A stretch of 64,000 bases of DNA. Origin: an uncultured delta proteobacterium (GTDB lineage: Bacteria > Myxococcota > Myxococcia > Myxococcales > Myxococcaceae). The stretch is from NCBI GenBank assembly GCA_963771175.1, contig CAVYSY010000040.1, positions 224,001 to 288,000 of the forward strand, given 5' to 3'. The notes under the pieces are model-generated. The model saw only the letters and a program-made list of their open reading frames with translations, was not told the origin of the DNA and made no database searches. This document shows positions 1 to 64,000 of the stretch, piece after piece. The translations under genes and the position numbers were made by a program. How positions within the stretch are numbered: the first letter of the stretch is position 1; every line of letters starts with the position of its first letter.

Positions 1-88
1 CATCGCCGAGGACCGCTACGCCACCTTCGCCCGCGACTTCCGGGCGAAGGCCCGCGCCCAGGAGACCGAGCGCACCGGGAAGAAGTAA
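1..88 (+). CDS. tgt: 3' end of queuine tRNA-ribosyltransferase (partial)
   Basis: Frame from nt 2 reads IAEDRYATFARDFRAKARAQETERTGKK*, resembling the Tgt C-terminal helix; lies directly upstream of yajC-secD-secF, the usual position of tgt. Confidence 0.7.
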   Translation, partial: IAEDRYATFARDFRAKARAQETERTGKK

Positions 89-263
89 CCCCCGCAAGGA
101 GGGCGGGCGGGCACGACGCAGGACGGAAAGGCCGGGGCCTCCTCGTCCGTTCACTTGCTCGGGGTGTGTGCCCCCTGCTAAGAGGCCCCCCTTTCCGGTT
201 TGTCCGTTGTCCAGTGGTGGACGGCGGCGTGGACGGAACTCCTTCTCGACGACGAGGCGGTTC

Positions 264-617
264 GTGGCAGACAGCTTCCTGATCCTGGCGCAGGCCGCCG
301 GCGGGACCCAGCGGCATGGTGAACATCCTGTTCATCGTCGCCCTGTTCGCCGATCATGTACTTCGTGATGATCCGGCCCCAGCAGAAGCAGCTCAAGGAG
401 CACCGCGAGCTGCTCGCCGCGCTGAAGAAGGGCGACGAGGTCATCACCCAGGGCGGAATGATCGGCACGATCCACGTGGTGTCGGACGCGAGGTGACCCT
501 CGAGGTCGCCAACGGCGTGCGCATCCGCGTGCTCAAGACGTCCATTGCCGGCAGGTATGCGGCGCGGCCGCCGAGGCCCCGGCCGCGAAGACCGAAGACA
601 AGAAGGAGGAGAAGTAA
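264..617 (+). CDS. yajC: Preprotein translocase subunit YajC (frameshifted in this assembly)
   Basis: Pieces in different frames: IMYFVMIRPQQKQLKEHRELLAALKKGDEVITQGGMIGTI and VTLEVANGVRIRVLK; TAA at 615-617 overlaps the secD ATG (TAATG). Confidence 0.9.
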
Positions 618-2390
618 TGGACCGCAGCTGGTACTGGAGGCTGGGACTGGTCATCGCGCGTGACGCTGCGTGACCGTCTGGTTCCTGATCCCCTACCTAC
701 TACTCGTTCTTCGTGCTCGACCGAAGCGAGCGCAACAACCTGGCGCTGCTGCAGGAGCGGCTGCCCAGGTGGGCCCCCCCCGCGAAGTACCGCCTCAACC
801 TGGGGCTGGACCTGCAGGGCGGCATCCACATGGTGATGCGGGTGGACACCAAGACGGCGCTGCAGAAGCGCACCGAGCGCCGCGGCGATGCAGATCGCCA
901 ACTACGTCAACGACAAGAAGCTCGGCGAGGTCACCGCGGACACGGACCCCGAGGCGCTCGCAGCTCACGCTGACCGCCAAGGACCCGGCCACCATGGACG
1001 CCATCGAGAAGGAGGTGCTCGCGACCTTCAACGACTTCGTCCGGGTGTCGCGCGAGGGGGCGAAGCTGGTGCTCACCCCGGACGAGGGCCAGGTGAACCG
1101 CTTCCGCGAGGAGTCGGTGGACCAGGCGATGCTCGTCATCCGCCGCCGCATCGACAAGTGGGGCGTGGCCGAGGTCGACGTGCGCAAGCTGGGCACCGAC
1201 TCCATCCAGATCTCCCTGCCGGGCCAGCAGGACCCGGAGCAGGCCAAGGAGCTGATCGGCACCACCGCGCAGCTCGAGTTCCGCATGGTGGACGACACCA
1301 CCGACTTCTTCCGGAAGACCTACCTGGAGACGCCGCCGCCGGAGGGCAGCAACATCACCCTGTCCACGTCCGAGGGCTTCCCGCAGCTCGAGGGCCCGAA
1401 CCGCGAGGCGCTGCTGGCCTACGTGAAGGGCAAGACGCCCGCCGACCGCGAGGTGCTGCTCGAGTGCGTCGCCAGCGCGACGAAGAAGGGCGCGTGCGAC
1501 AGCTACCGCACCTACCTGGTGGAGAAGGACGTGCCGCTGACGGGCGAGAGCCTGACGGGCGCGGACGCCTCGCTCAGCCAGCTCAACGAGCCCGAGGTGA
1601 ACATCACCTTCGACGCCGCCGGCGCTCGCGAGTTCGAGGAGCTCACCGAGAAGGGCACGGGCCGGCGCATGGCCATCGTGCTCGACGACAACGTGCAGTC
1701 GGCGCCGCGCATCAACGAGAGGATCGGCGGTGGCCGGGCGCGCATCACCATGGGCCGCTCGGGGGCCGTCCCCTGGAGCAGTGGCTGGCCGAGGCGCAGA
1801 CGCTGGCGCTGGTGCTCAAGGCGGGCGCGCTGCCGGCGCCGGTGACCATCGGCGAGATCCGCCAGGTGGGCGCCTCGCTGGGTGACGAGCTGATCCGCAA
1901 GGGCAGCCTGGCCGCGTCGCTGGGCCTGGCGCTGGTGGTGCTCTTCATGGCCCTCTACTACAAGGTCGCGGGCCTCATCGCCGACGTGGCGCTGGTGCTC
2001 AACGGCCTGCTCATCCTCGCCGGCCTGGCGCTCTTCAACGCCACGCTGACCCTGCCGGGCATCGCCGGCTTCGTGCTCACCCTGGGCATCGCGGTGGACG
2101 CCAACGTGCTCATCAACGAGCGCATCCGCGAGGAGCTCGGCCACGGCAAGACGGCGCGGCGCGCGGTGGACCAGGGCTACGACCGCGCCTTCTGGACCAT
2201 CTTCGACGCCCACGTCACCACGCTCATCGCCGGCTTCATCCTCTTCTTCACGGGCACGGGCCCGGTGCGCGGCTTCGCCACCACGCTGATCATCGGCCTG
2301 ATCGCCTCGCTCTTCACCTCCATCGTCGTGACGCGCGTCATCACGACCTACTTCGTCCACGGCCGCAACGCGCAGACGGTGTCGGTCTAG
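617..2390 (+). CDS. secD: Protein translocase subunit SecD (several frameshifts)
   Basis: LNLGLDLQGGIHMV, IRRRIDKWGVAE, IGTTAQLEFR, LKAGALPAP, TLTLPGIAGFVLTLGIAVDANVLINERIREEL, GTGPVRGFATTL motifs spread over ORFs 713..973, 670..1845, 888..2390. Confidence 0.97.
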
Positions 2391-2410
2391 CTGGCCCCGA
2401 GGGAAAGCAG

Positions 2411-3586
2411 ATGCTGAAGACTCTCAACCAGATCCTCAAGAACAAGACGAACATCGACTTCATCGGCAAGCGCAAGCTCGCCATCTTCATCTCCACGGTG
2501 CTCAACCTGGCGATCCTCGTCGGCATCGCCATCTGGGGCTTCAACTTCGGCGTCGACTTCGCCGGCGGCACGGTGGTCGAGGTGAAGTTCGACAACGGAC
2601 ATCAGCGCGGCGGAGGTGCGCAAGCGCGCCGAGGCGGGCGGGCTGCACGACGTGTCGGTGCAGAGCATCGGCTCGGACGGGCGAGAACTCGTTCCTTCTG
2701 CGGCTGGGCGGCGTCACCCAGCTCACCGAGGAGAGCGCGGCCAAGGCCCAGGACGGCCCTCCAGGCGCTGGGGCCGGCTGAAGAGCATCGACGCCGGACC
2801 TGGCCAACGGCATCATCAACTTCCGCTCCGAGCAGGACGCTGAGCGCCGAGCAGATCGAGCAAGGCGGTGGAGGGCTCCGGCACGGGCGTGGAGGAGGTG
2901 CGCGCGCTGGGCCAGGCGCAGGCCGGCGGCTTCGACTACCAGGTCGTCGCCAGCGGCATGGCGGACCGGATCACGCGCCGCGCTGATGCCAGGGCCAGGA
3001 CAAGCCGGACTTCGAGATGCGCCGCATGGACTACGTCGGCCCGCAGGTCGGCAAGCAGCTGCGCAACCACGGCATCATGGCGCTGCTGTACTCCGATGAT
3101 CGCCATCCTCGTCTACGTGGCGTTCCGGTTCGACTTCAAGTTCGGCCCGGGCGCGCTGCTCGCCATGCTCCACGACGTGATCATGGTGACCGGCTACTAC
3201 CTGGTCAGCCGCGCGCGAGTTCAACCTCACCTCCATCGCGGCGCTGCTCACCATCGTCGGCTACTCGGTCAACGACACCATCGTGATCTACGACCGCATC
3301 CGCGAGGACATGGCCAAGTACAAGGGCAAGCCGCTGCGCGGAGATCATCAACATCGCGGTCAACGACACCCTGTCGCGCACCATCCTCACCTCGGGCGTC
3401 ACGGCGCTCTCGCTGGTCGGCCTGCTCATCTTCGGCGTGGGCGAGATCTGCGACTTCGCCGCGGCGATGCTCGTGGGCATCGTCGTCGGCACGTACTCGA
3501 CCGTGTACATCGCCAGCCCGCTCACCATCTGGCTGGACGAGCGCGCCGCGGCGCGCGAGGCCCGCCAGAAGGGCGGCGAGCGATGA
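2411..3586 (+). CDS. secF: Protein translocase subunit SecF (several frameshifts)
   Basis: [62 protein letters not shown]; ends [19 protein letters not shown] at 3586. Confidence 0.95.
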
Positions 3587-3657
3587 AGCACCGGCCAACG
3601 TGCCGGGATGAAGGCGGCCTGAGCCACTCCGCGGGTGAGGGGATGACCCGCAGCCCG

Positions 3658-3702
3658 CGAAGGCCCTCCGCTCCGCGAACTCGCGGGGACGAGGGCCTTC
3701 GG
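3658..3702. terminator. Hairpin between convergent secF and OMP gene
   Basis: Inverted repeat CGAAGGCCCTC ... GAGGGCCTTCG with an inner CCGCGA/TCGCGG stem. Confidence 0.65.
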
Positions 3703-3722
3703 TTGTTTCAGGGGGCAGCGGC

Positions 3723-4320
3723 TTAGAAGCGGCCACCCACCGTGAGGCTGGCGTCCAGCAGGCCGCCGCTCGCGTCGCCCGGCACCGCCGCGTCCGCGAA
3801 GTCCTCGTCCACGAGGATGCGGTAGGTGCCGCGGATGCCCGCCGTCAGGGCCCCCGTGTTGAACTCGACGCCCGCCGCCAGCGGCACCTCCTCCATGAAG
3901 TCCGACTCGTACGGGCCCGTCGACCTCGCCGTGACGCGTAGACGTAGGAGACGCCCAGCCCCGCGCCCACGAAGGGGCGCACCTTCTCGAGGAAGGGCGG
4001 CGACAGCTTCACCAGGCTCGCTCGCGCCGTGGCGGATGAGCGAGGGCGCCTCGGCGGCCCGGAAGCGGTCGTCCGTCACGTCGTTGCTTGCGAGCCGTCG
4101 TAGCCCACCTCGAAGCCCGAGCATGTTGTAGGGCTGGAGGTTGAGGGTGACGCCCCAGGTGGGCCCCGTCGCGGTCAACCCGCCGAGGTCCCCCGTGTAC
4201 CCGCCGATGCCGCCGCCCAGGAAGACGTTCACATCCCCTTGCTTCTGCTGCGCCATCGCGGTACCGGCGAGCCGCCAGACCGAGCGCGAGTGCCGCCGCT
4301 CGGATGCCCCTGCGCGCCAT
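3723..4320 (-). CDS. Small outer-membrane beta-barrel protein (frameshifted)
   Basis: Signal peptide [17 protein letters not shown], Gly/aromatic alternating strands ([22 protein letters not shown]), C-terminal LTVGGRF. Confidence 0.75.
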
Positions 4321-4542
4321 GCCGACCCCCTTGTCGACTGGTTTGCACTTCAAGCTGCGCATCGCGTCGCAACGCGCGCGACCGGGCGGGCATCCGAGCG
4401 GGGCTCGGTCGCTCGCCTGCTGCACGGTCGACAGGGCGAGCCCCAGGTCGGGCTTCCCTTGGCGGAGACTTACGAGGTAGACTCGGCGTTGATTCTCTGC
4501 CTCGGGAGCCCGTGGGGGGCACGCCGACGAGGGGTTGCGAAC

Positions 4543-6265
4543 GTGCGTTGGCTGATTCCGGAGGTGCCCCAGGAGCAGGCCGCGTCGCTGGCGTCGGAGC
4601 TCGGGCTGCATCCGCTCGCGGCGCGCGTGCTCGTGCACCGCGGCTCGCGCACCCCGGAGGCCGCCTCGGCCTTCCTCTCGGACAAGCTGGCCGACCTGCC
4701 GGACCCGTTCCGGATGAAGGGCATGGTCGCCGCGGTGGAGCGGCTCACCCGCGCCATCCGCGCAGAGGGAGAAGATCACCCTCTACGGCGACTACGACGT
4801 CGACGGGGTGTGCTCCACCTCGCTGCTCTCCCTGTTCCTCCGCGAGCTGGGCGCGCGGCCCGGCCACCTACATCCCCCACCGGCTCGACGAGGGCTACGG
4901 CCTCAACCTCCAGGCGGTGGAGCGCATCGCCGCGGACGGCACCCGGCTGCTGGTGACGCTCGACTGCGGCATCACCTCCGTGGCGGAGATCGCGCGGGCG
5001 CAGGGAGCTGGGCCTGGACGTGGTCGTCGTCGACCACCACACGGTGCCGCCCACGCTGCCCCCGGCCGTGGCGGTGCTCAACCCGCACCAGCCCGGCTGC
5101 GAGTACCCCACCAAGCGCCTGTGCGCCGCCGGCGTGGCCTTCAACCTCTGCATGGGCCTGCGCAAGACGCTGCGCGAGGACGGCTGCTTCGCCACCCGCA
5201 CGCGAGCCCAACCTCAAGGCGCTGATGGACCTGGTGGCGCTGGCCACCGTGGCGGACGTGGTGCCGCTCACCGGCGCCAACCGCATCCTCGTGCACCACG
5301 GCCTCGCAGGAGCTGAGCCGCGGGTCGCCGCCCCGGCGTGCGCGCGCTCAAGGAGGTCGCCGGAGCTCGAGGCCGACAGCCCCGTCACCGCCGGGCAGGT
5401 GGGCTTCCGGCTCGGGCCCCGCATCAACGCCGCCGGCCGGCTCGATGACGCCTCGCTGGGGCTGCAGCTCCTGTGCTCCGAGACGCTGGACGCGGCGCGC
5501 CCGCTGGCGCAGGTGCTGGACCAGGCCAACGCCGAGCGGCAGGGGATCGAGAGCAGCATCCTCGCCGAGGCGCTCGCCCAGGCCGAGGAGCGGGCCGAGC
5601 AGGCGCGCGGCCTCGTGCTCTACGCCGAGGGCTGGCACCCGGGCGTCGTCGGCATCGTCGCCTCGCGCGTGGTGGAGCGCTTCCACCGGCCCACGGTGAT
5701 GGTGGGGGTGCAGGACGGGGTGGGGAAGGGCTCGGCGCGCAGCATCGAGGGCTTCCACCTCTACGACGCGCTCGGCGGCTGCGCCGAGCACCTGCTCGCC
5801 GCTTCGGCGGCCACAAGCACGCCGCCGGCCTCACCGTGGACGCCGAAGCACCTGCCGGCCTTCCGCGAGGCCTTCGAGCGGATTGCCCGTCAGCGGCTCA
5901 CGCCGGAGGACCTGATTCCCCGCTGCAAGGTGGACGCGGTGGTGGGCGTGAGCGAGCTGGACGAGCGCGCGGTGGAGGCGCTGCAGCGGCTCGGGCCCTT
6001 CGGACAGGGCAACCCCGAGCCGGTCCTCGTGCTGCGCCACCAGGTGGCCCGCCCGCGCGTGCTGCCGCACAAGTCCGGGGGCGCCGGCCACCTCAAGCTG
6101 GCCCTGGTGGACGCACCCGCCGTGGACGCCATCGGCTTCGGCATGGCGGACCGGCTGTCCCTCACCGAGGGGCCGGTGGACCTCGCCTTCCAGGCGAGCT
6201 TCGACACCTTCCGCGGCCAGCGGCGGCTGTCCCTCAAGCTCAAGGACCTGCGCGCCGCCGCCTGA
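4543..6265 (+). CDS. recJ: Single-stranded-DNA-specific exonuclease RecJ (frameshifted)
   Basis: YGDYDVDG, YIPHRLDEGYGLN, TLDCG, VVVDHH, ALATVADVVPL, GPRINAAGR, WHPGVVGIVASR, GSARS, FGGHKHAAG, PFGQGNPEP. Confidence 0.97.
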
Positions 6266-6275
6266 GGTCCGCCTC

Positions 6276-6497
6276 TCAGGCGATGCCCCAGCGCACCCGT
6301 CCCGGCGTCAGCAGCGCTCCCGCCTTCGCCAGATCGTTCATCCGGAAGCGCGCGGCCTGACGCTCGAAGGCGTTCCGGCACCGCTCCGAACAGAAGAAGT
6401 ACTTCCGCTTCTTGTACTCCGTGGATGGACGACCGTCGGGCGCCTCCAACTGCTTGCCGCAGATCGGATCCAGGTGTCGCTTCTGAACGTCAGTCAT
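6276..6497 (-). CDS. YHS/TRASH-domain small metal-binding protein
   Basis: DPICGKQL ... YKKRKYFFCSERCRNAF. Confidence 0.85.
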   Translation of the reverse strand: MTDVQKRHLDPICGKQLEAPDGRPSTEYKKRKYFFCSERCRNAFERQAARFRMNDLAKAGALLTPGRVRWGIA

Positions 6498-6738
6498 TGT
6501 CCCGCGCCTCCCCCAACCAGACTCGCCTGGGAGTCCAAAGCAGCGGGCGTGCCAGCGGCCAGCCTCGTGGATTCGAGGGGTTGCGGGCAGCGGTGTGTCG
6601 GGAGAGAGGTGACGCGCGGCCCGCGAAGGGAAAAACTTTCGCGAGCCGCGTGCCGCGCCATTCCAGTTCAGCGCCGCCCTGGACGGGGGAGGGCCCCCGT
6701 CCAGGATGCGCCGCCCTGGCGCGCTCGCCTGTCCAGGC

Positions 6739-9700
6739 TCAGGGCGTCACGGACATGATGGTGCCGGCGCGGGTGTTGTTGTCCTCGAGGAGCTCGGGGC
6801 GGCTGTTGCCCGGGTCGGCGGCGGCGCCCAGGTACCAGGCGCCAGCGGTGGGGACCCACGCGGAGACGCTCTGCGAGAGCGTCTGGCACTGCCCGGGGTT
6901 GAGGTAGCTGGCGTACAGCATGCCCAGGGGCTGGTCCGTGGTGGGGCCCGGCGGGTTTGGCGGGATGATGGTGGCGTCCGAGGACAGGTACAGCTCCACG
7001 TCCGCGGAGTCACCCATGGTGCCCTGGTTGCACACCGTCACGGTCGCGGTGAATTGCTTGCCCATCGCCACACTCGAAGGGCCGACCACCGAGGTGATGA
7101 TGAAGTCCGCCTTGTTGCCCACGCCCATGCGGGTGCCGGCGCGGGTGTTGTTGTCCTCAATCAGCTCGGGGCGGCTGTTGTACGGGTCGGCGGCGGCGCC
7201 CAGGTACCAGGCGCCCTCGGAAGGCACCCACGCGCTGACGTTCTGCGAGAGCGTCTGGCACTGCCCGGGGTTGAGGTAGCTGGCGTACAGCATGCCCAGG
7301 GGCTGGTCCGTGGGGGGGCCCGGCGGAGTGGCCGGGGTGATGGTGGCGTCCGAGGACAGGTACAGCTCCACGTCCACGGAGTCACCCATGGTGCCCTGGT
7401 TGCACACCGTCACCGTGGCGGTGAACTGCTGGCCCGGCGTGACGCTGGCGGGGCCCGTCACCGAGGTGACGATGAAGTCGGCCTTGTTACCCACGCCCAT
7501 GCGGGTGCCGGCCAGGGTGTTGTTGTCCTCAATCAGCTCGGGGCGGTTGTTGTACGGGTCGGCCACGGCACCCAGGTACCAGGCGCCCTCGGAGGGCACC
7601 CACGCGGAGACGCTCTGCGAGAGCGTCTGGCACTGCCCGGGGTTGAGGTAGCTGGCGTACAGCATGCCCAGGGGCTGATCCGTGGGGGGGCCCGGAGGCG
7701 TGGCCGGGGTGATGGTGGTGTCCGAGGACAGGTACAGCTCCACGTCCACGGAGTCGCCCATGGTGCCCTGGTTGCACACCGTCACGGTCGCGGTGAACTG
7801 CTGGCCCGGCGTGACGCTGGCGGGGCCCGTCACCGAGGTGACGATGAAGTCGGCCTTGTTGCCCACGCCCATGCGGGTGCCGGCCAGGGTGTTGTTGTCC
7901 TCAATCAGCTCGGGGCGGTTGTTGTACGGGTCGGCCACGGCACCCAGGTACCAGGCGCCCTCGGAAGGCACCCACGCGGAGACATTCTGCGAGAGCGTCT
8001 GGCACTGCCCGGGGTTGAGATAGCTGGCGTACAGCATGCCCAGGGGCTGGTCCGTGGGGGGGCCCGGAGGCGTGGCCGGGGTGATGGTGGTGTCCGAGGA
8101 CAGGTACAGCTCCACGTCCGTGTAGTCGCCCATGGTGCCCTGGTTGCACACCGTCACGGTCGCGGTGAACTGCTGGCCCGACGTGACGCTGGCGGGGCCC
8201 GTCACCGAGGTGACGATGAAGTCGGCCTTGTTGCCCACGCCCATGCGGGTGCCGGCCAGGGTGTTGTTGTCCTCAATCAGCTCGGGGCGGTTGTTGTACG
8301 GGTCGGCGGCGGCGCCCAGGTACCAGGCGCCCTCGGAAGGCACCCACGCGCTGACGTTCTGCGAGAGCGTCTGGCACTGCCCGGGGTTGAGGTAGTTGGT
8401 GGCCAGGAAGCCCAGGGGCTGATCCGTGGGGGGGCCCGGAGGAGTGGCCGGGATGATGGTGGCGTCGGAGGACAGGTACAGCTCCACGTCCGTGTAGTCG
8501 CCCATGGTGCCCTGGTTGCACACCGTCACCGTGGCGGTGAACTGCTGGCCCGGCGTGACGCTGGCGGGCCCCTTCACCGAGGTGACGATGAAGTCGGCCT
8601 TGTTGCCCACGCCCATGCGGGTGCCGGCCAGGGTGTTGTTGTCCTCAATCAGCTCGGGGCGGTTGTTGTACGGGTCGGCCACGGCGCCCAGGTACCAGGC
8701 GCCCTCGGAAGGCACCCACGCGCTGACGCTCTGCGAGAGCGTCTGGCACTGCCCGGGGTTGAGGTAGCTGGCGTACAGCATGCCCAGGGGCTGATCCGTG
8801 GGGGGGCCCGGCGGAGTGGCCGGGGTGATGGTGGCGTCCGAGGACAGGTACAGCTCCACGTCCGCGGAGTCGCCCATGGTGCCCTGGTTGCACACCGTCA
8901 CCGTCGCGGTGAACTGCTGGCCCGGCGTGACGCTGGCGGGCCCCTTCACCGAGGTGACGATGAAGTCGGCCTTGTTGCCCACACCCATGCGGGTGCCGGC
9001 CAGGGTGTTGTTGTCCTCAATCAACTCGGGGCGGTTGTTGTACGGGTCGGCCACGGCGCCCAGGTACCAGGCGCCCTCGGAAGGCGGCCATGCGGAGGCG
9101 CTCTTCGAGAGCGTCTGGCACTGCCCGGGGTTGAGGTAGTTGGTGGACAGGACGCCCAGGGGCTGATCCGTGGGGGGGCCCGGAGGAGTGGCCGGGGTGA
9201 TGATGGCGTCGGCGGACAGGTACAGCTCCACGTCCGTGTAGTCGCCCATGGTGCCCTGGTTGCACACCGTCACCGTGGCGGTGAACTGCTGGCCCGACGT
9301 GACGCTGGCGGGCCCCTTCACCGAGGTGACGATGAAGTCGGCCTTGTTACCCACGCCCATGCGGGTGCCAGCCAGGGTGTTGTTGTTCTCGATGAGCTCG
9401 GGGCGGTTGTTGTACGGGTCGGCCACGGCACCCAGGTACCAGGCGCCCTCGGAAGGCGGCCACGCGGAGACGCTCTTCGAGAGCGTCTCGCATTGCCCGG
9501 GGCTGAGGTAGTTGGTGGACAGGAAGCCCAGGGGCTGATCCGTGGGGGGGCCCGGCGGAGTGGCCGGGATGATGGTGGCGTCGGAGGACAGGTACAGCTC
9601 CACGTCCACGGAGTCACCCATGGTGCCCTGGTTGCACACCGTCACGGTCGCGGTGAACTGCTGGCCCGGCGTGACGCTGGCGGGCCCCTTCACCGAGGTG

Positions 9701-9843
9701 ATGACGAAGTCCGGACCCGAGCCCGCGGCCTGCTCCGCGCTTCCCAGCGAGGAACTCGCGTCATTCCCAGGTTGCCCACACCCGCCCAGTCCCATCAGCA
9801 TCACGGTGCTTACGATCCCGGTTTTCCAGGCTCTCCAGTTCAT
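6739..9843 (-). CDS. Lipoprotein made of eight tandem CARDB-like (Ig-fold) domains
   Basis: Lipobox LGGC; repeats of DFxVTSVxGP...TVTVCNQG...VELYLS.D...GAWYLGAVADP.N...EL.EDNN, typical of CARDB domains; intact 1038-aa ORF (start taken at MNWRAWK). Confidence 0.9.
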   Translation of the reverse strand: MNWRAWKTGIVSTVMLMGLGGCGQPGNDASSSLGSAEQAAGSGPDFVITSVKGPASVTPGQQFTATVTVCNQGTMGDSVDVELYLSSDATIIPATPPGPPTDQPLGFLSTNYLSPGQCETLSKSVSAWPPSEGAWYLGAVADPYNNRPELIENNNTLAGTRMGVGNKADFIVTSVKGPASVTSGQQFTATVTVCNQGTMGDYTDVELYLSADAIITPATPPGPPTDQPLGVLSTNYLNPGQCQTLSKSASAWPPSEGAWYLGAVADPYNNRPELIEDNNTLAGTRMGVGNKADFIVTSVKGPASVTPGQQFTATVTVCNQGTMGDSADVELYLSSDATITPATPPGPPTDQPLGMLYASYLNPGQCQTLSQSVSAWVPSEGAWYLGAVADPYNNRPELIEDNNTLAGTRMGVGNKADFIVTSVKGPASVTPGQQFTATVTVCNQGTMGDYTDVELYLSSDATIIPATPPGPPTDQPLGFLATNYLNPGQCQTLSQNVSAWVPSEGAWYLGAAADPYNNRPELIEDNNTLAGTRMGVGNKADFIVTSVTGPASVTSGQQFTATVTVCNQGTMGDYTDVELYLSSDTTITPATPPGPPTDQPLGMLYASYLNPGQCQTLSQNVSAWVPSEGAWYLGAVADPYNNRPELIEDNNTLAGTRMGVGNKADFIVTSVTGPASVTPGQQFTATVTVCNQGTMGDSVDVELYLSSDTTITPATPPGPPTDQPLGMLYASYLNPGQCQTLSQSVSAWVPSEGAWYLGAVADPYNNRPELIEDNNTLAGTRMGVGNKADFIVTSVTGPASVTPGQQFTATVTVCNQGTMGDSVDVELYLSSDATITPATPPGPPTDQPLGMLYASYLNPGQCQTLSQNVSAWVPSEGAWYLGAAADPYNSRPELIEDNNTRAGTRMGVGNKADFIITSVVGPSSVAMGKQFTATVTVCNQGTMGDSADVELYLSSDATIIPPNPPGPTTDQPLGMLYASYLNPGQCQTLSQSVSAWVPTAGAWYLGAAADPGNSRPELLEDNNTRAGTIMSVTP
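6742..9714 (-). repeat. Eight intragenic tandem repeats of 372 bp (124 aa)
   Basis: Near-identical blocks recur every 372 nt (shadow ORF ends at 7529, 7901, 8273, 8645, 9017). Confidence 0.97.
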
Positions 9844-9900
9844 GCTCTGTCCCATCCAAGAAAGAAATTTGATGATTGCAGAGAATCACTGTTTTGCTGG

Positions 9901-9965
9901 AAAAACTCAAGCGCTTCCCGCTTGAACGAAAAGCCCCCAGGAGGCGTGCTCCCGAGGGCCCTTCG
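9901..9965 (-). terminator. Two tandem intrinsic-terminator-like hairpins downstream of the M4 protease gene
   Basis: Minus strand: GGCCCTCGGGAG-cacgc-CTCCTGGGGGCT followed by TTT; then TCAAGCG-N5-CGCTTGA (9907-9925) followed by GTTTTT. Confidence 0.6.
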
Positions 9966-9993
9966 GCTCACGTCGACTTCAGTGCGCTCGGGA

Positions 9994-11886
9994 CTAGTAG
10001 GTGCCCGTGAGCGAGACGCTGGAGTAGGCGCTGTAGCCGCGCAGCATCACGTGGAAGCGACCGGTGGTCGTCTGCGCGGCGATGTTGCACGTCTCGTTGT
10101 TGCCGCTCAGGTACGGGCGGCAGTCGTACGAGGTGGTGGAGGGCTGCGAGCCGAACTTCACGTACATGTCCGCGTCGCCCGTGCCACCGCTCATCACGAA
10201 GGACACCGCCCGGCCCGCCGGGACGTCCAGGTAGTAGAAGGTCTGCGAGCCCGAGGCGCCCGACAGGCCGGTCTTCGCCACGCCATTGGTCAGCGCGGTG
10301 GCCGGCGCGGACGGAGTCGCCACGCCCACGGCCTCCCAGGCCTTGCTGACCGAGGTCTGCTCGGCCGAACCCGTTCCATGGAGCATCGCGGCGGCCTGCT
10401 CGGTGTACGTCTTCGCCTGGGCGAAGGTGGTGCTGGCGGTGAAGAAGTCCGTGTTGGCCTTATAGAAGATGGCGCCGGCCTTCTGGATGCCGATCCCCGG
10501 CACGTTGACGGTCGTCTTGCCGCGCGGGTGCGTGCCTCCTTGGCCCAGCAGGTGGAAGGCCAGGTTGGAGATGCCCGAGTTCCAGTGCACGCCGCCGTTG
10601 TCGGAGGTGCCCGTGTAGCGCTCGGGGTAGTAGTCCTTCGACGAGCCGTCCTGCGTCGGGTTGGCCATGTAGCGCAGGGCGTCACCCGCGGTGGCCGGCG
10701 TCCACACGTCCTCGCCGATCTTCCAGACGTCCGGGCTCATGAACCAGCTCGTCGTGCTCCAGCTCTCGCAGTAGGCGGAGAAGATGTCGCTCAGGCTCTC
10801 GCTGAGCGCGCCGGGCTCGTGGGCGTAGGTGAGGTTGGACTCGTAGCTGGTCACCGCGTGGGTGAACTCGTGGTTGACCACGTCCATGTCGTTGCACAGC
10901 GGGCCCGACTGGACGCCGTCTCCGTCGCCGCACACCAGGTAGGTGCCATTCCAGAAGGCGCCGACGTAGTTGGTGCTGTAGTGGACGATGGCCTTCAGCT
11001 GTGCGCCGGCGTTGTTGTACGAGTCGCGGCCGAAGTTGGTCTTGAAGCAGTTATAGAAGATGCCGAGGTTGATGTAGGCCGTGTCCACGATGGGATCCCC
11101 GGTGCCCACGCCGCCCTCGCTGATCCTGAGCGTGCCAGGCAGCGTGGTGCCATTGTTGGCCGAGTACACCGCGCGGTTGATGGCGTCGTGGATGTCGGTG
11201 AAGCGCTCCACGATGGAGCCCGCGAGGGCATCGACGAAGACGTGGTCCTGGACGGGAGTGCCCGCGTGCTCGCCCGTCACGAGGACCTCGAAGGCCAGCT
11301 TCAGCCGCTCGTCCGCGCTGGAGCGGACGTAGACGAGGCGAGGCTCCTGCTCGGCACGGACCTCGCCGGGGGTGGCCTCCAGCGCCGCGACGCGAGCGGA
11401 TTCGGGAGCGATGCGGGCCCGGAAGGGGAGGTGCTCGCCATCACGGGCCGAGCCGTTGGCCGCGTAGACGGTGCCATTCGGGTCCACATGGATGATGAGC
11501 TCGTGGCCCACCACCGGAAGCCCGTTCTTCGTCTGGTCATAGCGGAGGTGTGTGTGGCCCTGCTCGTCCACGGAGAGCCGGCGCACGACGAGGTCCGAGG
11601 CATTCAGGCGGAAGACGGGGGTGATGCTGGCGAGGGCCGTGCCGACCTGCGCGTGGGCCTCGGCGGCCGAGAGGCCTCTCGGGGAGGTGCTCACCGAGCC
11701 GAGCTGGCCGCGAATCATGTATGGGACCCCGTCCGCGTGCACCCCCAGCACCTCCGCCGAGGGCAGTGCCGCGAGAGCCGCCTGGACATCCCCGGTGGAG
11801 ACGAGGTCGGCGGAAGGGTCCAACGGCTCCGTCTCACAGCCCGTGAGGGCGAGCGCGAGGCAGGTGGCGAGCATCCGGGTACGCAT
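9994..11886 (-). CDS. M4 family (thermolysin-like) zinc metalloprotease lipoprotein with FTP/PepSY propeptide and C-terminal PPC domain
   Basis: Lipobox LTGC; HEFTH, GALSESLSDIF, DNGGVHWNSGI, AFWNG; PPC motif SGGTGDADMYVKFGSQP...YDCRPY.SGNNETC. Confidence 0.95.
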   Translation of the reverse strand: MRTRMLATCLALALTGCETEPLDPSADLVSTGDVQAALAALPSAEVLGVHADGVPYMIRGQLGSVSTSPRGLSAAEAHAQVGTALASITPVFRLNASDLVVRRLSVDEQGHTHLRYDQTKNGLPVVGHELIIHVDPNGTVYAANGSARDGEHLPFRARIAPESARVAALEATPGEVRAEQEPRLVYVRSSADERLKLAFEVLVTGEHAGTPVQDHVFVDALAGSIVERFTDIHDAINRAVYSANNGTTLPGTLRISEGGVGTGDPIVDTAYINLGIFYNCFKTNFGRDSYNNAGAQLKAIVHYSTNYVGAFWNGTYLVCGDGDGVQSGPLCNDMDVVNHEFTHAVTSYESNLTYAHEPGALSESLSDIFSAYCESWSTTSWFMSPDVWKIGEDVWTPATAGDALRYMANPTQDGSSKDYYPERYTGTSDNGGVHWNSGISNLAFHLLGQGGTHPRGKTTVNVPGIGIQKAGAIFYKANTDFFTASTTFAQAKTYTEQAAAMLHGTGSAEQTSVSKAWEAVGVATPSAPATALTNGVAKTGLSGASGSQTFYYLDVPAGRAVSFVMSGGTGDADMYVKFGSQPSTTSYDCRPYLSGNNETCNIAAQTTTGRFHVMLRGYSAYSSVSLTGTY

Positions 11887-12001
11887 CCAGTATTACCCCC
11901 TTGAGTGGCGGCGGTGTGCCGCCGAGGTGGGCAGGATGAATGCCGGACAGAACAGCAATCAAGGTAAAAGCTGGAGCTGTTGGCTGAAGGATGTTTCGGT
12001 G

Positions 12002-12039
12002 GGGCCTCGGCATGGGGGCTCCCATCCATGCCGAGGCCC
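12002..12039. terminator. Strong hairpin downstream of the EEP/beta-barrel pair
   Basis: Perfect 14-bp inverted repeat GGGCCTCGGCATGG / CCATGCCGAGGCCC; no clear U tract. Confidence 0.6.
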
Positions 12040-12077
12040 TGGCGCGGGTTACACCCCCGAGCCGGAGCTCGAGCTGC

Positions 12078-12923
12078 TCAGAAGCCCGCCCAGATGAAGT
12101 CCAGCGTCGGCAGGAAGTCGTTGCTCCGGACGCGGACGCGCTCACTGAAGCCGTCACTGCCCTCGCTCACGCGCGTGGCCCCATGGTCCGCGTTGGCCCA
12201 CAAGACACCGGCGGTGATGCGGCTGTGCTGGAAGACGGCGATGTCGAGACCCAGGTGGGCCGTGACCACGAGCGGGGACACGGTGGCAATGGGCCCCACG
12301 TCCTGACCCGAGACGACGAGGTTGCCCTGGGGCCCGGTGACATGGAGGTTGAGCTCTCCGCGCAGGCGCAGACGGTCGTTGAAGGCATGGTCATACGCGC
12401 CCCCCACCCGCGAGTGGAAGCCCGTGAGCGGCGCCGCGAGCACGAGGTCCAACGGGGTGAGGAAGGAGTTGAGGGGAGTGGCGCTATTGGGTCCGAGCGG
12501 AACGCGGAAGGCCGCATCCGCCTTGAGCGTCCACACATCGTTCGCGAGCACATCCCCCGAGAGCAACAGACCCGCCCTCGGAATCAGCATCCAACCGATG
12601 TCGCTCTGGCTGGTGGCCCAGTTGGGGAAGAAATAGCCCTTCGTCAGACGCAGGGCGAACGTGGGCACCGACAGCCCGGCCTCCGCCGTCAGTCGGAGCG
12701 GCGAGCGCACCAGCGCGAAGCGGGCATCCACATGGGGGGCCATCAAGAAGAGGAGCGGGTGGGTCTGGAGCTCGACCCGGTCGTGGACCGCGATGCGCAG
12801 CGGGTTGAACACGCCCACGCTCCAGGCGCCCCGAGGACCCACGTCCGCGGTGTCCCGGGCGGGCAGGGGTTGGGAGAAGGCGAGGGTGCTTCCCAACAGG
12901 ACGAACAGCAGGACGGCTCTCAT
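12078..12923 (-). CDS. Hypothetical exported protein, probable outer-membrane beta-barrel
   Basis: Signal peptide MRAVLLFVLLGSTLAFS, amphipathic strands, C-terminal LDFIWAGF; ATGA overlap with the upstream EEP gene. Confidence 0.7.
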   Translation of the reverse strand: MRAVLLFVLLGSTLAFSQPLPARDTADVGPRGAWSVGVFNPLRIAVHDRVELQTHPLLFLMAPHVDARFALVRSPLRLTAEAGLSVPTFALRLTKGYFFPNWATSQSDIGWMLIPRAGLLLSGDVLANDVWTLKADAAFRVPLGPNSATPLNSFLTPLDLVLAAPLTGFHSRVGGAYDHAFNDRLRLRGELNLHVTGPQGNLVVSGQDVGPIATVSPLVVTAHLGLDIAVFQHSRITAGVLWANADHGATRVSEGSDGFSERVRVRSNDFLPTLDFIWAGF

Positions 12924-14080
12924 GGCAGCCTCCAGGTACCGGCGACGGGGGCATGGTCGGACAGCCGGCTGGCATCGCTCTGGACCTCGAGACGCCCGGG
13001 GCCCTGGATGACATCGGTCGCCGTCCACACCTCTCCCTTTCGGATGAAGAGGTAGTCCAGCGTGCGGTTCCAGGTGCCGCGCGTCCCCTGCTTGTTCTCG
13101 CTGTCCGGGCCGAGCACCGAGTGCGTGAAGTAGGCCCGTTGGCTCTCCTCACCCACGCCGTAGCGGGCCAGGGATATGAAGGGCTCGAAGTCGTCGTAGA
13201 AGGGCTTCATGACGCTGGGCGTGTAGGGCGGCTGTTCGTACTCGGTGCCCTGGCTGCTCTCGTCCTCGTCCAGGAAGCCCACCAGCCGCAGCTTGCCCTC
13301 GCAGGAGTCGGACGCGCCCGCGGTCGCTTTCTCGTTACACACGGGGGGCAGCTCGTTGAAGTCTCCTCCGAGCACCCAGGGCAGCGTCTCCGCCTGGACG
13401 ACGTCGTGGATCTGTCGGATCTGCTTCTGCTTGGTGCCGTCCCGGTCATACGCCTCGGTGTGCACCACGTATGCGGCGATGGTCCGGTCGCCCAGGTCCA
13501 CCTCGACCCGGCCGATGGCGCGCTTGATGTAGAACGTCGACGTCACCGGATCCTGATCCGTGCGATCCTCCTGCCGGATGCGCTCGGCCTTGGTGATGGG
13601 GTAGCGCGAGAAGATGGCGTTGCCCAGGTTGATACGACCCACGCCCTCGGACGGCACGTAGCGCGAGTCCCAGGTGGACATATAGGCCGCGTAGCGGAGA
13701 TGGGTGTTCTCCAGCAGGAAGCGCACCTGGTCGATGTAGGCGCTGCGCTTCGAGTCGACCTCGATCTCCTCCGTCATGAGGATGTCCGGGTCGTACTCGC
13801 GGATGAGTGCCGCCACGCGCGTGAGGCAGTCCGTCACCTCGGAGGTGGACATCTGGACGCGGTCACCCCAGAAGTCGAACCAGAAGTCGATGCGGCAGGC
13901 TCCGTACTTCACGTTCCACGCCATCACCTTGAGTGAGGTGGGGTTCGCCGCTGGGGCGGGGTGTTCCGCCCGGGCCTTGAACCGCGGGACCTCTTCTCGG
14001 GTGAAGGACAGTGGGTCGGCAACCCATTCGCAACTGGCCAGCAATGGGAGGAGGAGGAGCCAAGGGAGCGATCGTCTCAT
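12920..14080 (-). CDS. Endonuclease/exonuclease/phosphatase (EEP) family lipoprotein
   Basis: Lipobox LASC; LKVMAWNVK, DPDILMTEEI, GNAIFSRYPI, GGDFNE, LDYLF, SDHAPV. Confidence 0.93.
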   Translation of the reverse strand: MRRSLPWLLLLPLLASCEWVADPLSFTREEVPRFKARAEHPAPAANPTSLKVMAWNVKYGACRIDFWFDFWGDRVQMSTSEVTDCLTRVAALIREYDPDILMTEEIEVDSKRSAYIDQVRFLLENTHLRYAAYMSTWDSRYVPSEGVGRINLGNAIFSRYPITKAERIRQEDRTDQDPVTSTFYIKRAIGRVEVDLGDRTIAAYVVHTEAYDRDGTKQKQIRQIHDVVQAETLPWVLGGDFNELPPVCNEKATAGASDSCEGKLRLVGFLDEDESSQGTEYEQPPYTPSVMKPFYDDFEPFISLARYGVGEESQRAYFTHSVLGPDSENKQGTRGTWNRTLDYLFIRKGEVWTATDVIQGPGRLEVQSDASRLSDHAPVAGTWRLP

Positions 14081-14155
14081 GCGGGGCGCGAGGGTACTCC
14101 GACTCCGACTCCGGCGCTCGGAGGGGCGATGATTCCAGCGCGAAAAGGCGAAGGG

Positions 14156-14194
14156 CGCTGCATCGACGCGGCGCGGTGTGAGTACGTCGAGCAC
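14156..14194 (+). repeat. 39-bp stray copy of an internal segment of the immunity gene
   Basis: CGCTGCATCGACGCGGCGCGGTGTGAGTACGTCGAGCAC matches 15103-15141 at 38/39 nt (RCIDxARCEYVEH). Confidence 0.9.
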
Positions 14195-14264
14195 GGCTGA
14201 GCGGGGCTCGGACTCCTCGCATTTCCGCCCACGAATCATGGGAGGGGACATGCCGGACGCGAAG

Positions 14265-14363
14265 GTGGGAGACGGCTTTACCTAAGTCGAGCTCTCGCTC
14301 TTCCAGGTGCTGGAGGGCCTGCGCTACGCCTTCCCCAATGCCTTCAAGGGCCTGGAGCCCCGG
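14265..14363 (+). pseudogene. Glutathione S-transferase C-terminal-domain fragment
   Basis: Translates VGDGFT*VELSLFQVLEGLRYAFPNAFKGLEPR, resembling the GST motif VG..LTY.DLSLFQ..EGLRYAFP, with TAA where Tyr is expected; recognised by eye. Confidence 0.7.
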
Positions 14364-14753
14364 TGGGGACGGGGGCCGCAGCGGCGAGGGCCACGGGGGC
14401 GTGGCGGGGATGGCTCGAAGAAGGACGGGAGCCACTGGCACCACCTCGCCACCAACAAGAACGACATCTCCGGTGCCAACGGCGGCCCGTGGACTCCTGC
14501 CTTCAAGAAGATTTTCGACAAGGCGGGGATGAGCCTGGAGGCGAAGGAGAACCTCGTCTATCTCCAGGGCCACCAGGGCCCGCACCCCGAGGCGTATCAT
14601 GCGGAAATCTTCGACAGGCTCCAGGACGCAACGGAAGATTGCAGGAGTCAGATTGAGTGTCGGAGCAGTCTGGTGAAGGAGTTGGACAAGATTGCAGGAG
14701 AGGTCTGCACTCCTGGCTCATCGCTTCATAAGATTCTCACGAAGAAGCCATAG
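14361..14753 (+). pseudogene. Orphan AHH-nuclease toxin C-terminal domain (5'-truncated copy)
   Basis: Homologous to 16474-16865; HWHHLATNKN...GGPWTP.F...AGM.L...ENLV...GHQGPHPEAYH; no signal peptide or N-terminal domain. Confidence 0.88.
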
Positions 14754-14775
14754 CACCGGAGCACGAGGATCAGAC

Positions 14776-15339
14776 ATGTCCAGATACTTCATGCTTCGTG
14801 ACCACATGAGTTTTCCGGGGCGCTGGGTGCTGGATGGTCCCTTCGATGAGCAGGGAGAGGAGATCGACTCCTGGCAGTTCAAGAAGGGCCGGCGCGTGGA
14901 ACTGGCCGGGGTGGCGTATTTCCCCATGTCGCATCGAGGGTGCGCGCTGGACATCAGCCAGACGGGACTGGGAGTCCCCGTGGTGCATGGCCGGGTGGCC
15001 GACATCCTCGAGCGCCTCTGCGGCCAGGACGTGCAACTCCTGCCAGCCAGGGTGGAGGGGCAGAGCGACTCCTGGTTCATCCTCAACCTGCTGCGAGTCA
15101 TCCGCTGCATCGACGAGGCGCGGTGTGAGTACGTCGAGCACTGGAAGCCCGAGGACAACCGGCCGGACAAGGTGGGGGAGTGCCGCAACGTCCGGGGGCT
15201 GAAGGTGGACCCGGCGAAGATTGGAGATGCCCACATCTTCCGGCCCTGGGGATGGCGCGTGGTCATCCTCGTCTCCGAGCCGCTCAAGCTCGCGCTGGAA
15301 CAGGCGGGCATCACCGGCATGAAGTACATCGAGGCCTGA
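14776..15339 (+). CDS. Imm11/DUF1629-like immunity protein 1
   Basis: Directly downstream of the AHH tip, with GAGGA RBS; motifs DVQLLPARVEG, FILNLLRVIRCIDEARC, LKVDPAKIGDAHIFRPWGW, VSEPLKLALE..GITG. Confidence 0.88.
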   Translation: MSRYFMLRDHMSFPGRWVLDGPFDEQGEEIDSWQFKKGRRVELAGVAYFPMSHRGCALDISQTGLGVPVVHGRVADILERLCGQDVQLLPARVEGQSDSWFILNLLRVIRCIDEARCEYVEHWKPEDNRPDKVGECRNVRGLKVDPAKIGDAHIFRPWGWRVVILVSEPLKLALEQAGITGMKYIEA

Positions 15340-15390
15340 CGACCTCAAGTGACTCGGGTCCTGCCGCGTCGCGTGCTGCCCCTGCGTCAG

Positions 15391-15478
15391 CCCTCGATTC
15401 CGAGCCCTTCCTCGTCGGCGCTCGCCCACCGTGTTGAGCGCGCTGCCAGAACGCAGTGCCGACGCTGGCGTCCACGAG
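15391..15478 (+). repeat. Diverged direct-repeat copy of 17581-17669 (terminator right arm plus last ~10 codons of the beta-barrel gene)
   Basis: CTCGATtCCGAGCCCTTC...GAGCGCGCTGCC-AGAAcGCaGTGCCGaCGCTGGCGtCCACGA aligns with 17581-17669 at roughly 80% by eye; minus strand reads VDASVGTAF versus VGASAGTAF*. Confidence 0.85.
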
Positions 15479-15560
15479 TCAAGAAGCGCCTGGAGGCGAG
15501 GGTGGGACTCACACCGGCAGTAGCTGCCGTCCAGCGGTCGCGGAGGGTATGGAGAGCTCC

Positions 15561-16865
15561 ATGCCTCCGCGAGCGCCCTGGTTGTTTCAACTCGTACTGC
15601 TGGCGACAACGGGCACGGCCCTGATGGCGACGTCGGCGGGAGCGGCCTCCGCACTGTCGAGCAGGATGGTGCAGGTGCGCGAGGTGCCGGGAGGGGTGAG
15701 GCTCCTCTTCGAGCCGCAGGGGAGGGCGGCGGAACTGGAGAAGCTGACGGTGGAGCAGGCGCGCGGAGTGCTGGCCGCGTTCCGCGAGGACTTCGGCCCG
15801 GTGCCGCCCAGCCGACCGGAGCGGGTGGTAGCGCTCGCGGCCGTGGCGTGCGGGGCGGTGGCGTGCGGACCGGGAGAGGAGTGGGAGAAGCGGCTGCGAG
15901 CGGCCTACGTCGCGAGGTACGGAGTGCCGGAGGTGGAGCTGCCGCCGCTGGCGAGCGACAGGCTGGCGGGGGTGTTGAGGCTGTCACCGCGGTACATGAA
16001 GGAGGGGGTGAGGGAAGCAGCGGTGGAGTTGTTCGGAGACCCGCTCTTCCTGGCGGGGGTGTCCACGTCGGTGGTGGCCTATTTCCTGGCGTGGGCAGTG
16101 CCCGAGCCGTTGCTCAGCAAGACGGCGGCGGTGGTGGTGACAGTGGGACTGGTGGCGGCCTTCGGAGTGGCGGAGCTGCACCAACTGGGAGTGGCATGCC
16201 TGAGGCTCTACCGGGAGGCGGAGGCGGCGAGGACGCCCGAGGAGATGGAGAAGGCGGCCGAGCACTTCGGCAAGGCAGTGGGAGGAGTGGCGTTGAGGGC
16301 GCTGGTGATGGCGGCGAGCGCCGGGGTGGCCAAGGGGCTGCCGAAGGTGCCGAAGGGAGGGCTGTGGGAGAGCGTGGCGCCCGCGAGCCAGGCGCTGCCC
16401 GGGGGGCTGACGCTGAGCGTGTCGACGACGGCGCAGGTGGTGGCGGACGGGACGGTGGTGCTGATGGGGGCGGCGGTGGGAACGGGGGCCGCGGCGGCGA
16501 GGGCCACGGGGGCGTGCGGGGATGGCTCGAAGAAGGACGGGAGCCACTGGCACCACCTCGCCACCAACAAGAACGACATCTCCGGTGCCAACGGTGGCCC
16601 CTGGACTCCTGCGTTCGAGGAAATCTTCGCCAAGGCGGGGATGCGCCTGGATGCGAAGGAGAACCTCGTCTACCTCCTGGGCCACCAGGGGCCTCACCCC
16701 GAGGCGTATCATGCGGAAATCTTCGACAGGCTCCGGATCGCAACGGCACGCTGCAAGACGCAGACGGAGTGTCGGAGCATGCTGGTGGAGGAGCTGGACA
16801 AGATTGCAGGAGAGGTCTGCACTCCTGGCTCATCGCTTCATAAGCTTCTCACGAAGAAACCATAG
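15561..16865 (+). CDS. Full-length polymorphic toxin with a SitA-like (PEP..SK) hydrophobic central domain and a C-terminal AHH nuclease
   Basis: N-terminal signal; AWAVPEPLLSKTAA...LYREAEAART.EE.EKAAEHFGK..GG.ALR region typical of myxobacterial SitA5-like toxins; AHH motif; immunity gene follows. Confidence 0.85.
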   Translation: MPPRAPWLFQLVLLATTGTALMATSAGAASALSSRMVQVREVPGGVRLLFEPQGRAAELEKLTVEQARGVLAAFREDFGPVPPSRPERVVALAAVACGAVACGPGEEWEKRLRAAYVARYGVPEVELPPLASDRLAGVLRLSPRYMKEGVREAAVELFGDPLFLAGVSTSVVAYFLAWAVPEPLLSKTAAVVVTVGLVAAFGVAELHQLGVACLRLYREAEAARTPEEMEKAAEHFGKAVGGVALRALVMAASAGVAKGLPKVPKGGLWESVAPASQALPGGLTLSVSTTAQVVADGTVVLMGAAVGTGAAAARATGACGDGSKKDGSHWHHLATNKNDISGANGGPWTPAFEEIFAKAGMRLDAKENLVYLLGHQGPHPEAYHAEIFDRLRIATARCKTQTECRSMLVEELDKIAGEVCTPGSSLHKLLTKKP

Positions 16866-16887
16866 CACCGGAGCACGAGGAACAGAC

Positions 16888-17451
16888 ATGTCCAGGTACT
16901 TCATGCTTCGTGACCACATGAGCTTTCCGGGGCGCTGGGTCCTGAGAAGCCCTGTCGACGAGCAGGGAGCTGAGATCGATTCCTGGCAGTTCGGGGAGGG
17001 GCAGCCCGTGGAGCTGGCAGGTGTTGCGTATTTCCCCATGTCGCATCGAGGGTGTGCGCTGGACATCAGCCAGACGGGACTGGGAGTCCCGGTGGTGCAC
17101 GGCCGGGCGGCCGCCCTCCTCGAGCGCCTCTGCGGCCAGGACGTGCAGTTACTGCCGGCAAGGGTGGAGGGGCAGAGCGACTCCTGGTTTATCCTCAACC
17201 TGCTGCGCGTCATCCGCTGCATCGAGGAGGCGCGGTGTGAGTATGTCGAGCACTGGAAGCCCGAGGACAACCAGCCGGACAAGGTGGGGGAGTACCGCAA
17301 CGTCCGGGGGCTGAAGGTGGACCCGGCGAAGATTGGAGATGCCCACATCTTCCGGCCTTGGGGATGGCGCGTGGCCATCATTGTCTCCGAGCCGCTCAAG
17401 CTCGCGCTGGAACAGGCCGGCATCACAGGCATGAAATACATCGAGGTCTGA
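16888..17451 (+). CDS. Imm11/DUF1629-like immunity protein 2
   Basis: Paralogue of 14776..15339 (17 differences in 187 aa), directly downstream of the toxin. Confidence 0.88.
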   Translation: MSRYFMLRDHMSFPGRWVLRSPVDEQGAEIDSWQFGEGQPVELAGVAYFPMSHRGCALDISQTGLGVPVVHGRAAALLERLCGQDVQLLPARVEGQSDSWFILNLLRVIRCIEEARCEYVEHWKPEDNQPDKVGEYRNVRGLKVDPAKIGDAHIFRPWGWRVAIIVSEPLKLALEQAGITGMKYIEV

Positions 17452-17461
17452 TGACCCTCAC

Positions 17462-17527
17462 CTTTGGCACGCCGTCCCCGCTCTTGTCCGGGTCGCACGT
17501 ATCGCCCAGACCGTCGTGATCTTGGTT
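17462..17527 (-). pseudogene. Thrombospondin type 3 repeat remnant
   Basis: Translates NQDHDGLGDTCDPDKSGDGVPK, fitting the TSP3 pattern DxDxDGxGDxCDxDxDGDGVP; no flanking gene. Confidence 0.55.
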
Positions 17528-17544
17528 TGAATGTCCAGACACCT

Positions 17545-17600
17545 CGAAAAGGCGAAGGGCCCGGAATCGTCGAGGCGTGCCTCTCGATCCCGAGCCCTTC
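17545..17600. terminator. Hairpin terminator between immunity gene 2 and the convergent beta-barrel gene
   Basis: GAAGGGC.CGG.ATCG..GAGGC / GCCTC.CGAT.CCG.GCCCTTC; on the minus strand followed by GCCTTTT. Confidence 0.65.
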
Positions 17601-17637
17601 TCTGTTGGGCTCTTGCCCGCCGCGCCGAGCGCGCTGC

Positions 17638-18438
17638 CTAGAATGCGGTGCCGGCGCTGGCGCCCACGAAGGTGTCGTCCATGTAGCCGCGCCGGAAGCG
17701 CATCAACTCGATGCGCCAGGCCAGCCGCACGTTCGACTCCGAGGACAGCCGCGTGCGGCCCCGGAAGCCCACTCCGTACTGGATGAGCGACTTGATGCCG
17801 TCCACCGGTGTCGCCTTGCCGCCAATCTCCAGCGCGGTGTGCTCGTAGGCGATGCCTCCGCCCGCCTGCGCGTAGAAGCCGTAGTCCTTGCTCTTTCCCA
17901 CGGTCAGCTCGTACGCCGGGGCGATGGTGGCGTAGTGCAGCCGCGTGTCGCCGATGATGAGCTGCGTTCCCTCGCGCATCCCGGCGTACGTGTAGCGCAC
18001 GTCGAACCAGAGCGCCTCGCGCAGCGCCTCCATGTTGAACAGCCGTCCGATCTCCCAGGTGAAGCGGCCTCCCACGGCCGGCAGGAGATCGGCGAACTGT
18101 CCGCGCGGGCTGCTCAGCAGCATCGCGCCCCCGAGCACCTCGAACGCCACGCCCGTGTTCGGGTCGTCCAGGTTCGCCAGCCACTCGGCGTCCTTCTCCG
18201 CGTCTTCCTCCTCGGACACCCGACGGAAATCCTCCGCTACGTCCTCGTGTCCGGCGCGGTTGAAATCCTCCGGCGCGTCCTCGGGCCCGGCCTGGCGGCG
18301 GGGCTTCTCCTCCTCGGGCTTCTCGTCATCCGGATAGGCATAGGGCGTGTCGTCGTCCTGCGCGAACGCGGGCGGGGCGAGGGCAATCCCTCCCAGCAGG
18401 CAGGGCAGGAGCCAGGAATACACGGCGGCGGTCTTCAT
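17638..18438 (-). CDS. Hypothetical outer-membrane beta-barrel protein with an acidic N-terminal linker
   Basis: Signal peptide ending AFA, acidic disordered stretch, alternating strands, C-terminal GTAF; ATGA overlap with upstream gene. Confidence 0.78.
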   Translation of the reverse strand: MKTAAVYSWLLPCLLGGIALAPPAFAQDDDTPYAYPDDEKPEEEKPRRQAGPEDAPEDFNRAGHEDVAEDFRRVSEEEDAEKDAEWLANLDDPNTGVAFEVLGGAMLLSSPRGQFADLLPAVGGRFTWEIGRLFNMEALREALWFDVRYTYAGMREGTQLIIGDTRLHYATIAPAYELTVGKSKDYGFYAQAGGGIAYEHTALEIGGKATPVDGIKSLIQYGVGFRGRTRLSSESNVRLAWRIELMRFRRGYMDDTFVGASAGTAF

Positions 18439-19727
18439 GGGTTGATCGACTCGCAGGCGGAGGTGACGGGGGTGCTGATCGGGCAGTCGGCCTGGGTCGT
18501 GGAGCCGTCCTCGGCGCCGGAGAGCTCGCTGGCCGGGAGCTGCAGGTGGGTGGAGAGGTTGGTGCACACCGTCGTCTTCAGATCGACGTTGCCGGGCGGG
18601 ATGTGCTGGACGATGGCCCGGACCGCCCGGGCCAGCGTGAACCGCGGCTGGTCACCCAGGTACTTGCGCGCGAGCTGGGCGAAGCCGGGCTTCGCGGGAT
18701 CCGTGTCCGAGTAGGCCGCCGCCACCGCGCGCAGCAGCACCTGGCGATCCGCCGGCGACCTGGCGGACTTGTAGAGGGCGCTCGCGAGGATGGTGCCCAC
18801 CTGGTACTCGCGGCCGCTGAACGTGGAGAAGTTGGAGTAGAGGAGCTGCTCGCGCAGGTCCTTGCTCATGCACCAGTTCTTCGACAGGTCACGGTCATCC
18901 GCTGTCGTGCCCTCGAAGGAGGTCTCCAGCACGCGCGTGCTGCAGCCGAAGGCCGACTGGCACGAGGCCCCGTAGGCGTGGAAGTCCGCCAGGCCCTCGT
19001 CCAGCGACTTGAGGACGTTGAGGCCCGGGGTGGGCGTGGGACTCATGGCCGTCCAGGCGCCGATCGGCTCGGGAACGGCGCTGCCGCCGTACGCCCTGCG
19101 GTTGAAGACCAGGTGGGCGTACTCGTGGGCGAGGATGGAGGCGTTGATGGCCAGCGGCGCCTTCTCGATTGCCTCGAAGGGCAGCACCAGGAAGGCCTTC
19201 GCCGGCGAGAAGAAGATGGCGTTGTCGCGCTGCGGCTTGTCGCTCGCGTCGGCGAGGACGAAGTCGGGGAAGTAGTAGGCCGTCGTCTGCGGCAACTCCT
19301 CGCCCTTCACCTCGGCCACGTTGCGGAAGTAGTCGTAGGCGCGCTCGAAGTTGTAATACGTGGTGACGAGGTTCCACGTGTGGAAGTCCGCTGGCCACAG
19401 CACGCCCTGCTTGTCGGCGATGTAGCTGGCGGTGACGGGCCGGCCCTCCTTCTTCACGATGGCGGTCTGGAGCGCCTCCTCGGTGGTGGCGGCCTGGAGC
19501 TCGGGATCATTCGAGTCCAGTCGGATGCTCGCGCCGCCCAGGAGCCGGACCACCTGGCCCTCCAGGGACACGATGTCCGTGACCGTCTTGAGCTCGACTT
19601 CCTGCGGCACGTACTCGCCATTGGTGGAGCGAACGAGCGCGCGGACCTTCACGGGCGTCTGGGTTTCCGGCGCGCAGGAGGCGGCGAGCGTCGCGAGCGC
19701 GGCGGCGGCTGTCAGCTTTCGGACCAT
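18435..19727 (-). CDS. Lipoprotein with a gluzincin-type metallopeptidase motif
   Basis: Lipobox LAASC; DNAIF, ILAHEYAH, downstream SLDEGLADF (third Zn ligand Glu). Confidence 0.82.
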   Translation of the reverse strand: MVRKLTAAAALATLAASCAPETQTPVKVRALVRSTNGEYVPQEVELKTVTDIVSLEGQVVRLLGGASIRLDSNDPELQAATTEEALQTAIVKKEGRPVTASYIADKQGVLWPADFHTWNLVTTYYNFERAYDYFRNVAEVKGEELPQTTAYYFPDFVLADASDKPQRDNAIFFSPAKAFLVLPFEAIEKAPLAINASILAHEYAHLVFNRRAYGGSAVPEPIGAWTAMSPTPTPGLNVLKSLDEGLADFHAYGASCQSAFGCSTRVLETSFEGTTADDRDLSKNWCMSKDLREQLLYSNFSTFSGREYQVGTILASALYKSARSPADRQVLLRAVAAAYSDTDPAKPGFAQLARKYLGDQPRFTLARAVRAIVQHIPPGNVDLKTTVCTNLSTHLQLPASELSGAEDGSTTQADCPISTPVTSACESINP

Positions 19728-19770
19728 GCGGCCCTTCTTACTACGGGTCCGGTGGCCACCTGAAGCCGGG

Positions 19771-20853
19771 TCAGAAGGTGTACTCCGTCCCCACGGTGAC
19801 GAGGCCCGAGCGCTGGGGGGCCTCCCCCTCGGGGCGGTCCGACTGGAGGGCGAGGGCGGCCCACAGCCGGAAGGTCTTCGCCGGCTTCCACGTCCACCGG
19901 GTACCCAGCACGTGCGAGTACCCCTGGCCCGGCACGTAGCGGGTGAAGGCGTAGGAGAGCTGCCCGCGCACCCGGGAGCTGAAGTGGTACGTCACCGAGG
20001 GCTTGACGTCGAAGCGGGCCGGGGCGCTGGGGAAGCCGGTGAGCGCGTTCACGCCCAGCATGCGGCTGGCCAGGTCCACGGACAGCTCCCTGACGCGCTG
20101 CCGGAAGAACTCCGTCAACAGGCTCCGGCTCTCGGCGGCGCTGGTGTAGCGGCGCAGCACCTCCGCCAGCTCGTTCTGGGTGAACTGGCCGGCGCTCAAG
20201 GGATCGCCGCTGTAGAGGTAGAGGCCGCCGCGCAGGCCCAGCTCCCAGTCCTCGAAGAGCATCAGCCGCGCGCCCACCGAGGGGCGGGCGAGGAAGAGCG
20301 GGTCTTCCCGGTGGTAGAGGGACTCGTTGCGCGCATCCTGGCGGGCGAGCACCTCCCGCCGCAGGCCGTAGCGGGTGAGGCCCAGGCCCACGTCGAACCC
20401 GTACTCCACGTCCGAGAAGCCGGCCGAGTCATAGGACGCCGCGAGCTGTGCCCCCAGGCTGTGGTAGCCGGTGCGCGTCAACAGCGCCGGCAGGTCGAGC
20501 AGTGGCCGTTCGGGCGCCACCGGGGTGACGCTCGTCTTGGGCAGGCCCACGTTGACGAGCCCCGAGAGGAGCCAGTGCTCGCCGAGGGCGTGGTCCACCC
20601 CGGCCGAGAGCTGGTGGGAGAGGGCGGTGTCCGACTCCGTGCGGGCCCCGGTGTAGCCGAGGGTGAGGAAGGTCTCGTCCTGGCGCAGCTCCACGTCGCC
20701 CAGGAGCGTCCAGGTGCGCTGGCTGCCCCCCGCGCTCGCCTCGGCCATCACCGAGCCCGCACGTGCCGATAAGGGGGCCAGCAAGCATCCGGCGGCCAGT
20801 GCCATCCACCACACGCGGAGCCGCCGGCCCCCGTCGGGGATTCCTTGACGCAT
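19771..20853 (-). CDS. Hypothetical outer-membrane beta-barrel protein
   Basis: Signal peptide ending ARA, many amphipathic strands, C-terminal VGTEYTF; start position uncertain. Confidence 0.75.
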   Translation of the reverse strand: MRQGIPDGGRRLRVWWMALAAGCLLAPLSARAGSVMAEASAGGSQRTWTLLGDVELRQDETFLTLGYTGARTESDTALSHQLSAGVDHALGEHWLLSGLVNVGLPKTSVTPVAPERPLLDLPALLTRTGYHSLGAQLAASYDSAGFSDVEYGFDVGLGLTRYGLRREVLARQDARNESLYHREDPLFLARPSVGARLMLFEDWELGLRGGLYLYSGDPLSAGQFTQNELAEVLRRYTSAAESRSLLTEFFRQRVRELSVDLASRMLGVNALTGFPSAPARFDVKPSVTYHFSSRVRGQLSYAFTRYVPGQGYSHVLGTRWTWKPAKTFRLWAALALQSDRPEGEAPQRSGLVTVGTEYTF

Positions 20854-20908
20854 CGTTTCCACGCTCTCTATGGTGCCGCCCTTCCAACTCATCTGTACAG
20901 GCGGTGTC

Positions 20909-22729
20909 ATGGCGGTCCCGTTCATCACCGAGGTCAAGCGTACTCACACCTGCGGGCAGCTCACCAAGGCCAACATCGGCGAGGAGGTCGTCCTCTTCGG
21001 CTGGGTGCAGAACCGGCGAGACCACGGCGGCGCGGTCTTCATCGATCTGCGAGACCGTGAGGGTCTCACGCAGGTCGTCTTCGAGCCGGACATCGCCAAG
21101 GAGGCGCACGAGCTGGCTGGCCAGCTGCGCCTCGAGTACTGCATCGGCATCAAGGGCAAGGTCGTCTCGCGCGGCACCCAGGTCAATCCCAAGATCAAGA
21201 CGGGTGAGATCGAGATCAAGGCCACGGACCTGACCATCTTCAACCGCTCCGAGCCCACGCCCTTCCTCGTCGAGGACAACATCGACACGGCGGAGGAGAA
21301 GCGTCTGGCGTACCGCTACCTGGATCTGCGCCGCGCGCCGCTGCAGCAGTCGCTGATGACGCGCTCGAAGATGAACGCGATCACCCGCTCGTACATGGTG
21401 GGCAACGGCTTCCTGGAGCTGGAGACGCCCTTCATGGGCAAGTACACCCCGGGTGGCGCGCGCAACTTCCTGGTGCCCAGCCGGCTCAACCCGGGCAAGT
21501 TCTACGCCCTGGCCGAGAGCCCCCAGCTCTACAAGCAGCTCTTCATGGTGGCGGGCTTCGACCGCTACTTCCAGATCGTCAAGTGCTTCCGCGACGAGGA
21601 TCTGCGCCTGGACCGGCAGCCCGAGTTCACGCAGGTCGACGTGGAGATGAGCTTCGTCACCCAGGACGACATCTTCACCATCATCGAGGGGCTGCTGAAG
21701 CGGCTGTGGAGGGAGGTGCTCGGCGTCGACATCCCCACGCCTTTCTGCGGATGAACTTCGACGAGTCCATGGCGAAGTACGGCAACGACAAGCCGGACCT
21801 GCGCTTCGGGCTGGAGCACGTGGTGCTCACGGACCTCATCCGCCAGCACGGCGCCGCGGGCGGCGTGCCGATGATGTTCGAGGCGGTGGAGCAGGGCGGC
21901 ATCGTCAAGGCCATGGTCGTCCCCGCGGACAAGCCGATGAGCCGCGCGGAGAGCGACAAGCTGGAGGACTTCGCCAAGCAGAACGGGCGCCAAGGGCCTC
22001 GCGCGCGCCAAGGTGGGCGAGGGCGGTGAGTGGACCCAGTCCCCGCTGTCCAAGACGATTACTCCGGCGCTGCGCCTGGCCATCAACCAGGCCTGCGACG
22101 CGAAGACGGGCGACCTCATGCTGTTCCAGTTCGGCCGCGAGTCGCTGGTGCACACGGTGATGGCGAACCTGCGCGTGCACGTGGCCAAGAAGCTCGGCCT
22201 CATCCCCGAGTACGGCAGCGGCGGCGTGTGGAAGTTCCTCTGGGTCGTCAACCCGCCCCTCTTCGAGTACGACGAGGAGACGAAGACGTGGGCGGCGGCG
22301 CACCACGCCTTCACCCGGCCGCACGACGAGGACGTGCCGTACCTGCTGACGGATCCGGGCCGCGTGAAGTGCCACCGCTACGACGTGGTGCTCAACGGCT
22401 TCGAGATCGGCGGCGGCTCCATCCGTCTGCACGACCCCAAGGTGCAGGCGGAGGTGTTCAAGGCGCTGGGCATCTCGGACGAGGAGGCGCGGGAGAAGTT
22501 CGGCTTCCTGCTGGACGCGCTCAAGTTCGGCGCGCCGCCGCACGGCGGCATCGCGCTGGGCATGGACCGGCTGGTGATGCTGCTCACGAGCGCCGAGTCC
22601 CTGCGCGACGTCATCCCGTTCCCCAAGACGAAGACGGGCACGGACCTGATGACGGGCGCGCCGGGCGACGTGGACGAGCGGCAGCTGCGCGAGGTCCACG
22701 TGCGCCCCACGCCGCCGCCGCAGAAGTGA
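20909..22729 (+). CDS. aspS: Aspartate--tRNA ligase, probably the non-discriminating Asp/Asn type (frameshifts near 21745 and 21985)
   Basis: RTHTCG, GWVQNRRDHGG, YRYLDLRR, SPQLYKQL, CFRDEDLR.DRQPEFTQ.D.E, YGNDKPDLRFG, EIGGGSIR, GAPPHGGIALGMDR. Confidence 0.98.
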
Positions 22730-22743
22730 GCGGAGCGGTGCGA

Positions 22744-22768
22744 CCGCCTCCCGCGTGACGGGAGGCGG
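22744..22768. terminator. Hairpin between convergent aspS and lipoprotein gene
   Basis: Perfect 10-bp inverted repeat CCGCCTCCCG / CGGGAGGCGG. Confidence 0.65.
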
Positions 22769-22787
22769 AGGCCCTTGGCTCCACCTG

Positions 22788-23333
22788 CTAGGGCTTGAAG
22801 GTCAGCGACAGGTCCACCGAGCCGGTGTGGTCATAGACGGGGGAGGCGTCGAACTTGATCTGCGCCCTCCCGCCGAAGCCCGCGTAGTAGGTGTCGGCGC
22901 CCTCGTCCCGACCGGTGGGCACCGTGTCGATGGTCAGGCTCGCCGCGCCGAGGTCCGCACCGAACCCGAGCGACAGGTCGTACTGCTTGTCCTGGTCCGT
23001 CGAGTAGACGGAGCCCGTGGCCTCGATGATGGAGGTTCCGCTGAAGGTGCCCTTCGTGGGGTTTCCCATGAGGGTGATGATGATGTCGTCGGCGCTCTTG
23101 AGGGTGCCGCTGCCCGTCGCGGGCTCGACCGTGAGGGTGTAGAGGAGCTGTCCGTTGGTGGAGAGCTTCGCCGCCGTGACGGTGCAGCTCCGGACGGTGC
23201 CCGTCACGGCCCCGCTGAAGGTCCCCGTGCAGCTTCCGCCGCCGGTTCCAGTGTCACCCCCGTTGTTGTCGTCATCGCACGCCGCGAGCGACAGCGCCGC
23301 CACTGCCGCCAGAATCCGCCAGGTGTTCTTCAT
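22788..23333 (-). CDS. Hypothetical lipoprotein
   Basis: MKNTWRILAAVAALSLAAC lipobox, GAGG RBS, Thr/Ser/Gly-rich beta protein. Confidence 0.8.
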   Translation of the reverse strand: MKNTWRILAAVAALSLAACDDDNNGGDTGTGGGSCTGTFSGAVTGTVRSCTVTAAKLSTNGQLLYTLTVEPATGSGTLKSADDIIITLMGNPTKGTFSGTSIIEATGSVYSTDQDKQYDLSLGFGADLGAASLTIDTVPTGRDEGADTYYAGFGGRAQIKFDASPVYDHTGSVDLSLTFKP

Positions 23334-23559
23334 GGGTAGTCCTCTCGGGCGGGCACCAGCGCCCGCGCAGCACGTCATGCGCACCCCGGGCGCCCACGTC
23401 AACACGTTCTCGTCCTGACCGGGCGGCCGTGCATGTGGGACCCGGGGCGGGGAATAACGAGTCCCGAGAGGGGAAGCGGTGCCGGGATGTGGTCACCAGT
23501 GGTGCGAGCCCTCACGACCGCTGTAAACAGGCACTTCCCCGCAGGGAGGACAAGGGCCG

Positions 23560-24477
23560 ATGAAGACGTTCCTCGTGGTGAATCCGCACAGCGCCGGTGG
23601 GCATACGGGCAAGCGATGGGCCGAGATCTCTGGCCAGGTGACCCGGAAGATCGGCGACTTCGGCTTCGGGTTCACCGAGCGGGCGATGGATGCGGTGCGC
23701 CTCACGCGCGACGCGCTCACGGACGGCTACGAGTGCATCGCCGCCGTCGGGGGTGACGGCACCGTCAACGAGGTCGTCAACGGCTTCTTCCGCGACGGCA
23801 AGGCCATCAACCCGAATGCGGCCCTGGGCCTCATCCCGCGTGGCACCGGCGGCGACTTCCGGCGCGCCTTCGGGTGGGACCTGGACCTGGAGTCCGCCCT
23901 GGAGCGGCTGCGCACCGACAAGACCGAGCCCTTCGACGTGGGGCTCGCCGAGTACGTCAACCACGAGGGCCAGAAGGAATCGCGCTACTTCGCCAACATC
24001 GCCTCCTTCGGCGTGAGCGCGGCGGTGGCCCACGAGGTGAACAAGAGCAGCAAGGCGCTCGGCGGCAACCTGAGCTTCGTGTGGGGCACGGTGAAGGCGA
24101 TGGCGAAGTACAAGGACCGCCGGGTGCGCCTGCGCGTGGACGGCGGCGCGCCCGAGGAGCTGGGCATCACCGCCGTTGCCGCCTCCAACGGGCGCTACTT
24201 CGGCAGTGGCATGTGCGTGGCCCCCAAGGCCAGCACCCACGATGGTCTCTTCGACCTGACCATCTGGCACGACTACGGCGTGTCCGACTTCATCATCAAG
24301 TCCAAGGGTGTCTACAACGGCGAGCACATCCACTGGAACAAGACGCGCTACCTCCAGTGCCGCACCCTCGAGGCGGAGAGCGACGAGGAGGTCTTCCTGG
24401 AGATGGATGGCGAGGTGCCCGGCAGGCTGCCGTGCCGCATCTCCATCCTGCCCGGCGCCATCCGCCTCAAGGTGTAG
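23560..24477 (+). CDS. Diacylglycerol/lipid kinase family protein (YegS/DagK-like)
   Basis: VVNPHSAGG, GGDGTVNEVVNG, IPRGTGGDF, FANIASFG, NGRYFGSGM, MDGE. Confidence 0.95.
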   Translation: MKTFLVVNPHSAGGHTGKRWAEISGQVTRKIGDFGFGFTERAMDAVRLTRDALTDGYECIAAVGGDGTVNEVVNGFFRDGKAINPNAALGLIPRGTGGDFRRAFGWDLDLESALERLRTDKTEPFDVGLAEYVNHEGQKESRYFANIASFGVSAAVAHEVNKSSKALGGNLSFVWGTVKAMAKYKDRRVRLRVDGGAPEELGITAVAASNGRYFGSGMCVAPKASTHDGLFDLTIWHDYGVSDFIIKSKGVYNGEHIHWNKTRYLQCRTLEAESDEEVFLEMDGEVPGRLPCRISILPGAIRLKV

Positions 24478-24613
24478 CGCCGTCCTGCCCATCTCCGTGG
24501 TGCACGCCCAGGGCCCGGTTGCCCGGGAGCCGGGCGTCCTTCATTCCGCGACTGGACCTTGGAAGTTCGCTCGTTCCGGCTTACTCTAGAAATAGAGTCC
24601 GCCGGAGCGCGCC

Positions 24614-25663
24614 ATGTCAGATCGCGACCCTTCCCAGCTCGATCTCTTCACCGGGGCCCCCAGCCCCACGCCGACCCGTGGGCGCCGGCGCGGGCAGGAG
24701 GCGCCCGTGGGGCCCGCCGAGCAGCCCGAGGAGGTGAGGGCGCTCGGTGAGCAGCTCCCCGCGGGCCTGTACCTGGGCACCTCGTCCTGGACGTTCCCGG
24801 GCTGGAAGGGGCTCGTCTACGACCGCGAGGCCACCCCGGCACGCCTCTCCCGCGAGGGGCTCGGCGCCTATGCCCGCCACCCCGTGCTGCGCACCGTGGG
24901 CGTGGACCGCACCTTCTATGCCCCCATTCCCGCCTCCACCTTCGCCGAGTACGCCGCCCAGGTGCCCGACGGCTTCCGCTTCCTCGTGAAGGCCCACGAG
25001 GCCTGCACCCTCGCGCGCTGGCCCGTGCACCAGCGCTATGGCGACCTGCGAGGTCAGTCCAATGCCCGCTTCCTGGATGCCGCCTATGCGCGCGACCTGG
25101 TGGTGGCGCCCTTCGTCGAGGGCCTCGGCCAGAAGGCCGGGCCGCTCGTCTTCCAACTGCCGCCGCAGGATCCGCGGGACTTCGGTGGAGTGGGGCCCTT
25201 CGTGGAGCGGCTGCACGCCTTCCTCGCCGCGCTGCCTCGCGGCCCCCTCTACGCCGTCGAGCTCCGCAACGAGTCCCTGCTGACGGAGGCCCTGGCCCAG
25301 GCACTCGCGGACGTGGGCGCCTGCCCCGTGCTCGCGGCCTGGAAGGACATGCCCCCCGTGGAGCGTCAGGCGGTGCGCACGCGCGCCCTGCAGGCCCCCG
25401 CCCTGGTGGTGCGCTGGATGTTGCCTCCGAACCTCGACTACGAGGAGGCCCGCAAGCGCTACTTCCCCTTCGACCGACTGGTGGACGAGGACGTGCGCAC
25501 CCGCGAGGCCATCGCCCGCGCCAGCGTCGCCGCCCTGCGCGCCGGCCGCCCCGTCTTCGTCACGCTCAACAACAAGGCGGAAGGCAGTGCTCCTCTTTCC
25601 GCGATACGTCTGGCCCGCAGCGTCATCTTACGAACGAAAAGTATCGCGAATGTGGAGTCGTGA
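24614..25663 (+). CDS. DUF72 (YecE-like) protein
   Basis: LGTSSWTFPGW.G.VY, VDRTFYA, VPDGFRFLVKA, VFQLPP, YAVELRN, NNKAEGSAP. Confidence 0.92.
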   Translation: MSDRDPSQLDLFTGAPSPTPTRGRRRGQEAPVGPAEQPEEVRALGEQLPAGLYLGTSSWTFPGWKGLVYDREATPARLSREGLGAYARHPVLRTVGVDRTFYAPIPASTFAEYAAQVPDGFRFLVKAHEACTLARWPVHQRYGDLRGQSNARFLDAAYARDLVVAPFVEGLGQKAGPLVFQLPPQDPRDFGGVGPFVERLHAFLAALPRGPLYAVELRNESLLTEALAQALADVGACPVLAAWKDMPPVERQAVRTRALQAPALVVRWMLPPNLDYEEARKRYFPFDRLVDEDVRTREAIARASVAALRAGRPVFVTLNNKAEGSAPLSAIRLARSVILRTKSIANVES

Positions 25664-25736
25664 GCCTCTTGTGTGCGCGCATGTGGCACCGTGGTGTCAC
25701 GTTGGGTGAGCACACGACTTGCTAGGAGGGACGGTC

Positions 25737-25988
25737 ATGAGATCGGTCCTTGTTGCAGCGCTCGTGGTCCGCATGACGGCGGCCGGAGGGGCCGGCGCCG
25801 GTGTCGAGGTAAAAGGGGAACGCCCGCCAGCCGGCGAGTCCTGGGAGGACGTGCGTAAACAGTTCTCCGCCCTGCGAAACGAGTTTTCCACCTTGGAGAA
25901 CGAATTTCGCGACGCGCGAGAGAAGCACCGCGTCAAGGCCGAGGCCAGGCAGCGGGAGTCGGAGCGAGAGCGGCGTGGGCAGCCCTGA
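25737..25988 (+). CDS. Small hypothetical protein (signal-like N-terminus plus coiled coil)
   Basis: AGGAGG RBS before ATG 25737; hydrophobic N-terminus; heptad-like [15 protein letters not shown]. Confidence 0.5.
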
Positions 25989-26316
25989 GCAGGGAGGCCC
26001 GGACGACACCGAGTTCGATCCCGAGGCGCCGGTGGAGCTTCCCCTGGACGGGAACCTCGATCTGCATCTCTTCCACCCCCGCGACGTGAAGGACGTCGTC
26101 ACCGAGTACCTCTGGGCCTGCCGCCAGCAGGGCGTGCTTGAGGTCCGCATCATCCATGGGAAGGGCACCGGAGCGCTGCGGCGCACCGTGCAGTCCCTGC
26201 TTCCGACGCTCCCCGAGGTCGAGTCGTTCCGTTCCGCCTCCGAGTCGGATGGCGGGTGGGGCGCTACCTGGGTCCGGTTGAAGTCCTTGGAGTCCATGGG
26301 CGACGCCGAGCGTTGA
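25975..26316 (+). CDS. Smr/MutS2 C-terminal-domain protein
   Basis: [28 protein letters not shown]. Confidence 0.93.
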
Positions 26317-26321
26317 CGGGA

Positions 26322-27736
26322 CTAGGTGCCGATCCTCACCATCCGGGCGACGGAGGGGATGCCCGCGTCGTTCACCAGGAAGAGCATGTAGTAGCCCGGT
26401 GGCGCCAGCGCGTTGCTCGCCGGCGCGGTGATGGTGACCCCGGTGCTGCTCCGCGTGAAGCCCAGGGTGAGCAGGCGCTGGTTCTCGTCGAAGGCGTGCG
26501 TCACCGAGCCCAGGGCGATCAACGTCACCTTCGTCACCCGGCTCGCGTCTGGAGTCCCGACGAAGAAGCTCGTGCCCGGCGTCACCACCCCTGGCGCCGA
26601 GCTGATGGTGGGGCGCGCTCCCTTGAAGAGGTAGGGCGGGGAGAAGACCTCCGCGGTGCGCTCGTGACGGCCCCCCGCGCTCAGCACGCGCCCGTCCGGC
26701 AGCAGGAGCGCGGTTGAGTGGTAGCCGCGGTAGGTGCGCTGGCTGGCGAGTCGCGTCCACCGGTTGGTGGCGGGGTTCCACACCTCGGGCTGGAGGACCG
26801 GGGCGTCATCGTTATCGAAGCCGCTGCCTTGGCTGCCACCCACGACGAGCACCGTGCCATCGGGCAGGAGCACCGCGTTGTGTTGGCGCCGGGGCGTGTT
26901 CATCGATGCCATGAACCGCCACGTGGGCGAGGCCGAGGTGAAGTCGATCTGCTCGACGGTGGCGGTCGGCGGATCCCCCCGCCGATGAGGACCACCTTGC
27001 GGTCGAGGAACACCGAGGGCCCGTAGCTCCGCGTGCCGAAGTTGCTCAGCGGGCCCAAGGTCCAGGAGCCCGTCCCCTCCGGGTTCATGAAGCGGCTGCG
27101 GCGTTGGGGCCCGGCATAGAAGAGCCTTCCGTCGGGCAGCAGATGCATCCGCGGGTAGTACGGCAGCTTGAGCGTCGCGGTGGTCATGTTCCGCCAGGTC
27201 CGGCTGGAGGCCAGGTACCGCTGGGGGAGCTCGTTCATGTCGCCAGTGCCGTTGACCTCGCCGGAGAGCACCATCACGTCGCCGTTGGGGAGCGTGGTGT
27301 TGGTGGGGTACCAGCGGCCCGCGTTCATGTCCCGGAGGCGAGTCCAGGTGGAGGTGAAGGGATCGTAGAGGCTCGCGTCGTTGAGCCCCACATGGCTCGC
27401 GATGTGCCCCCCGGTGATCAACAGCTGGCCGTCCGCGAGGTAGGAGTGGCCAGCGCAGAAGATGTTGTAGTCCGGCGCGGTCACCCGGGAGACCGCGCCC
27501 GTGGAGGGGTTCCAGAGCCCCGGGGGATCATCTCCCTCGGAGAACTCGCCGAAGAACATCACCCTGCCGTCGGGCTGCAGGTGGGCGTGGGTGGCGGTGA
27601 TGGGCCAGGACATGCGAGCCGACCACTGCCCGATCTCCGCGGGAGTCTGGGCCTCCGCCGGGAGCGCCAACGCCGTACACGCGGCGAGCAACACCGCGAG
27701 TCCTCGGGGTGGAGGAAGGAATCGCTTCATCGACAT
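26322..27736 (-). CDS. Secreted galactose/glyoxal oxidase-like copper radical oxidase (AA5); one frameshift near 26975
   Basis: Signal peptide; IFCAGH, RWYPT, RGYHSTALLLPDGRVLSAGG, FSPPYL, SVTHAF, APPGYYMLF. Confidence 0.92.
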
Positions 27737-27933
27737 GGTGGTCTCCGGATTGGCGTCTGAACCTAAGGGGGAAGGCGCGCGTGCCAATCCGTCCCCGAGT
27801 CCGAAGGAGCGCCCGCCAGGTGACGCTGGGTCTGTCATGCGCTGGCTTCTCGCCATGGACCGCCGCACGGGGTGGGCGACGGAACCCGGGTCCCCACATT
27901 GGGGAGCCATCCTTCACAGACAGGAGACACCCG

Positions 27934-29394
27934 ATGAGACGCTGGCGTCCGCTCTCCCTGATGCTGGCCCTGCTCGCCGGCTGCGCCACGACTCCTTCCG
28001 AGGAGCCCTCCCCTGGAAGGGGAGGAGAGTGGCTCGACAGCCGCACAGGAGGCGAGTGCCGGCAAGCCCTGTGGACGCACGCCCCTCCTGCTGCAGGACA
28101 TCGCTCCCGGGGTGCGGGCTCGGAACCGAGCGAGCTGGTGCACGGCGACCGCGTCCTCCTCTTCACCGTCGCCACGGAAGACGGGCGCGCGCTGTGGAGG
28201 AGCAGCGGCACGGGAGGGCCGGGCACCCGCTTCGTGAAGGCGCTTCCCTCGGGGCCGACCGGGATGGAGGCCTCGGAGCTCACCCAGGTGGGGAACAAGG
28301 TCTTCTTCGCCGCCGGGAGCGCGGAGCACGGACTCGAGCTGTGGGTGAGCGACGGCACGCCCGAGGGCACCCTCATGGTGAAGGACATCTGGCCCGGTGA
28401 GGAGGGCTCGTTCCCGGACTCGCTGTTCGAGTACAACGGACTGCTCTACTTCGCCGCCGGGAGCCCGGAGTTCGGGCGCGAGATGTGGCGCAGCGACGGG
28501 ACGCCCGAGGGCACCGTCATGGTCGAGGACCTCGAGCCGGGCCCCGAGGGCACCAGCCCCAACCTCTTCACCCGGGGAGGCGACGGGGCGCTGTACTTCG
28601 TCATCTTTCGCGACCCCTACAGGATGTTGATGCGCGGAGATGGGGGGCCCGGCGCCGTCGAGCTGCGCAGGGTGCCGGACAACGCGGGCCTCCTCGAGAG
28701 ACTGACGCCGGCGGGGAAACGGCTGTTCTTCATCGCGGGCGAGGAGGCCCACGACGGTACGGTCTCGCTGGAGGTGACGAGCGGGGGGAAGGCCCCGGTG
28801 CGCCTGGGCATGTTCCATGAGTTTGGCGACATGGTGGCGATGGGCGGGCGGGTGTACTTCAGCGCCGCCATGGGGGCCGCCATGGAGGAAGTGGCGCCCG
28901 ATGGGGAGCTGTGGCGGAGCGATGGCACCGCGAAGGGGACGGTGCGGGTGAAGGACATCCGGCCGGGTCCCGAGGGCTCGTCCCCCAGCGGTCTGAGGGC
29001 CCTGGGCAACCGGCTCGTCTTCGTCGCCGACGATGGGACGAGCGGGCGCGAGCCGTGGGTGAGCAACGGCCAGGCCTCCGGGACGGCCCTCCTCGCGGAC
29101 CTCGAGCCGGGTGGGGCCGGCTCGTTCCCGGAGGAGCTGACGGTCATCCAGGACACGCTGTTCTTCAGCGCGGAGACGGCGGGGCGCGGCCGGGAGCCGT
29201 GGATGAGCGATGGCACGCGCGCGGGCACGGTGGCGCTCGACGAGCTCGCTCCCGGGTCGGCCTCCTCGAACCCGAGTGGCTTCGTGCGCTCGGGTTGGGA
29301 CGTCTTCTTCACCGCCGATGACGGCACCCACGGCCGGGAGCCATGGGTCCTGCCCTTCCGGCCCTCGGAGCATTGCGAGCGCGAGTCCCGGTGA
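27934..29394 (+). CDS. ELWxxDGT-repeat (beta-propeller) lipoprotein
   Basis: Lipobox LAGC; repeats ELWVSDGT, EMWRSDGT, ELWRSDGT, EPWVSNGQ, EPWMSDGT. Confidence 0.93.
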   Translation: MRRWRPLSLMLALLAGCATTPSEEPSPGRGGEWLDSRTGGECRQALWTHAPPAAGHRSRGAGSEPSELVHGDRVLLFTVATEDGRALWRSSGTGGPGTRFVKALPSGPTGMEASELTQVGNKVFFAAGSAEHGLELWVSDGTPEGTLMVKDIWPGEEGSFPDSLFEYNGLLYFAAGSPEFGREMWRSDGTPEGTVMVEDLEPGPEGTSPNLFTRGGDGALYFVIFRDPYRMLMRGDGGPGAVELRRVPDNAGLLERLTPAGKRLFFIAGEEAHDGTVSLEVTSGGKAPVRLGMFHEFGDMVAMGGRVYFSAAMGAAMEEVAPDGELWRSDGTAKGTVRVKDIRPGPEGSSPSGLRALGNRLVFVADDGTSGREPWVSNGQASGTALLADLEPGGAGSFPEELTVIQDTLFFSAETAGRGREPWMSDGTRAGTVALDELAPGSASSNPSGFVRSGWDVFFTADDGTHGREPWVLPFRPSEHCERESR

Positions 29395-29454
29395 GCGCTC
29401 TCCCCGGAAGTGGCGACCTCGGGCTTCTGCCCTGGGAAGAGGGCAGGGTGAGGG

Positions 29455-32185
29455 CTACGACAGCCAGAAGTAGGCGGAGGCGATGAGCGAGCGCTTCTCC
29501 GTCACCTTCGCCTTGTTGGCCAGGTCCGCCACCTGCCGGTCCTTCGCCGCGTAGCGCTTCTCCTCCTCGTTGCGCAGCGAGGCCAGCTTCTTGCGGTACT
29601 CGCGCTCCAGCCGCTCGGCATGCGCCCGAATCTTCACCCGCTCGGAGGGGTCCTCCTGCGAGCACACTTCCTTGCGCGCCTCCTGCCAGGCCTCGCGAGC
29701 CTTCTCCACCTGCTCGCGCGACTCCAGCAGACAATCCTCCGCGTAGCGGTCCGCCCGCTCGCGCGCCATGTCCAGCTCCAGCGCGTTGCGCCGCTCCGCC
29801 GCCCGGAGGATCTCATCCTTGGCGGCCATCAGCGCCTGCTCCTGCATGAGCGATACGGACACCGGAGGCGGCTGCCGGCGCCGCTCCTCCTTGGCCGCCA
29901 GCTTCATGAAGTGCTCGCCGTCGGCCAGCGGCAGGACCCGGAAGCCCTTCCCGTCGCGCTCCAGCACCAGCACCATGTGGACCATCTTCTCTTCGGCCTT
30001 CAGGCCCGTCGTCTCGAACTTGTAGACGAACCACCAGCCCTCGCAGCCCGCGAGCCGGGCCAGCCGCGCCGGCAGTCCCGCCGCGTCGAGCTGCAGGTAG
30101 TTGACGGCGTCGTGCGTCCGGTCGCGCACCGCATAGGCGGCCTTGGCCACCTGGAGCCGGCCCGAGGCGCTGTTGTTGCCCAGCACCGAGCCCGTCAGCG
30201 CCCGCGCGCCCTGCTGGCGCTTCTCCAGCGCCTCCTTCGTCACCGCCCCCGCGACGCGCAGCCGCCGCCGCACGTCTCCGTCGAAGCGCTCCATGAGCGT
30301 CGAGCGCGCCTCCGTCATGCGCGCGCTGATGCGGCCCTCCATGTCCGAGCGCAGCTTGTCGAAGGCCTTGTTGATGTCGTCCGGGTGGCGGCAGGACTGG
30401 TAGATGTCCAGAATCCGCCGCTCGAAGTCCACGCCGCTCTCCAGCGCGCCGAGGATCTCATCCGACGCGCCGAACACGCCGTCGAAGAGGTTCAGCTTCT
30501 TCTCCAGCAGCTCGTACAGCCGGGCGTCCGCGGCGTTCTGCCGGTTGAGGAAGTTGATGACGAGCACGTCCCGCTGCTGGCCGTAGCGGTGGCAGCGGCC
30601 GATGCGCTGCTCCACCCGCTGCGGGTTCCACGGCAGGTCGTAGTTCACCACCAGGTTGCAGAACTGGAGGTTGAGTCCCTCGGCGCCCGCCTCGGTGCAG
30701 ATGAGGATCTGCGTCTTGTCGCGGAACTCGTTCACCAGGGCGCGGCGCTCCTCGGGCCCGCCCCCCGCGTCACCCGACAGCAGGGAGATCTTCCCCGCGT
30801 AGCCGTTGGCCGCCAGCAGGTTGAAGAGGTACTGCTGCGTGCGCTTGGACTCGGTGAAGATGAGCGCCTTCTCCGGCCAGCCCTGGCCCTTCATCACCTT
30901 GAAGGTGCGGTCCAGGGCGCGCTTGAGGGCCTCGCCCTTGGCGTTCACCTTGATGGAGTCGGCGAGGTCCGCGTACTGCTTCAGCTCCCACATCTCGTTC
31001 TCGAGCGTGCGGATGCTGACGGGCTTGGCGGGGTCGTCCGACCACTCCTCGCCCTCCTCGACGAACTGCTTGGCCTCCTCGGGCTCGAACATCTCCAGGG
31101 CCCGCTGGCCCAGGCGCGCCGCCTCGAGCCGCTTGGTGAGGTTGTCCGAGAGCCGCCGCAGGGTGGGGGCGATGGCGTACGTGGAGGAGGCCAGCAGCTT
31201 GCGGTAGCAGAGCGTGAGCAGCGTCTTCTTGCCCGGCTCGATGGCGGCCACTTCCGAGCGCTGCAGGTACTCGCTGACCTTCTCGTAGAGGTCCTGCTCC
31301 TCGGCCGAGGGCGCGAAGTCCTCCACGATGGAGCGGCGGTTGGTGTAGCGGACGTACTCGCGCACCTGCCGGCGCAGCGTGCGCTGCACCACGGGGGCCA
31401 GCCGCTCCTTGAGCTCGTTGACGGCGTCCGTCTGCAGTCCGCCCGTCTCGGCCTCCAGCCGGTAGCGGCTGCGGAAGGCGTGCTCGGGGCCGAGGATCTG
31501 CTCGTCCAGGAGCGTCACCAGCCCGAACAGCTCCATCAGGTCGTTCTGCAGCGGCGTGGCGGTGAGCAGCAGCTTGGGACGGCCGCTGAGCGCCGAGCGG
31601 AGCGCCTGGCCCGTCTTGTGGCCCGCCCGGTAGGCGTTCCGCAGACGGTGGGCCTCGTCGATGATGACGACGTCCCACGGAATCTCGGCCACCAGCTGCG
31701 CCTTGTTGGCGGCGAACGGGTGCGAGCAGATGACGGGGAAGGGCTGGTCGAAGCAGTTGCCCGTGGCGCGCACGCGTGCGGCCGTCCACCATCACCGACT
31801 CGAGGTCGAACTTCTCGCGCAGCTCGCTGTTCCACTGCGCGCGCAGCACGGCCGGGGCGAGGATGAGGATGCGCGTCTTCCCCTCGGCCACGAGCTGGGC
31901 GATGACCATGCCCGCTTCAATCGTCTTCCCGAGACCCACCTCGTCCGCGAGCATGCAGCCGCCGCGCGACAGCGAGTCGATGGCGAAACACGCCGCCTCG
32001 AGCTGGTGGGGGTTGAGATCCACCCTGGCCTCGGCGAGCGCTCCCGCGAGCCGCTCGCGCGAGTCCGAGCTCTTGATGGTGAGCTCCTCGGCGAGCAGAC
32101 GCTCGTGGAAGGGCGTCAGTGGCCGACCCTGCTGCTCAGCGCCCGCGCGGACCTCCGTCCCCGACACCGCCGCCGCCGCATCCAC
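29455..32185 (-). CDS. SNF2-family ATPase/helicase (RapA/DrmD-related); one frameshift near 31775
   Basis: DLNPHQ, LADEVGLGKTIEAG, IIDEAHRLRN, LTATPLQN, LIFTES, TEAGAEGLNLQ, NYDLPWNPQRVEQRIGRCHRYGQ; start approximate. Confidence 0.93.
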
Positions 32186-32441
32186 CGCCACCCGCAGCTC
32201 CCTGAAATCCCTCGCGACCTCCGGCAAGACCCTGTCTCCGTCCGTACGTATCGAAACGTGCTCGCACAGGCGTGTAGCACGAAAGAGGGGCCATTTTGGG
32301 AAGTGCGATGGAGGTGTAAAGGGGGTCCTCTCCGAGGCCGAAAAATCGGCTCCGGAGCGATTGGCACGCTTTTTCTTCGGGAGCGTCGTCGCGCGAGCGT
32401 GTGTGCGACGGGGCGCGCGCGTGGGGACTTGACGGCGGCGG

Positions 32442-33771
32442 CTAGAGCAGTCCTCGCGCCTTCACGTGCAGGTAGCTGTTGACGGCGGCGGCACCGAAGC
32501 CCCTCGCCGGAGCGCGCACCACGAGTGCACCTGCATCTCGGAGGGTGAGGGCGGTGCGCCGGTAGTCCTCCTCGAGGCGCGAGGCGGCCTGGCGCGCGTA
32601 GGCGTCCTGCACGGTGGTGGGCACGGCGGTGGCGGCGGACTGGAGGTCCTCGTCGAGGAGCGAGGCCACCACGGGCAGGTGCCGGGGGCGCAGCGCCAGC
32701 GTGCGCGGCCAGCAGCGTGCTGGAGGCGTCCGGGTCCACCAGGTCCGTGAAGAGCACCACCAGCGAGCGGCGCGAGGAGCGAGCGAAGGCGAAGTCGTAG
32801 GCGCGGCCGTAGTCGCTCTCCTCGAGCGCGGCCTCGGCGCGGTAGAGGGACTCGGTGAGGAGGCGCAGGTGCTCGGAGCCCTTGCGCGGGGGGAGGAAGG
32901 CGCGCACGTCGCTGGCGAAGGCGAGCACGCCCACCATGTCCCCGGCGTCCAGGCTCACCTTGGCGAGGCGCAGCGCCGCGTCCACCGCGTGGTCCAGCTT
33001 GCGCCGGCCGTCCACCTGGCCCGCCATGTGGCGCCCGCAGTCGAGCAGCAGCAGCACGGGCTGGTTCCGCTCGGGCTGGTACACGCGCACCATGGTGCGG
33101 CCCCGGCGCGCCGAGGCCTTCCAGTCCACGGTGCGGTAGTCGTCGCCCGGTGCGGTAGTCGCGCAGGGACTCGAACTCGCGGCCCTCGGCGGAGCGGCGC
33201 AGGGTGCGCTCGGCGGGAGCGTCCGAGGCCACGGCGAGCGCCAGCGCCTCCCGCGTCAGCGCGGTGAGGTCCGGGTACACCTTCACGTCCTGGGTGGCCG
33301 GCACCCGCACCTGGCGCGCGCACAGGCCCAGCGGGCCCAGCAGGCGCAGGTGCGACGTCACCGAGGCGCAGATCTCCACGCGTGGGCGGGGTGAGGGCGT
33401 AGGAGACGGTGGCGTGGGCTGCCTCGGGGCGAGAGGGAGAAGGGCTGCTCGTGCCCGTGCACGTCCACGCCCGGGGGCACCTCGTCGCGCACCCGGCCGC
33501 GCACGGGCCGCTGGCCGAGCAGGTGCAACTCCAGCCGCACCGGGTTGGCCACGCCCGAGGAGAGGACGGGCTCCAGCACGCGCCGCACCTCGAGGTCCGA
33601 GGCGCGGGGGGCGGAGAGGAAGTCGAAGGCGCACAGCAGCAGCACCGCCGCGTCCAGGGCGAGCGCGAGCCACAGGAAGGCGGAGCCGGCGACGGCCATC
33701 GCGGCGGGCACGAGGGCCGCGGCGACGAGCGCCACGGCGAGCCCGGTGGGGACGGGCCGGCCGAGGCTCAC
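32442..33771 (-). CDS. DUF58 (vWA-like) membrane protein, frameshifted
   Basis: [59 protein letters not shown] overlap with moxR. Confidence 0.9.
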
Positions 33772-34746
33772 CGGGGAACCTGGACGCGCTCCAACGTCTG
33801 GCGGAGCACGTCGTCCGCGGTGAGGCCCTCCACCTCCGCCTCGGCCTTCAGAATCAGGCGATGGTTGAGGACGCTGGGGCAGACGGCCTTCACGTCGTCC
33901 GGGGTGACGAAGTCCGAGCCGTTGAGGGCCGCTCGGGACTTGGCCGCGGCCAGCAGCGCCTGCGCCGAGCGCGGCGAGGCCCCCAGGCGCACGCGCGGGT
34001 TGGCGCGCGTCTCGCGGATGAGCTTCACCACGTAGGAGAGGATGGACTCGTCGCAGGCGACGCGTGCCGCCTGGGCCTGCAGCTCCGCGAGCGTGGCGCG
34101 CGTCCAGCACCCGCGCCACCTGGGCGACCTTGCCCTCGCGCTGGTGGAAGCCGCGCACCATGTCCAGCTCGGCCTCGGGCGGCGGGTAGCCCACGCGCAC
34201 CCGCATCAGGAAGCGGTCGAGCTGCGCCTCGGGCAGCGGGTAGGTGCCCTCCAGCTCCAGCGGGTTCTGCGTGGCCACCACGAAGAAGTGGGCCGGCAGC
34301 GCGTGCGTGGTGCCGTCGATGGTGACCTGCCGCTCCTCCATGGCCTCCAGCAGCGCGGCCTGCGTCTTGGGCGGGGTGCGGTTGATCTCGTCCGCCACCA
34401 GGACCTCGGTGAAGACGGGGCCCTTCACGAGCTGGAAGGCGTTGTCCTGGGGCCGGAAGACGTTGGTGCCGAGGATGTCGCTCGGCATCAGGTCCGGGGT
34501 GAACTGGACGCGGGAGAAGTCGAGCCCGAGCGCGGAGGCCATGCTGCGCGCGGTGAGCGTCTTGGCCACGCCGGGGACGCCCTCGAGCAGCACGTGGCCG
34601 CGCGCGAGGAACGCGGTGACGAGGTCCGCCACCACGTGCCGCTGGCCGAGCACCGTGGACTCCAGCGCGGCGGTGAGGCGCTCCAGGGACGAGCCCCCGG
34701 CGGCCGGGGTGCGCGCGACTCCCGCTGCGGAAGGAGACGACGTCAT
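33768..34746 (-). CDS. moxR: MoxR family AAA+ ATPase (frameshift near 34100)
   Basis: [72 protein letters not shown]. Confidence 0.95.
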
Positions 34747-35725
34747 GAAGCGGGCTTCTCCTTGAGTCCCAGCAGCGTGCCGACGAGGCTGACCAGCGCG
34801 CCGAGCAGGGCGAGGTACGCCCCCATGCTGGGTGTGGAGTTCATGAGGGTCGCGTTGCCCATGGGGGAGGGCACCTCGGTGGCGTCATACGAGAGCTTCA
34901 TGAAGATGATGCACCAGAGGACGCAGAAGATGGACAGGCCGAGCTGCGCGAGCCAGGGGACGAGGACGTTGAGGCTCGGCATGGACCGGCGCACGCGCAC
35001 GGCGATGGTGCCCATGACGGCGATGGCGCCCGACGACGCCGACGAGCCCCAGGCTCATCAGTCCGAGGATGTCGCCGTCCGCGGCCGTCTCCTTCCAGGG
35101 GAGGAAGGCGGAGAATGGCGATCGCCCCCGCGCCGCCGAAGGCGATCTTGTCGGAGAGGCCCAGCAAGCTCACGAACTGGCGGAAGTCGTCCATGACCTC
35201 CTCGGGCGCACGATCTGTCCGGAGCCGCTGCCGCTGTAGTCGCGGGACGGGGTGTAGCTGACGTCCGCCGGGTCGAGCTCGGTCTGCTGTGGGCGCCGGG
35301 GGGCGGGAGCCGCCGCACGGCCGCCACTGCCGCCGGGGCGGGGCGGGGCGGGGCGGCTGTTGGGGCTGGACCTTCCGCTCGCGGTGCGCGGGGGCGCGTT
35401 GCGGACGATCTCGTCCATGCTGCTTGATGTTGGTGGCGTCCGCGTTGGCGACCTCCGGGGCCGCGGCGGGCTGCCGGGGGCGTGAACCGGCGCCGGAGGA
35501 GGGGCGGGCAGCGGACCGGGCTCCAGAGCCACGAGCACCTGGAGCGGTGCGCACCGGACGGGACGCGGGGGCCTGCTGGCGGGACGGGGCAGGCCCGGCG
35601 CCCGTCACATCGTCCGAGTCCTGGGGGGCGTCCGCCGAAATGAACGAGGAGTCGATGATGTAGTCGCACGAGGGGCAGATGGACGTGCCATCCGCGACCT
35701 GGGTGCCACAGCCAGGGCAGTTCAG
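34743..35725 (-). CDS. Hypothetical membrane protein with an N-terminal zinc ribbon and Pro/Ala-rich linker, frameshifted
   Basis: NCPGCG...ICPSCD; C-terminal hydrophobic helices; ATGA overlap with moxR; start uncertain (CTG at 35725 or ATG at 35761). Confidence 0.7.
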
Positions 35726-35846
35726 GACCGGCGCTCCTTGAGACGGTGAAGCGCCGCGCATCTTCCGGTGCCCGATGCGCTCAAGTCAAACGGCTTACGG
35801 GCTAACCCCTGGATTTTCGCGGGGAATTGGCCTAGGCGGGCAGGCC

Positions 35847-37905
35847 ATGAGCCCTCCGCGCGCCGCCGTGCCTGCCTGTCTGCTCTGGGTCTTCGTGCTC
35901 TCGGGTTGTGTCCATTCCGCGCCGTCCCGCGAGCAGGCGGGGACAGGGGCGGAGGTGGCCGGCTGGGAGGATCGCCGCTCGCTGGCGGACGGACGGCTCG
36001 TGGCGCTCGCGACGGGTGGCTCCGTGCCGGAGCGTGTGCGGGCCCTGCGCGCACTCGCCCGCATCCAGGATCTCTCCACGCTGGAGGCCGTACTGGCCGG
36101 ACTGGGTGCCGTCGAGGTGCCCGTGCGTGACGAGGCCGCCTTCGCCACGGGGGTGCTGGCGCTCGCGTGGGAGCCCTGCACGGACGCGGAGAAGGCGCGG
36201 ATGACGGAGGCGCTGCTCGTCGCCGAGGCCACGGAGACGGACGAGGGCGTGCGGCGCACCCTGCTCGAGTCCCTGGGCAAGCTGGCCACGCCGGGGGCGG
36301 TGAAGCGCCTCGCGGAGCGGCTGACGGATGGACGTCCGGGGGTCGCGGGCCGAGCGGCCCTGGCCCTCGGGGTGGCGGCGCGCCGGGGCTCGTCGATGGC
36401 GGATGTGCCGCTGGAGCCGGTGGCGGTGCTGACCGAGCGCGGCCAGTCCGAGGAGTCGCGTTATGGCGGGGCCTACCTCCTGGCGAACGCGAAGCGCCCC
36501 GAGGCGCTGGGGTCCCTCCGGCGCTGCCTCGGTGACGAGGCCCCGGACATCCGCGCCCTGTGCGCGAAGGGAATCGGAGACGTGGGCGGCCCGGAGGACG
36601 CGGCTGTGGTGGGTCCGCTGCTGCGGGACGAGGTGCCGCGCGTGACGGCCGAGGCGGCGCGGACGCTCGCGAAGCTGGCCGCGCGGTGCAGCGGGGATTG
36701 CTCGCCGATGGACCAGCTCCGGACGCTCGCGCCCCAGGCCTCGCGCGTGGCTGCGGGGAGACTCCGCGGTGGGTCATGCGCTGCTCGCGGTGGCGCAGCA
36801 GGGCCTTCCCGAGGCGGGCCGCCCGGTGCTGGTGGCGCTGCGGCGCGCGCTCCAGGAGGCGGTGCCGGGCGCGGCCTCTGAGGTGGCGAGGGGAGACCTG
36901 ATGAACCTCGACTGCCGGCTGGCGGCGGCGCTCGATCGGCAGACGGGGGTGCTCGACGAGGTGCTGCGCTGTGGCGGAGGTCTGGTGCCGGAAGTGCGGC
37001 GGCTGGCACTCGGCCTGCGCGAGGTGGCGCAGTCGCGAGGCAAGGGCGGCGCGAGCGGAGCGGTGCCATACCTCACGTATCCGGATTCACGGGTGCAATC
37101 GGCGGCGCTGGACGCGGTGTCGGCGCGCCCCGTGCCCGAGGCGGCCGGGCCCGTGCGCGCGCTCCTCGGCGGGCGCGACCTGGTGGTGGCGGCCTCGGCG
37201 GCGAGCACGGCCGGGAAGCTGAAGGACGTGGAGGCGCTGCCCCTGGTGCGCGCGCTGGCGGAGCGCGTGCCCCAGGAGCCGGAGCTCGCCGAGCCGGTGG
37301 CGGGTGGACTGGTGGCGCTGGCGGGGAAGGACGCGGAGCCGGTGCTGCGGACGTGGCTCCAGCACCCGCATGCGAACGTGCGCCGGGTGGCGGGCGAGGC
37401 CCTCTCCGAGCTCACGGGTCAGCTCGTGCGCGCCCGGCATGTGGAACTACCGGCGGACGCGCGCCGCCCCGAGCCCGCTCCGGCGGGCACCTCGCTCACC
37501 TTCCGCACTTCGAAGGGGGACTTCACCGTCGCGCTGGATGACGAGGCGCCGCTCACCTCGGGCAACCTCGTGACGCTCGCGCGCCAGGGCTACTTCCGTG
37601 GCATCACCTTCCACCGCGTGGTGCCGGACTTCGTCGCGCAGGGTGGAGATCCGCGCGGAGACGGGGAGGGGGGCCCGGGCTACTCCATCCGCTGCGAGAT
37701 GACGCGTCGACCCTACCGCCGCGGAGTCATCGGAATGGCGCTGTCGGGGAAGGACACGGGCGGCAGCCAGTTCTTCTTCACCTACTCGCCGCAGCCGCAC
37801 CTGGATGGCCGCTACACGGCCTTTGGCGAGGTGACGCGCGGCATGGAGGTGGTGGACCGGCTCCTCGAGGGCGACACCCTCCAGGCGGTGGAGGTGTCTC
37901 CGTGA
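35847..37905 (+). CDS. HEAT-repeat lipoprotein with a C-terminal cyclophilin-type peptidyl-prolyl isomerase (frameshift near 36760)
   Basis: Lipobox LSGC; HEAT-like repeats; APLTSGN, FHRVVPDFVAQGGDP.GDG.GGPGY, MALSGKDTGGSQFF, PHLDGRYTAFG. Confidence 0.93.
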
Positions 37906-37914
37906 GGTAATGCT

Positions 37915-38412
37915 TCATCGGAGGGGCGTTGCTCCTGACTGGAATCCCGTTCGGGTCCGCAACTCAGCAAGTGCCTTCAGAAGTCCCTCTCGGAGCCTGT
38001 TGCTGCGAGCGAGGCGGAGAACGCTTCGTTCGACCTCATCCAGCATGCGCCTGGCCTCGTGGTCATCGTGCCGCGGGTGCCGTCCGCACCATTGCGCGTA
38101 GAGACAGGCAACGTGGTAACGGCGCTCGACATTCGAGTAGCCCAGCCGCTGGATACGTCGCAGCGTGGGACCGAAGACCGGCCACGGGCAGTCGCGCCCG
38201 TATGCTTCGGTGAAGATCGCCTCGGCGATTCGTCGTCGTACCTCCTGCCGTTCATATGTCGTTTGGGCGATGGAGCGCAGCAGATACCGCTCCAAGGACT
38301 TGAACCTGGATTCCATCTCCTCGAAGGAGTCATCGAAGGATGCGACGAGTGTCCGGTCCATCGCTCGTGCAACTTCCATGAAGCGACGCTCCGAGCTTTG
38401 GGAAAGCCTCAC
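37915..38412 (-). CDS. Hypothetical cytoplasmic alpha-helical protein (candidate immunity partner)
   Basis: Open ~165-aa frame; GTGA overlap with the upstream Cys-rich gene; lower GC than flanks. Confidence 0.65.
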   Translation of the reverse strand: MRLSQSSERRFMEVARAMDRTLVASFDDSFEEMESRFKSLERYLLRSIAQTTYERQEVRRRIAEAIFTEAYGRDCPWPVFGPTLRRIQRLGYSNVERRYHVACLYAQWCGRHPRHDDHEARRMLDEVERSVLRLARSNRLREGLLKALAELRTRTGFQSGATPLR

Positions 38413-38723
38413 CGACAAGGTCTCCCATCCCAGAGTTCAGCTGGCCAGACACCATTGTTCTGCATGCATACATCCTTGCAGGGCCAACAGAGACTGTGGC
38501 CACTGGTTCCGCTGGGTACGTTCTGGATGGGAGAGTTCAGGCACATATTGAACTCCTCGTTACACCGTTTTCTGATCTCCTGCGGTGATAGGCACTCGCT
38601 GACCTCACTTCCCCCAGTGAGCCGCTCTTCCTCTGTGCATCGCGTCGTCAGTGTCAGGACTGTAGCGGCCAGCAGGATGGCGCGGAGCGGCACGTGCTTC
38701 CTGATGTGCATCGGACGGCTCAT
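38409..38723 (-). CDS. Small Cys-rich exported protein
   Basis: GGAGAG upstream of ATG; hydrophobic N-terminal segment followed by Cys; pattern C-x9-C-x6-C ... C-x2-C-x3-C-x4-G-x-W-P ... C. Confidence 0.7.
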   Translation of the reverse strand: MSRPMHIRKHVPLRAILLAATVLTLTTRCTEEERLTGGSEVSECLSPQEIRKRCNEEFNMCLNSPIQNVPSGTSGHSLCWPCKDVCMQNNGVWPAELWDGRPCR

Positions 38724-38877
38724 ACCTTTCTCCTCCGATAGCGACCAGCGTCGTGCGCGATCGATTCTTCCCGCTCTGGCGACGAATCTTGAACAGACAG
38801 GCTCTTCGTCTCAATCCGCGGGCGCTCTTGCTGGCTATCCTGCGTGTGGTGGCTGACAACCTGGAACTCGGGTCTCG

Positions 38878-40212
38878 ATGATGACGCGGAGAAAGCTCCT
38901 CTGGAGCCTGGGCCTCGCGGCACCGCTGGTCTCTCTCTCTGGGAGCGTCGCCTTCTGGAATTCCCGTTCGGCACGTAGGTCGTCGGGCTCCGAAATGGCC
39001 ACCTCCAGCGCGTTGCTGCACACCCGACTCGCCGCGCGAGCCGCTGCCGAAGGAGAGCTGGTTCGTGCGCGCGAGGACGCCACCGTCGCCCTGGCGGAGG
39101 TGCCCGGTCATGCTCCAGCGCTTTTCGTTCTCGCGTGCATCGCGCTGGAGGCGGGCGACTTTCGCGAGGCTCGGGACGTCATCGTCCGGTTACGAGCCCT
39201 GGCTCCAGAACAACCGGAGTTGCTGATTCTGGAGAGGCTGCTGGCGCATCGCCAGAGTGAGTCCCCAGCGGGCTGGGGGCAGGCATTTCTCGAGGCCTGG
39301 GTGGAGCGGGGCCGCCCTGAGCTTCAAGAGAGTGTCCTGTTGCCGGATGCCAGGTTCGCGAGCTTGGAGGAGCCAGAGCTTGAGAGCGCCTGGAACCGTG
39401 CCTCCTCTTCACGGGCGCGTCTCGCCGTGGCGCTGCTGTTCCCGAATCCTTCCGAGGCGCGGACACGCTGGGTCCTCCAGCAGGTGCCGGAGCTGGATGA
39501 GCCCGCGCTGCTCGTCGCGGCATTCGACCTGCTGAGCGACAAGCGGCTCGCGGCGTCATTCCGTCAGGAGGCCGCGCCCGTGCTGCGCCAGCATTTCGCT
39601 CAGCTCGCCGAGGCGTCACCCAGGGCCATGCAGCTTCGCCTGCTCCAACTCGTGGCGGGAACCGAGGGGTCCGTGCCGCTCGGCACCCAGGAAGTGGACG
39701 CGCTCGAGGCCATCTCGGTGCTCCCCATCTGGAAGGACGACTCCTTCACACCGCAGTTCCTGGAGACTCGGCGATGTTTGAAGGAGCTGGCGGTGCCCGG
39801 CGCCAGTGGTGCGGCCTTCGCCGTGACGGAGCGGGCCCTCGGCCATCGCGCCGTGCTCCTCCTGCTCCGTCGCGCCGCGGCCACCCAGGAGCACCTCTCC
39901 GAGGACATGCGCCGCGGGGTGGGGCGGATGCTCTGGCGCATCGGCAGCCGTCTCGCCGAGCAGTCCTCACTCCTGGAGCACACGGTGGGGGCCTCGCTCA
40001 TGGCGTCTGGAGCGGCCAGCATGCGGCACGGCCGGAATCAGCGAGAGGCCTTCGCACGCGAGGATGAAATGCACGCGGCCGTCATGACCTCGCTCCGTGC
40101 CGCGCTCGACCGGTGGCCGCTGCGCTCGCTCACGGAGCAACTGCTGGAGTCACGGGCGCGCAGCGAGGTGACCTGGCTGCGCGCCTTCGTGGGTAGAGCC
40201 ACGCTCCCGTGA
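38878..40212 (+). CDS. Hypothetical alpha-helical (TPR-like) protein with a possible Tat signal
   Basis: Intact 444-aa ORF; N-terminal TRRKLL plus hydrophobic stretch; TPR-like PGHAPALFVLACIALEAGDFREA. Confidence 0.72.
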   Translation: MMTRRKLLWSLGLAAPLVSLSGSVAFWNSRSARRSSGSEMATSSALLHTRLAARAAAEGELVRAREDATVALAEVPGHAPALFVLACIALEAGDFREARDVIVRLRALAPEQPELLILERLLAHRQSESPAGWGQAFLEAWVERGRPELQESVLLPDARFASLEEPELESAWNRASSSRARLAVALLFPNPSEARTRWVLQQVPELDEPALLVAAFDLLSDKRLAASFRQEAAPVLRQHFAQLAEASPRAMQLRLLQLVAGTEGSVPLGTQEVDALEAISVLPIWKDDSFTPQFLETRRCLKELAVPGASGAAFAVTERALGHRAVLLLLRRAAATQEHLSEDMRRGVGRMLWRIGSRLAEQSSLLEHTVGASLMASGAASMRHGRNQREAFAREDEMHAAVMTSLRAALDRWPLRSLTEQLLESRARSEVTWLRAFVGRATLP

Positions 40213-40222
40213 GGGAGCGCGC

Positions 40223-41332
40223 TCAGCTGGCGACGCGGTTGGGCACCTTGCCCGGCGTGAAGCCGGCCCAGAGTGCGTTCTCCGCGTTCTCCATGTCCTC
40301 GACCTTCTTGCGGATCCGCTGCCACTCGGAATCCGGAATCCGCAGGAAGGCCTCGGCCAGCTCGGGATCGAACTGCGTGCCCGAGCAGCGCTTGATCTCA
40401 TCGCGCGCCACGGACATCGGCCGGCCCTTGCGGTACGGACGGTCCGAGGTGATGGCGTCCACCGTGTCGGCGATGGCGAAGATGCGCGCGCCGATCACGA
40501 TGTCCTCGCCCTTGAGCCCCTGCGGGTAGCCCTTGCCGTCCCAGCGCTCCTGGTGGTGCAGCACGATGAGCGAGGCCTCGTGCAGGTAGGGCATCTTCGC
40601 GAGGATCTGGTAGCCGTACTCGGGGTGCTTGCGCATCTCCACCCACTCGTCGGGCGAGAGCGGACCGGGCTTGAGCAGGATGGTGTCGCTCACGCCGATC
40701 TTCCCGATGTCGTGCAGCAGCGCTCCCTGCTCCACCACCTCGAGCTGCTTCGGCCGTCAGGGCCGATCTCCTCGGCCAATGCGGCGCGAGTAGAGCGACA
40801 CCCGGCGCGAGTGCCACTGCGTCTCGGTGTCGCGGTAGTCGAGCGCGCTGATGAGGCCGTCCAGCAGCCCGTTGGTGCGCTCCACCACCAGCCGCTCGAG
40901 ATCGCGGTTGATCGCGGTCAGCTCCGCGTTCTTCTCCGCCACCTCTCGCGTGAGCCGCTCGTTGGACTCCACCAGCCGGAAGTGCTCGAAGGCCTGCCGC
41001 ACGGCGCTGGTCAGCTCACTGAGCGACCACGGCTTGCCCAGCAGACGGAACACCTCGCCCCGGTTGACCGCCTCCGAGGCCGTACGGAAGTCCGCCGCCG
41101 CGGTGAGCATCAGCCGCACCGCGCGTGGGTTCTTCTCCCGCAGGGTGCGCAGGAGCTCCACGCCGTTGAGCAACGGCATCATGAAGTCGGTCAGCACCAC
41201 CTGGAAGCCCTCTTCCTTGGCGGCCTGGGCGGGATCCGTGTGGGTGACGACCTCGTAGCCCTCCGACTGGAGGATCCGCGACAGCGCAGCGAGAATGAGC
41301 GGATCGTCATCCACCACCAGGATGCGGTCCAT
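40223..41332 (-). CDS. Response regulator with an HD-GYP cyclic dinucleotide phosphodiesterase domain (frameshift near 40750)
   Basis: RILVVDDD, LTDFMMP, KPW; HSRRV, LLHDIGKIG, HQERWDGKGYP, ADTVDAITSDRPYRK. Confidence 0.95.
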
Positions 41333-41591
41333 TGAACCAAGCCTCCCGACCCAAGAGGGACGGACGTTAGAGAACCGGGCCGTTATACACGGCTTTGCGC
41401 CCAAAGGTCACACCCGCTCCGTGTGGGTCCAACCTTCTTGCCTGGTGCACAACCTCTGGAAACCTCTGTCGTTTCCTCAAGGGTGCTTTCGAGCGCACGC
41501 ACGAGCCGCTTGCCTGTCCCATTAGGGGTGGTCTATGGTGCGCCTGTTGCTGCATTGTGGTGTAACTCCTTGATTTTTGGAGAGTTCTCCG

Positions 41592-42593
41592 ATGCCTAGA
41601 GCCTCCGCAGGGCCGGTCCCGGTGGTGGTCATGGGGCTGGGCTTCATCGGGCAGGAGATCGCCAGAGCGGCCCAGCTCTCACCCGAGGTCGAGCTGATCG
41701 GCGCGGTGGACGCCAACCCGCAGCTGGTGGGCCGTCCCCTCTCCGAGGTGCTCGGGTTGCCCGGCCTGAAGGGAAAGGTCGCCGGGACACTGGAGGCCGC
41801 GGTGGGCCGGCGCCAGGGCGTGGTGCTGCTGCACGCCACGGGCTCGCGGCTCGCGCAGGTGATGGACCAGCTGCTCGAGGCGCTGAAGCTCGGCATGCCG
41901 GTGGTCTCCACCTGCGAGGAGCTGGCCTTCCCCTTCCTCAAGTATCCGGAGCTGGCCGACAAGCTGGATCGCGCGGCGCAGAAGGCCGGGGTCGCGGTGC
42001 TCGGCACCGGCGTCAACCCGGGCTTCGTGCTGGACCGGCTGGTGGCCACGGCCGGCCAGGCCTGCGGTCCGGTGCGCCGTGCCACCGTCACCCGCGTGGT
42101 GGACGCGCGCACCCGCCGCGAGGCCCTGCAGCGCAAGATTGGCGCGGGGCTCACCGAGGACGAGTTCTTCGCCCTGGTGGACAAGGAGCAGCTCGGCCAC
42201 GTGGGGCTGGTGGAGAGTGCCGCCCTGTGCGCGCTGGGGCTCGGCATGGACTGCGACGACTACGAGGAGGAGATCGTCCCGGTCTTCGCCGAGGAGGACA
42301 TCACCGGCGGCGCCTTCCCGGTGAAGAAGGGCCGGGTGGCGGGAATCTTCCAGTCCGCGGTGGGGCTGGAGGAGGGGCAGGAGCGGGTGCGGCTGGAGCT
42401 GACCATCGCGGTGGGCGCGGACGAGCCGGGGGACCGCATCGAGTTGGATGCGGATCCGATGCTCGTTCTGGAGATTCGCGGTGGCGTCGCCGGTGACAGG
42501 GCCACGGCCCATACACTGGTGAACGCCGCGCCACGCGTGACGGCCGCCGAGGCCGGGCTGTTCACCGTGCTCGAGCTTCCGGCCGGTCGTTAA
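41592..42593 (+). CDS. Dihydrodipicolinate-reductase-like / NAD(P)H-dependent amine dehydrogenase family protein
   Basis: GLGFIG Rossmann motif, VVSTCEELAFP, LGTGVNPGF, LQRKIGAG, GHVGL.ES, GGVAGD.AT. Confidence 0.85.
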   Translation: MPRASAGPVPVVVMGLGFIGQEIARAAQLSPEVELIGAVDANPQLVGRPLSEVLGLPGLKGKVAGTLEAAVGRRQGVVLLHATGSRLAQVMDQLLEALKLGMPVVSTCEELAFPFLKYPELADKLDRAAQKAGVAVLGTGVNPGFVLDRLVATAGQACGPVRRATVTRVVDARTRREALQRKIGAGLTEDEFFALVDKEQLGHVGLVESAALCALGLGMDCDDYEEEIVPVFAEEDITGGAFPVKKGRVAGIFQSAVGLEEGQERVRLELTIAVGADEPGDRIELDADPMLVLEIRGGVAGDRATAHTLVNAAPRVTAAEAGLFTVLELPAGR

Positions 42594-42605
42594 TAGGGAG
42601 GGGAC

Positions 42606-43055
42606 ATGCTGGACAAGAACGCCATTGGCCGGGCCTCACCGCCGACCCTGAACGAGGTCGAGAAGGGCGCCATCCGCCGCTTCGCCGAGTCGCTCGGCGA
42701 CTACAACCCGATCTACTACGACGAGGAGTACGCCCGGGCCTCGGGCTACCCCACCATCGTGGCGCCGCCCACCTTCCCCGCCTCTTTCAGCTCGGCGGCG
42801 GACCTGCGCGAGCTGCTGGGCGTGGGCATCAAGAGCCTGCTGCACGCCGAGCAGGCCTTCGAGTACGAGCGGCCCATCTTCGCCGGCGACCGCATCTTCG
42901 TCGCCACCCGGGTGGCGGACGTGCTCGAGCGCACCGGCCCGGCTGGGAAGATGGACGTGGCCGTCATCGAGGACGAGGGCCGCGACGAGGAGGGCAACCT
43001 CGTGTTCCGCGCCCGCCGCACGCTCGTCGTCCGCGCCGCCAAGGAGAACCCGTGA
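42606..43055 (+). CDS. MaoC-family (hotdog) dehydratase N-terminal-type subunit
   Basis: VEKGAIRRFAESLGDYNPIY.DEE.A, APPTF, LLHAEQ.FEY.RPI.AGD. Confidence 0.9.
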   Translation: MLDKNAIGRASPPTLNEVEKGAIRRFAESLGDYNPIYYDEEYARASGYPTIVAPPTFPASFSSAADLRELLGVGIKSLLHAEQAFEYERPIFAGDRIFVATRVADVLERTGPAGKMDVAVIEDEGRDEEGNLVFRARRTLVVRAAKENP

Positions 43056-43703
43056 TGCCCGCGCGCAAGCTCTACTTCGAAGGTATCCGTGTCGGCGACG
43101 AGCTGCCGGCGCTGGCCAAGGCCCCCATCGATCGGGTGCAGCTCTCCCGCTACGCCGGCGCCTCCGGCGACTTCAACCCGGTCCACGTGGACGAGGTGTA
43201 CGCCAAGAGCGTGGGCATGCCCTCCGTGTACGCCCCGGGCATGCTCGTCATGGGCATGCTCGGCCAGCTCGTCAGCGACTGGGCCCGCGGCGGGCAGCTC
43301 CGGCGCTACCACGTGCGCTTCATCAAGATGGTGTGGCCGGGCGACACCGTGGTCTGCAAGGGCCGCGTGACCGACCGGCACGGCGAGAGCGGCCGCTACT
43401 TCGCCGAGGTGGACCTCTGGGCGGAGAACCAGCGCGGTGAGCTGGTGATGAAGGGCAGCTCCACCATCCAGCTCTTCTACTCGCTGGAGGACGAGAACCG
43501 GCAGCGCTCCGGCCAGGCCCCCATCGTCGTGGAGGTGCCGCGCGAGAGCCTCCTCACGCCTCCGCCGCCTCCGAGGGGGCCGAGGAGGACGAGGAGCGCA
43601 GGTCCGCCAGCGTGGCCGGGCAAGAAGTCGGCCCCCAAGCCGGCCGCCAAGACGGCCACCCCGTCGTTCCGCCTCCGCCGCCGCGAAGAAGGCCAAGAAG
43701 TAG
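43055..43703 (+). CDS. MaoC-family dehydratase with an acidic then Lys/Ala/Pro-rich C-terminal tail (tail frameshifted)
   Basis: YAGASGDFNPVHVD catalytic motif, PGML.MG, VRF..MVWPGD; likely real end AKKAKK* at 43703. Confidence 0.88.
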
Positions 43704-43873
43704 GTTTCTCCCGCACGCTCGCTCAGTGGGGTGGCAAGCAGTCACTCGCCACCCAACGCGAGGCGTCAATTCGGGATTGACTCGAGAATCAGTCGACGTA
43801 ACCTTTCCGTGTCCCTGTGGGGCCGCGGACCGTCGATTTTGCGGCCGTGAGCCCCCCGACAACAGGAGGGGCC

Positions 43874-45715
43874 ATGTCCGCCGGCATCAACCGCTACAAG
43901 ACCGATCTTCGCGAGCTCTTCTTCACCCTGTTCGAGCAGTTCGGCTTCGGCCAGGTCGCCGGGAAGGCGCCGTACGAGGCCTGGGGTCCGGACGAGGCCA
44001 AGGCGGTGCTCCAGGAGACCTACCGGTTCGCCAGGGAGGTGCTCGGGCCCCTCAACGCCTCGGGTGACCGTGAGGGCTGCCGGCTGGAGAACGGCGCAGG
44101 TCATCACCCCCAAGGGCTTCAAGGACGCCTGGAAGAAGCTCTACGAGCAGGGCTTCAAGACGCTGGCGGTGAGCCCGGACCACGGCGGGCAGGGCGCGCC
44201 CGATGATGCTGCAGGTGCTGGTCGAGGAGATGCTCTCGGGCGCCAACTCGGCCTTCAACATGTACCCGGGCCTGGCCTTCGGCGCGGCGGAGCTGATCGC
44301 CGAGTGCGGCACGCCGGAGCAGAAGAAGCTCTACGTGGAGCGCATGCTCAACGGCACCTGGGGCGGCACCATGTGCCTCACCGAGCCGCAGGCGGGCTCG
44401 GACGTGGGCGCGGCGAAGTCGACCGCTCGCAAGAACGCGGACGGCACCTACAGCATCCGCGGCACGAAGATCTTCATCTCCGGCGGCGACCACGACCTGG
44501 CGGAGAACATCATCCACCTGGTGCTGGCGCGCATCGAGGGCGCGGCCCCGGGCACCAAGGGCCTGTCGCTGTTCATCGTGCCGAAGATCCGCGTGAAGCC
44601 GGACGGCGGCCTGCTGGGCACCAACGACGTCTCGGTGGGCTCCATCGAGCACAAGATGGGCATCAACGGCGTCGGCGACGTGCGTGCTGAACTTCGGCGA
44701 GAACGACGCCTGCGTGGGCGAGCTGGTGGGCGGCGTCGAGAACGTCGGCATGAGCCAGATGTTCAAGATGATGAACGGCGCGCGCATCGCGGTGGGCATC
44801 CAGGGCCTGGCGCTGGCGAGCGCGGCCTACTTCAACGCGCTGGAGTACGCGAAGGACCGCAAGCAGGGCGCGCACGTCGAGCAAGTGGAAGGATCCGACG
44901 GCGCCGCGCGTGGCCATCATCGAGCACCCGGACGTGCGCCGCATGCTGCTGGAGATGAAGGCGCACGTGGAGGGCATCCGCGCGCTGCTCGTCAAGCTGG
45001 CCATGCACACGGACAAGGCCCGCATGCTGGCGGGCAAGGACGACGACCAGGCCGCCTACCACCGCGGGCAGGTGGAGCTGCTCACTCCGCTGGTGAAGGC
45101 GTACGGCTCGGACCAGGCGTTCCGCCTGTGCGCTCAGGCCATCCAGGTGTACGGCGGCGCCGGCTTCTGCCAGGACTACCCGGTGGAGCAGTACACGCGC
45201 GACTCGAAGATCTTCTCCATCTACGAGGGCACCAACCACATCCAGGCCATGGACCTGGTGGGCCGCAAGATGGGTCAGGCGGGCGGCGCGCACTTCCAGC
45301 AGTTCATGGGAGACGTGGGCGGCTTCATCGAGGCGAACCGCGAGCACAAGGTGTACGGCGAGGCGGTGAGTCAGCTCGCCGCGGCGCAGGAGGGCGTGAT
45401 GGCCAGCGCCATGGCGGTGCTGGGCTGGTCCCAGGAGCCGGCGAAGATGGCGCTCATCCCGCTGTCGGCCAACCGCTTCCTGAACATGATGTCCGAGCTG
45501 GCGGTGGGCTGGCTGCTGCTGGACGCGGCCGTCATCGCCGAGCGCGTGGGCGAGAAGGCCTCCGGCGACGAGAAGGCCTTCTACGAGGGCAAGAAGTGGA
45601 GCGCCCTGTGGTACGCGCGCAACGTGCTGCCCAACGTGGAGCAGGCGGCGCGGATGATGGCCTCGAGGACGCCTCTCCGGTGGAGATCTCCGACGCGGCG
45701 TTCGGCTCCATCTGA
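43874..45715 (+). CDS. Acyl-CoA dehydrogenase (~600-aa type), several frameshifts
   Basis: GTMCLTEPQAGSDVG, GTKIFISGGDHD, PGTKGLSLFIVPK, EHKMGI, MF.MMN.AR, HPDVRRMLL, IYEGTNHIQAMDL. Confidence 0.95.
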
Positions 45716-45737
45716 GCGCCCGAGCGCCCTGAAATGA

Positions 45738-45771
45738 AAGAGGCCACCTGGGGAAACCCGGGTGGCCTCTT
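45738..45771. terminator. Hairpin between convergent acyl-CoA dehydrogenase and exbD
   Basis: AAGAGGCCACC ... GGTGGCCTCTT inverted repeat. Confidence 0.75.
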
Positions 45772-45796
45772 CGCTTGGGCGGGGAAGGGGAGTTCG

Positions 45797-46248
45797 TTAC
45801 TGCGCTTCGCGCACGCCGATGGCGAGCTGCCCGAGCCCGACGCTCTTGGCCAGCTCCATGACCAGCACCACGGTGCCGTGGGGGACGCCCTCGTCGGCCT
45901 GGACGATGACGACGGTGTCCGGGTTCTTCTGCTGGGCCTCGGCGAAGGCGCTTCTTGAGCTCGTCCTCGGTGACCACGTTGCCGGCGAGCACGAAGCGCC
46001 CGTCGGAGAGGATGGCGACGGACAGGTCGGTGGCACGCGCGGTGACGTCCGTGGCGCCGCCCTTGGGCAGGTTCACCTTCAGGCCCGCCTGGGCGCCGCC
46101 ACCGGGCGCCTGCTGCACGATGACCGAGCTCGTCACCATGAAGATGATGAGCAGCACGAGGAAGATGTCGGTGAGCGGGGTGATGTTGATCTCGGCGAAG
46201 ACGACGTCCTCGCCGTCGCCGTCACCCGGGTACCTTGCCCATGGCCAT
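45797..46248 (-). CDS. exbD: ExbD/TolR family protein (frameshift near 45950)
   Basis: AEINITPLTDIFLVLLIIFMVT, VNLPK, IVQADEGVPHG.VV.VM. Confidence 0.9.
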
Positions 46249-46258
46249 GGCGCGGACC

Positions 46259-46967
46259 TCAGGTTTCCGGCTGGGGACGCGCTTCCGCCGAGGGCGGAGT
46301 CGCGGGGGTGGAGGTGGACGGAGGTTCAACGGGCGCTCGCGCAGCAGCTCGACGAACTCGTCACCCAGGAGCCGCAGCTCCACGAGCACGCGCGACAGCC
46401 GCGCCTGGAAGTAGTTGTAGAAGACCATGGCCTGCACCGCGACGAGGATGCCCACCGCGGTGGCGACGAGCGCCTCGGAGATGCCCGTCATCACCGCGGC
46501 CGTGCCGCCGGTGCCGCCCGCCTGCACGTCCAGGCCCAGGTCCTTGAAGGACCGCATGATGCCGGCCACCGTGCCGAAGAGGCCCACGAACGGGGTGATG
46601 CGAGCCGATGGTGGCCAGGATCCACAGGTTGCGCCGCAGCCGCAGGCCCACCTGGGCGCGCTCGCGCTCCACGGCCGCGTCCACCCCGTCACAGGCCCGG
46701 CGTGCGCTCGAAGCGGTCGAAGCCGGCGAGGAAGATGTCCGCCACCGCGGCGTCCGAGCGCTCGGAGGCGGTGCGGGCGGCGGCGACGTCGCCGCGCAGC
46801 AGGTGCTTGTGGACGGTGTCCCCGAGGGCCCGCGAGCGCTCGCTCACCCCCCAGAGGGCGATCAACCGCTCGATGGCCACGCCCAATGCCACCACGGAGG
46901 CCAGGAGAAGGAAGGCGAGGGTGAATCCGCCGATGCGCAGGTAGTGGAGGAGGTCGGAAAAGCTCAT
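46259..46967 (-). CDS. exbB: MotA/TolQ/ExbB proton channel family protein (frameshifted)
   Basis: LATIGS..PFVGLFGTV.GIM..F, GISEALVATAVGILVAV.A..FYNYF; end approximate. Confidence 0.9.
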
Positions 46968-47010
46968 GCAATGGTGGCCAGGAATGGTCGGCTGGCGCGA
47001 GACTTAAGCC

Positions 47011-47832
47011 ATGAACCGCGCAGCCGCAGCAATCTTCCTGGCCGTCATCTGTTCAGGGTGTCCCAAGCGCATCGATTTCGGCCCCAGCGGCCAGATTACC
47101 CAGGCCGAGGAGCGCTTCCGGCTCACCAGCGCCGTCCAGGCCCAGGGGGTGACCCTCCAGGGGGACGGGAAGCTCCGGGTGGAGTCTCCCCAGGGCTCCG
47201 GGAGCGTCTCGGTGTTCCTGGCTGCCTCCCGTCCGGGCATGCTGCGCGTGGAGATGTTTGATTTCTTCAATCGGCCCATTGCCGTCCTGGTCACGGACGG
47301 GCAGCGGTTCGGTCTCTTCCAGGCCCAGGAGAACAAGTTCTACCAGGGGCCCGCGACCCCCAGGAACCTGTCGCGCTTCCTGCCCGTGGCCCTGCCGAGC
47401 GAGGAGCTGGTGTCCGTGATGCTCGGTCAGGTGCCCTTCATCCCCGCGGAGCGGATGACGCTCGCCCTGGATGCGAAGGAGCGGCTGTACGTCCTCACCC
47501 TTCACCGGGGCGAGGTGTCCCAGGTGCTCCACATCCACCCCAAGCACCTCCGGGTGGTGCGCAGCGTGGTCCGGGGTATCCGCGCCTATGATCTCGAGTA
47601 CGACCACTTCAAGGAGCACGGGCCGCTCGTCTTCCCCCACGAGGTGACGCTCCGAGCCTCCTCGGCCGACACCTCCCTGGACCTGCGCTACACCGATATC
47701 ACCCTCAACGAGTCCCCGGACCTCACCCTCTTCGACCTCGCCGCGCCCGAGGACGTCCCCGTGGTCGAGGTGGATGAGGGCGGGCAGGCGCTTCCTCCCG
47801 TCGCCCTGCCGCCTGCCTCGCCCGGTTCCTGA
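47011..47832 (+). CDS. LolB/DUF4292-like outer-membrane lipoprotein
   Basis: Lipobox CSGC; RPGMLRVEMFDFF.RP..VLVTDG, LolA/B-like beta-sheet pattern. Confidence 0.7.
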   Translation: MNRAAAAIFLAVICSGCPKRIDFGPSGQITQAEERFRLTSAVQAQGVTLQGDGKLRVESPQGSGSVSVFLAASRPGMLRVEMFDFFNRPIAVLVTDGQRFGLFQAQENKFYQGPATPRNLSRFLPVALPSEELVSVMLGQVPFIPAERMTLALDAKERLYVLTLHRGEVSQVLHIHPKHLRVVRSVVRGIRAYDLEYDHFKEHGPLVFPHEVTLRASSADTSLDLRYTDITLNESPDLTLFDLAAPEDVPVVEVDEGGQALPPVALPPASPGS

Positions 47833-47921
47833 GCGGACTCCGTCAAGAATTCAGCAACAGTTGGAATCTCAGGTAGAGTGGAAGGACGGATGGGGCCGTT
47901 CGGGCTCTCCACGATTGCGAC

Positions 47922-48674
47922 ATGGCACAGATCAAGCTTGGTGAACTGCTGATCAAGGCGAACGTGCTCCAAGAGAGCCAGCTCAAGGCGGCGCTCGCGG
48001 AGCAGGCGAAGTGGGGCGGGAAGCTGGGAGAGATCCTGGTGCGGATGAACCTCGTGTCCGAGGATATCCTCGTCCGGGCTCTGTCCAAGCAGCTCGCCAT
48101 CCCCGCGGTGAATCTGGACGCGGTGAAGGAGATCCCCAAGCACGTGCTCAATCGCGTGCCGGTGCAGACGGCGCGGGACTTCGCGGTGCTGCCGCTGCAG
48201 CTCCGGGACGACGGCAAGACGCTCGTGGTGGCGATCGCCGATCCGCTCAACGTGCGGCAGCTCGACGAGCTGCGCGGCGTCACCAAGTGCCGCATTGTTC
48301 CGAACGTGGCGGGGCGCACGGCCATCGCCCGGGCCATGGCGCGCTTCTACGAGGAGACGGCCGAGCTGGGTGACGCGGACACCAACTTCAAGGTGGTGGA
48401 CGCCCAGGGCCGTACGGTCGTCAAGAGCATGAACGAGGTGGCGGGCGCGCCCGCCGCGGCCCCAGGCCCGGCCTTCACCCCGGCCCCCGTGCCGCGTGGC
48501 CCCGTGTCGCGCGAGACACCGTCGGTGCAGGGCGGCAACAGTCCGGCGGACCTCTTGCGCAGCGTCGAGGAGGTGCAGCGCAAGGAGGTGGCGGCCCTCA
48601 AGGCCATGGTGGAGCTGCTCATCGAGAAGGGCGTCTTCTCTCGCGATGAGTACCTGGCGAAGGTCAAGCGTTAA
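47922..48674 (+). CDS. MshEN / GspE N-terminal-domain protein without an ATPase domain
   Basis: KLGELLIKANVL...LKAALAEQ...KLGEILV.MNLV...L.RAL..Q; VAIADPLN; C-terminal LLIEKGVFSRDEY. Confidence 0.87.
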   Translation: MAQIKLGELLIKANVLQESQLKAALAEQAKWGGKLGEILVRMNLVSEDILVRALSKQLAIPAVNLDAVKEIPKHVLNRVPVQTARDFAVLPLQLRDDGKTLVVAIADPLNVRQLDELRGVTKCRIVPNVAGRTAIARAMARFYEETAELGDADTNFKVVDAQGRTVVKSMNEVAGAPAAAPGPAFTPAPVPRGPVSRETPSVQGGNSPADLLRSVEEVQRKEVAALKAMVELLIEKGVFSRDEYLAKVKR

Positions 48675-48693
48675 GCCGTCGAGCCCCCCCGCC

Positions 48694-49818
48694 ATGCGCA
48701 AGAAGATCGGCGAGCTCCTCATCGAGTCCGGCGCCGTCAACCAGGAACAGGTCCGCAAGGCGCTCGGCCAACAGCGGGCCTTCGGTAATGGCCAGCGGCT
48801 GGGCTCGGTGATCATCACCCTGGGCTTCGCCTCGCCCTCGGCGGTGGCTCGGGCCCTGGCGCGCCAGTACGATCTGCCCTTCGTGGAACTGCCGGAGATC
48901 TCCGAGCAGTTGCGCTCCATCGTCTCGCTCGACTTCCAGACCGAGCAGCGCGTCGTCCCGTTCCGGCTCGAGCGGGAGGGACGCAGCGAGCGGCTGCATG
49001 TGGCGGTGGATGATCCCTCGGACCTGACCGTGGTGGACGAGCTGAGCTTCCAGCTCAACAAGCCCATCCGCGTCCACGTGGCCGCCGAGGATGACCTGGA
49101 TCGTGCGCTCGGCCTCGTCCGGGGCCAGGTCGTGGATGGCATCTCGCTGGAAGAGGATTCGGGCGAGGCGCTGGAGTTGGATCGCGACACCGCCGGCATG
49201 GTGTCGGGAAGCTGGCATGGAGAGGCCGAGAAGCCCGCGCCGGCTGGCTCGGACCTGTTCGACTGGGAGCTGCCCCCCGAGCCCGCGCTGCCCCTCCTGG
49301 ACGAAGACGAAGACGAAGAGAACGACATCACCCTCATCACTCCGAGGTCCGCCTTGAAGCCCAAGCCCCCGGCGCCCCCGGCCCCGCCGCCGCTCGATGA
49401 CGACGATGAGGACATCACCCTCATCACCCCGCGGGCCCCGAAACCGAAGTCCTCGGCCGTTCCGCCGCCTCCGCCCCCACAGGAGAGTGAGGAGGTTCTC
49501 GACGAGCTGCTCGGCGAGCCCGAGCCTGAGAGTCCGCCCTCGGCGCCTGGTGCCTCCAAGAGTTCCGTGCCGGTGGTCGTCTTCGGCGGTGCCGCCCGGG
49601 GCGTGCCGCCGCCGCCTCCGCCTCCGAACCTCTCGGACATCTCCGAGGAAGACCTGAAGGTGCTCGAGGACATCGAGCGGATCGCCGATGGCGCCGAGGC
49701 GACGCTGCACACCGAGAAGGTGAAGCCCGCACGCATGGTGGCCAGCCTCATCCGCCTCCTCATCCGCAAGCGCGTCATCCGCGAAGAGGAGTTCCTGGAC
49801 GAGCTGTCCCGGAAGTGA
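48694..49818 (+). CDS. Second MshEN / GspE N-terminal-domain protein with an acidic Pro-rich linker
   Basis: [10 protein letters not shown]...ALGQQ...RLGSVII.LG; VAVDDP.D; C-terminal [13 protein letters not shown]. Confidence 0.87.
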
Positions 49819-49858
49819 CGCCCCGGGCCGGGTGTTCTGGCCCGGCCCCGTGAGCCCC

Positions 49859-50849
49859 ATGTCCGAGCCCCTCCTCGACGTCCGTGGCCTGAAGACCCAG
49901 CTCTCCCTGGAGGAGGGACCGGTCCTGGCCGTGGACGACGTGTCCTTCTCCATCCCGCCCGGTGGCACGCTGGGCGTGGTGGGGGAGAGCGGCTGCGGCA
50001 AGAGCGTCACCGCGCTCTCGGTGATGCGGCTGGTGCCCGAGCCTCCCGGTCGCGTGGTGGGCGGGCAGATCCGCTTCCAGGGAGAGGACCTGCTCGCGCT
50101 CCCCGAGGCGAGGATGCGCCGCGTGCGCGGGCGTCACGTGTCCATGGTCTTCCAGGAGCCGATGACCTCGCTCAACCCCGTGTACACGGTGGGCGAGCAG
50201 ATCGCCGAGGCGGTGCGGCTCCACCAGGGTCTGTCGCGGGCCGCCGCGCGCGAGCACGCGGTGGAGATGCTGCGGCGGGTGGGCATCCCCGCTCCCGAGC
50301 AGCGCGTGGACAGCTACCCCCACCAGCTCTCTGGCGGCATGCGCCAGCGGGTGATGATCGCCATGGCGCTCGCGTGCGGTCCGGAGCTGCTCATCGCGGA
50401 CGAGCCCACCACGGCGCTGGACGTCACCATCCAGGCGCAGATCCTGGAGCTGCTGAAGCGGCTGCAGGCGGAGCGCCGGCATGGCGGTGATGCTGATCAC
50501 CCACGACCTGGGAGTGGTTGCCGAGAGCTGTGACGCGGTGGTGGTGATGTACGCGGGGCGCGTGGTGGAGCGGGCTTCGGTGAAGGCGCTGTTCCGCCAG
50601 CCCGCGCACCCGTATACGGCGGGGCTTCTGCGCTCCATCCCGGCGCTCCAGGAGACTGGGGCAGGGGAGCGCCCGAGGCTGAAGACGATTCCGGGCATGG
50701 TGCCGAGCCTCCGCCGACTGCCCGAGGGCTGCCGCTTCCGAGACCGCTGCGAGCGCGCCCAGGAGATCTGCGCGAGGGTGGAGCCGACCCTGGAGCTCAA
50801 GCGCGATGGCCAGGAGGCCGCGTGCCACAACCCGGTGCTCGCGCCATGA
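49859..50849 (+). CDS. oppD: Oligopeptide/dipeptide ABC transporter ATP-binding subunit (frameshift near 50478)
   Basis: [60 protein letters not shown]. Confidence 0.92.
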
Positions 50850-51882
50850 CCGAGCCCCTGCTGCGGGTGCGGGAGTTGAAGACGCACTTCCCGGTGCGCG
50901 GTGGGCCTGCTGGGTCGCGTGCGCGGCACGGTGAAGGCCGTGGACGGGGTGAGCTTCGACGTGCGGCGCGGCGAGACGCTCGGCCTGGTGGGGGAGAGCG
51001 GCTGCGGCAAGAGCACCCTGGGGCGCACGCTGCTGCGGCTCGTGGAGCCCACGTCCGGCTCCATCCGCTTCGAGGGCCAGGAGCTGACGGGCCTCGTCCC
51101 AGCGCGAGCTGCGCCCCCTGCGCCGGCGGATGCAGCTCGTCTTCCAGGACCCCTACGCGTCGCTCAATCCCGCGCATGACGGTGCGGGACATCCTCGGCG
51201 AGCCCTTCGCCATCCACGGGCTCGCGAGCGAGGCCGCGAGCGCGAGGCGAAGGTGGCCGAGCTGCTGGACCTGATGGGCCTGCCGCGCGATGCGTTGGAC
51301 CGCTATCCCCACGAGTTCTCCGGCGGGCAGCGCCAGCGCATCGGCATCGCCCGAGCCATCGCCCTGCGGCCGGATCTCGTCGTGGCCGACGAGCCCGTCA
51401 GCGCGCTGGACGTCTCCATCCAGGCGCAGATCGTCAACCTGCTGGTGGACCTGCAGCGCGAGCTGGGGCTCACCTACCTCTTCATCGCGCACGACCTGAA
51501 GGTCGTCGAGTACGTGTCCACGCGCGTGGCGGTGATGTACCTGGGCCGCATCGTGGAGCTGGCGGCCGCGGCGGACCTCTATCGCCGACCGCGCCACCCG
51601 TACACGCAGGCGCTGCTGTCGGCCGTGCCGGTGCCGGACCCCGAGCACAAGCGGACGCGCATCATCCTCCAGGGGGACGTGCCGTCTCCGCTCTCGCCGC
51701 CGACCGGGTGCGCCTTCCACACCCGCTGCCCGTACGCCATGGAACGATGCCGGCGCGAGACACCGCCCCTCTACACTCTGGGCAACGGGCACACCTCCGC
51801 GTGCTTCCTGGTGGAGGAGGACGCGCGGAAGGCCACTCCCGGTGGGCCGGAAGCGGGCTCGCCCACGAGCGAGGGAGGGTAG
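50846..51882 (+). CDS. oppF: Oligopeptide/dipeptide ABC transporter ATP-binding subunit (frameshifted)
   Basis: [65 protein letters not shown]. Confidence 0.92.
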
Positions 51883-51883
51883 G

Positions 51884-52291
51884 GTGTTCTGGCTCAGCCA
51901 CCACCATGAGGATGAGTACAACCGTACGTATCTGCTCGGCGGGGTGCGCGTGTGCGCGCGCTGCCTGGGGACGTACCCGGTGCTGCTGGCGGTGATGATG
52001 GGCCTCTTCGCCGTGCGCGCACCTCTGGCATGGCCCTGGGATGTACCGGCGGTGCTCGGTCTCACCCTGCCGGCGCTCGTGGACTGGTCGGTGGGACGCT
52101 TCCGTCCGGCCAGTGGCTCCAACGCCGTGCGCACCCTCACCGGAGTGCTGCTGGGCACGGCACTGGGCCGCTCGTTGTTCGTCCACGTCCAGAAGCCCCT
52201 GCCGGCGGTGCTGGTATGGCAGGCCGCCCTTGTCACCGTGGTCGCACTCCCCGTGCTGCTCGCGACCTCCAGAGGGCCGAAGGACGGGTAG
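51884..52291 (+). CDS. Small membrane protein, DUF2085-like
   Basis: LSHH, VCARCLG.Y, SNAVR.LTG.LLG; hydrophobic helices; GGAGG upstream of GTG. Confidence 0.75.
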   Translation: MFWLSHHHEDEYNRTYLLGGVRVCARCLGTYPVLLAVMMGLFAVRAPLAWPWDVPAVLGLTLPALVDWSVGRFRPASGSNAVRTLTGVLLGTALGRSLFVHVQKPLPAVLVWQAALVTVVALPVLLATSRGPKDG

Positions 52292-52444
52292 AGGCGAGGA
52301 TGGCGGACACCGATGCTCGGCTCTCCTCTTCCGGGTGGTCTCACTGGCGGCCTCGGCCGCGATGTGAGCTGGTGACGAAGCTGGCGGCCGGGAATCACAC
52401 AATCCGCATGGAGTAGGTTCATTCCTCCTTCAACGGAGGACGCC

Positions 52445-53632
52445 TTGAAGACATACGACCTGTTCGCCCCCGCCACCCTGGCCGAACGCCATGCCCTGTT
52501 CGCGAAGATGCGGAGCGAGCCGGGGCTCTGCCGCGTGGAGCCCTTCGGCGCCTTCGCGGCCGCTCGCTACGAGGATGCCGCCGCCATCCTGAAGGATCCG
52601 CATCGCTTCTCGTCCGAGGCGCTCGCCGTCGCGGGGGAGCCGCCCTGGCTCGGGTTCAACCCGTCGGCCCAATCGATGATCTCGAAGGATCCGCCGACCC
52701 ACACCGTATTGCGTGCGCTGATCAACCGGGCCTTCGGTCCCGCAGGGATGGCCCGGTTGGAGGCCCGGGTCCGCCAGGAGAGCGAGGCGCTGGCCGAGGC
52801 CGCCGTGCGCCGCGGGGAGGTGGAGCTCGTGGATGCCTTCACCTTCGTCCTGCCGCGCAACATCATCGGCTCCATGCTGGGCCTGGACCCGAGCACCTTC
52901 TCGGAGTTCAAGCGGTGGTCCGTGCAGATAGGCCTGCTCGTCTCCGCCACGACGCCCGAGCAGCAAGAGGAGGTCCGGTCCGTGGTGAGGGAGATGATCG
53001 CCTACCTGACCGAGGCCATCGAGGCGCGCCGCCGTCAGCCGGGCGATGACATGGTGAGCGACCTGCTCCGGGCTGAAGTGGACGGCAGGGCGCTCACCAA
53101 TGCCGAGGTCCTGTCCTTCCTCTTCCTGCTGCTCCCCGCGGGCATGGAGACGACGACGCATCTCCTCGGCAATGCGGTCATCCAACTCGCCCAGCGCCCC
53201 GAGCATTTGGAACTGGCGAGGGCGGACAAGGCGCACATCCCCCGCTTCGTCGAGGAGGTGCTGCGGTACGATCCGCCCATCCAGCTCAGTTTCCGCCTGG
53301 CCATGCAGGACGTGGAACTGGCCGGGACGAAGATACCGGCGGGGAGCCTCGTGCTGGGGCTCGTGGGGTCGGCCAACCGCGACGAGCGGGTGTTCGAACG
53401 GCCGGACGAATTCATTCCTGGTCGGGAGAAGGGCACCCAGCACCTCTCGTTCGGGTATGGCGTGCACTTCTGCCTGGGCGCACAGCTCGCGCGGATGGAG
53501 GCGCGGCTGGGCCTGGAGGCGCTCCTCTCGCGCGTGCGAGGCATCCGGCTGCGCTCGCCGGAGGTCCAATGGAACCCCGGGTTCTTGATGCACGGGCCCG
53601 CGGTGCTGCCGGTGGACTTCGTTCCCGCTTGA
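52445..53632 (+). CDS. Cytochrome P450
   Basis: DPPTHTVLR, I-helix AGMETT, EEVLRY, HLSFGYGVHFCLGA; GGAGGA RBS before TTG. Confidence 0.97.
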   Translation: MKTYDLFAPATLAERHALFAKMRSEPGLCRVEPFGAFAAARYEDAAAILKDPHRFSSEALAVAGEPPWLGFNPSAQSMISKDPPTHTVLRALINRAFGPAGMARLEARVRQESEALAEAAVRRGEVELVDAFTFVLPRNIIGSMLGLDPSTFSEFKRWSVQIGLLVSATTPEQQEEVRSVVREMIAYLTEAIEARRRQPGDDMVSDLLRAEVDGRALTNAEVLSFLFLLLPAGMETTTHLLGNAVIQLAQRPEHLELARADKAHIPRFVEEVLRYDPPIQLSFRLAMQDVELAGTKIPAGSLVLGLVGSANRDERVFERPDEFIPGREKGTQHLSFGYGVHFCLGAQLARMEARLGLEALLSRVRGIRLRSPEVQWNPGFLMHGPAVLPVDFVPA

Positions 53633-53813
53633 GTGCACCCAGGACGCGCCAGCCGGCCCGGTCGCCAGGCAGGCAGCCCGTGACAGCCGGAGCGCGCCCT
53701 GTCATTCTCGCCACTTACAGAGGGCCAAAAAACGCGTAGACCCGAACCGCCCATCGTCCGTTGAAGGAGATGATGGAGGGGTAAGGACAGGTACGAGGCC
53801 CTGGAATGGGGGA

Positions 53814-54446
53814 GTGTTGGGACCGGAGACCTCAGACGAACGGCTGATGCTCGCCTTTCGGGCGGGGGATGCCCGTGCGTTCGAGGTGTTGGTGCGCAAG
53901 CACCGGACACCGGTGTTCAACTTCATCCTTCGCTTCACCGGCCATCGTGCACGGGCTGAAGACGTGCTTCAGGAGACGTGGCTGAAGGTGGTGCGTAGCG
54001 CGCCGGAGTACGAGGCGAAGGCGAAGTTCACCACCTGGGTCTACACGATTGCGAGGAACCTCTGCGTGGACAGCGCGCGCAAAGAGAGCTACCGGCAGGC
54101 GGCCTCGCTGGAGGCGCCCACCACGGGTGCCGAGGGCGATGAGGGTCGTCCCCTCGGTGAGGCCCTCCCGGACGACGGGCGCCAGCCCCGAGCGTGGCGC
54201 CTACAACGCCCGCGTGCGGCCCCTGTTGGAGCGCGCGCTGGCGGGCCTCCCGGAGGAGCAGCGCGAGGTCTTCGTGCTGCGCGAGTTCAGCGGCATCCCC
54301 TTCAAGGAGATCGCCGAGGTGACGGGGTGTCCGAGAACACGGTGAAGAGCCGCATGCGCTATGCCCTCGAGGGCCTGCGCCGACGGCTGTCCGAGCTCGG
54401 CGTGGATGGGGATCTGGCCGAGGACGGAAGGACGGTGGCGGGATGA
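53814..54446 (+). CDS. ECF RNA polymerase sigma factor (compensating frameshifts near 54180 and 54328)
   Basis: SDERLM, AEDVLQETWLKV, KFTTWVYTIARN; alternative frame LPEEQREVFVLRE.SG.PFKEIAE; ENTVKSRMRYAL. Confidence 0.93.
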   Translation: MLGPETSDERLMLAFRAGDARAFEVLVRKHRTPVFNFILRFTGHRARAEDVLQETWLKVVRSAPEYEAKAKFTTWVYTIARNLCVDSARKESYRQAASLEAPTTGAEGDEGRPLGEALPDDGRQPRAWRLQRPRAAPVGARAGGPPGGAARGLRAARVQRHPLQGDRRGDGVSENTVKSRMRYALEGLRRRLSELGVDGDLAEDGRTVAG

Positions 54447-55813
54447 AGCCCCAGGGTTCCCACGCGCACGAGGATCGTCTGCTGGACTTCGCCTATGGCG
54501 AGCTCCCGCCCGCCGAGGCCCGGGTGGTGGAGCAGCACGTGCAGGGCTGTTCGCGTTGCACGGAAGCGCTCGATGGCATTCGCGGTGTGCGCAGCGCCAT
54601 GTCCCGGCTGCCAATGCATTCCGCGCCGGACGCGGGGCTGGAATCGTTGATGGCGTACGCGCAGCAGTCCGCGCGCCGAGCCGCCGCGGGTCCCGAGCCG
54701 GCGCCTCGCTGGTGGCGCCGCCTGCTGGCTCCCGCGCTGGGCGTGGCGGCCATGGGCGTCTTCGGCGTCGTGGTCCACCAGGTGAACCGCACCGTGGACC
54801 TCAGCCCCGCGCTCGAGAAGGCTGTCACGCAGGAGCAGGTCGCCCGCCAGGAAGTGGCGGGCTCCAATGCCAAGGACCTGCCCGCGCCCGCCGCCGCCGC
54901 CGCGCCCGTTGCTCAGATTCCCGATTCGGCCGAGCAGATGCACGCGCAGTACGACGAGCAGGTCCGGGAGGCAGCACCGAAGCCTGTGCGCCGCGCGGAG
55001 AGGGAGGACTGGTCCAACGCGACCGCGGGCAGCGCGGGTGGCTTCCCGGAAAAGAAGACCGCCTCGCTCGGAGACAAGGAGACGCGGATGCCGGTGAAGT
55101 CCAAGCGCGGCATGACCTCCGTCAGTAAGATCGAGCTCTCTGGGTCGCTGAAGCAACAGCGCGCCAAGGCCGCCCGTGACTACGACGATGCTCCGGCGGA
55201 TGAAGGGGCGGCACTGGCGGCCGAGGCTCCCTCTTCTCCCGCGGAGGCCCAGGTCGCGCAGTACGTGCCGCCCAGCCCCTCGCAGATGATCGGCGGTTCC
55301 GCCTCTCGTGCGGAGCCGAAGGGGAACTCGATTGCCTTGGAGGAGGTGCGCTCGCCTCCTCCACCTCCCATGGCCCAGGCGCAACCCTCCGCGCCCGCCG
55401 CCGCCGCCGTCGATGGCTTCGAGGAAGAGATGGACGCCAAGGCCGAGGTGGCCCAGAAGCCTCGGGCGAAGTCCTCCGCCGGCCCGACGCGCTCCGTCTC
55501 TCCCGCGGAGCTCCTGCGGCAGGCCGAGGTGGCCAACCGTTCCGGGGACAGGGCCGAGGAGGCGATGCTCCTGCGCGGAGCGCTGTCCTCCGGAGCCCAG
55601 GGCGCGCAGCGGCTGGAGGTGCTCTCCCGGTTGTGTGAGGCGGAGTTCGCGCTCGGCCGCCGGCAGAGTGCCCTCGAGGCCTGCAGGTGGGTGATGAAGG
55701 AAGCGCCCGGCTCGAGCGAGGCCCGCATCGCGCAGCGCCGTGTGGAGCGTGTGCTCGAGTCCGAGGCGGACGAGGCCAAGAAGGCGAAGCCCGCGTCCAT
55801 CCAGGCCGAGTAG
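54443..55813 (+). CDS. Zinc-binding (zf-HC2) transmembrane anti-sigma factor with a C-terminal TPR-like region
   Basis: ATGA overlap with the sigma gene; LLDFAYGEL, HVQGCSRC, one TM segment, long low-complexity extracytoplasmic part. Confidence 0.88.
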   Translation: MKPQGSHAHEDRLLDFAYGELPPAEARVVEQHVQGCSRCTEALDGIRGVRSAMSRLPMHSAPDAGLESLMAYAQQSARRAAAGPEPAPRWWRRLLAPALGVAAMGVFGVVVHQVNRTVDLSPALEKAVTQEQVARQEVAGSNAKDLPAPAAAAAPVAQIPDSAEQMHAQYDEQVREAAPKPVRRAEREDWSNATAGSAGGFPEKKTASLGDKETRMPVKSKRGMTSVSKIELSGSLKQQRAKAARDYDDAPADEGAALAAEAPSSPAEAQVAQYVPPSPSQMIGGSASRAEPKGNSIALEEVRSPPPPPMAQAQPSAPAAAAVDGFEEEMDAKAEVAQKPRAKSSAGPTRSVSPAELLRQAEVANRSGDRAEEAMLLRGALSSGAQGAQRLEVLSRLCEAEFALGRRQSALEACRWVMKEAPGSSEARIAQRRVERVLESEADEAKKAKPASIQAE

Positions 55814-55830
55814 GGAAGGGCAGCGCCCTG

Positions 55831-56580
55831 TCAGTGCGGGGGGTGCTCACCCTCCGCGGGCGGCGGCAGGTCCGGATTGAAGGCGCCCCGGAAGACGAGG
55901 AGCTCTCCCTTGGGATCCTTCAGGCGCCAGGGCTCGCCCGTGGACGAGATGCCCACCGCGTGGAGCTCATAGGCCGCGCCTCCCTCCATCACGTAGAGCA
56001 GCAGCGTGCCGGGGGGCGCATCCGTCGGCAGCGCCTCGGGCGACTCCACCTTCTGGATGTGGAAGGGCAGAGGCTGGAAGGTGCGCGTGCGGACCGACGT
56101 GGGTTGCCCCTGCGTCACCTGCGCCAGCGCCTTCTCCCAGGAGCCCACGTCCTCGGGGACCTCACCATGGGCCTGCAGCTCGCTCACCGTCCGGCCATGG
56201 AGGTCGCGCGCGGCCCGGAGGATCTTCAGGTTGGCCGCGTCGGCGTTACGCCCCGTCGCGAGGCCTTCCTGGTTTCCCCAGTTGGCGAGCGCCAGGGCCC
56301 CGAGGATGAGCGCGGACCAGAGGAGCCGCGCGCTGCGCCCGCGCACGCCCTGCACCAGGATGACCGCCAGGCTCACCCCGGCCGTGAACACCGCCACGAG
56401 CAGCGCCGGTCGCGGGGGAGGGCCCGCGTTGTAGGGCTGGAGCAGCACGTGGAGCAGATGCGCCACCTCCGGCCAGCCCCCCACGAGGGTGATCGCGGTG
56501 AAGCCCGCGAAGATGGCTCCGTGGAGGATTCGGAGCGGCAGCGGGGACTGCTGTCGCGCGACGGTGGAGGAGGGCTTCAC
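55831..56580 (-). CDS. Hypothetical membrane protein, last gene of the Tad minor-pilin operon
   Basis: GTGA overlap with the pilin-like gene; three hydrophobic helices then a soluble domain. Confidence 0.7.
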   Translation of the reverse strand: MKPSSTVARQQSPLPLRILHGAIFAGFTAITLVGGWPEVAHLLHVLLQPYNAGPPPRPALLVAVFTAGVSLAVILVQGVRGRSARLLWSALILGALALANWGNQEGLATGRNADAANLKILRAARDLHGRTVSELQAHGEVPEDVGSWEKALAQVTQGQPTSVRTRTFQPLPFHIQKVESPEALPTDAPPGTLLLYVMEGGAAYELHAVGISSTGEPWRLKDPKGELLVFRGAFNPDLPPPAEGEHPPH

Positions 56581-56795
56581 GGGAACGGCAGGTTCAGCAC
56601 GAAGTAGAACGAGTCGTAATAGACCTGGTACGCGCTCAGGAAGAGCTCGATGACGTTCTTCTTCCCGAACACCGGGGTGCTCATCCCCACCATGAGCCCC
56701 ATGGCCAGGATGTAGTTGATGAACGAGTACTCCACCATGGCCTGGCCGCGAGGCTGGCGGCGACGGAGCTGCTTGGCGGTCACGTGCTTCTTCAT
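56577..56795 (-). CDS. Small Flp/TadE-like pilin (72 aa)
   Basis: Basic leader, then G|QAMVEY prepilin motif and hydrophobic helix; GGAGG RBS; ATGA overlap. Confidence 0.8.
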   Translation of the reverse strand: MKKHVTAKQLRRRQPRGQAMVEYSFINYILAMGLMVGMSTPVFGKKNVIELFLSAYQVYYDSFYFVLNLPFP

Positions 56796-57581
56796 GGGTT
56801 GGCCTCCTTCGACTCGGTCTCGGACTCTGGATCTTCCTGCATCCAGGCCGGCAGGTTGCTGGCCGGCTCCATCGTAATCTTCTTGTCCCTCGGGGCGGGT
56901 AGCACCATGCGCGGTTTGGCGTCCACGCCATAGTCGCGCACCTCCATCGTGTACTTGATGGCGGGGAACTCGATCTTCGCCAGGCGCAGGATGGGAATCT
57001 CCCGGCTGATCCAGTAGCGCTTGAGGACGAGCCGCTTGTGGAGAACCTCCATGGGCTCGGCCGTCACCGTGCCCGCGAGCGTCATGATGCGCGAGGGCTT
57101 GCCGCGCTGCACGGTGGTGCTCTCCCCGGCGGGAAGCTGTGCCGAGGGCGGCGGAGGGGCGGGGCGGGAGGGGTTCTTCTCGGGCTCGCCGAGGAAGAAC
57201 GGCATGGCGTCCTTGTCCACCTCCTGCAGCTTCTCGAAGCCCTGGGTGATGAACAGCCGCAATGCCCTCGGCGCGCATCCCCCCGTCGCGGGCCACCAGC
57301 ATGAGGATCTGCGCCATCGGCGCCTTCATCGCCGCATGCTGGCCGAACTCCACCTCCATCCACACCGCGTCACGGCCCTGGGCGTCCTTCTGCTCGGCGA
57401 CGGCGGCCATGCGCATGAAGCCCTGCTGGCCTCCATCCATCTGGTACGTCACCCACTCGCCCACGCGCGCGTCCAGCCGATCCGGCGCGGCCTCGAAGAG
57501 CATCCGCCCCTCGCGCGGCAGCTCGGTCGTCGGCGCGGCACTCAACAGGGCCAGGGAGAGGGCGCAGACGAGCGCGCTCAT
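56792..57581 (-). CDS. Hypothetical exported protein in the Tad operon (frameshift near 57262)
   Basis: Signal peptide MSALVCALSLALLSAA; joined from ORFs 56577..57581 and 56792..57262; overlaps with both neighbours. Confidence 0.72.
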
Positions 57582-58354
57582 GGCTTCTTCTCCTTCACGA
57601 GCCCTTCACGCATGGCGGCCTCGCGGGCCTCGCGCACGGCGTCCGCGTTGGGCATGCCGTCCGGGCGATCCGTTCCCACCCACGACTGGGAGACGGCCAC
57701 CTGCGAGGGCGCCAGCTCCACCAGCGTGGTGATCGTCTGCTCGGCTCCGCGTGCCAGCTCGATGACGTGGGTGCGCTGGCCGTCCAGCTTGCCTCCGGTC
57801 TCGCGCACCAACTTGTAGCCCGCGGCCTCGGCCTTGGAGGCCAGCTCCTGGCGCACCTCGTCCAGCCCGCGCTCCACCACCTGCGTGCGGTGCTGCGAGC
57901 CGCCGGACTCGTCGCGCGAGCCCACGTCCGCGCTGAAGAGCGAGCCTTCCACCTGGATGAAGGGGCCCTTCCCAGCGGCAGGAGGCTTCTCGTACAGCCA
58001 CAGGTCCTTCAGGACGGTGAAGCCCACCGTCTTTCCCATGTGCGTGCGCAGCACCACGGCGCGCTGGAGTCCCTCGCGCGTGAAGAAGGCCGCCACCACG
58101 CCCTCCTGCTCCATGTCCCCCTCGATGACGACCGGGTAGCCCTCCTTGCGCCAGAGATCGGCGAAGTACTTCGCCACCTTGAGCATCGGATCCTTGGTGG
58201 TGAAGTAGGCCATGCGGTGGTACTGGCCGTTGATGCGCAGATCATTGCCGATCCGCGTGTGGACGGTACCCGGGTAGACCGCGAGCTGCTGCTCCGCCCG
58301 CGAAGGGGCGGCCCACAGCAGGAGCGGCAGGAGGATGAGGACGCTTACTCGCAC
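57578..58354 (-). CDS. Hypothetical exported protein in the Tad operon
   Basis: GTG start, signal peptide RVSVLILLPLLLWAAPSRA, intact frame, overlaps with neighbours. Confidence 0.75.
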   Translation of the reverse strand: MRVSVLILLPLLLWAAPSRAEQQLAVYPGTVHTRIGNDLRINGQYHRMAYFTTKDPMLKVAKYFADLWRKEGYPVVIEGDMEQEGVVAAFFTREGLQRAVVLRTHMGKTVGFTVLKDLWLYEKPPAAGKGPFIQVEGSLFSADVGSRDESGGSQHRTQVVERGLDEVRQELASKAEAAGYKLVRETGGKLDGQRTHVIELARGAEQTITTLVELAPSQVAVSQSWVGTDRPDGMPNADAVREAREAAMREGLVKEKKP

Positions 58355-59520
58355 GAGATCTTGTTCTTGTTCTTGTCTTTGTTGAGCTTGGGATCCAGGG
58401 CGGGCGTGTTGGGCATGTCCGCCATCTGGTTCTTGCAGCCCATGAAGTTCTCGCCACGGGCCTGGAAGATCTTCCGGTACAGGGAGTCGTCGTAGTTGTT
58501 GGTGTCGCGGAAGGGCGCGGTGTCGAAGCAACGCTGCAGGTCGTTGTCGTTCCCGTTCCGATCGTCCAGACCGGGCAGGCCGCGCTTGTCCAGGTTGTGG
58601 AGGCCCTCCTGGGCGCCGTGCTTGTCGTTGTTGCAGCCCCGGGCGGACTGGGACGGGGTGTAGTTGTGGGCGACCACGAACGTCCCCAGGAAGTCCGGCA
58701 GGAAGAAGTTGGTGACGGTGCTGATCTTATCGAGCCCCACCTTGCTCAGGTAGTTGGTGACGCCCAGGAACTTCATTCTACCCACCTGCCGGAACATACC
58801 GTGCTCGGAGCCGCCGTCGTGCACGCCTGCCCGCTTGCCCTTCACGATGGCATTACCGCCGTCGGGCAGGTGCCAGCCGTTGGCGATGAGGGTGTAGCGG
58901 TTCTTGATGGGCATGTTGCTCAGGTCCTTCCCGCCCCAGTTGTCCACCGAGTAGAAGCCCTTGCTCTCCTTCTGCAGGTAGCGCCGGGGCAGCTTGAAGG
59001 CGGCGAGCTTGCTGGTGATCTCCACCTGCACCTGGCCCTTGGTGTTGAAGGCGAAGTGGTTGAGGAAGAAGTTGAGCGTCTTGCCCACCGCGGCGGAGGC
59101 CTCCTCGCCCGCGCCGCCTCCTCCGCCCGGGAACACGCGGCTCAGGTCGATGCCCGCCACGGTCTGGTTGGTGATCTTCACGTTCACCGGATCCGCGCGC
59201 AGCATGAGGGAGGCGGGGCCCGCGTTGGGCTCGATGGAGTCGAGGTCCTTGTAGCGCTCGGTGGCCTCATCCATCGAGGCCTTCATGGCGACGTCGAAGG
59301 CCTGATCGTGGTTGGCCTCGGCGTAGTCGCTCAGGGTGTAGCTGGTGAGCTCCCAGGCGACGTAGCGGGTGGCCTCCTGGAGCTTGAGCTTGGCGCGGAG
59401 GACATCGCTCAGGAAGATGCTGAACATCAGGATGGAGACCAGCAGCGGCACCACGAGCGCGAACTCGACGGTGGCCGCGCCACGCCGGGACGACTTCTGC
59501 TGGACGCGAGGGCGGAGCAT
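58345..59520 (-). CDS. TadE-like minor pilin with a large C-terminal domain
   Basis: RRG|AATVEFALVVPLL, LQEATRYVAW. Confidence 0.88.
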   Translation of the reverse strand: MLRPRVQQKSSRRGAATVEFALVVPLLVSILMFSIFLSDVLRAKLKLQEATRYVAWELTSYTLSDYAEANHDQAFDVAMKASMDEATERYKDLDSIEPNAGPASLMLRADPVNVKITNQTVAGIDLSRVFPGGGGGAGEEASAAVGKTLNFFLNHFAFNTKGQVQVEITSKLAAFKLPRRYLQKESKGFYSVDNWGGKDLSNMPIKNRYTLIANGWHLPDGGNAIVKGKRAGVHDGGSEHGMFRQVGRMKFLGVTNYLSKVGLDKISTVTNFFLPDFLGTFVVAHNYTPSQSARGCNNDKHGAQEGLHNLDKRGLPGLDDRNGNDNDLQRCFDTAPFRDTNNYDDSLYRKIFQARGENFMGCKNQMADMPNTPALDPKLNKDKNKNKISCE

Positions 59521-59528
59521 GGCGGGCC

Positions 59529-61523
59529 TCAGTGGGTGATGATCTTCGCCGGGAAGTCCTTGACGGCGGCGGGCAACTGGTTGGACAGCGTGTTGATGAG
59601 GGGCAGCGAGTCCTTGCCCTGCCACACGGCGGCCAGACGCGGACGCCAGTAGGGGTTGAAGAAGTTGGGCTGCTCCGCCCAGTTGCCGGGCCGGTGGTAG
59701 TACGTCTGGCCGCGCGAGATGACCGTCATGCCGTCCGAGATGGTCAAGCCGCCGATCTCCAGCTTCTTGCGGTTGTTGTCCATCTCCAGGGTCGTGGACG
59801 TCTTGCCGGCGGAGAAGGAGAACTTCCCGCTGGCGTTGAGCAGGGCCGGATCGTTGTGCGTGGCTCCCGTCGCGTCGGCCTTCTTGTTGCGTAGCTCCTC
59901 CGAGCTCTTGTTGAGGAGCACCCAGGTGGAGGGCTGGTTGAAGTCGTCCTTGCGCTCGGCCATGGCGGCGATGCTGGCATTGGCGTTCTTGCCCATGCCC
60001 GTGCAGTCCGCCGCGTAGTCACCCGGCTCGAAGTGGGGGAAGGGGGCCAGTCCGGCCCAGCTGTGGTTGTTGTCCCGCTGATCGATGCGGGTGTTGGCCG
60101 AGTAGACGTCGACCTTCAGGAGGCACTTGATGATCCTGATGACGCAGACGGTGTTCTTGTTGAGGCCCACGTTGCCGTCCGCGCCCCCGGCTCCTCCGGG
60201 GAAGACCACCCGCCAGTGGATGCCGTTCCTGCGCAGATCCGTGTCGCTCATGGCCCAGATGCTGGTCTCGAGCGTGTCGTTCTTGTCCTCGCGCGGATCA
60301 CCCCAGCAGTTGAGCGGGTTGTCCGACTTCTTGCAGCTGAAGGGGTTTTTCAGGGGGCCGAGCGTAGCGGGGCCGAACTTCATGTAGTACGCGTCGTCCG
60401 CGCCGATCACGTCACCCTGGGCGATCGAGCCCATGGGGCTGCCGGGCAGATTGCGGTGCTCGCGGATCTTGTTGCCACCGCTCTTCCGCGAATCACCATA
60501 ACCGAGCTTGTAGGTGAGCATGCGCGTCTGGCCCCACTTGGGGACGAGCGTGTTGATGAAGTCCTCCAGCGGACTGAGCCAGCTGGGAATGGGCATCAGG
60601 TCGCCCAGCCGCCGGGAGGTGACGAACGTCTCCGGGCAGATGCCCGAGCTCGCGTTGCACGGGAAGCGCGTGGCGTTGGTGATGTTCCCCATCGACCGCT
60701 TGGCGCGCGCGACCTTGTCGGTCTCGGCCCGCTTGGTGGGATCCAGCGCGCGGAAGGGGTTGAACCCGCCCGAGATCAGCTTGCCGGGCGTGAGGTTGGT
60801 CCCATCGTTGTGCGTGCGGTTGAAGAGACACTGGTTGATGAGGCCCGCCAGGGTCTGCGGGATGAGCGCGTTCACGTTGGGATCGTTCTGCGCGATGATG
60901 GTGTTCGATGTCCCTATCACGTACGTGGATGTGGACATCATCACCGCGGCTGCCGCGCCTGCCATCACCGAGTTGAGCATCCGGTGTCCGGGTACGACGA
61001 TTCTTCCTATCGCCCGGTCGATGGGCTCCATTACCCGCTTCATCAGGAGGAGCAGCTTCTGGAGGATCGTGAAGATGACATCCAGCGCCTTCATGATCTG
61101 GCCGATGACGGGGATGACGTCGAGCACGGCGCAGATGATGATCCAGTACTTCTTTCGACTGTCCTTGGGGAAGCACGGGCCGATGGTGCGCATGAACCCG
61201 TAGAGGTCCGTCAGGAAGGCCTGGACGAAGAAGATGAACGAGTTCAGCGACTGCCAGAGCATCGCCGACACGTAGTGCGACACCTGGGTGCGGTTGGTGA
61301 ACGCGTAGAAGTTGAAGGCACGCGCTTCCATGGCGGCCGTGGAGTAGGCCGCGGCGTCCGCCGTGTTCTGCAGGCGGATGCGCTCGTGCACGTTGTGCCC
61401 GATGTTGACGGTGGTCATCAGCGCGATGCTCAGGATGAGCATCAGCACGCAGGCGAGGACGAGTGCCTGTCCTTCCTGACGCTGGAGGCTGCGGCGAAGG
61501 GCGCGGGTCATCATGGTGGTCAC
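59529..61523 (-). CDS. TadG-like pilus tip protein (~660 aa)
   Basis: EG|QALVL, IRLQNTADAAAYS.A..EAR.FN, C-terminal YYHRPGNWAEQPNFFNPYWRPRL; start GTG 61523 or ATG 61514. Confidence 0.88.
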   Translation of the reverse strand: MTTMMTRALRRSLQRQEGQALVLACVLMLILSIALMTTVNIGHNVHERIRLQNTADAAAYSTAAMEARAFNFYAFTNRTQVSHYVSAMLWQSLNSFIFFVQAFLTDLYGFMRTIGPCFPKDSRKKYWIIICAVLDVIPVIGQIMKALDVIFTILQKLLLLMKRVMEPIDRAIGRIVVPGHRMLNSVMAGAAAAVMMSTSTYVIGTSNTIIAQNDPNVNALIPQTLAGLINQCLFNRTHNDGTNLTPGKLISGGFNPFRALDPTKRAETDKVARAKRSMGNITNATRFPCNASSGICPETFVTSRRLGDLMPIPSWLSPLEDFINTLVPKWGQTRMLTYKLGYGDSRKSGGNKIREHRNLPGSPMGSIAQGDVIGADDAYYMKFGPATLGPLKNPFSCKKSDNPLNCWGDPREDKNDTLETSIWAMSDTDLRRNGIHWRVVFPGGAGGADGNVGLNKNTVCVIRIIKCLLKVDVYSANTRIDQRDNNHSWAGLAPFPHFEPGDYAADCTGMGKNANASIAAMAERKDDFNQPSTWVLLNKSSEELRNKKADATGATHNDPALLNASGKFSFSAGKTSTTLEMDNNRKKLEIGGLTISDGMTVISRGQTYYHRPGNWAEQPNFFNPYWRPRLAAVWQGKDSLPLINTLSNQLPAAVKDFPAKIITH

Positions 61524-62494
61524 AGGCCCCAGTCGGGGTTCAGGTGCATCAGCCACTTGTAATAGAAGTTCGACTGCATCCTCATGCTGTAGGTGGCCGT
61601 CAGCGGGATGAAGTAGCGCCGCCCCACGATGTCCGAGAGCAGCGGGATACCCCCGGTGGCCAGCCCCCAGAGCACGGCCATCTCCGTCCGGTAGAGCGTG
61701 TTGTAGCCGCGCTCATGGTCGATGCCTCGCACGGGCAGCAGGCCCACGCTGCTCATGCCGCCCTTCTTGTTGGTGGCGTTCGCCCGGAAGTTCGTCGTCG
61801 GCTTGTCGATGGAGCCGCCCAGTTCCGCGCCCGCGTTGGCCGCCCACCACGAGGTGAAGATGACCCAGTTGGCGAAGGGCACGCGCAGCTCGTACCAGTA
61901 GCGCACGCGCACGCTCAGCACCGTGGCCTTGCGGAAGACCTCCTCGTCGTTGTCCGGCAGCGGGAGGTTGAAGAACTTGGCGATCTTGCTCTCCAGCGAC
62001 GGCACCTGCGGGTAGGTGTCCGGCCCGTCGAAGTCCATCTCCTTCCAGTTGATGGCCGAGCGCAGCTTCCACACGCTCTGCACCGGCGAGTACCAGGACG
62101 GGTTCACCGTATCCACGCGTACCTGTCCGAAGAGGTTGGAGCCGTTGATGGTGGCCGGTACGATGGAGTTCTTGTTGGGCCAGGCCAGGAGCTGCAGTGC
62201 CTCGTCATAGAGCTGCGCGAACGCCCACGTCTTGCCCAGGTTGAACAGGGTGTCCGTGCGCCCCATGGTGGGCAGCACCGACATGATGGCCGCGTCGTGC
62301 ATGCGCTCGTTGTTGCCGTTCCACACGATGCCCGTGCGCGCCGCGTTGTACGCCGCGTACTCGGTCATCAACTTGGCGTGCTGCATCATCGTCAGTTGGA
62401 TGATGCCCAGGCCCAGGAAGACCATGAGCGGCATCACCAGGGCGGACTCGACCGCGGCCTGTCCGGATTGCCTGGAGTGGGGGAGGGTAAACAT
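61520..62494 (-). CDS. TadE family minor pilin
   Basis: SG|QAAVESALVMPL, EYAAYNAAR.G, MRMQS. Confidence 0.9.
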   Translation of the reverse strand: MFTLPHSRQSGQAAVESALVMPLMVFLGLGIIQLTMMQHAKLMTEYAAYNAARTGIVWNGNNERMHDAAIMSVLPTMGRTDTLFNLGKTWAFAQLYDEALQLLAWPNKNSIVPATINGSNLFGQVRVDTVNPSWYSPVQSVWKLRSAINWKEMDFDGPDTYPQVPSLESKIAKFFNLPLPDNDEEVFRKATVLSVRVRYWYELRVPFANWVIFTSWWAANAGAELGGSIDKPTTNFRANATNKKGGMSSVGLLPVRGIDHERGYNTLYRTEMAVLWGLATGGIPLLSDIVGRRYFIPLTATYSMRMQSNFYYKWLMHLNPDWGL

Positions 62495-62772
62495 GGATGC
62501 TGATATGTAACGACATCCCCGTCATCCGGTGCATCGGTCAGGTGGACGCCTCGCCCGGGAGCCCCGCCGCGGTCCGGACTCGGATTCCAAGAGGATGAGA
62601 ACCCGCCAGCTCGGAACAATCCGGCAGAGAGGGGTGTACGACTTTGACACCTGACGTGCTCGGTGGATAACATCCTACCCCGTTGGCGCCCCGGGCACCT
62701 GCCTCGTGTGCAACTTCCCCACCCCGACTCCCCGCCCATCGGTCGCCCCCCGCTCTGTGAGGTCCTCGAGAC

Positions 62773-63587
62773 ATGCTGAAGGGTAAGACTCCGCTCGTCA
62801 TCGCATTGGCGCTCGGCCTGCTGGCCGGCATCATCGCGTGGTCCGCCATCAAGAAGAAGGAAGCGGACGTGCGCCGCGGCTGGAACCTGGTGCCGGTCGT
62901 CGTGGCCTCGTCAGGACGTGCCCGAGGGCACCGTCATCACCTTCGACATGATCAACCAGCGCTCGGTGCCCGAGCAGTTCGTCACCTCGTCGGTGGTGAA
63001 GCCGGACTCGGCCACCTACGTGGTGGGCCAGAAGGTGCTGGTGGCGCTGCAGGCGGGCGATCCGCTGCTGTGGAGCCAGTTCGAGACCACCAAGGCCGCC
63101 GAGCGCCTGTCCGCCAAGGTGCAGAAGAAGGTTCGCGCCATCACCATCGAGGCGCGCAACACCACCTCGGTGGGCGGCTGGGTGCGGCCCAACGATCACG
63201 TGGACGTGATCGGCACCTTCCGCGATCCGCAGACGGACGAGAACGTGGCGGTGACGCTGCTGCAGAACGTCATCGTGCTGGCCACCGGCAAGGTCACCGG
63301 CACCACGAACGTCAACCTCATCCCGGAGAACCAGCGCGACTACAACAACATCACGCTGATGGTCATCCCGGAGGAGGCGGAGATCCTCACGCTGGCCGCG
63401 GAGCTGGGCAACCTGACGCTCTCGCTGCGCAACGAGGAGGACGTGGACATGATCGAGGAGCGCGGCCGCGCCACCATCAGCACGCTGCTGTCGGGCGAGC
63501 GTACCCGCGTGCTCGAGCAGCGGCGCCGCGAGATCATCCAGATCATCAAGGGCGACGCGGAGAAGAGCGCGTGCCACGAGCCCGTAG
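62773..63587 (+). CDS. cpaB: Flp pilus assembly protein CpaB/RcpC (frameshifts near 62912 and 63570)
   Basis: N-terminal TM, VPVVVA..D.PEG SAF domain, RAITI, SVGGWVRPNDHVDVI, TLLQNVIVLATG, LTLSLRN. Confidence 0.93.
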
Positions 63588-63635
63588 TCGTCCGCGTCGT
63601 CTTCCTCCCCCTCTCGCTGAAGGAAGCCCCCGCCC

Positions 63636-64000
63636 ATGCTGGCCGGAATCGTCCTCCTCCTCGTCACCGGGTCGTGTCTTCTTCTTCAGCCTGGTGATCT
63701 TCACCGTCCTGGCGAAGGCCTACGAGCAGTACCAGGAGCGGTACGTCGTCAAGTCGATGAACGACTTGAGCGACATGTTCCTGTTCATCGATGCGCGGCA
63801 GCTGCTGGTGCTCAACATCGCCAGCATGTGCTTGCTGGGCATCCTGTCGTACATCCTCTTCAACCCCATCCTGTGCGTGGGCGCCACGGTGTTCGGCTTC
63901 TTCCTGCCGATCATCCTGGTGAAGCACTACCGCAAGCGGCGCATCAAGAAGTTCAACGTGCAGCTGGTGGACGCGCTGCAGGCCATGGCCAACGCGTTCA
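63636..64000 (+). CDS. tadB: TadB-like (T2SSF family) inner-membrane platform protein, 5' part
   Basis: Follows cpaB; TM segments then RKRRIKKFNVQLVDALQAMANAF; cut by the window end; frameshift near 63680. Confidence 0.85.
   Translation, partial: MLAGIVLLLVTGSCLLLQPGDLHRPGEGLRAVPGAVRRQVDERLERHVPVHRCAAAAGAQHRQHVLAGHPVVHPLQPHPVRGRHGVRLLPADHPGEALPQAAHQEVQRAAGGRAAGHGQRV

Follow-up and report, generated by a model that had tools for sequence, protein, structure and literature searches.

Tandem AHH-nuclease/Imm11 cassettes in a myxobacterial genome and the copies of host DNA that bracket their relatives

Phages and ICEs integrate at att sites in the 3' ends of genes, leaving a duplicated gene end and a restored host gene. 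Restriction-modification genes have been described to insert with a long target duplication, for which break repair was proposed as the cause (Furuta, Abe, Kobayashi 2010, PMC2853133). In myxobacteria, sitAI loci number 25-80 per genome, and loci of the SitA5/SitI5 type are spread by mobile elements and prophages (PMC8546572); for the origin of sitAI loci outside prophages, we found no explanation in the accessible literature. Here, we analyze a window of 64,000 nt from an uncultured delta proteobacterium (Myxococcaceae; GCA_963771175.1, contig CAVYSY010000040.1, positions 224,001-288,000 of the forward strand), a soil myxobacterium whose assembly (G000) comprises 9.8 Mb and is 82% complete. 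All positions are window coordinates, 1 being the first letter. The locus was searched in 40 relatives, the closest of which (G011) has one cassette at this site, and the window was compared with contigs of two public sequencing runs, X20 and X3.

Two cassette copies and a patchwork scar

Both cassettes of the locus (Table 1) encode AHH (PF14412) and Imm11 (PF07791) in profile searches, and positions 14361-15344 and 16474-17456 share 91.5% identity in a repeat of about 1.1 kb that takes in the toxin tip and the Imm11 gene and runs into the 3' flank. The orphan AHH tip agrees with that of the full toxin in 97/113 amino acids and the two Imm11 proteins agree in 170/187, with the same spacer upstream. 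The second copy of the host gene end, put at about 80% identity in the preliminary description, is likewise present (15393-15477 against 17583-17669, 81.6% over 87 nt); in a wider comparison of relatives, H' is 83.5% identical to H and 85.9% to G011. The full cassette is thus bracketed by 87-nt direct repeats, above the 30-bp criterion for insertion of the restriction-modification type with long target duplication.

Table 1. Features of the cassette locus, in window coordinates
Feature	Position	Strand	Basis
EEP-family gene, left flank	12920..14080	-	PF03372
Isolated 16-nt copy, left arm of hairpin	14141..14156	+	genome-wide count; X20 and X3 contigs
39-nt internal piece of Imm11 gene	14156..14194	+	97% to 15103-15141, 92% to 17215-17253
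Glutathione S-transferase (GST) gene fragment, in-frame stop at start	14266..14359	+	ORF = GST_C_3
AHH nuclease tip of the orphan, without leader or escort	14361..14753	+	PF14412, E 8.6e-21
Imm11 gene of the orphan, intact	14776..15339	+	PF07791
Unrelated patch, at position of G011's left arm and loop	15355..15390	.	alignment
H', second copy: right arm and last ~10 barrel-gene codons, stop codon broken	15393..15477	+	81.6% identity
Leader plus full-length toxin gene (start ATG 15561), with SitA5-like escort and AHH tip behind a signal-like N terminus	15478..16865	+	
Imm11 gene of the full cassette	16888..17451	+	PF07791
Extra spacer, ~80 nt, missing in G011 and behind orphan	17458..17539	.	alignment
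H, imperfect hairpin, likely terminator of convergent operon	17545..17604	.	fold
Conserved gene ending in Phe, putative outer-membrane barrel (label only)	17638..18438	-	conserved in genus

The orphan's 3' flank is colinear with the 3' end of G011's single cassette, the left arm being replaced in place by the patch of about 35 nt; neither this patch (15355-15390) nor the extra spacer (17458-17539) has a second copy in the genome. Because H' is the tail of the 1.1-kb repeat and lies where G011 keeps an intact hairpin, the orphan is, judged by sequence, a truncated tandem copy and not an insert between terminator halves. The orphan had initially been placed between the two arms of a split, broken second terminator. 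The repeats behind that reading are real, but the right arm and gene end belong to the longer repeat, and what follows the left arm is an Imm11 piece and a GST scrap.

The left arm itself is, as first reported, identical to 17545-17560 in 16/16 positions, and the 9.8-Mb assembly holds only these two copies at 0-1 mismatch (0.006 expected). A common dispersed repeat, the circumstance that would have undone the claim, is ruled out for the exact 16-mer, although H belongs to a loose family of four similar hairpins in the genome (six pattern matches at four places). Among the matches listed from a metagenome scan of at least 120 loci with a 19-nt arm pattern, two were similar hairpins, none of them at this locus. 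H folds with a z of -1.7 here and -3.3 in G011 and was missed by a consensus terminator scan; no paired attC cores were seen by eye in the hairpins, judged against the integron consensus. The barrel gene has no Pfam or NCBIfam match. At 14141, the arm begins a patchwork scar common to both public runs up to 14200: it is joined over 1 shared base to the 39-nt Imm11 piece, followed by about 70 nt of unplaced DNA and the GST fragment, and only then does the orphan come. The GST fragment is 79-89% identical at the nucleotide level to genes of other genera, with matches in 13/120 family genomes; tblastn of its own assembly (82% complete) matched the fragment itself alone, with no intact source.

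The full toxin combines a C-terminal AHH nuclease domain with a downstream Imm11 immunity gene, as SitA5-type toxins do, and matches the SitA5 escort profile NF050093 at 82.3 bits, and at 83.2 bits in the search of the whole genome, under the cut-off of 160 and over positions 134-258 of 262 only; 19 matches elsewhere in the genome exceed the cut-off. A lipobox Cys was not found in it, the first Cys being residue 97, and a paralogue on C38 has an early Cys. On its sequence, the toxin is SitA5-like, and a role in kin discrimination is putative for a protein with no lipobox and a score under the SitA5 cut-off. A TraA profile search gave no match in the 82%-complete assembly, nor in any control. 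Integrase and transposase domains were absent from the 50 of 73 candidate window frames scanned and from 11 further frames, in line with the early remark that none is nearby, and contig C40 has no tyrosine recombinase (PF00589) match. The genome encodes Ku.

Could the arrangement be an artefact of an error-prone assembly? The AspRS gene of the window is broken over three frames, and no public run contains half of the stretch's words or a single piece across it. Yet contiguous contigs of X20 (12500-14200) and X3 (13873-14200) include the arm with the Imm11 piece, the GST piece is likewise found in X20, an X20 contig of depth 31.6 spans 15448 with an H'-type variant, and the cassette copies differ by 9%. 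We consider mis-assembly most improbable. Another X20 contig, from 17422, includes the spacer of about 80 nt. X20 retains the left arm, but in it 14363 is connected to the leader of the toxin (15478) across an unread stretch; its cassette depth is about 80-150 vs 34-37 in the flanks, an excess that other loci may supply. This leader, the contig over H' and the depth count in favour of the doubling discussed below.

Probable origin of the doubled unit

We think it somewhat probable that recombination and break repair doubled the unit, no dedicated recombinase being involved, and that the upstream copy then lost its leader and escort. The repeat unit would consist of the leader, toxin, immunity gene, hairpin and, from the convergent host gene, the final ~10 codons. 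An illegitimate joint would have created the doubled unit, homologous recombination would afterwards expand or contract it, and short-homology deletions would leave orphan immunity genes and scars such as the 16-nt arm, the 39-nt Imm11 piece and the GST piece. At the joint 15477|15478, the end of the host gene meets the conserved left boundary of the cassette with no shared bases, and the homology of G011 and X3 to the window begins at this same boundary, 15478; the 5' joint of the orphan, which begins at ~14361, has 3 shared bases. Repair of double-strand breaks, which these nucleases may themselves provoke, would be the likely driver, by analogy with what was proposed for restriction-modification genes. 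The kept Imm11 may protect against a near-cognate toxin allele.

The two copies of G000 are 91.4% identical to each other vs 86.2 and 84.3% to G011's copy at this site, and G011's own two copies are likewise nearest to each other (89.6%). The 9% divergence of the window copies is patchy, however, a pattern that an old duplication and the import of a different strain's allele explain equally well. In such an import, of the kind proposed for T6SS arrays of Vibrio, a foreign cassette with its barrel end would have entered by homology on one side and illegitimately on the other (homology-facilitated illegitimate recombination), and the resident allele would survive as the orphan. H' shares a Val codon with the barrel genes of G006 and G014 at a place where H encodes Ala, and the scar contains a GST piece for which this assembly has no source, but that source may be unassembled because the assembly is 82% complete. 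Import is rather improbable in our estimate, as the within-genome copies group together and, in the accessible part of the work on Vibrio (PMC5361080), the new pair has its orphans on the downstream side, whereas here the orphan lies upstream.

For the doubling, we infer the order of events at the window locus, since no empty site was found there among the 40 relatives searched. The comparison of orthologous loci, from which empty sites had been expected, found the EEP and barrel genes adjacent only in G000 and G011, and in 9/9 relatives examined the EEP gene's upstream neighbour differs from the window beyond ~14105-14135.

Bracketed cassettes at other sites

The window locus is a decayed example, and others are cleaner. 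Related cassettes elsewhere are bracketed by 27-116-nt copies of the host flank. A cassette or control gene end counted as bracketed when the 150 nt following its stop codon recurred upstream with a score >=40; 98 cassettes were scored and 12 skipped, 11 passed and 2 were removed as non-bracketing downstream repeats, the same rule reducing the control from 2 to 1. By this measure, 9/98 cassettes are bracketed vs 1/300 control gene ends, the loci being top BLAST matches among which kin are counted though not independent. The bracketed cassettes spread over 7/33 site clusters, two of the seven sites being kinase-like genes, a multi-copy family, and 89/98 cassettes lack a bracketing repeat above the threshold; H' fell outside the test's 2-kb downstream range. 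A first, array-level test at score >=40 gave 6/77 vs 4/400, with 3 of those 6 at the polA site.

At that site, a cassette follows polA and is flanked by a 27-nt repeat of the polA end; it occupies the interval to within 0-20 nt on either side. Among 18 genomes, the site is filled in 12, empty in 5 (3 read as sequence, 2 from coordinates) and unresolved in 1; it is contiguous and empty in 6/6 genomes of genus g37 and in further, outgroup genera. All of this at polA may go back to a single ancestral event. The G001 cassette is bracketed by 55 nt at a site that is empty in G011 and G009, and in G009 and G013 host-gene fragments lie between tandem cassettes. The recQ site was ruled out as a clean filled/empty pair, its native downstream DNA being different. 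Gene-end-restoring recombination, as originally proposed, is thus supported for the family by the polA and 55-nt sites and by the enrichment, but not for the window locus, which has no empty site in the genomes searched.

Because copies of host DNA bracket them and no integrase was seen, DNA-break repair is the likely route by which these cassettes insert and multiply. Going further, they might be self-propagating, recombinase-free mobile units whose own nuclease breaks DNA, with repair copying the cassette into gene ends or terminator hairpins with long target duplications, and with the repeats driving amplification, orphans and loss; we hold this to be doubtful. If it were true, the kin barcodes of myxobacteria would be written by a restriction-modification-like life cycle, not by prophages alone.

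Part of the original idea survives if the duplication is assigned to the whole array instead of the orphan: the first cassette would have entered at the terminator of the barrel gene and doubled the left part of that terminator, the 16-nt arm being a remnant of this upstream copy, and the array would have been amplified between the copies. The order of arm and then Imm11 piece is the expected one, three joints at the locus fall within or next to the hairpin, and the geometry at polA is the same, the duplicated 27 nt being the left arm and loop of a hairpin complete only downstream. This history nevertheless seems unlikely to us: no genome shows a cargo-free adjacency of EEP gene and hairpin, the arm is missing from G011, where a lipoprotein gene lies instead, the polA hairpin folds weakly (z -0.85 and -1.44), and 2/5 of the folded duplicated segments, those of the recQ and kinase sites, have no hairpin (z +1.4 and +0.6). 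The hairpin as a universal target is unsupported by the same 2/5.

Site-specific att integration, with a recombinase of the host or of a phage, or a RAYT-type hairpin transposase, acting in trans, would likewise restore host gene ends by duplication, and the genome has 8 PF00589 matches, 2 of them full length. It is nonetheless very unlikely: the duplicated segments range from 27 to 116 nt, are unrelated between sites and have no evident common sequence or conserved core, a linked integrase was not found, the polA cassette fills its interval almost completely, and searches of viral contigs gave 0 matches to the polA repeat and 1 weak match to an Imm11 query.

Relation to known systems

How, then, do break-repair insertion and doubling compare with what has been described? 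Phage and ICE integration at att sites differs in having an integrase and a common core, neither of which was seen here, where the cargo is two genes. Vibrio cholerae T6SS orphan immunity arrays (Kirchberger 2017, PMC5361080), and the Rhs/CDI orphan modules cited there, resemble the locus in integrase-free array growth, with the old toxin truncated and its immunity gene kept; here, by contrast, the orphan lies upstream of the full copy and host flank lies within the repeat, and the accessible part of that paper describes no target duplication. SitA5/SitI5 loci (PMC8546572, as far as accessible) share the N-terminal escort, the AHH tip, an immunity gene behind the toxin, the presence of many loci in one genome and a partial escort-profile match, but differ from the window toxin, which has no lipobox Cys and scores below the cut-off.

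The closest parallel is the restriction-modification system, as given in the accessible part of its description (PMC2853133). Common to both are a nuclease with a protective gene, no mobility gene, empty sites in relatives, long variable direct repeats that often cross a start or stop codon, amplification between repeats and a link to rearrangement. The family described here carries a secreted-type polymorphic toxin with Imm11 instead, and the 27 nt at polA are under the 30-bp criterion. The window locus falls outside this class because no empty site was found for it among the 40 relatives; other loci of the family do have empty sites (polA, 5/18; the 55-nt site, G011 and G009), and no linked mobility gene was seen in the window frames scanned or at polA, where the interval is all cassette. 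The arrangement, at first thought new, is not new as a kind of mechanism, since it has been described for restriction-modification genes (PMC2853133, in its accessible part); our literature search found no report of insertion with long target duplication for these AHH/Imm11 toxins. The filled and empty polA and 55-nt sites extend this mode beyond restriction-modification genes to include interbacterial nuclease toxins and, with their long duplications, give precise junctions and therefore make it testable.

Gene-end copies at the window locus

Contig C40, on which the window lies, belongs to an assembly (G000) of 9.8 Mb in 58 contigs that is 82% complete. Between an EEP (PF03372-family) gene and a convergent gene it carries two cassettes of an AHH nuclease toxin (PF14412) and an Imm11 immunity gene (PF07791), the upstream one a truncated orphan. 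The toxin's nearest named homologues are Archangium proteins; the convergent gene's product, labelled 'beta-barrel' in the preliminary description, gave no match in Pfam and NCBIfam searches. The exact 16-nt repeat of the hairpin's left arm is borne out, at 14141 and 17545, and a common dispersed repeat is ruled out: the arm has only these two copies assembly-wide, also with one mismatch allowed, with 0.006 expected from base composition. A second gene-end copy likewise exists (15393-15477, 81.6% identical to 17583-17669), but not as a free-standing repeat, as it continues a 986-nt repeat (91.5% identity) spanning the toxin tip and Imm11. The window contains no linked recombinase, and the claim of no integrase or transposase nearby held: mobility domains were absent from the 50 of 73 candidate window frames scanned and from 11 further frames. 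Elsewhere in the window (6739-9855), an M4 peptidase adjoins a predicted lipoprotein whose eight CARDB repeats are nearly identical.

Cassette features in the window and at two other sites
Feature	Location	Strand	Remark
EEP gene	12920-14080	minus	left flank
Orphan AHH tip + Imm11 gene	14361-15339		between EEP and convergent gene
Full toxin + Imm11 gene	15561-17451		between EEP and convergent gene
Conserved convergent gene ('beta-barrel')	17638-18438	minus
polA cassette	L200:3656-5700 (G000 contig C25, 65656-67699)		bracketed by perfect 27-nt duplication
Nested duplications	L227:3173-5838 (G001)		outer 72 nt and inner 55 nt, enclosing small gene + cassette

The proposal that the orphan was inserted between two terminator arms does not survive comparison with the closest relative, G011, whose locus, split over two contigs that each end within the Imm11 gene, runs from EEP through a predicted lipoprotein (310 aa), a single full cassette and about 15 nt to an intact hairpin and the barrel end. 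With the three 3' ends aligned, the orphan's 3' flank is colinear with that of this single cassette: the bases after the stop are identical, a patch of about 35 unrelated nt stands where G011 has the left arm, and the right arm and gene end follow. On this alignment, the left arm was replaced in place. The left cassette boundary is constant at 15478, the preceding DNA differing in G011 and in public run X3; the G000 joint between this boundary and the host gene end has zero shared bases. The G000 copies are 91.4% alike, the G011 pair 89.6%, and copies of the two genomes 84-87%. The second close copy in G011 (L032:4840-6814) lies at an unrelated site and begins at the upstream gene's stop codon.

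Downstream of the arm at 14141 come 39 nt from inside Imm11, about 70 bases without an assigned origin and a GST fragment. The top matches of this fragment (79-89%) are in other genera (13/120 family genomes sampled). This arm fits the scar of an older third copy; it would also fit as what is left of the first target duplication, on balance an unlikely origin. Through an extra base at about 14403, which may be an assembly error, the GST fragment and the AHH tip share one reading frame, a 148-aa ORF (14307-14753) that has no signal peptide.

Four public runs were compared as contigs, the locus being spanned by no single piece. In X20, one piece covers 12500-14200 with 12 differences and has extra DNA at 14200, a separate contig includes 15448, with a variant, and depth is about 80-150 over the cassette vs 34-37 over the flanks. 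X3 reaches 14200 too, with extra DNA there, and X1 diverges at 14117. Because X20 and X3 contigs carry such pieces, the scar and the second gene-end copy are not assembly artefacts. As X20 joins 14201-14363 to 15478 (letters between the joints unread), the simplest origin of the G000 orphan is loss of the stretch between 14363 and the toxin linker, with three bases shared at the joint. Single-base indels of the orphan and gene-end copy may be assembly errors, since the nearby AspRS gene (20870-22729) is broken over three frames, which suggests indel errors in the assembly.

Presence/absence variation bounded by the repeats was not found at this locus: among 40 relatives, EEP-barrel adjacency occurs in G011 only, with no cargo-free site. 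No such cassette adjoins the barrel's downstream neighbour in 16 of 17 loci, and the DNA upstream of EEP is unlike the window in nine of nine relatives compared. On this comparison, the window locus is a lineage-specific junction.

Duplicated host ends at other sites

For the window, the proposed reading is wrong in its central detail; the general idea that recombination restores gene ends draws support from better examples elsewhere. The cleanest, with empty sites in relatives, is on contig C25, where a cassette begins directly 3' of the stop of a gene that we take, from a translated motif, to be polA; the copy of the gene's end lies 18 nt past the Imm11 stop. Across 18 genomes of the genus, the site is filled in 12, empty with one copy in five (three read as sequence, two inferred from coordinates) and unresolved in one. 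Because it is empty and contiguous in 6/6 genomes of another genus and also in further genera, the filled state is derived; the filling may have been a single event. In other species, the downstream copies keep the hairpin by paired changes.

In G001, a cassette sits between 55-nt repeats, and G011 and G009 have this site cleanly empty. The outer gene-end duplication enclosing this repeat has an empty site in G017, G004, G016 and G013. Tandem cassettes in G009 and G013, separated by 116-nt and 59-nt pieces of adjacent host DNA, respectively, are the closest parallel to the window's second gene-end copy. A recQ-end duplication in G012 was rejected as a filled/empty pair, having no clean empty site. 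Further arrangements include tandem cassettes on G000 contig C38 (98476-102500), where the upstream copy's escort region is patched with pieces of a different AHH tip, in the same style as window 14141-14360; six same-strand cassettes plus one inverted at L180 (G008), a hotspot common to 12/87 loci; and, at L258 (G012), an upstream kinase-like gene whose promoter region and first ~20 codons recur directly after the Imm11 stop.

The 150 nt past each Imm11 stop were searched for a second local copy (score 40 or more) at loci picked from top BLAST hits, with gene ends as controls. Such copies accompany 11 of 98 cassettes vs 2 of 300 control gene ends, and bracket upstream in 9/98 vs 1/300 (Fisher p 2e-5, overstated because related genomes and the same sites recur). 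The 87 loci form 33 site clusters, seven with bracketing, two of them with multi-copy kinase-like genes; most of the 98 cassettes have no repeat at this score. In the window, as at polA, the upstream copy holds the left hairpin arm, and the hairpin is whole only downstream; recQ and kinase repeats fold without a hairpin, and folding scores are modest.

Proposed break repair and known systems

The repeat geometry and the joints are observed, as are, at two other sites, both the filled and the empty state. Break repair would make the joint that duplicates the host flank, homologous recombination would multiply or remove the unit, and short-homology deletions would yield orphans and scars, with the toxin nuclease as the putative source of breaks. 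Ku is encoded in G000, which is compatible with this model and counts as no evidence for it.

Against SitA features taken from the available part of PMC8546572, the toxin is SitA5-like and by test not a SitA5 member (82 bits vs a cut-off of 160, no lipobox). Across the G000 assembly, 19 matches exceed the cut-off for the SitA5 escort and Imm11 has 12 relatives at E 1e-30 or better; TraA has no match in this incomplete (82%) assembly. Such duplications are not described in the accessible portions of PMC5562445, PMC12077131 and PMC10047993, and our literature searches yielded no account of target duplication at toxin-immunity loci of myxobacteria; Vassallo and Wall 2019 and Vassallo 2020 may bear on the subject.

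Orphan formation in the window resembles that of Vibrio immunity arrays, as excerpted from PMC5361080. There is also a likeness to restriction-modification insertion with long target duplication, for which the consulted part of PMC2853133 describes long variable repeats that often cover a start or stop, the lack of a mobile gene, amplification of what lies between the repeats and breakage as proposed cause. By the empty-site test of this class, the window locus falls outside it, the 55-nt site falls within it and polA does so except in length; so far as that part of the account goes, the cassette family works the same way.
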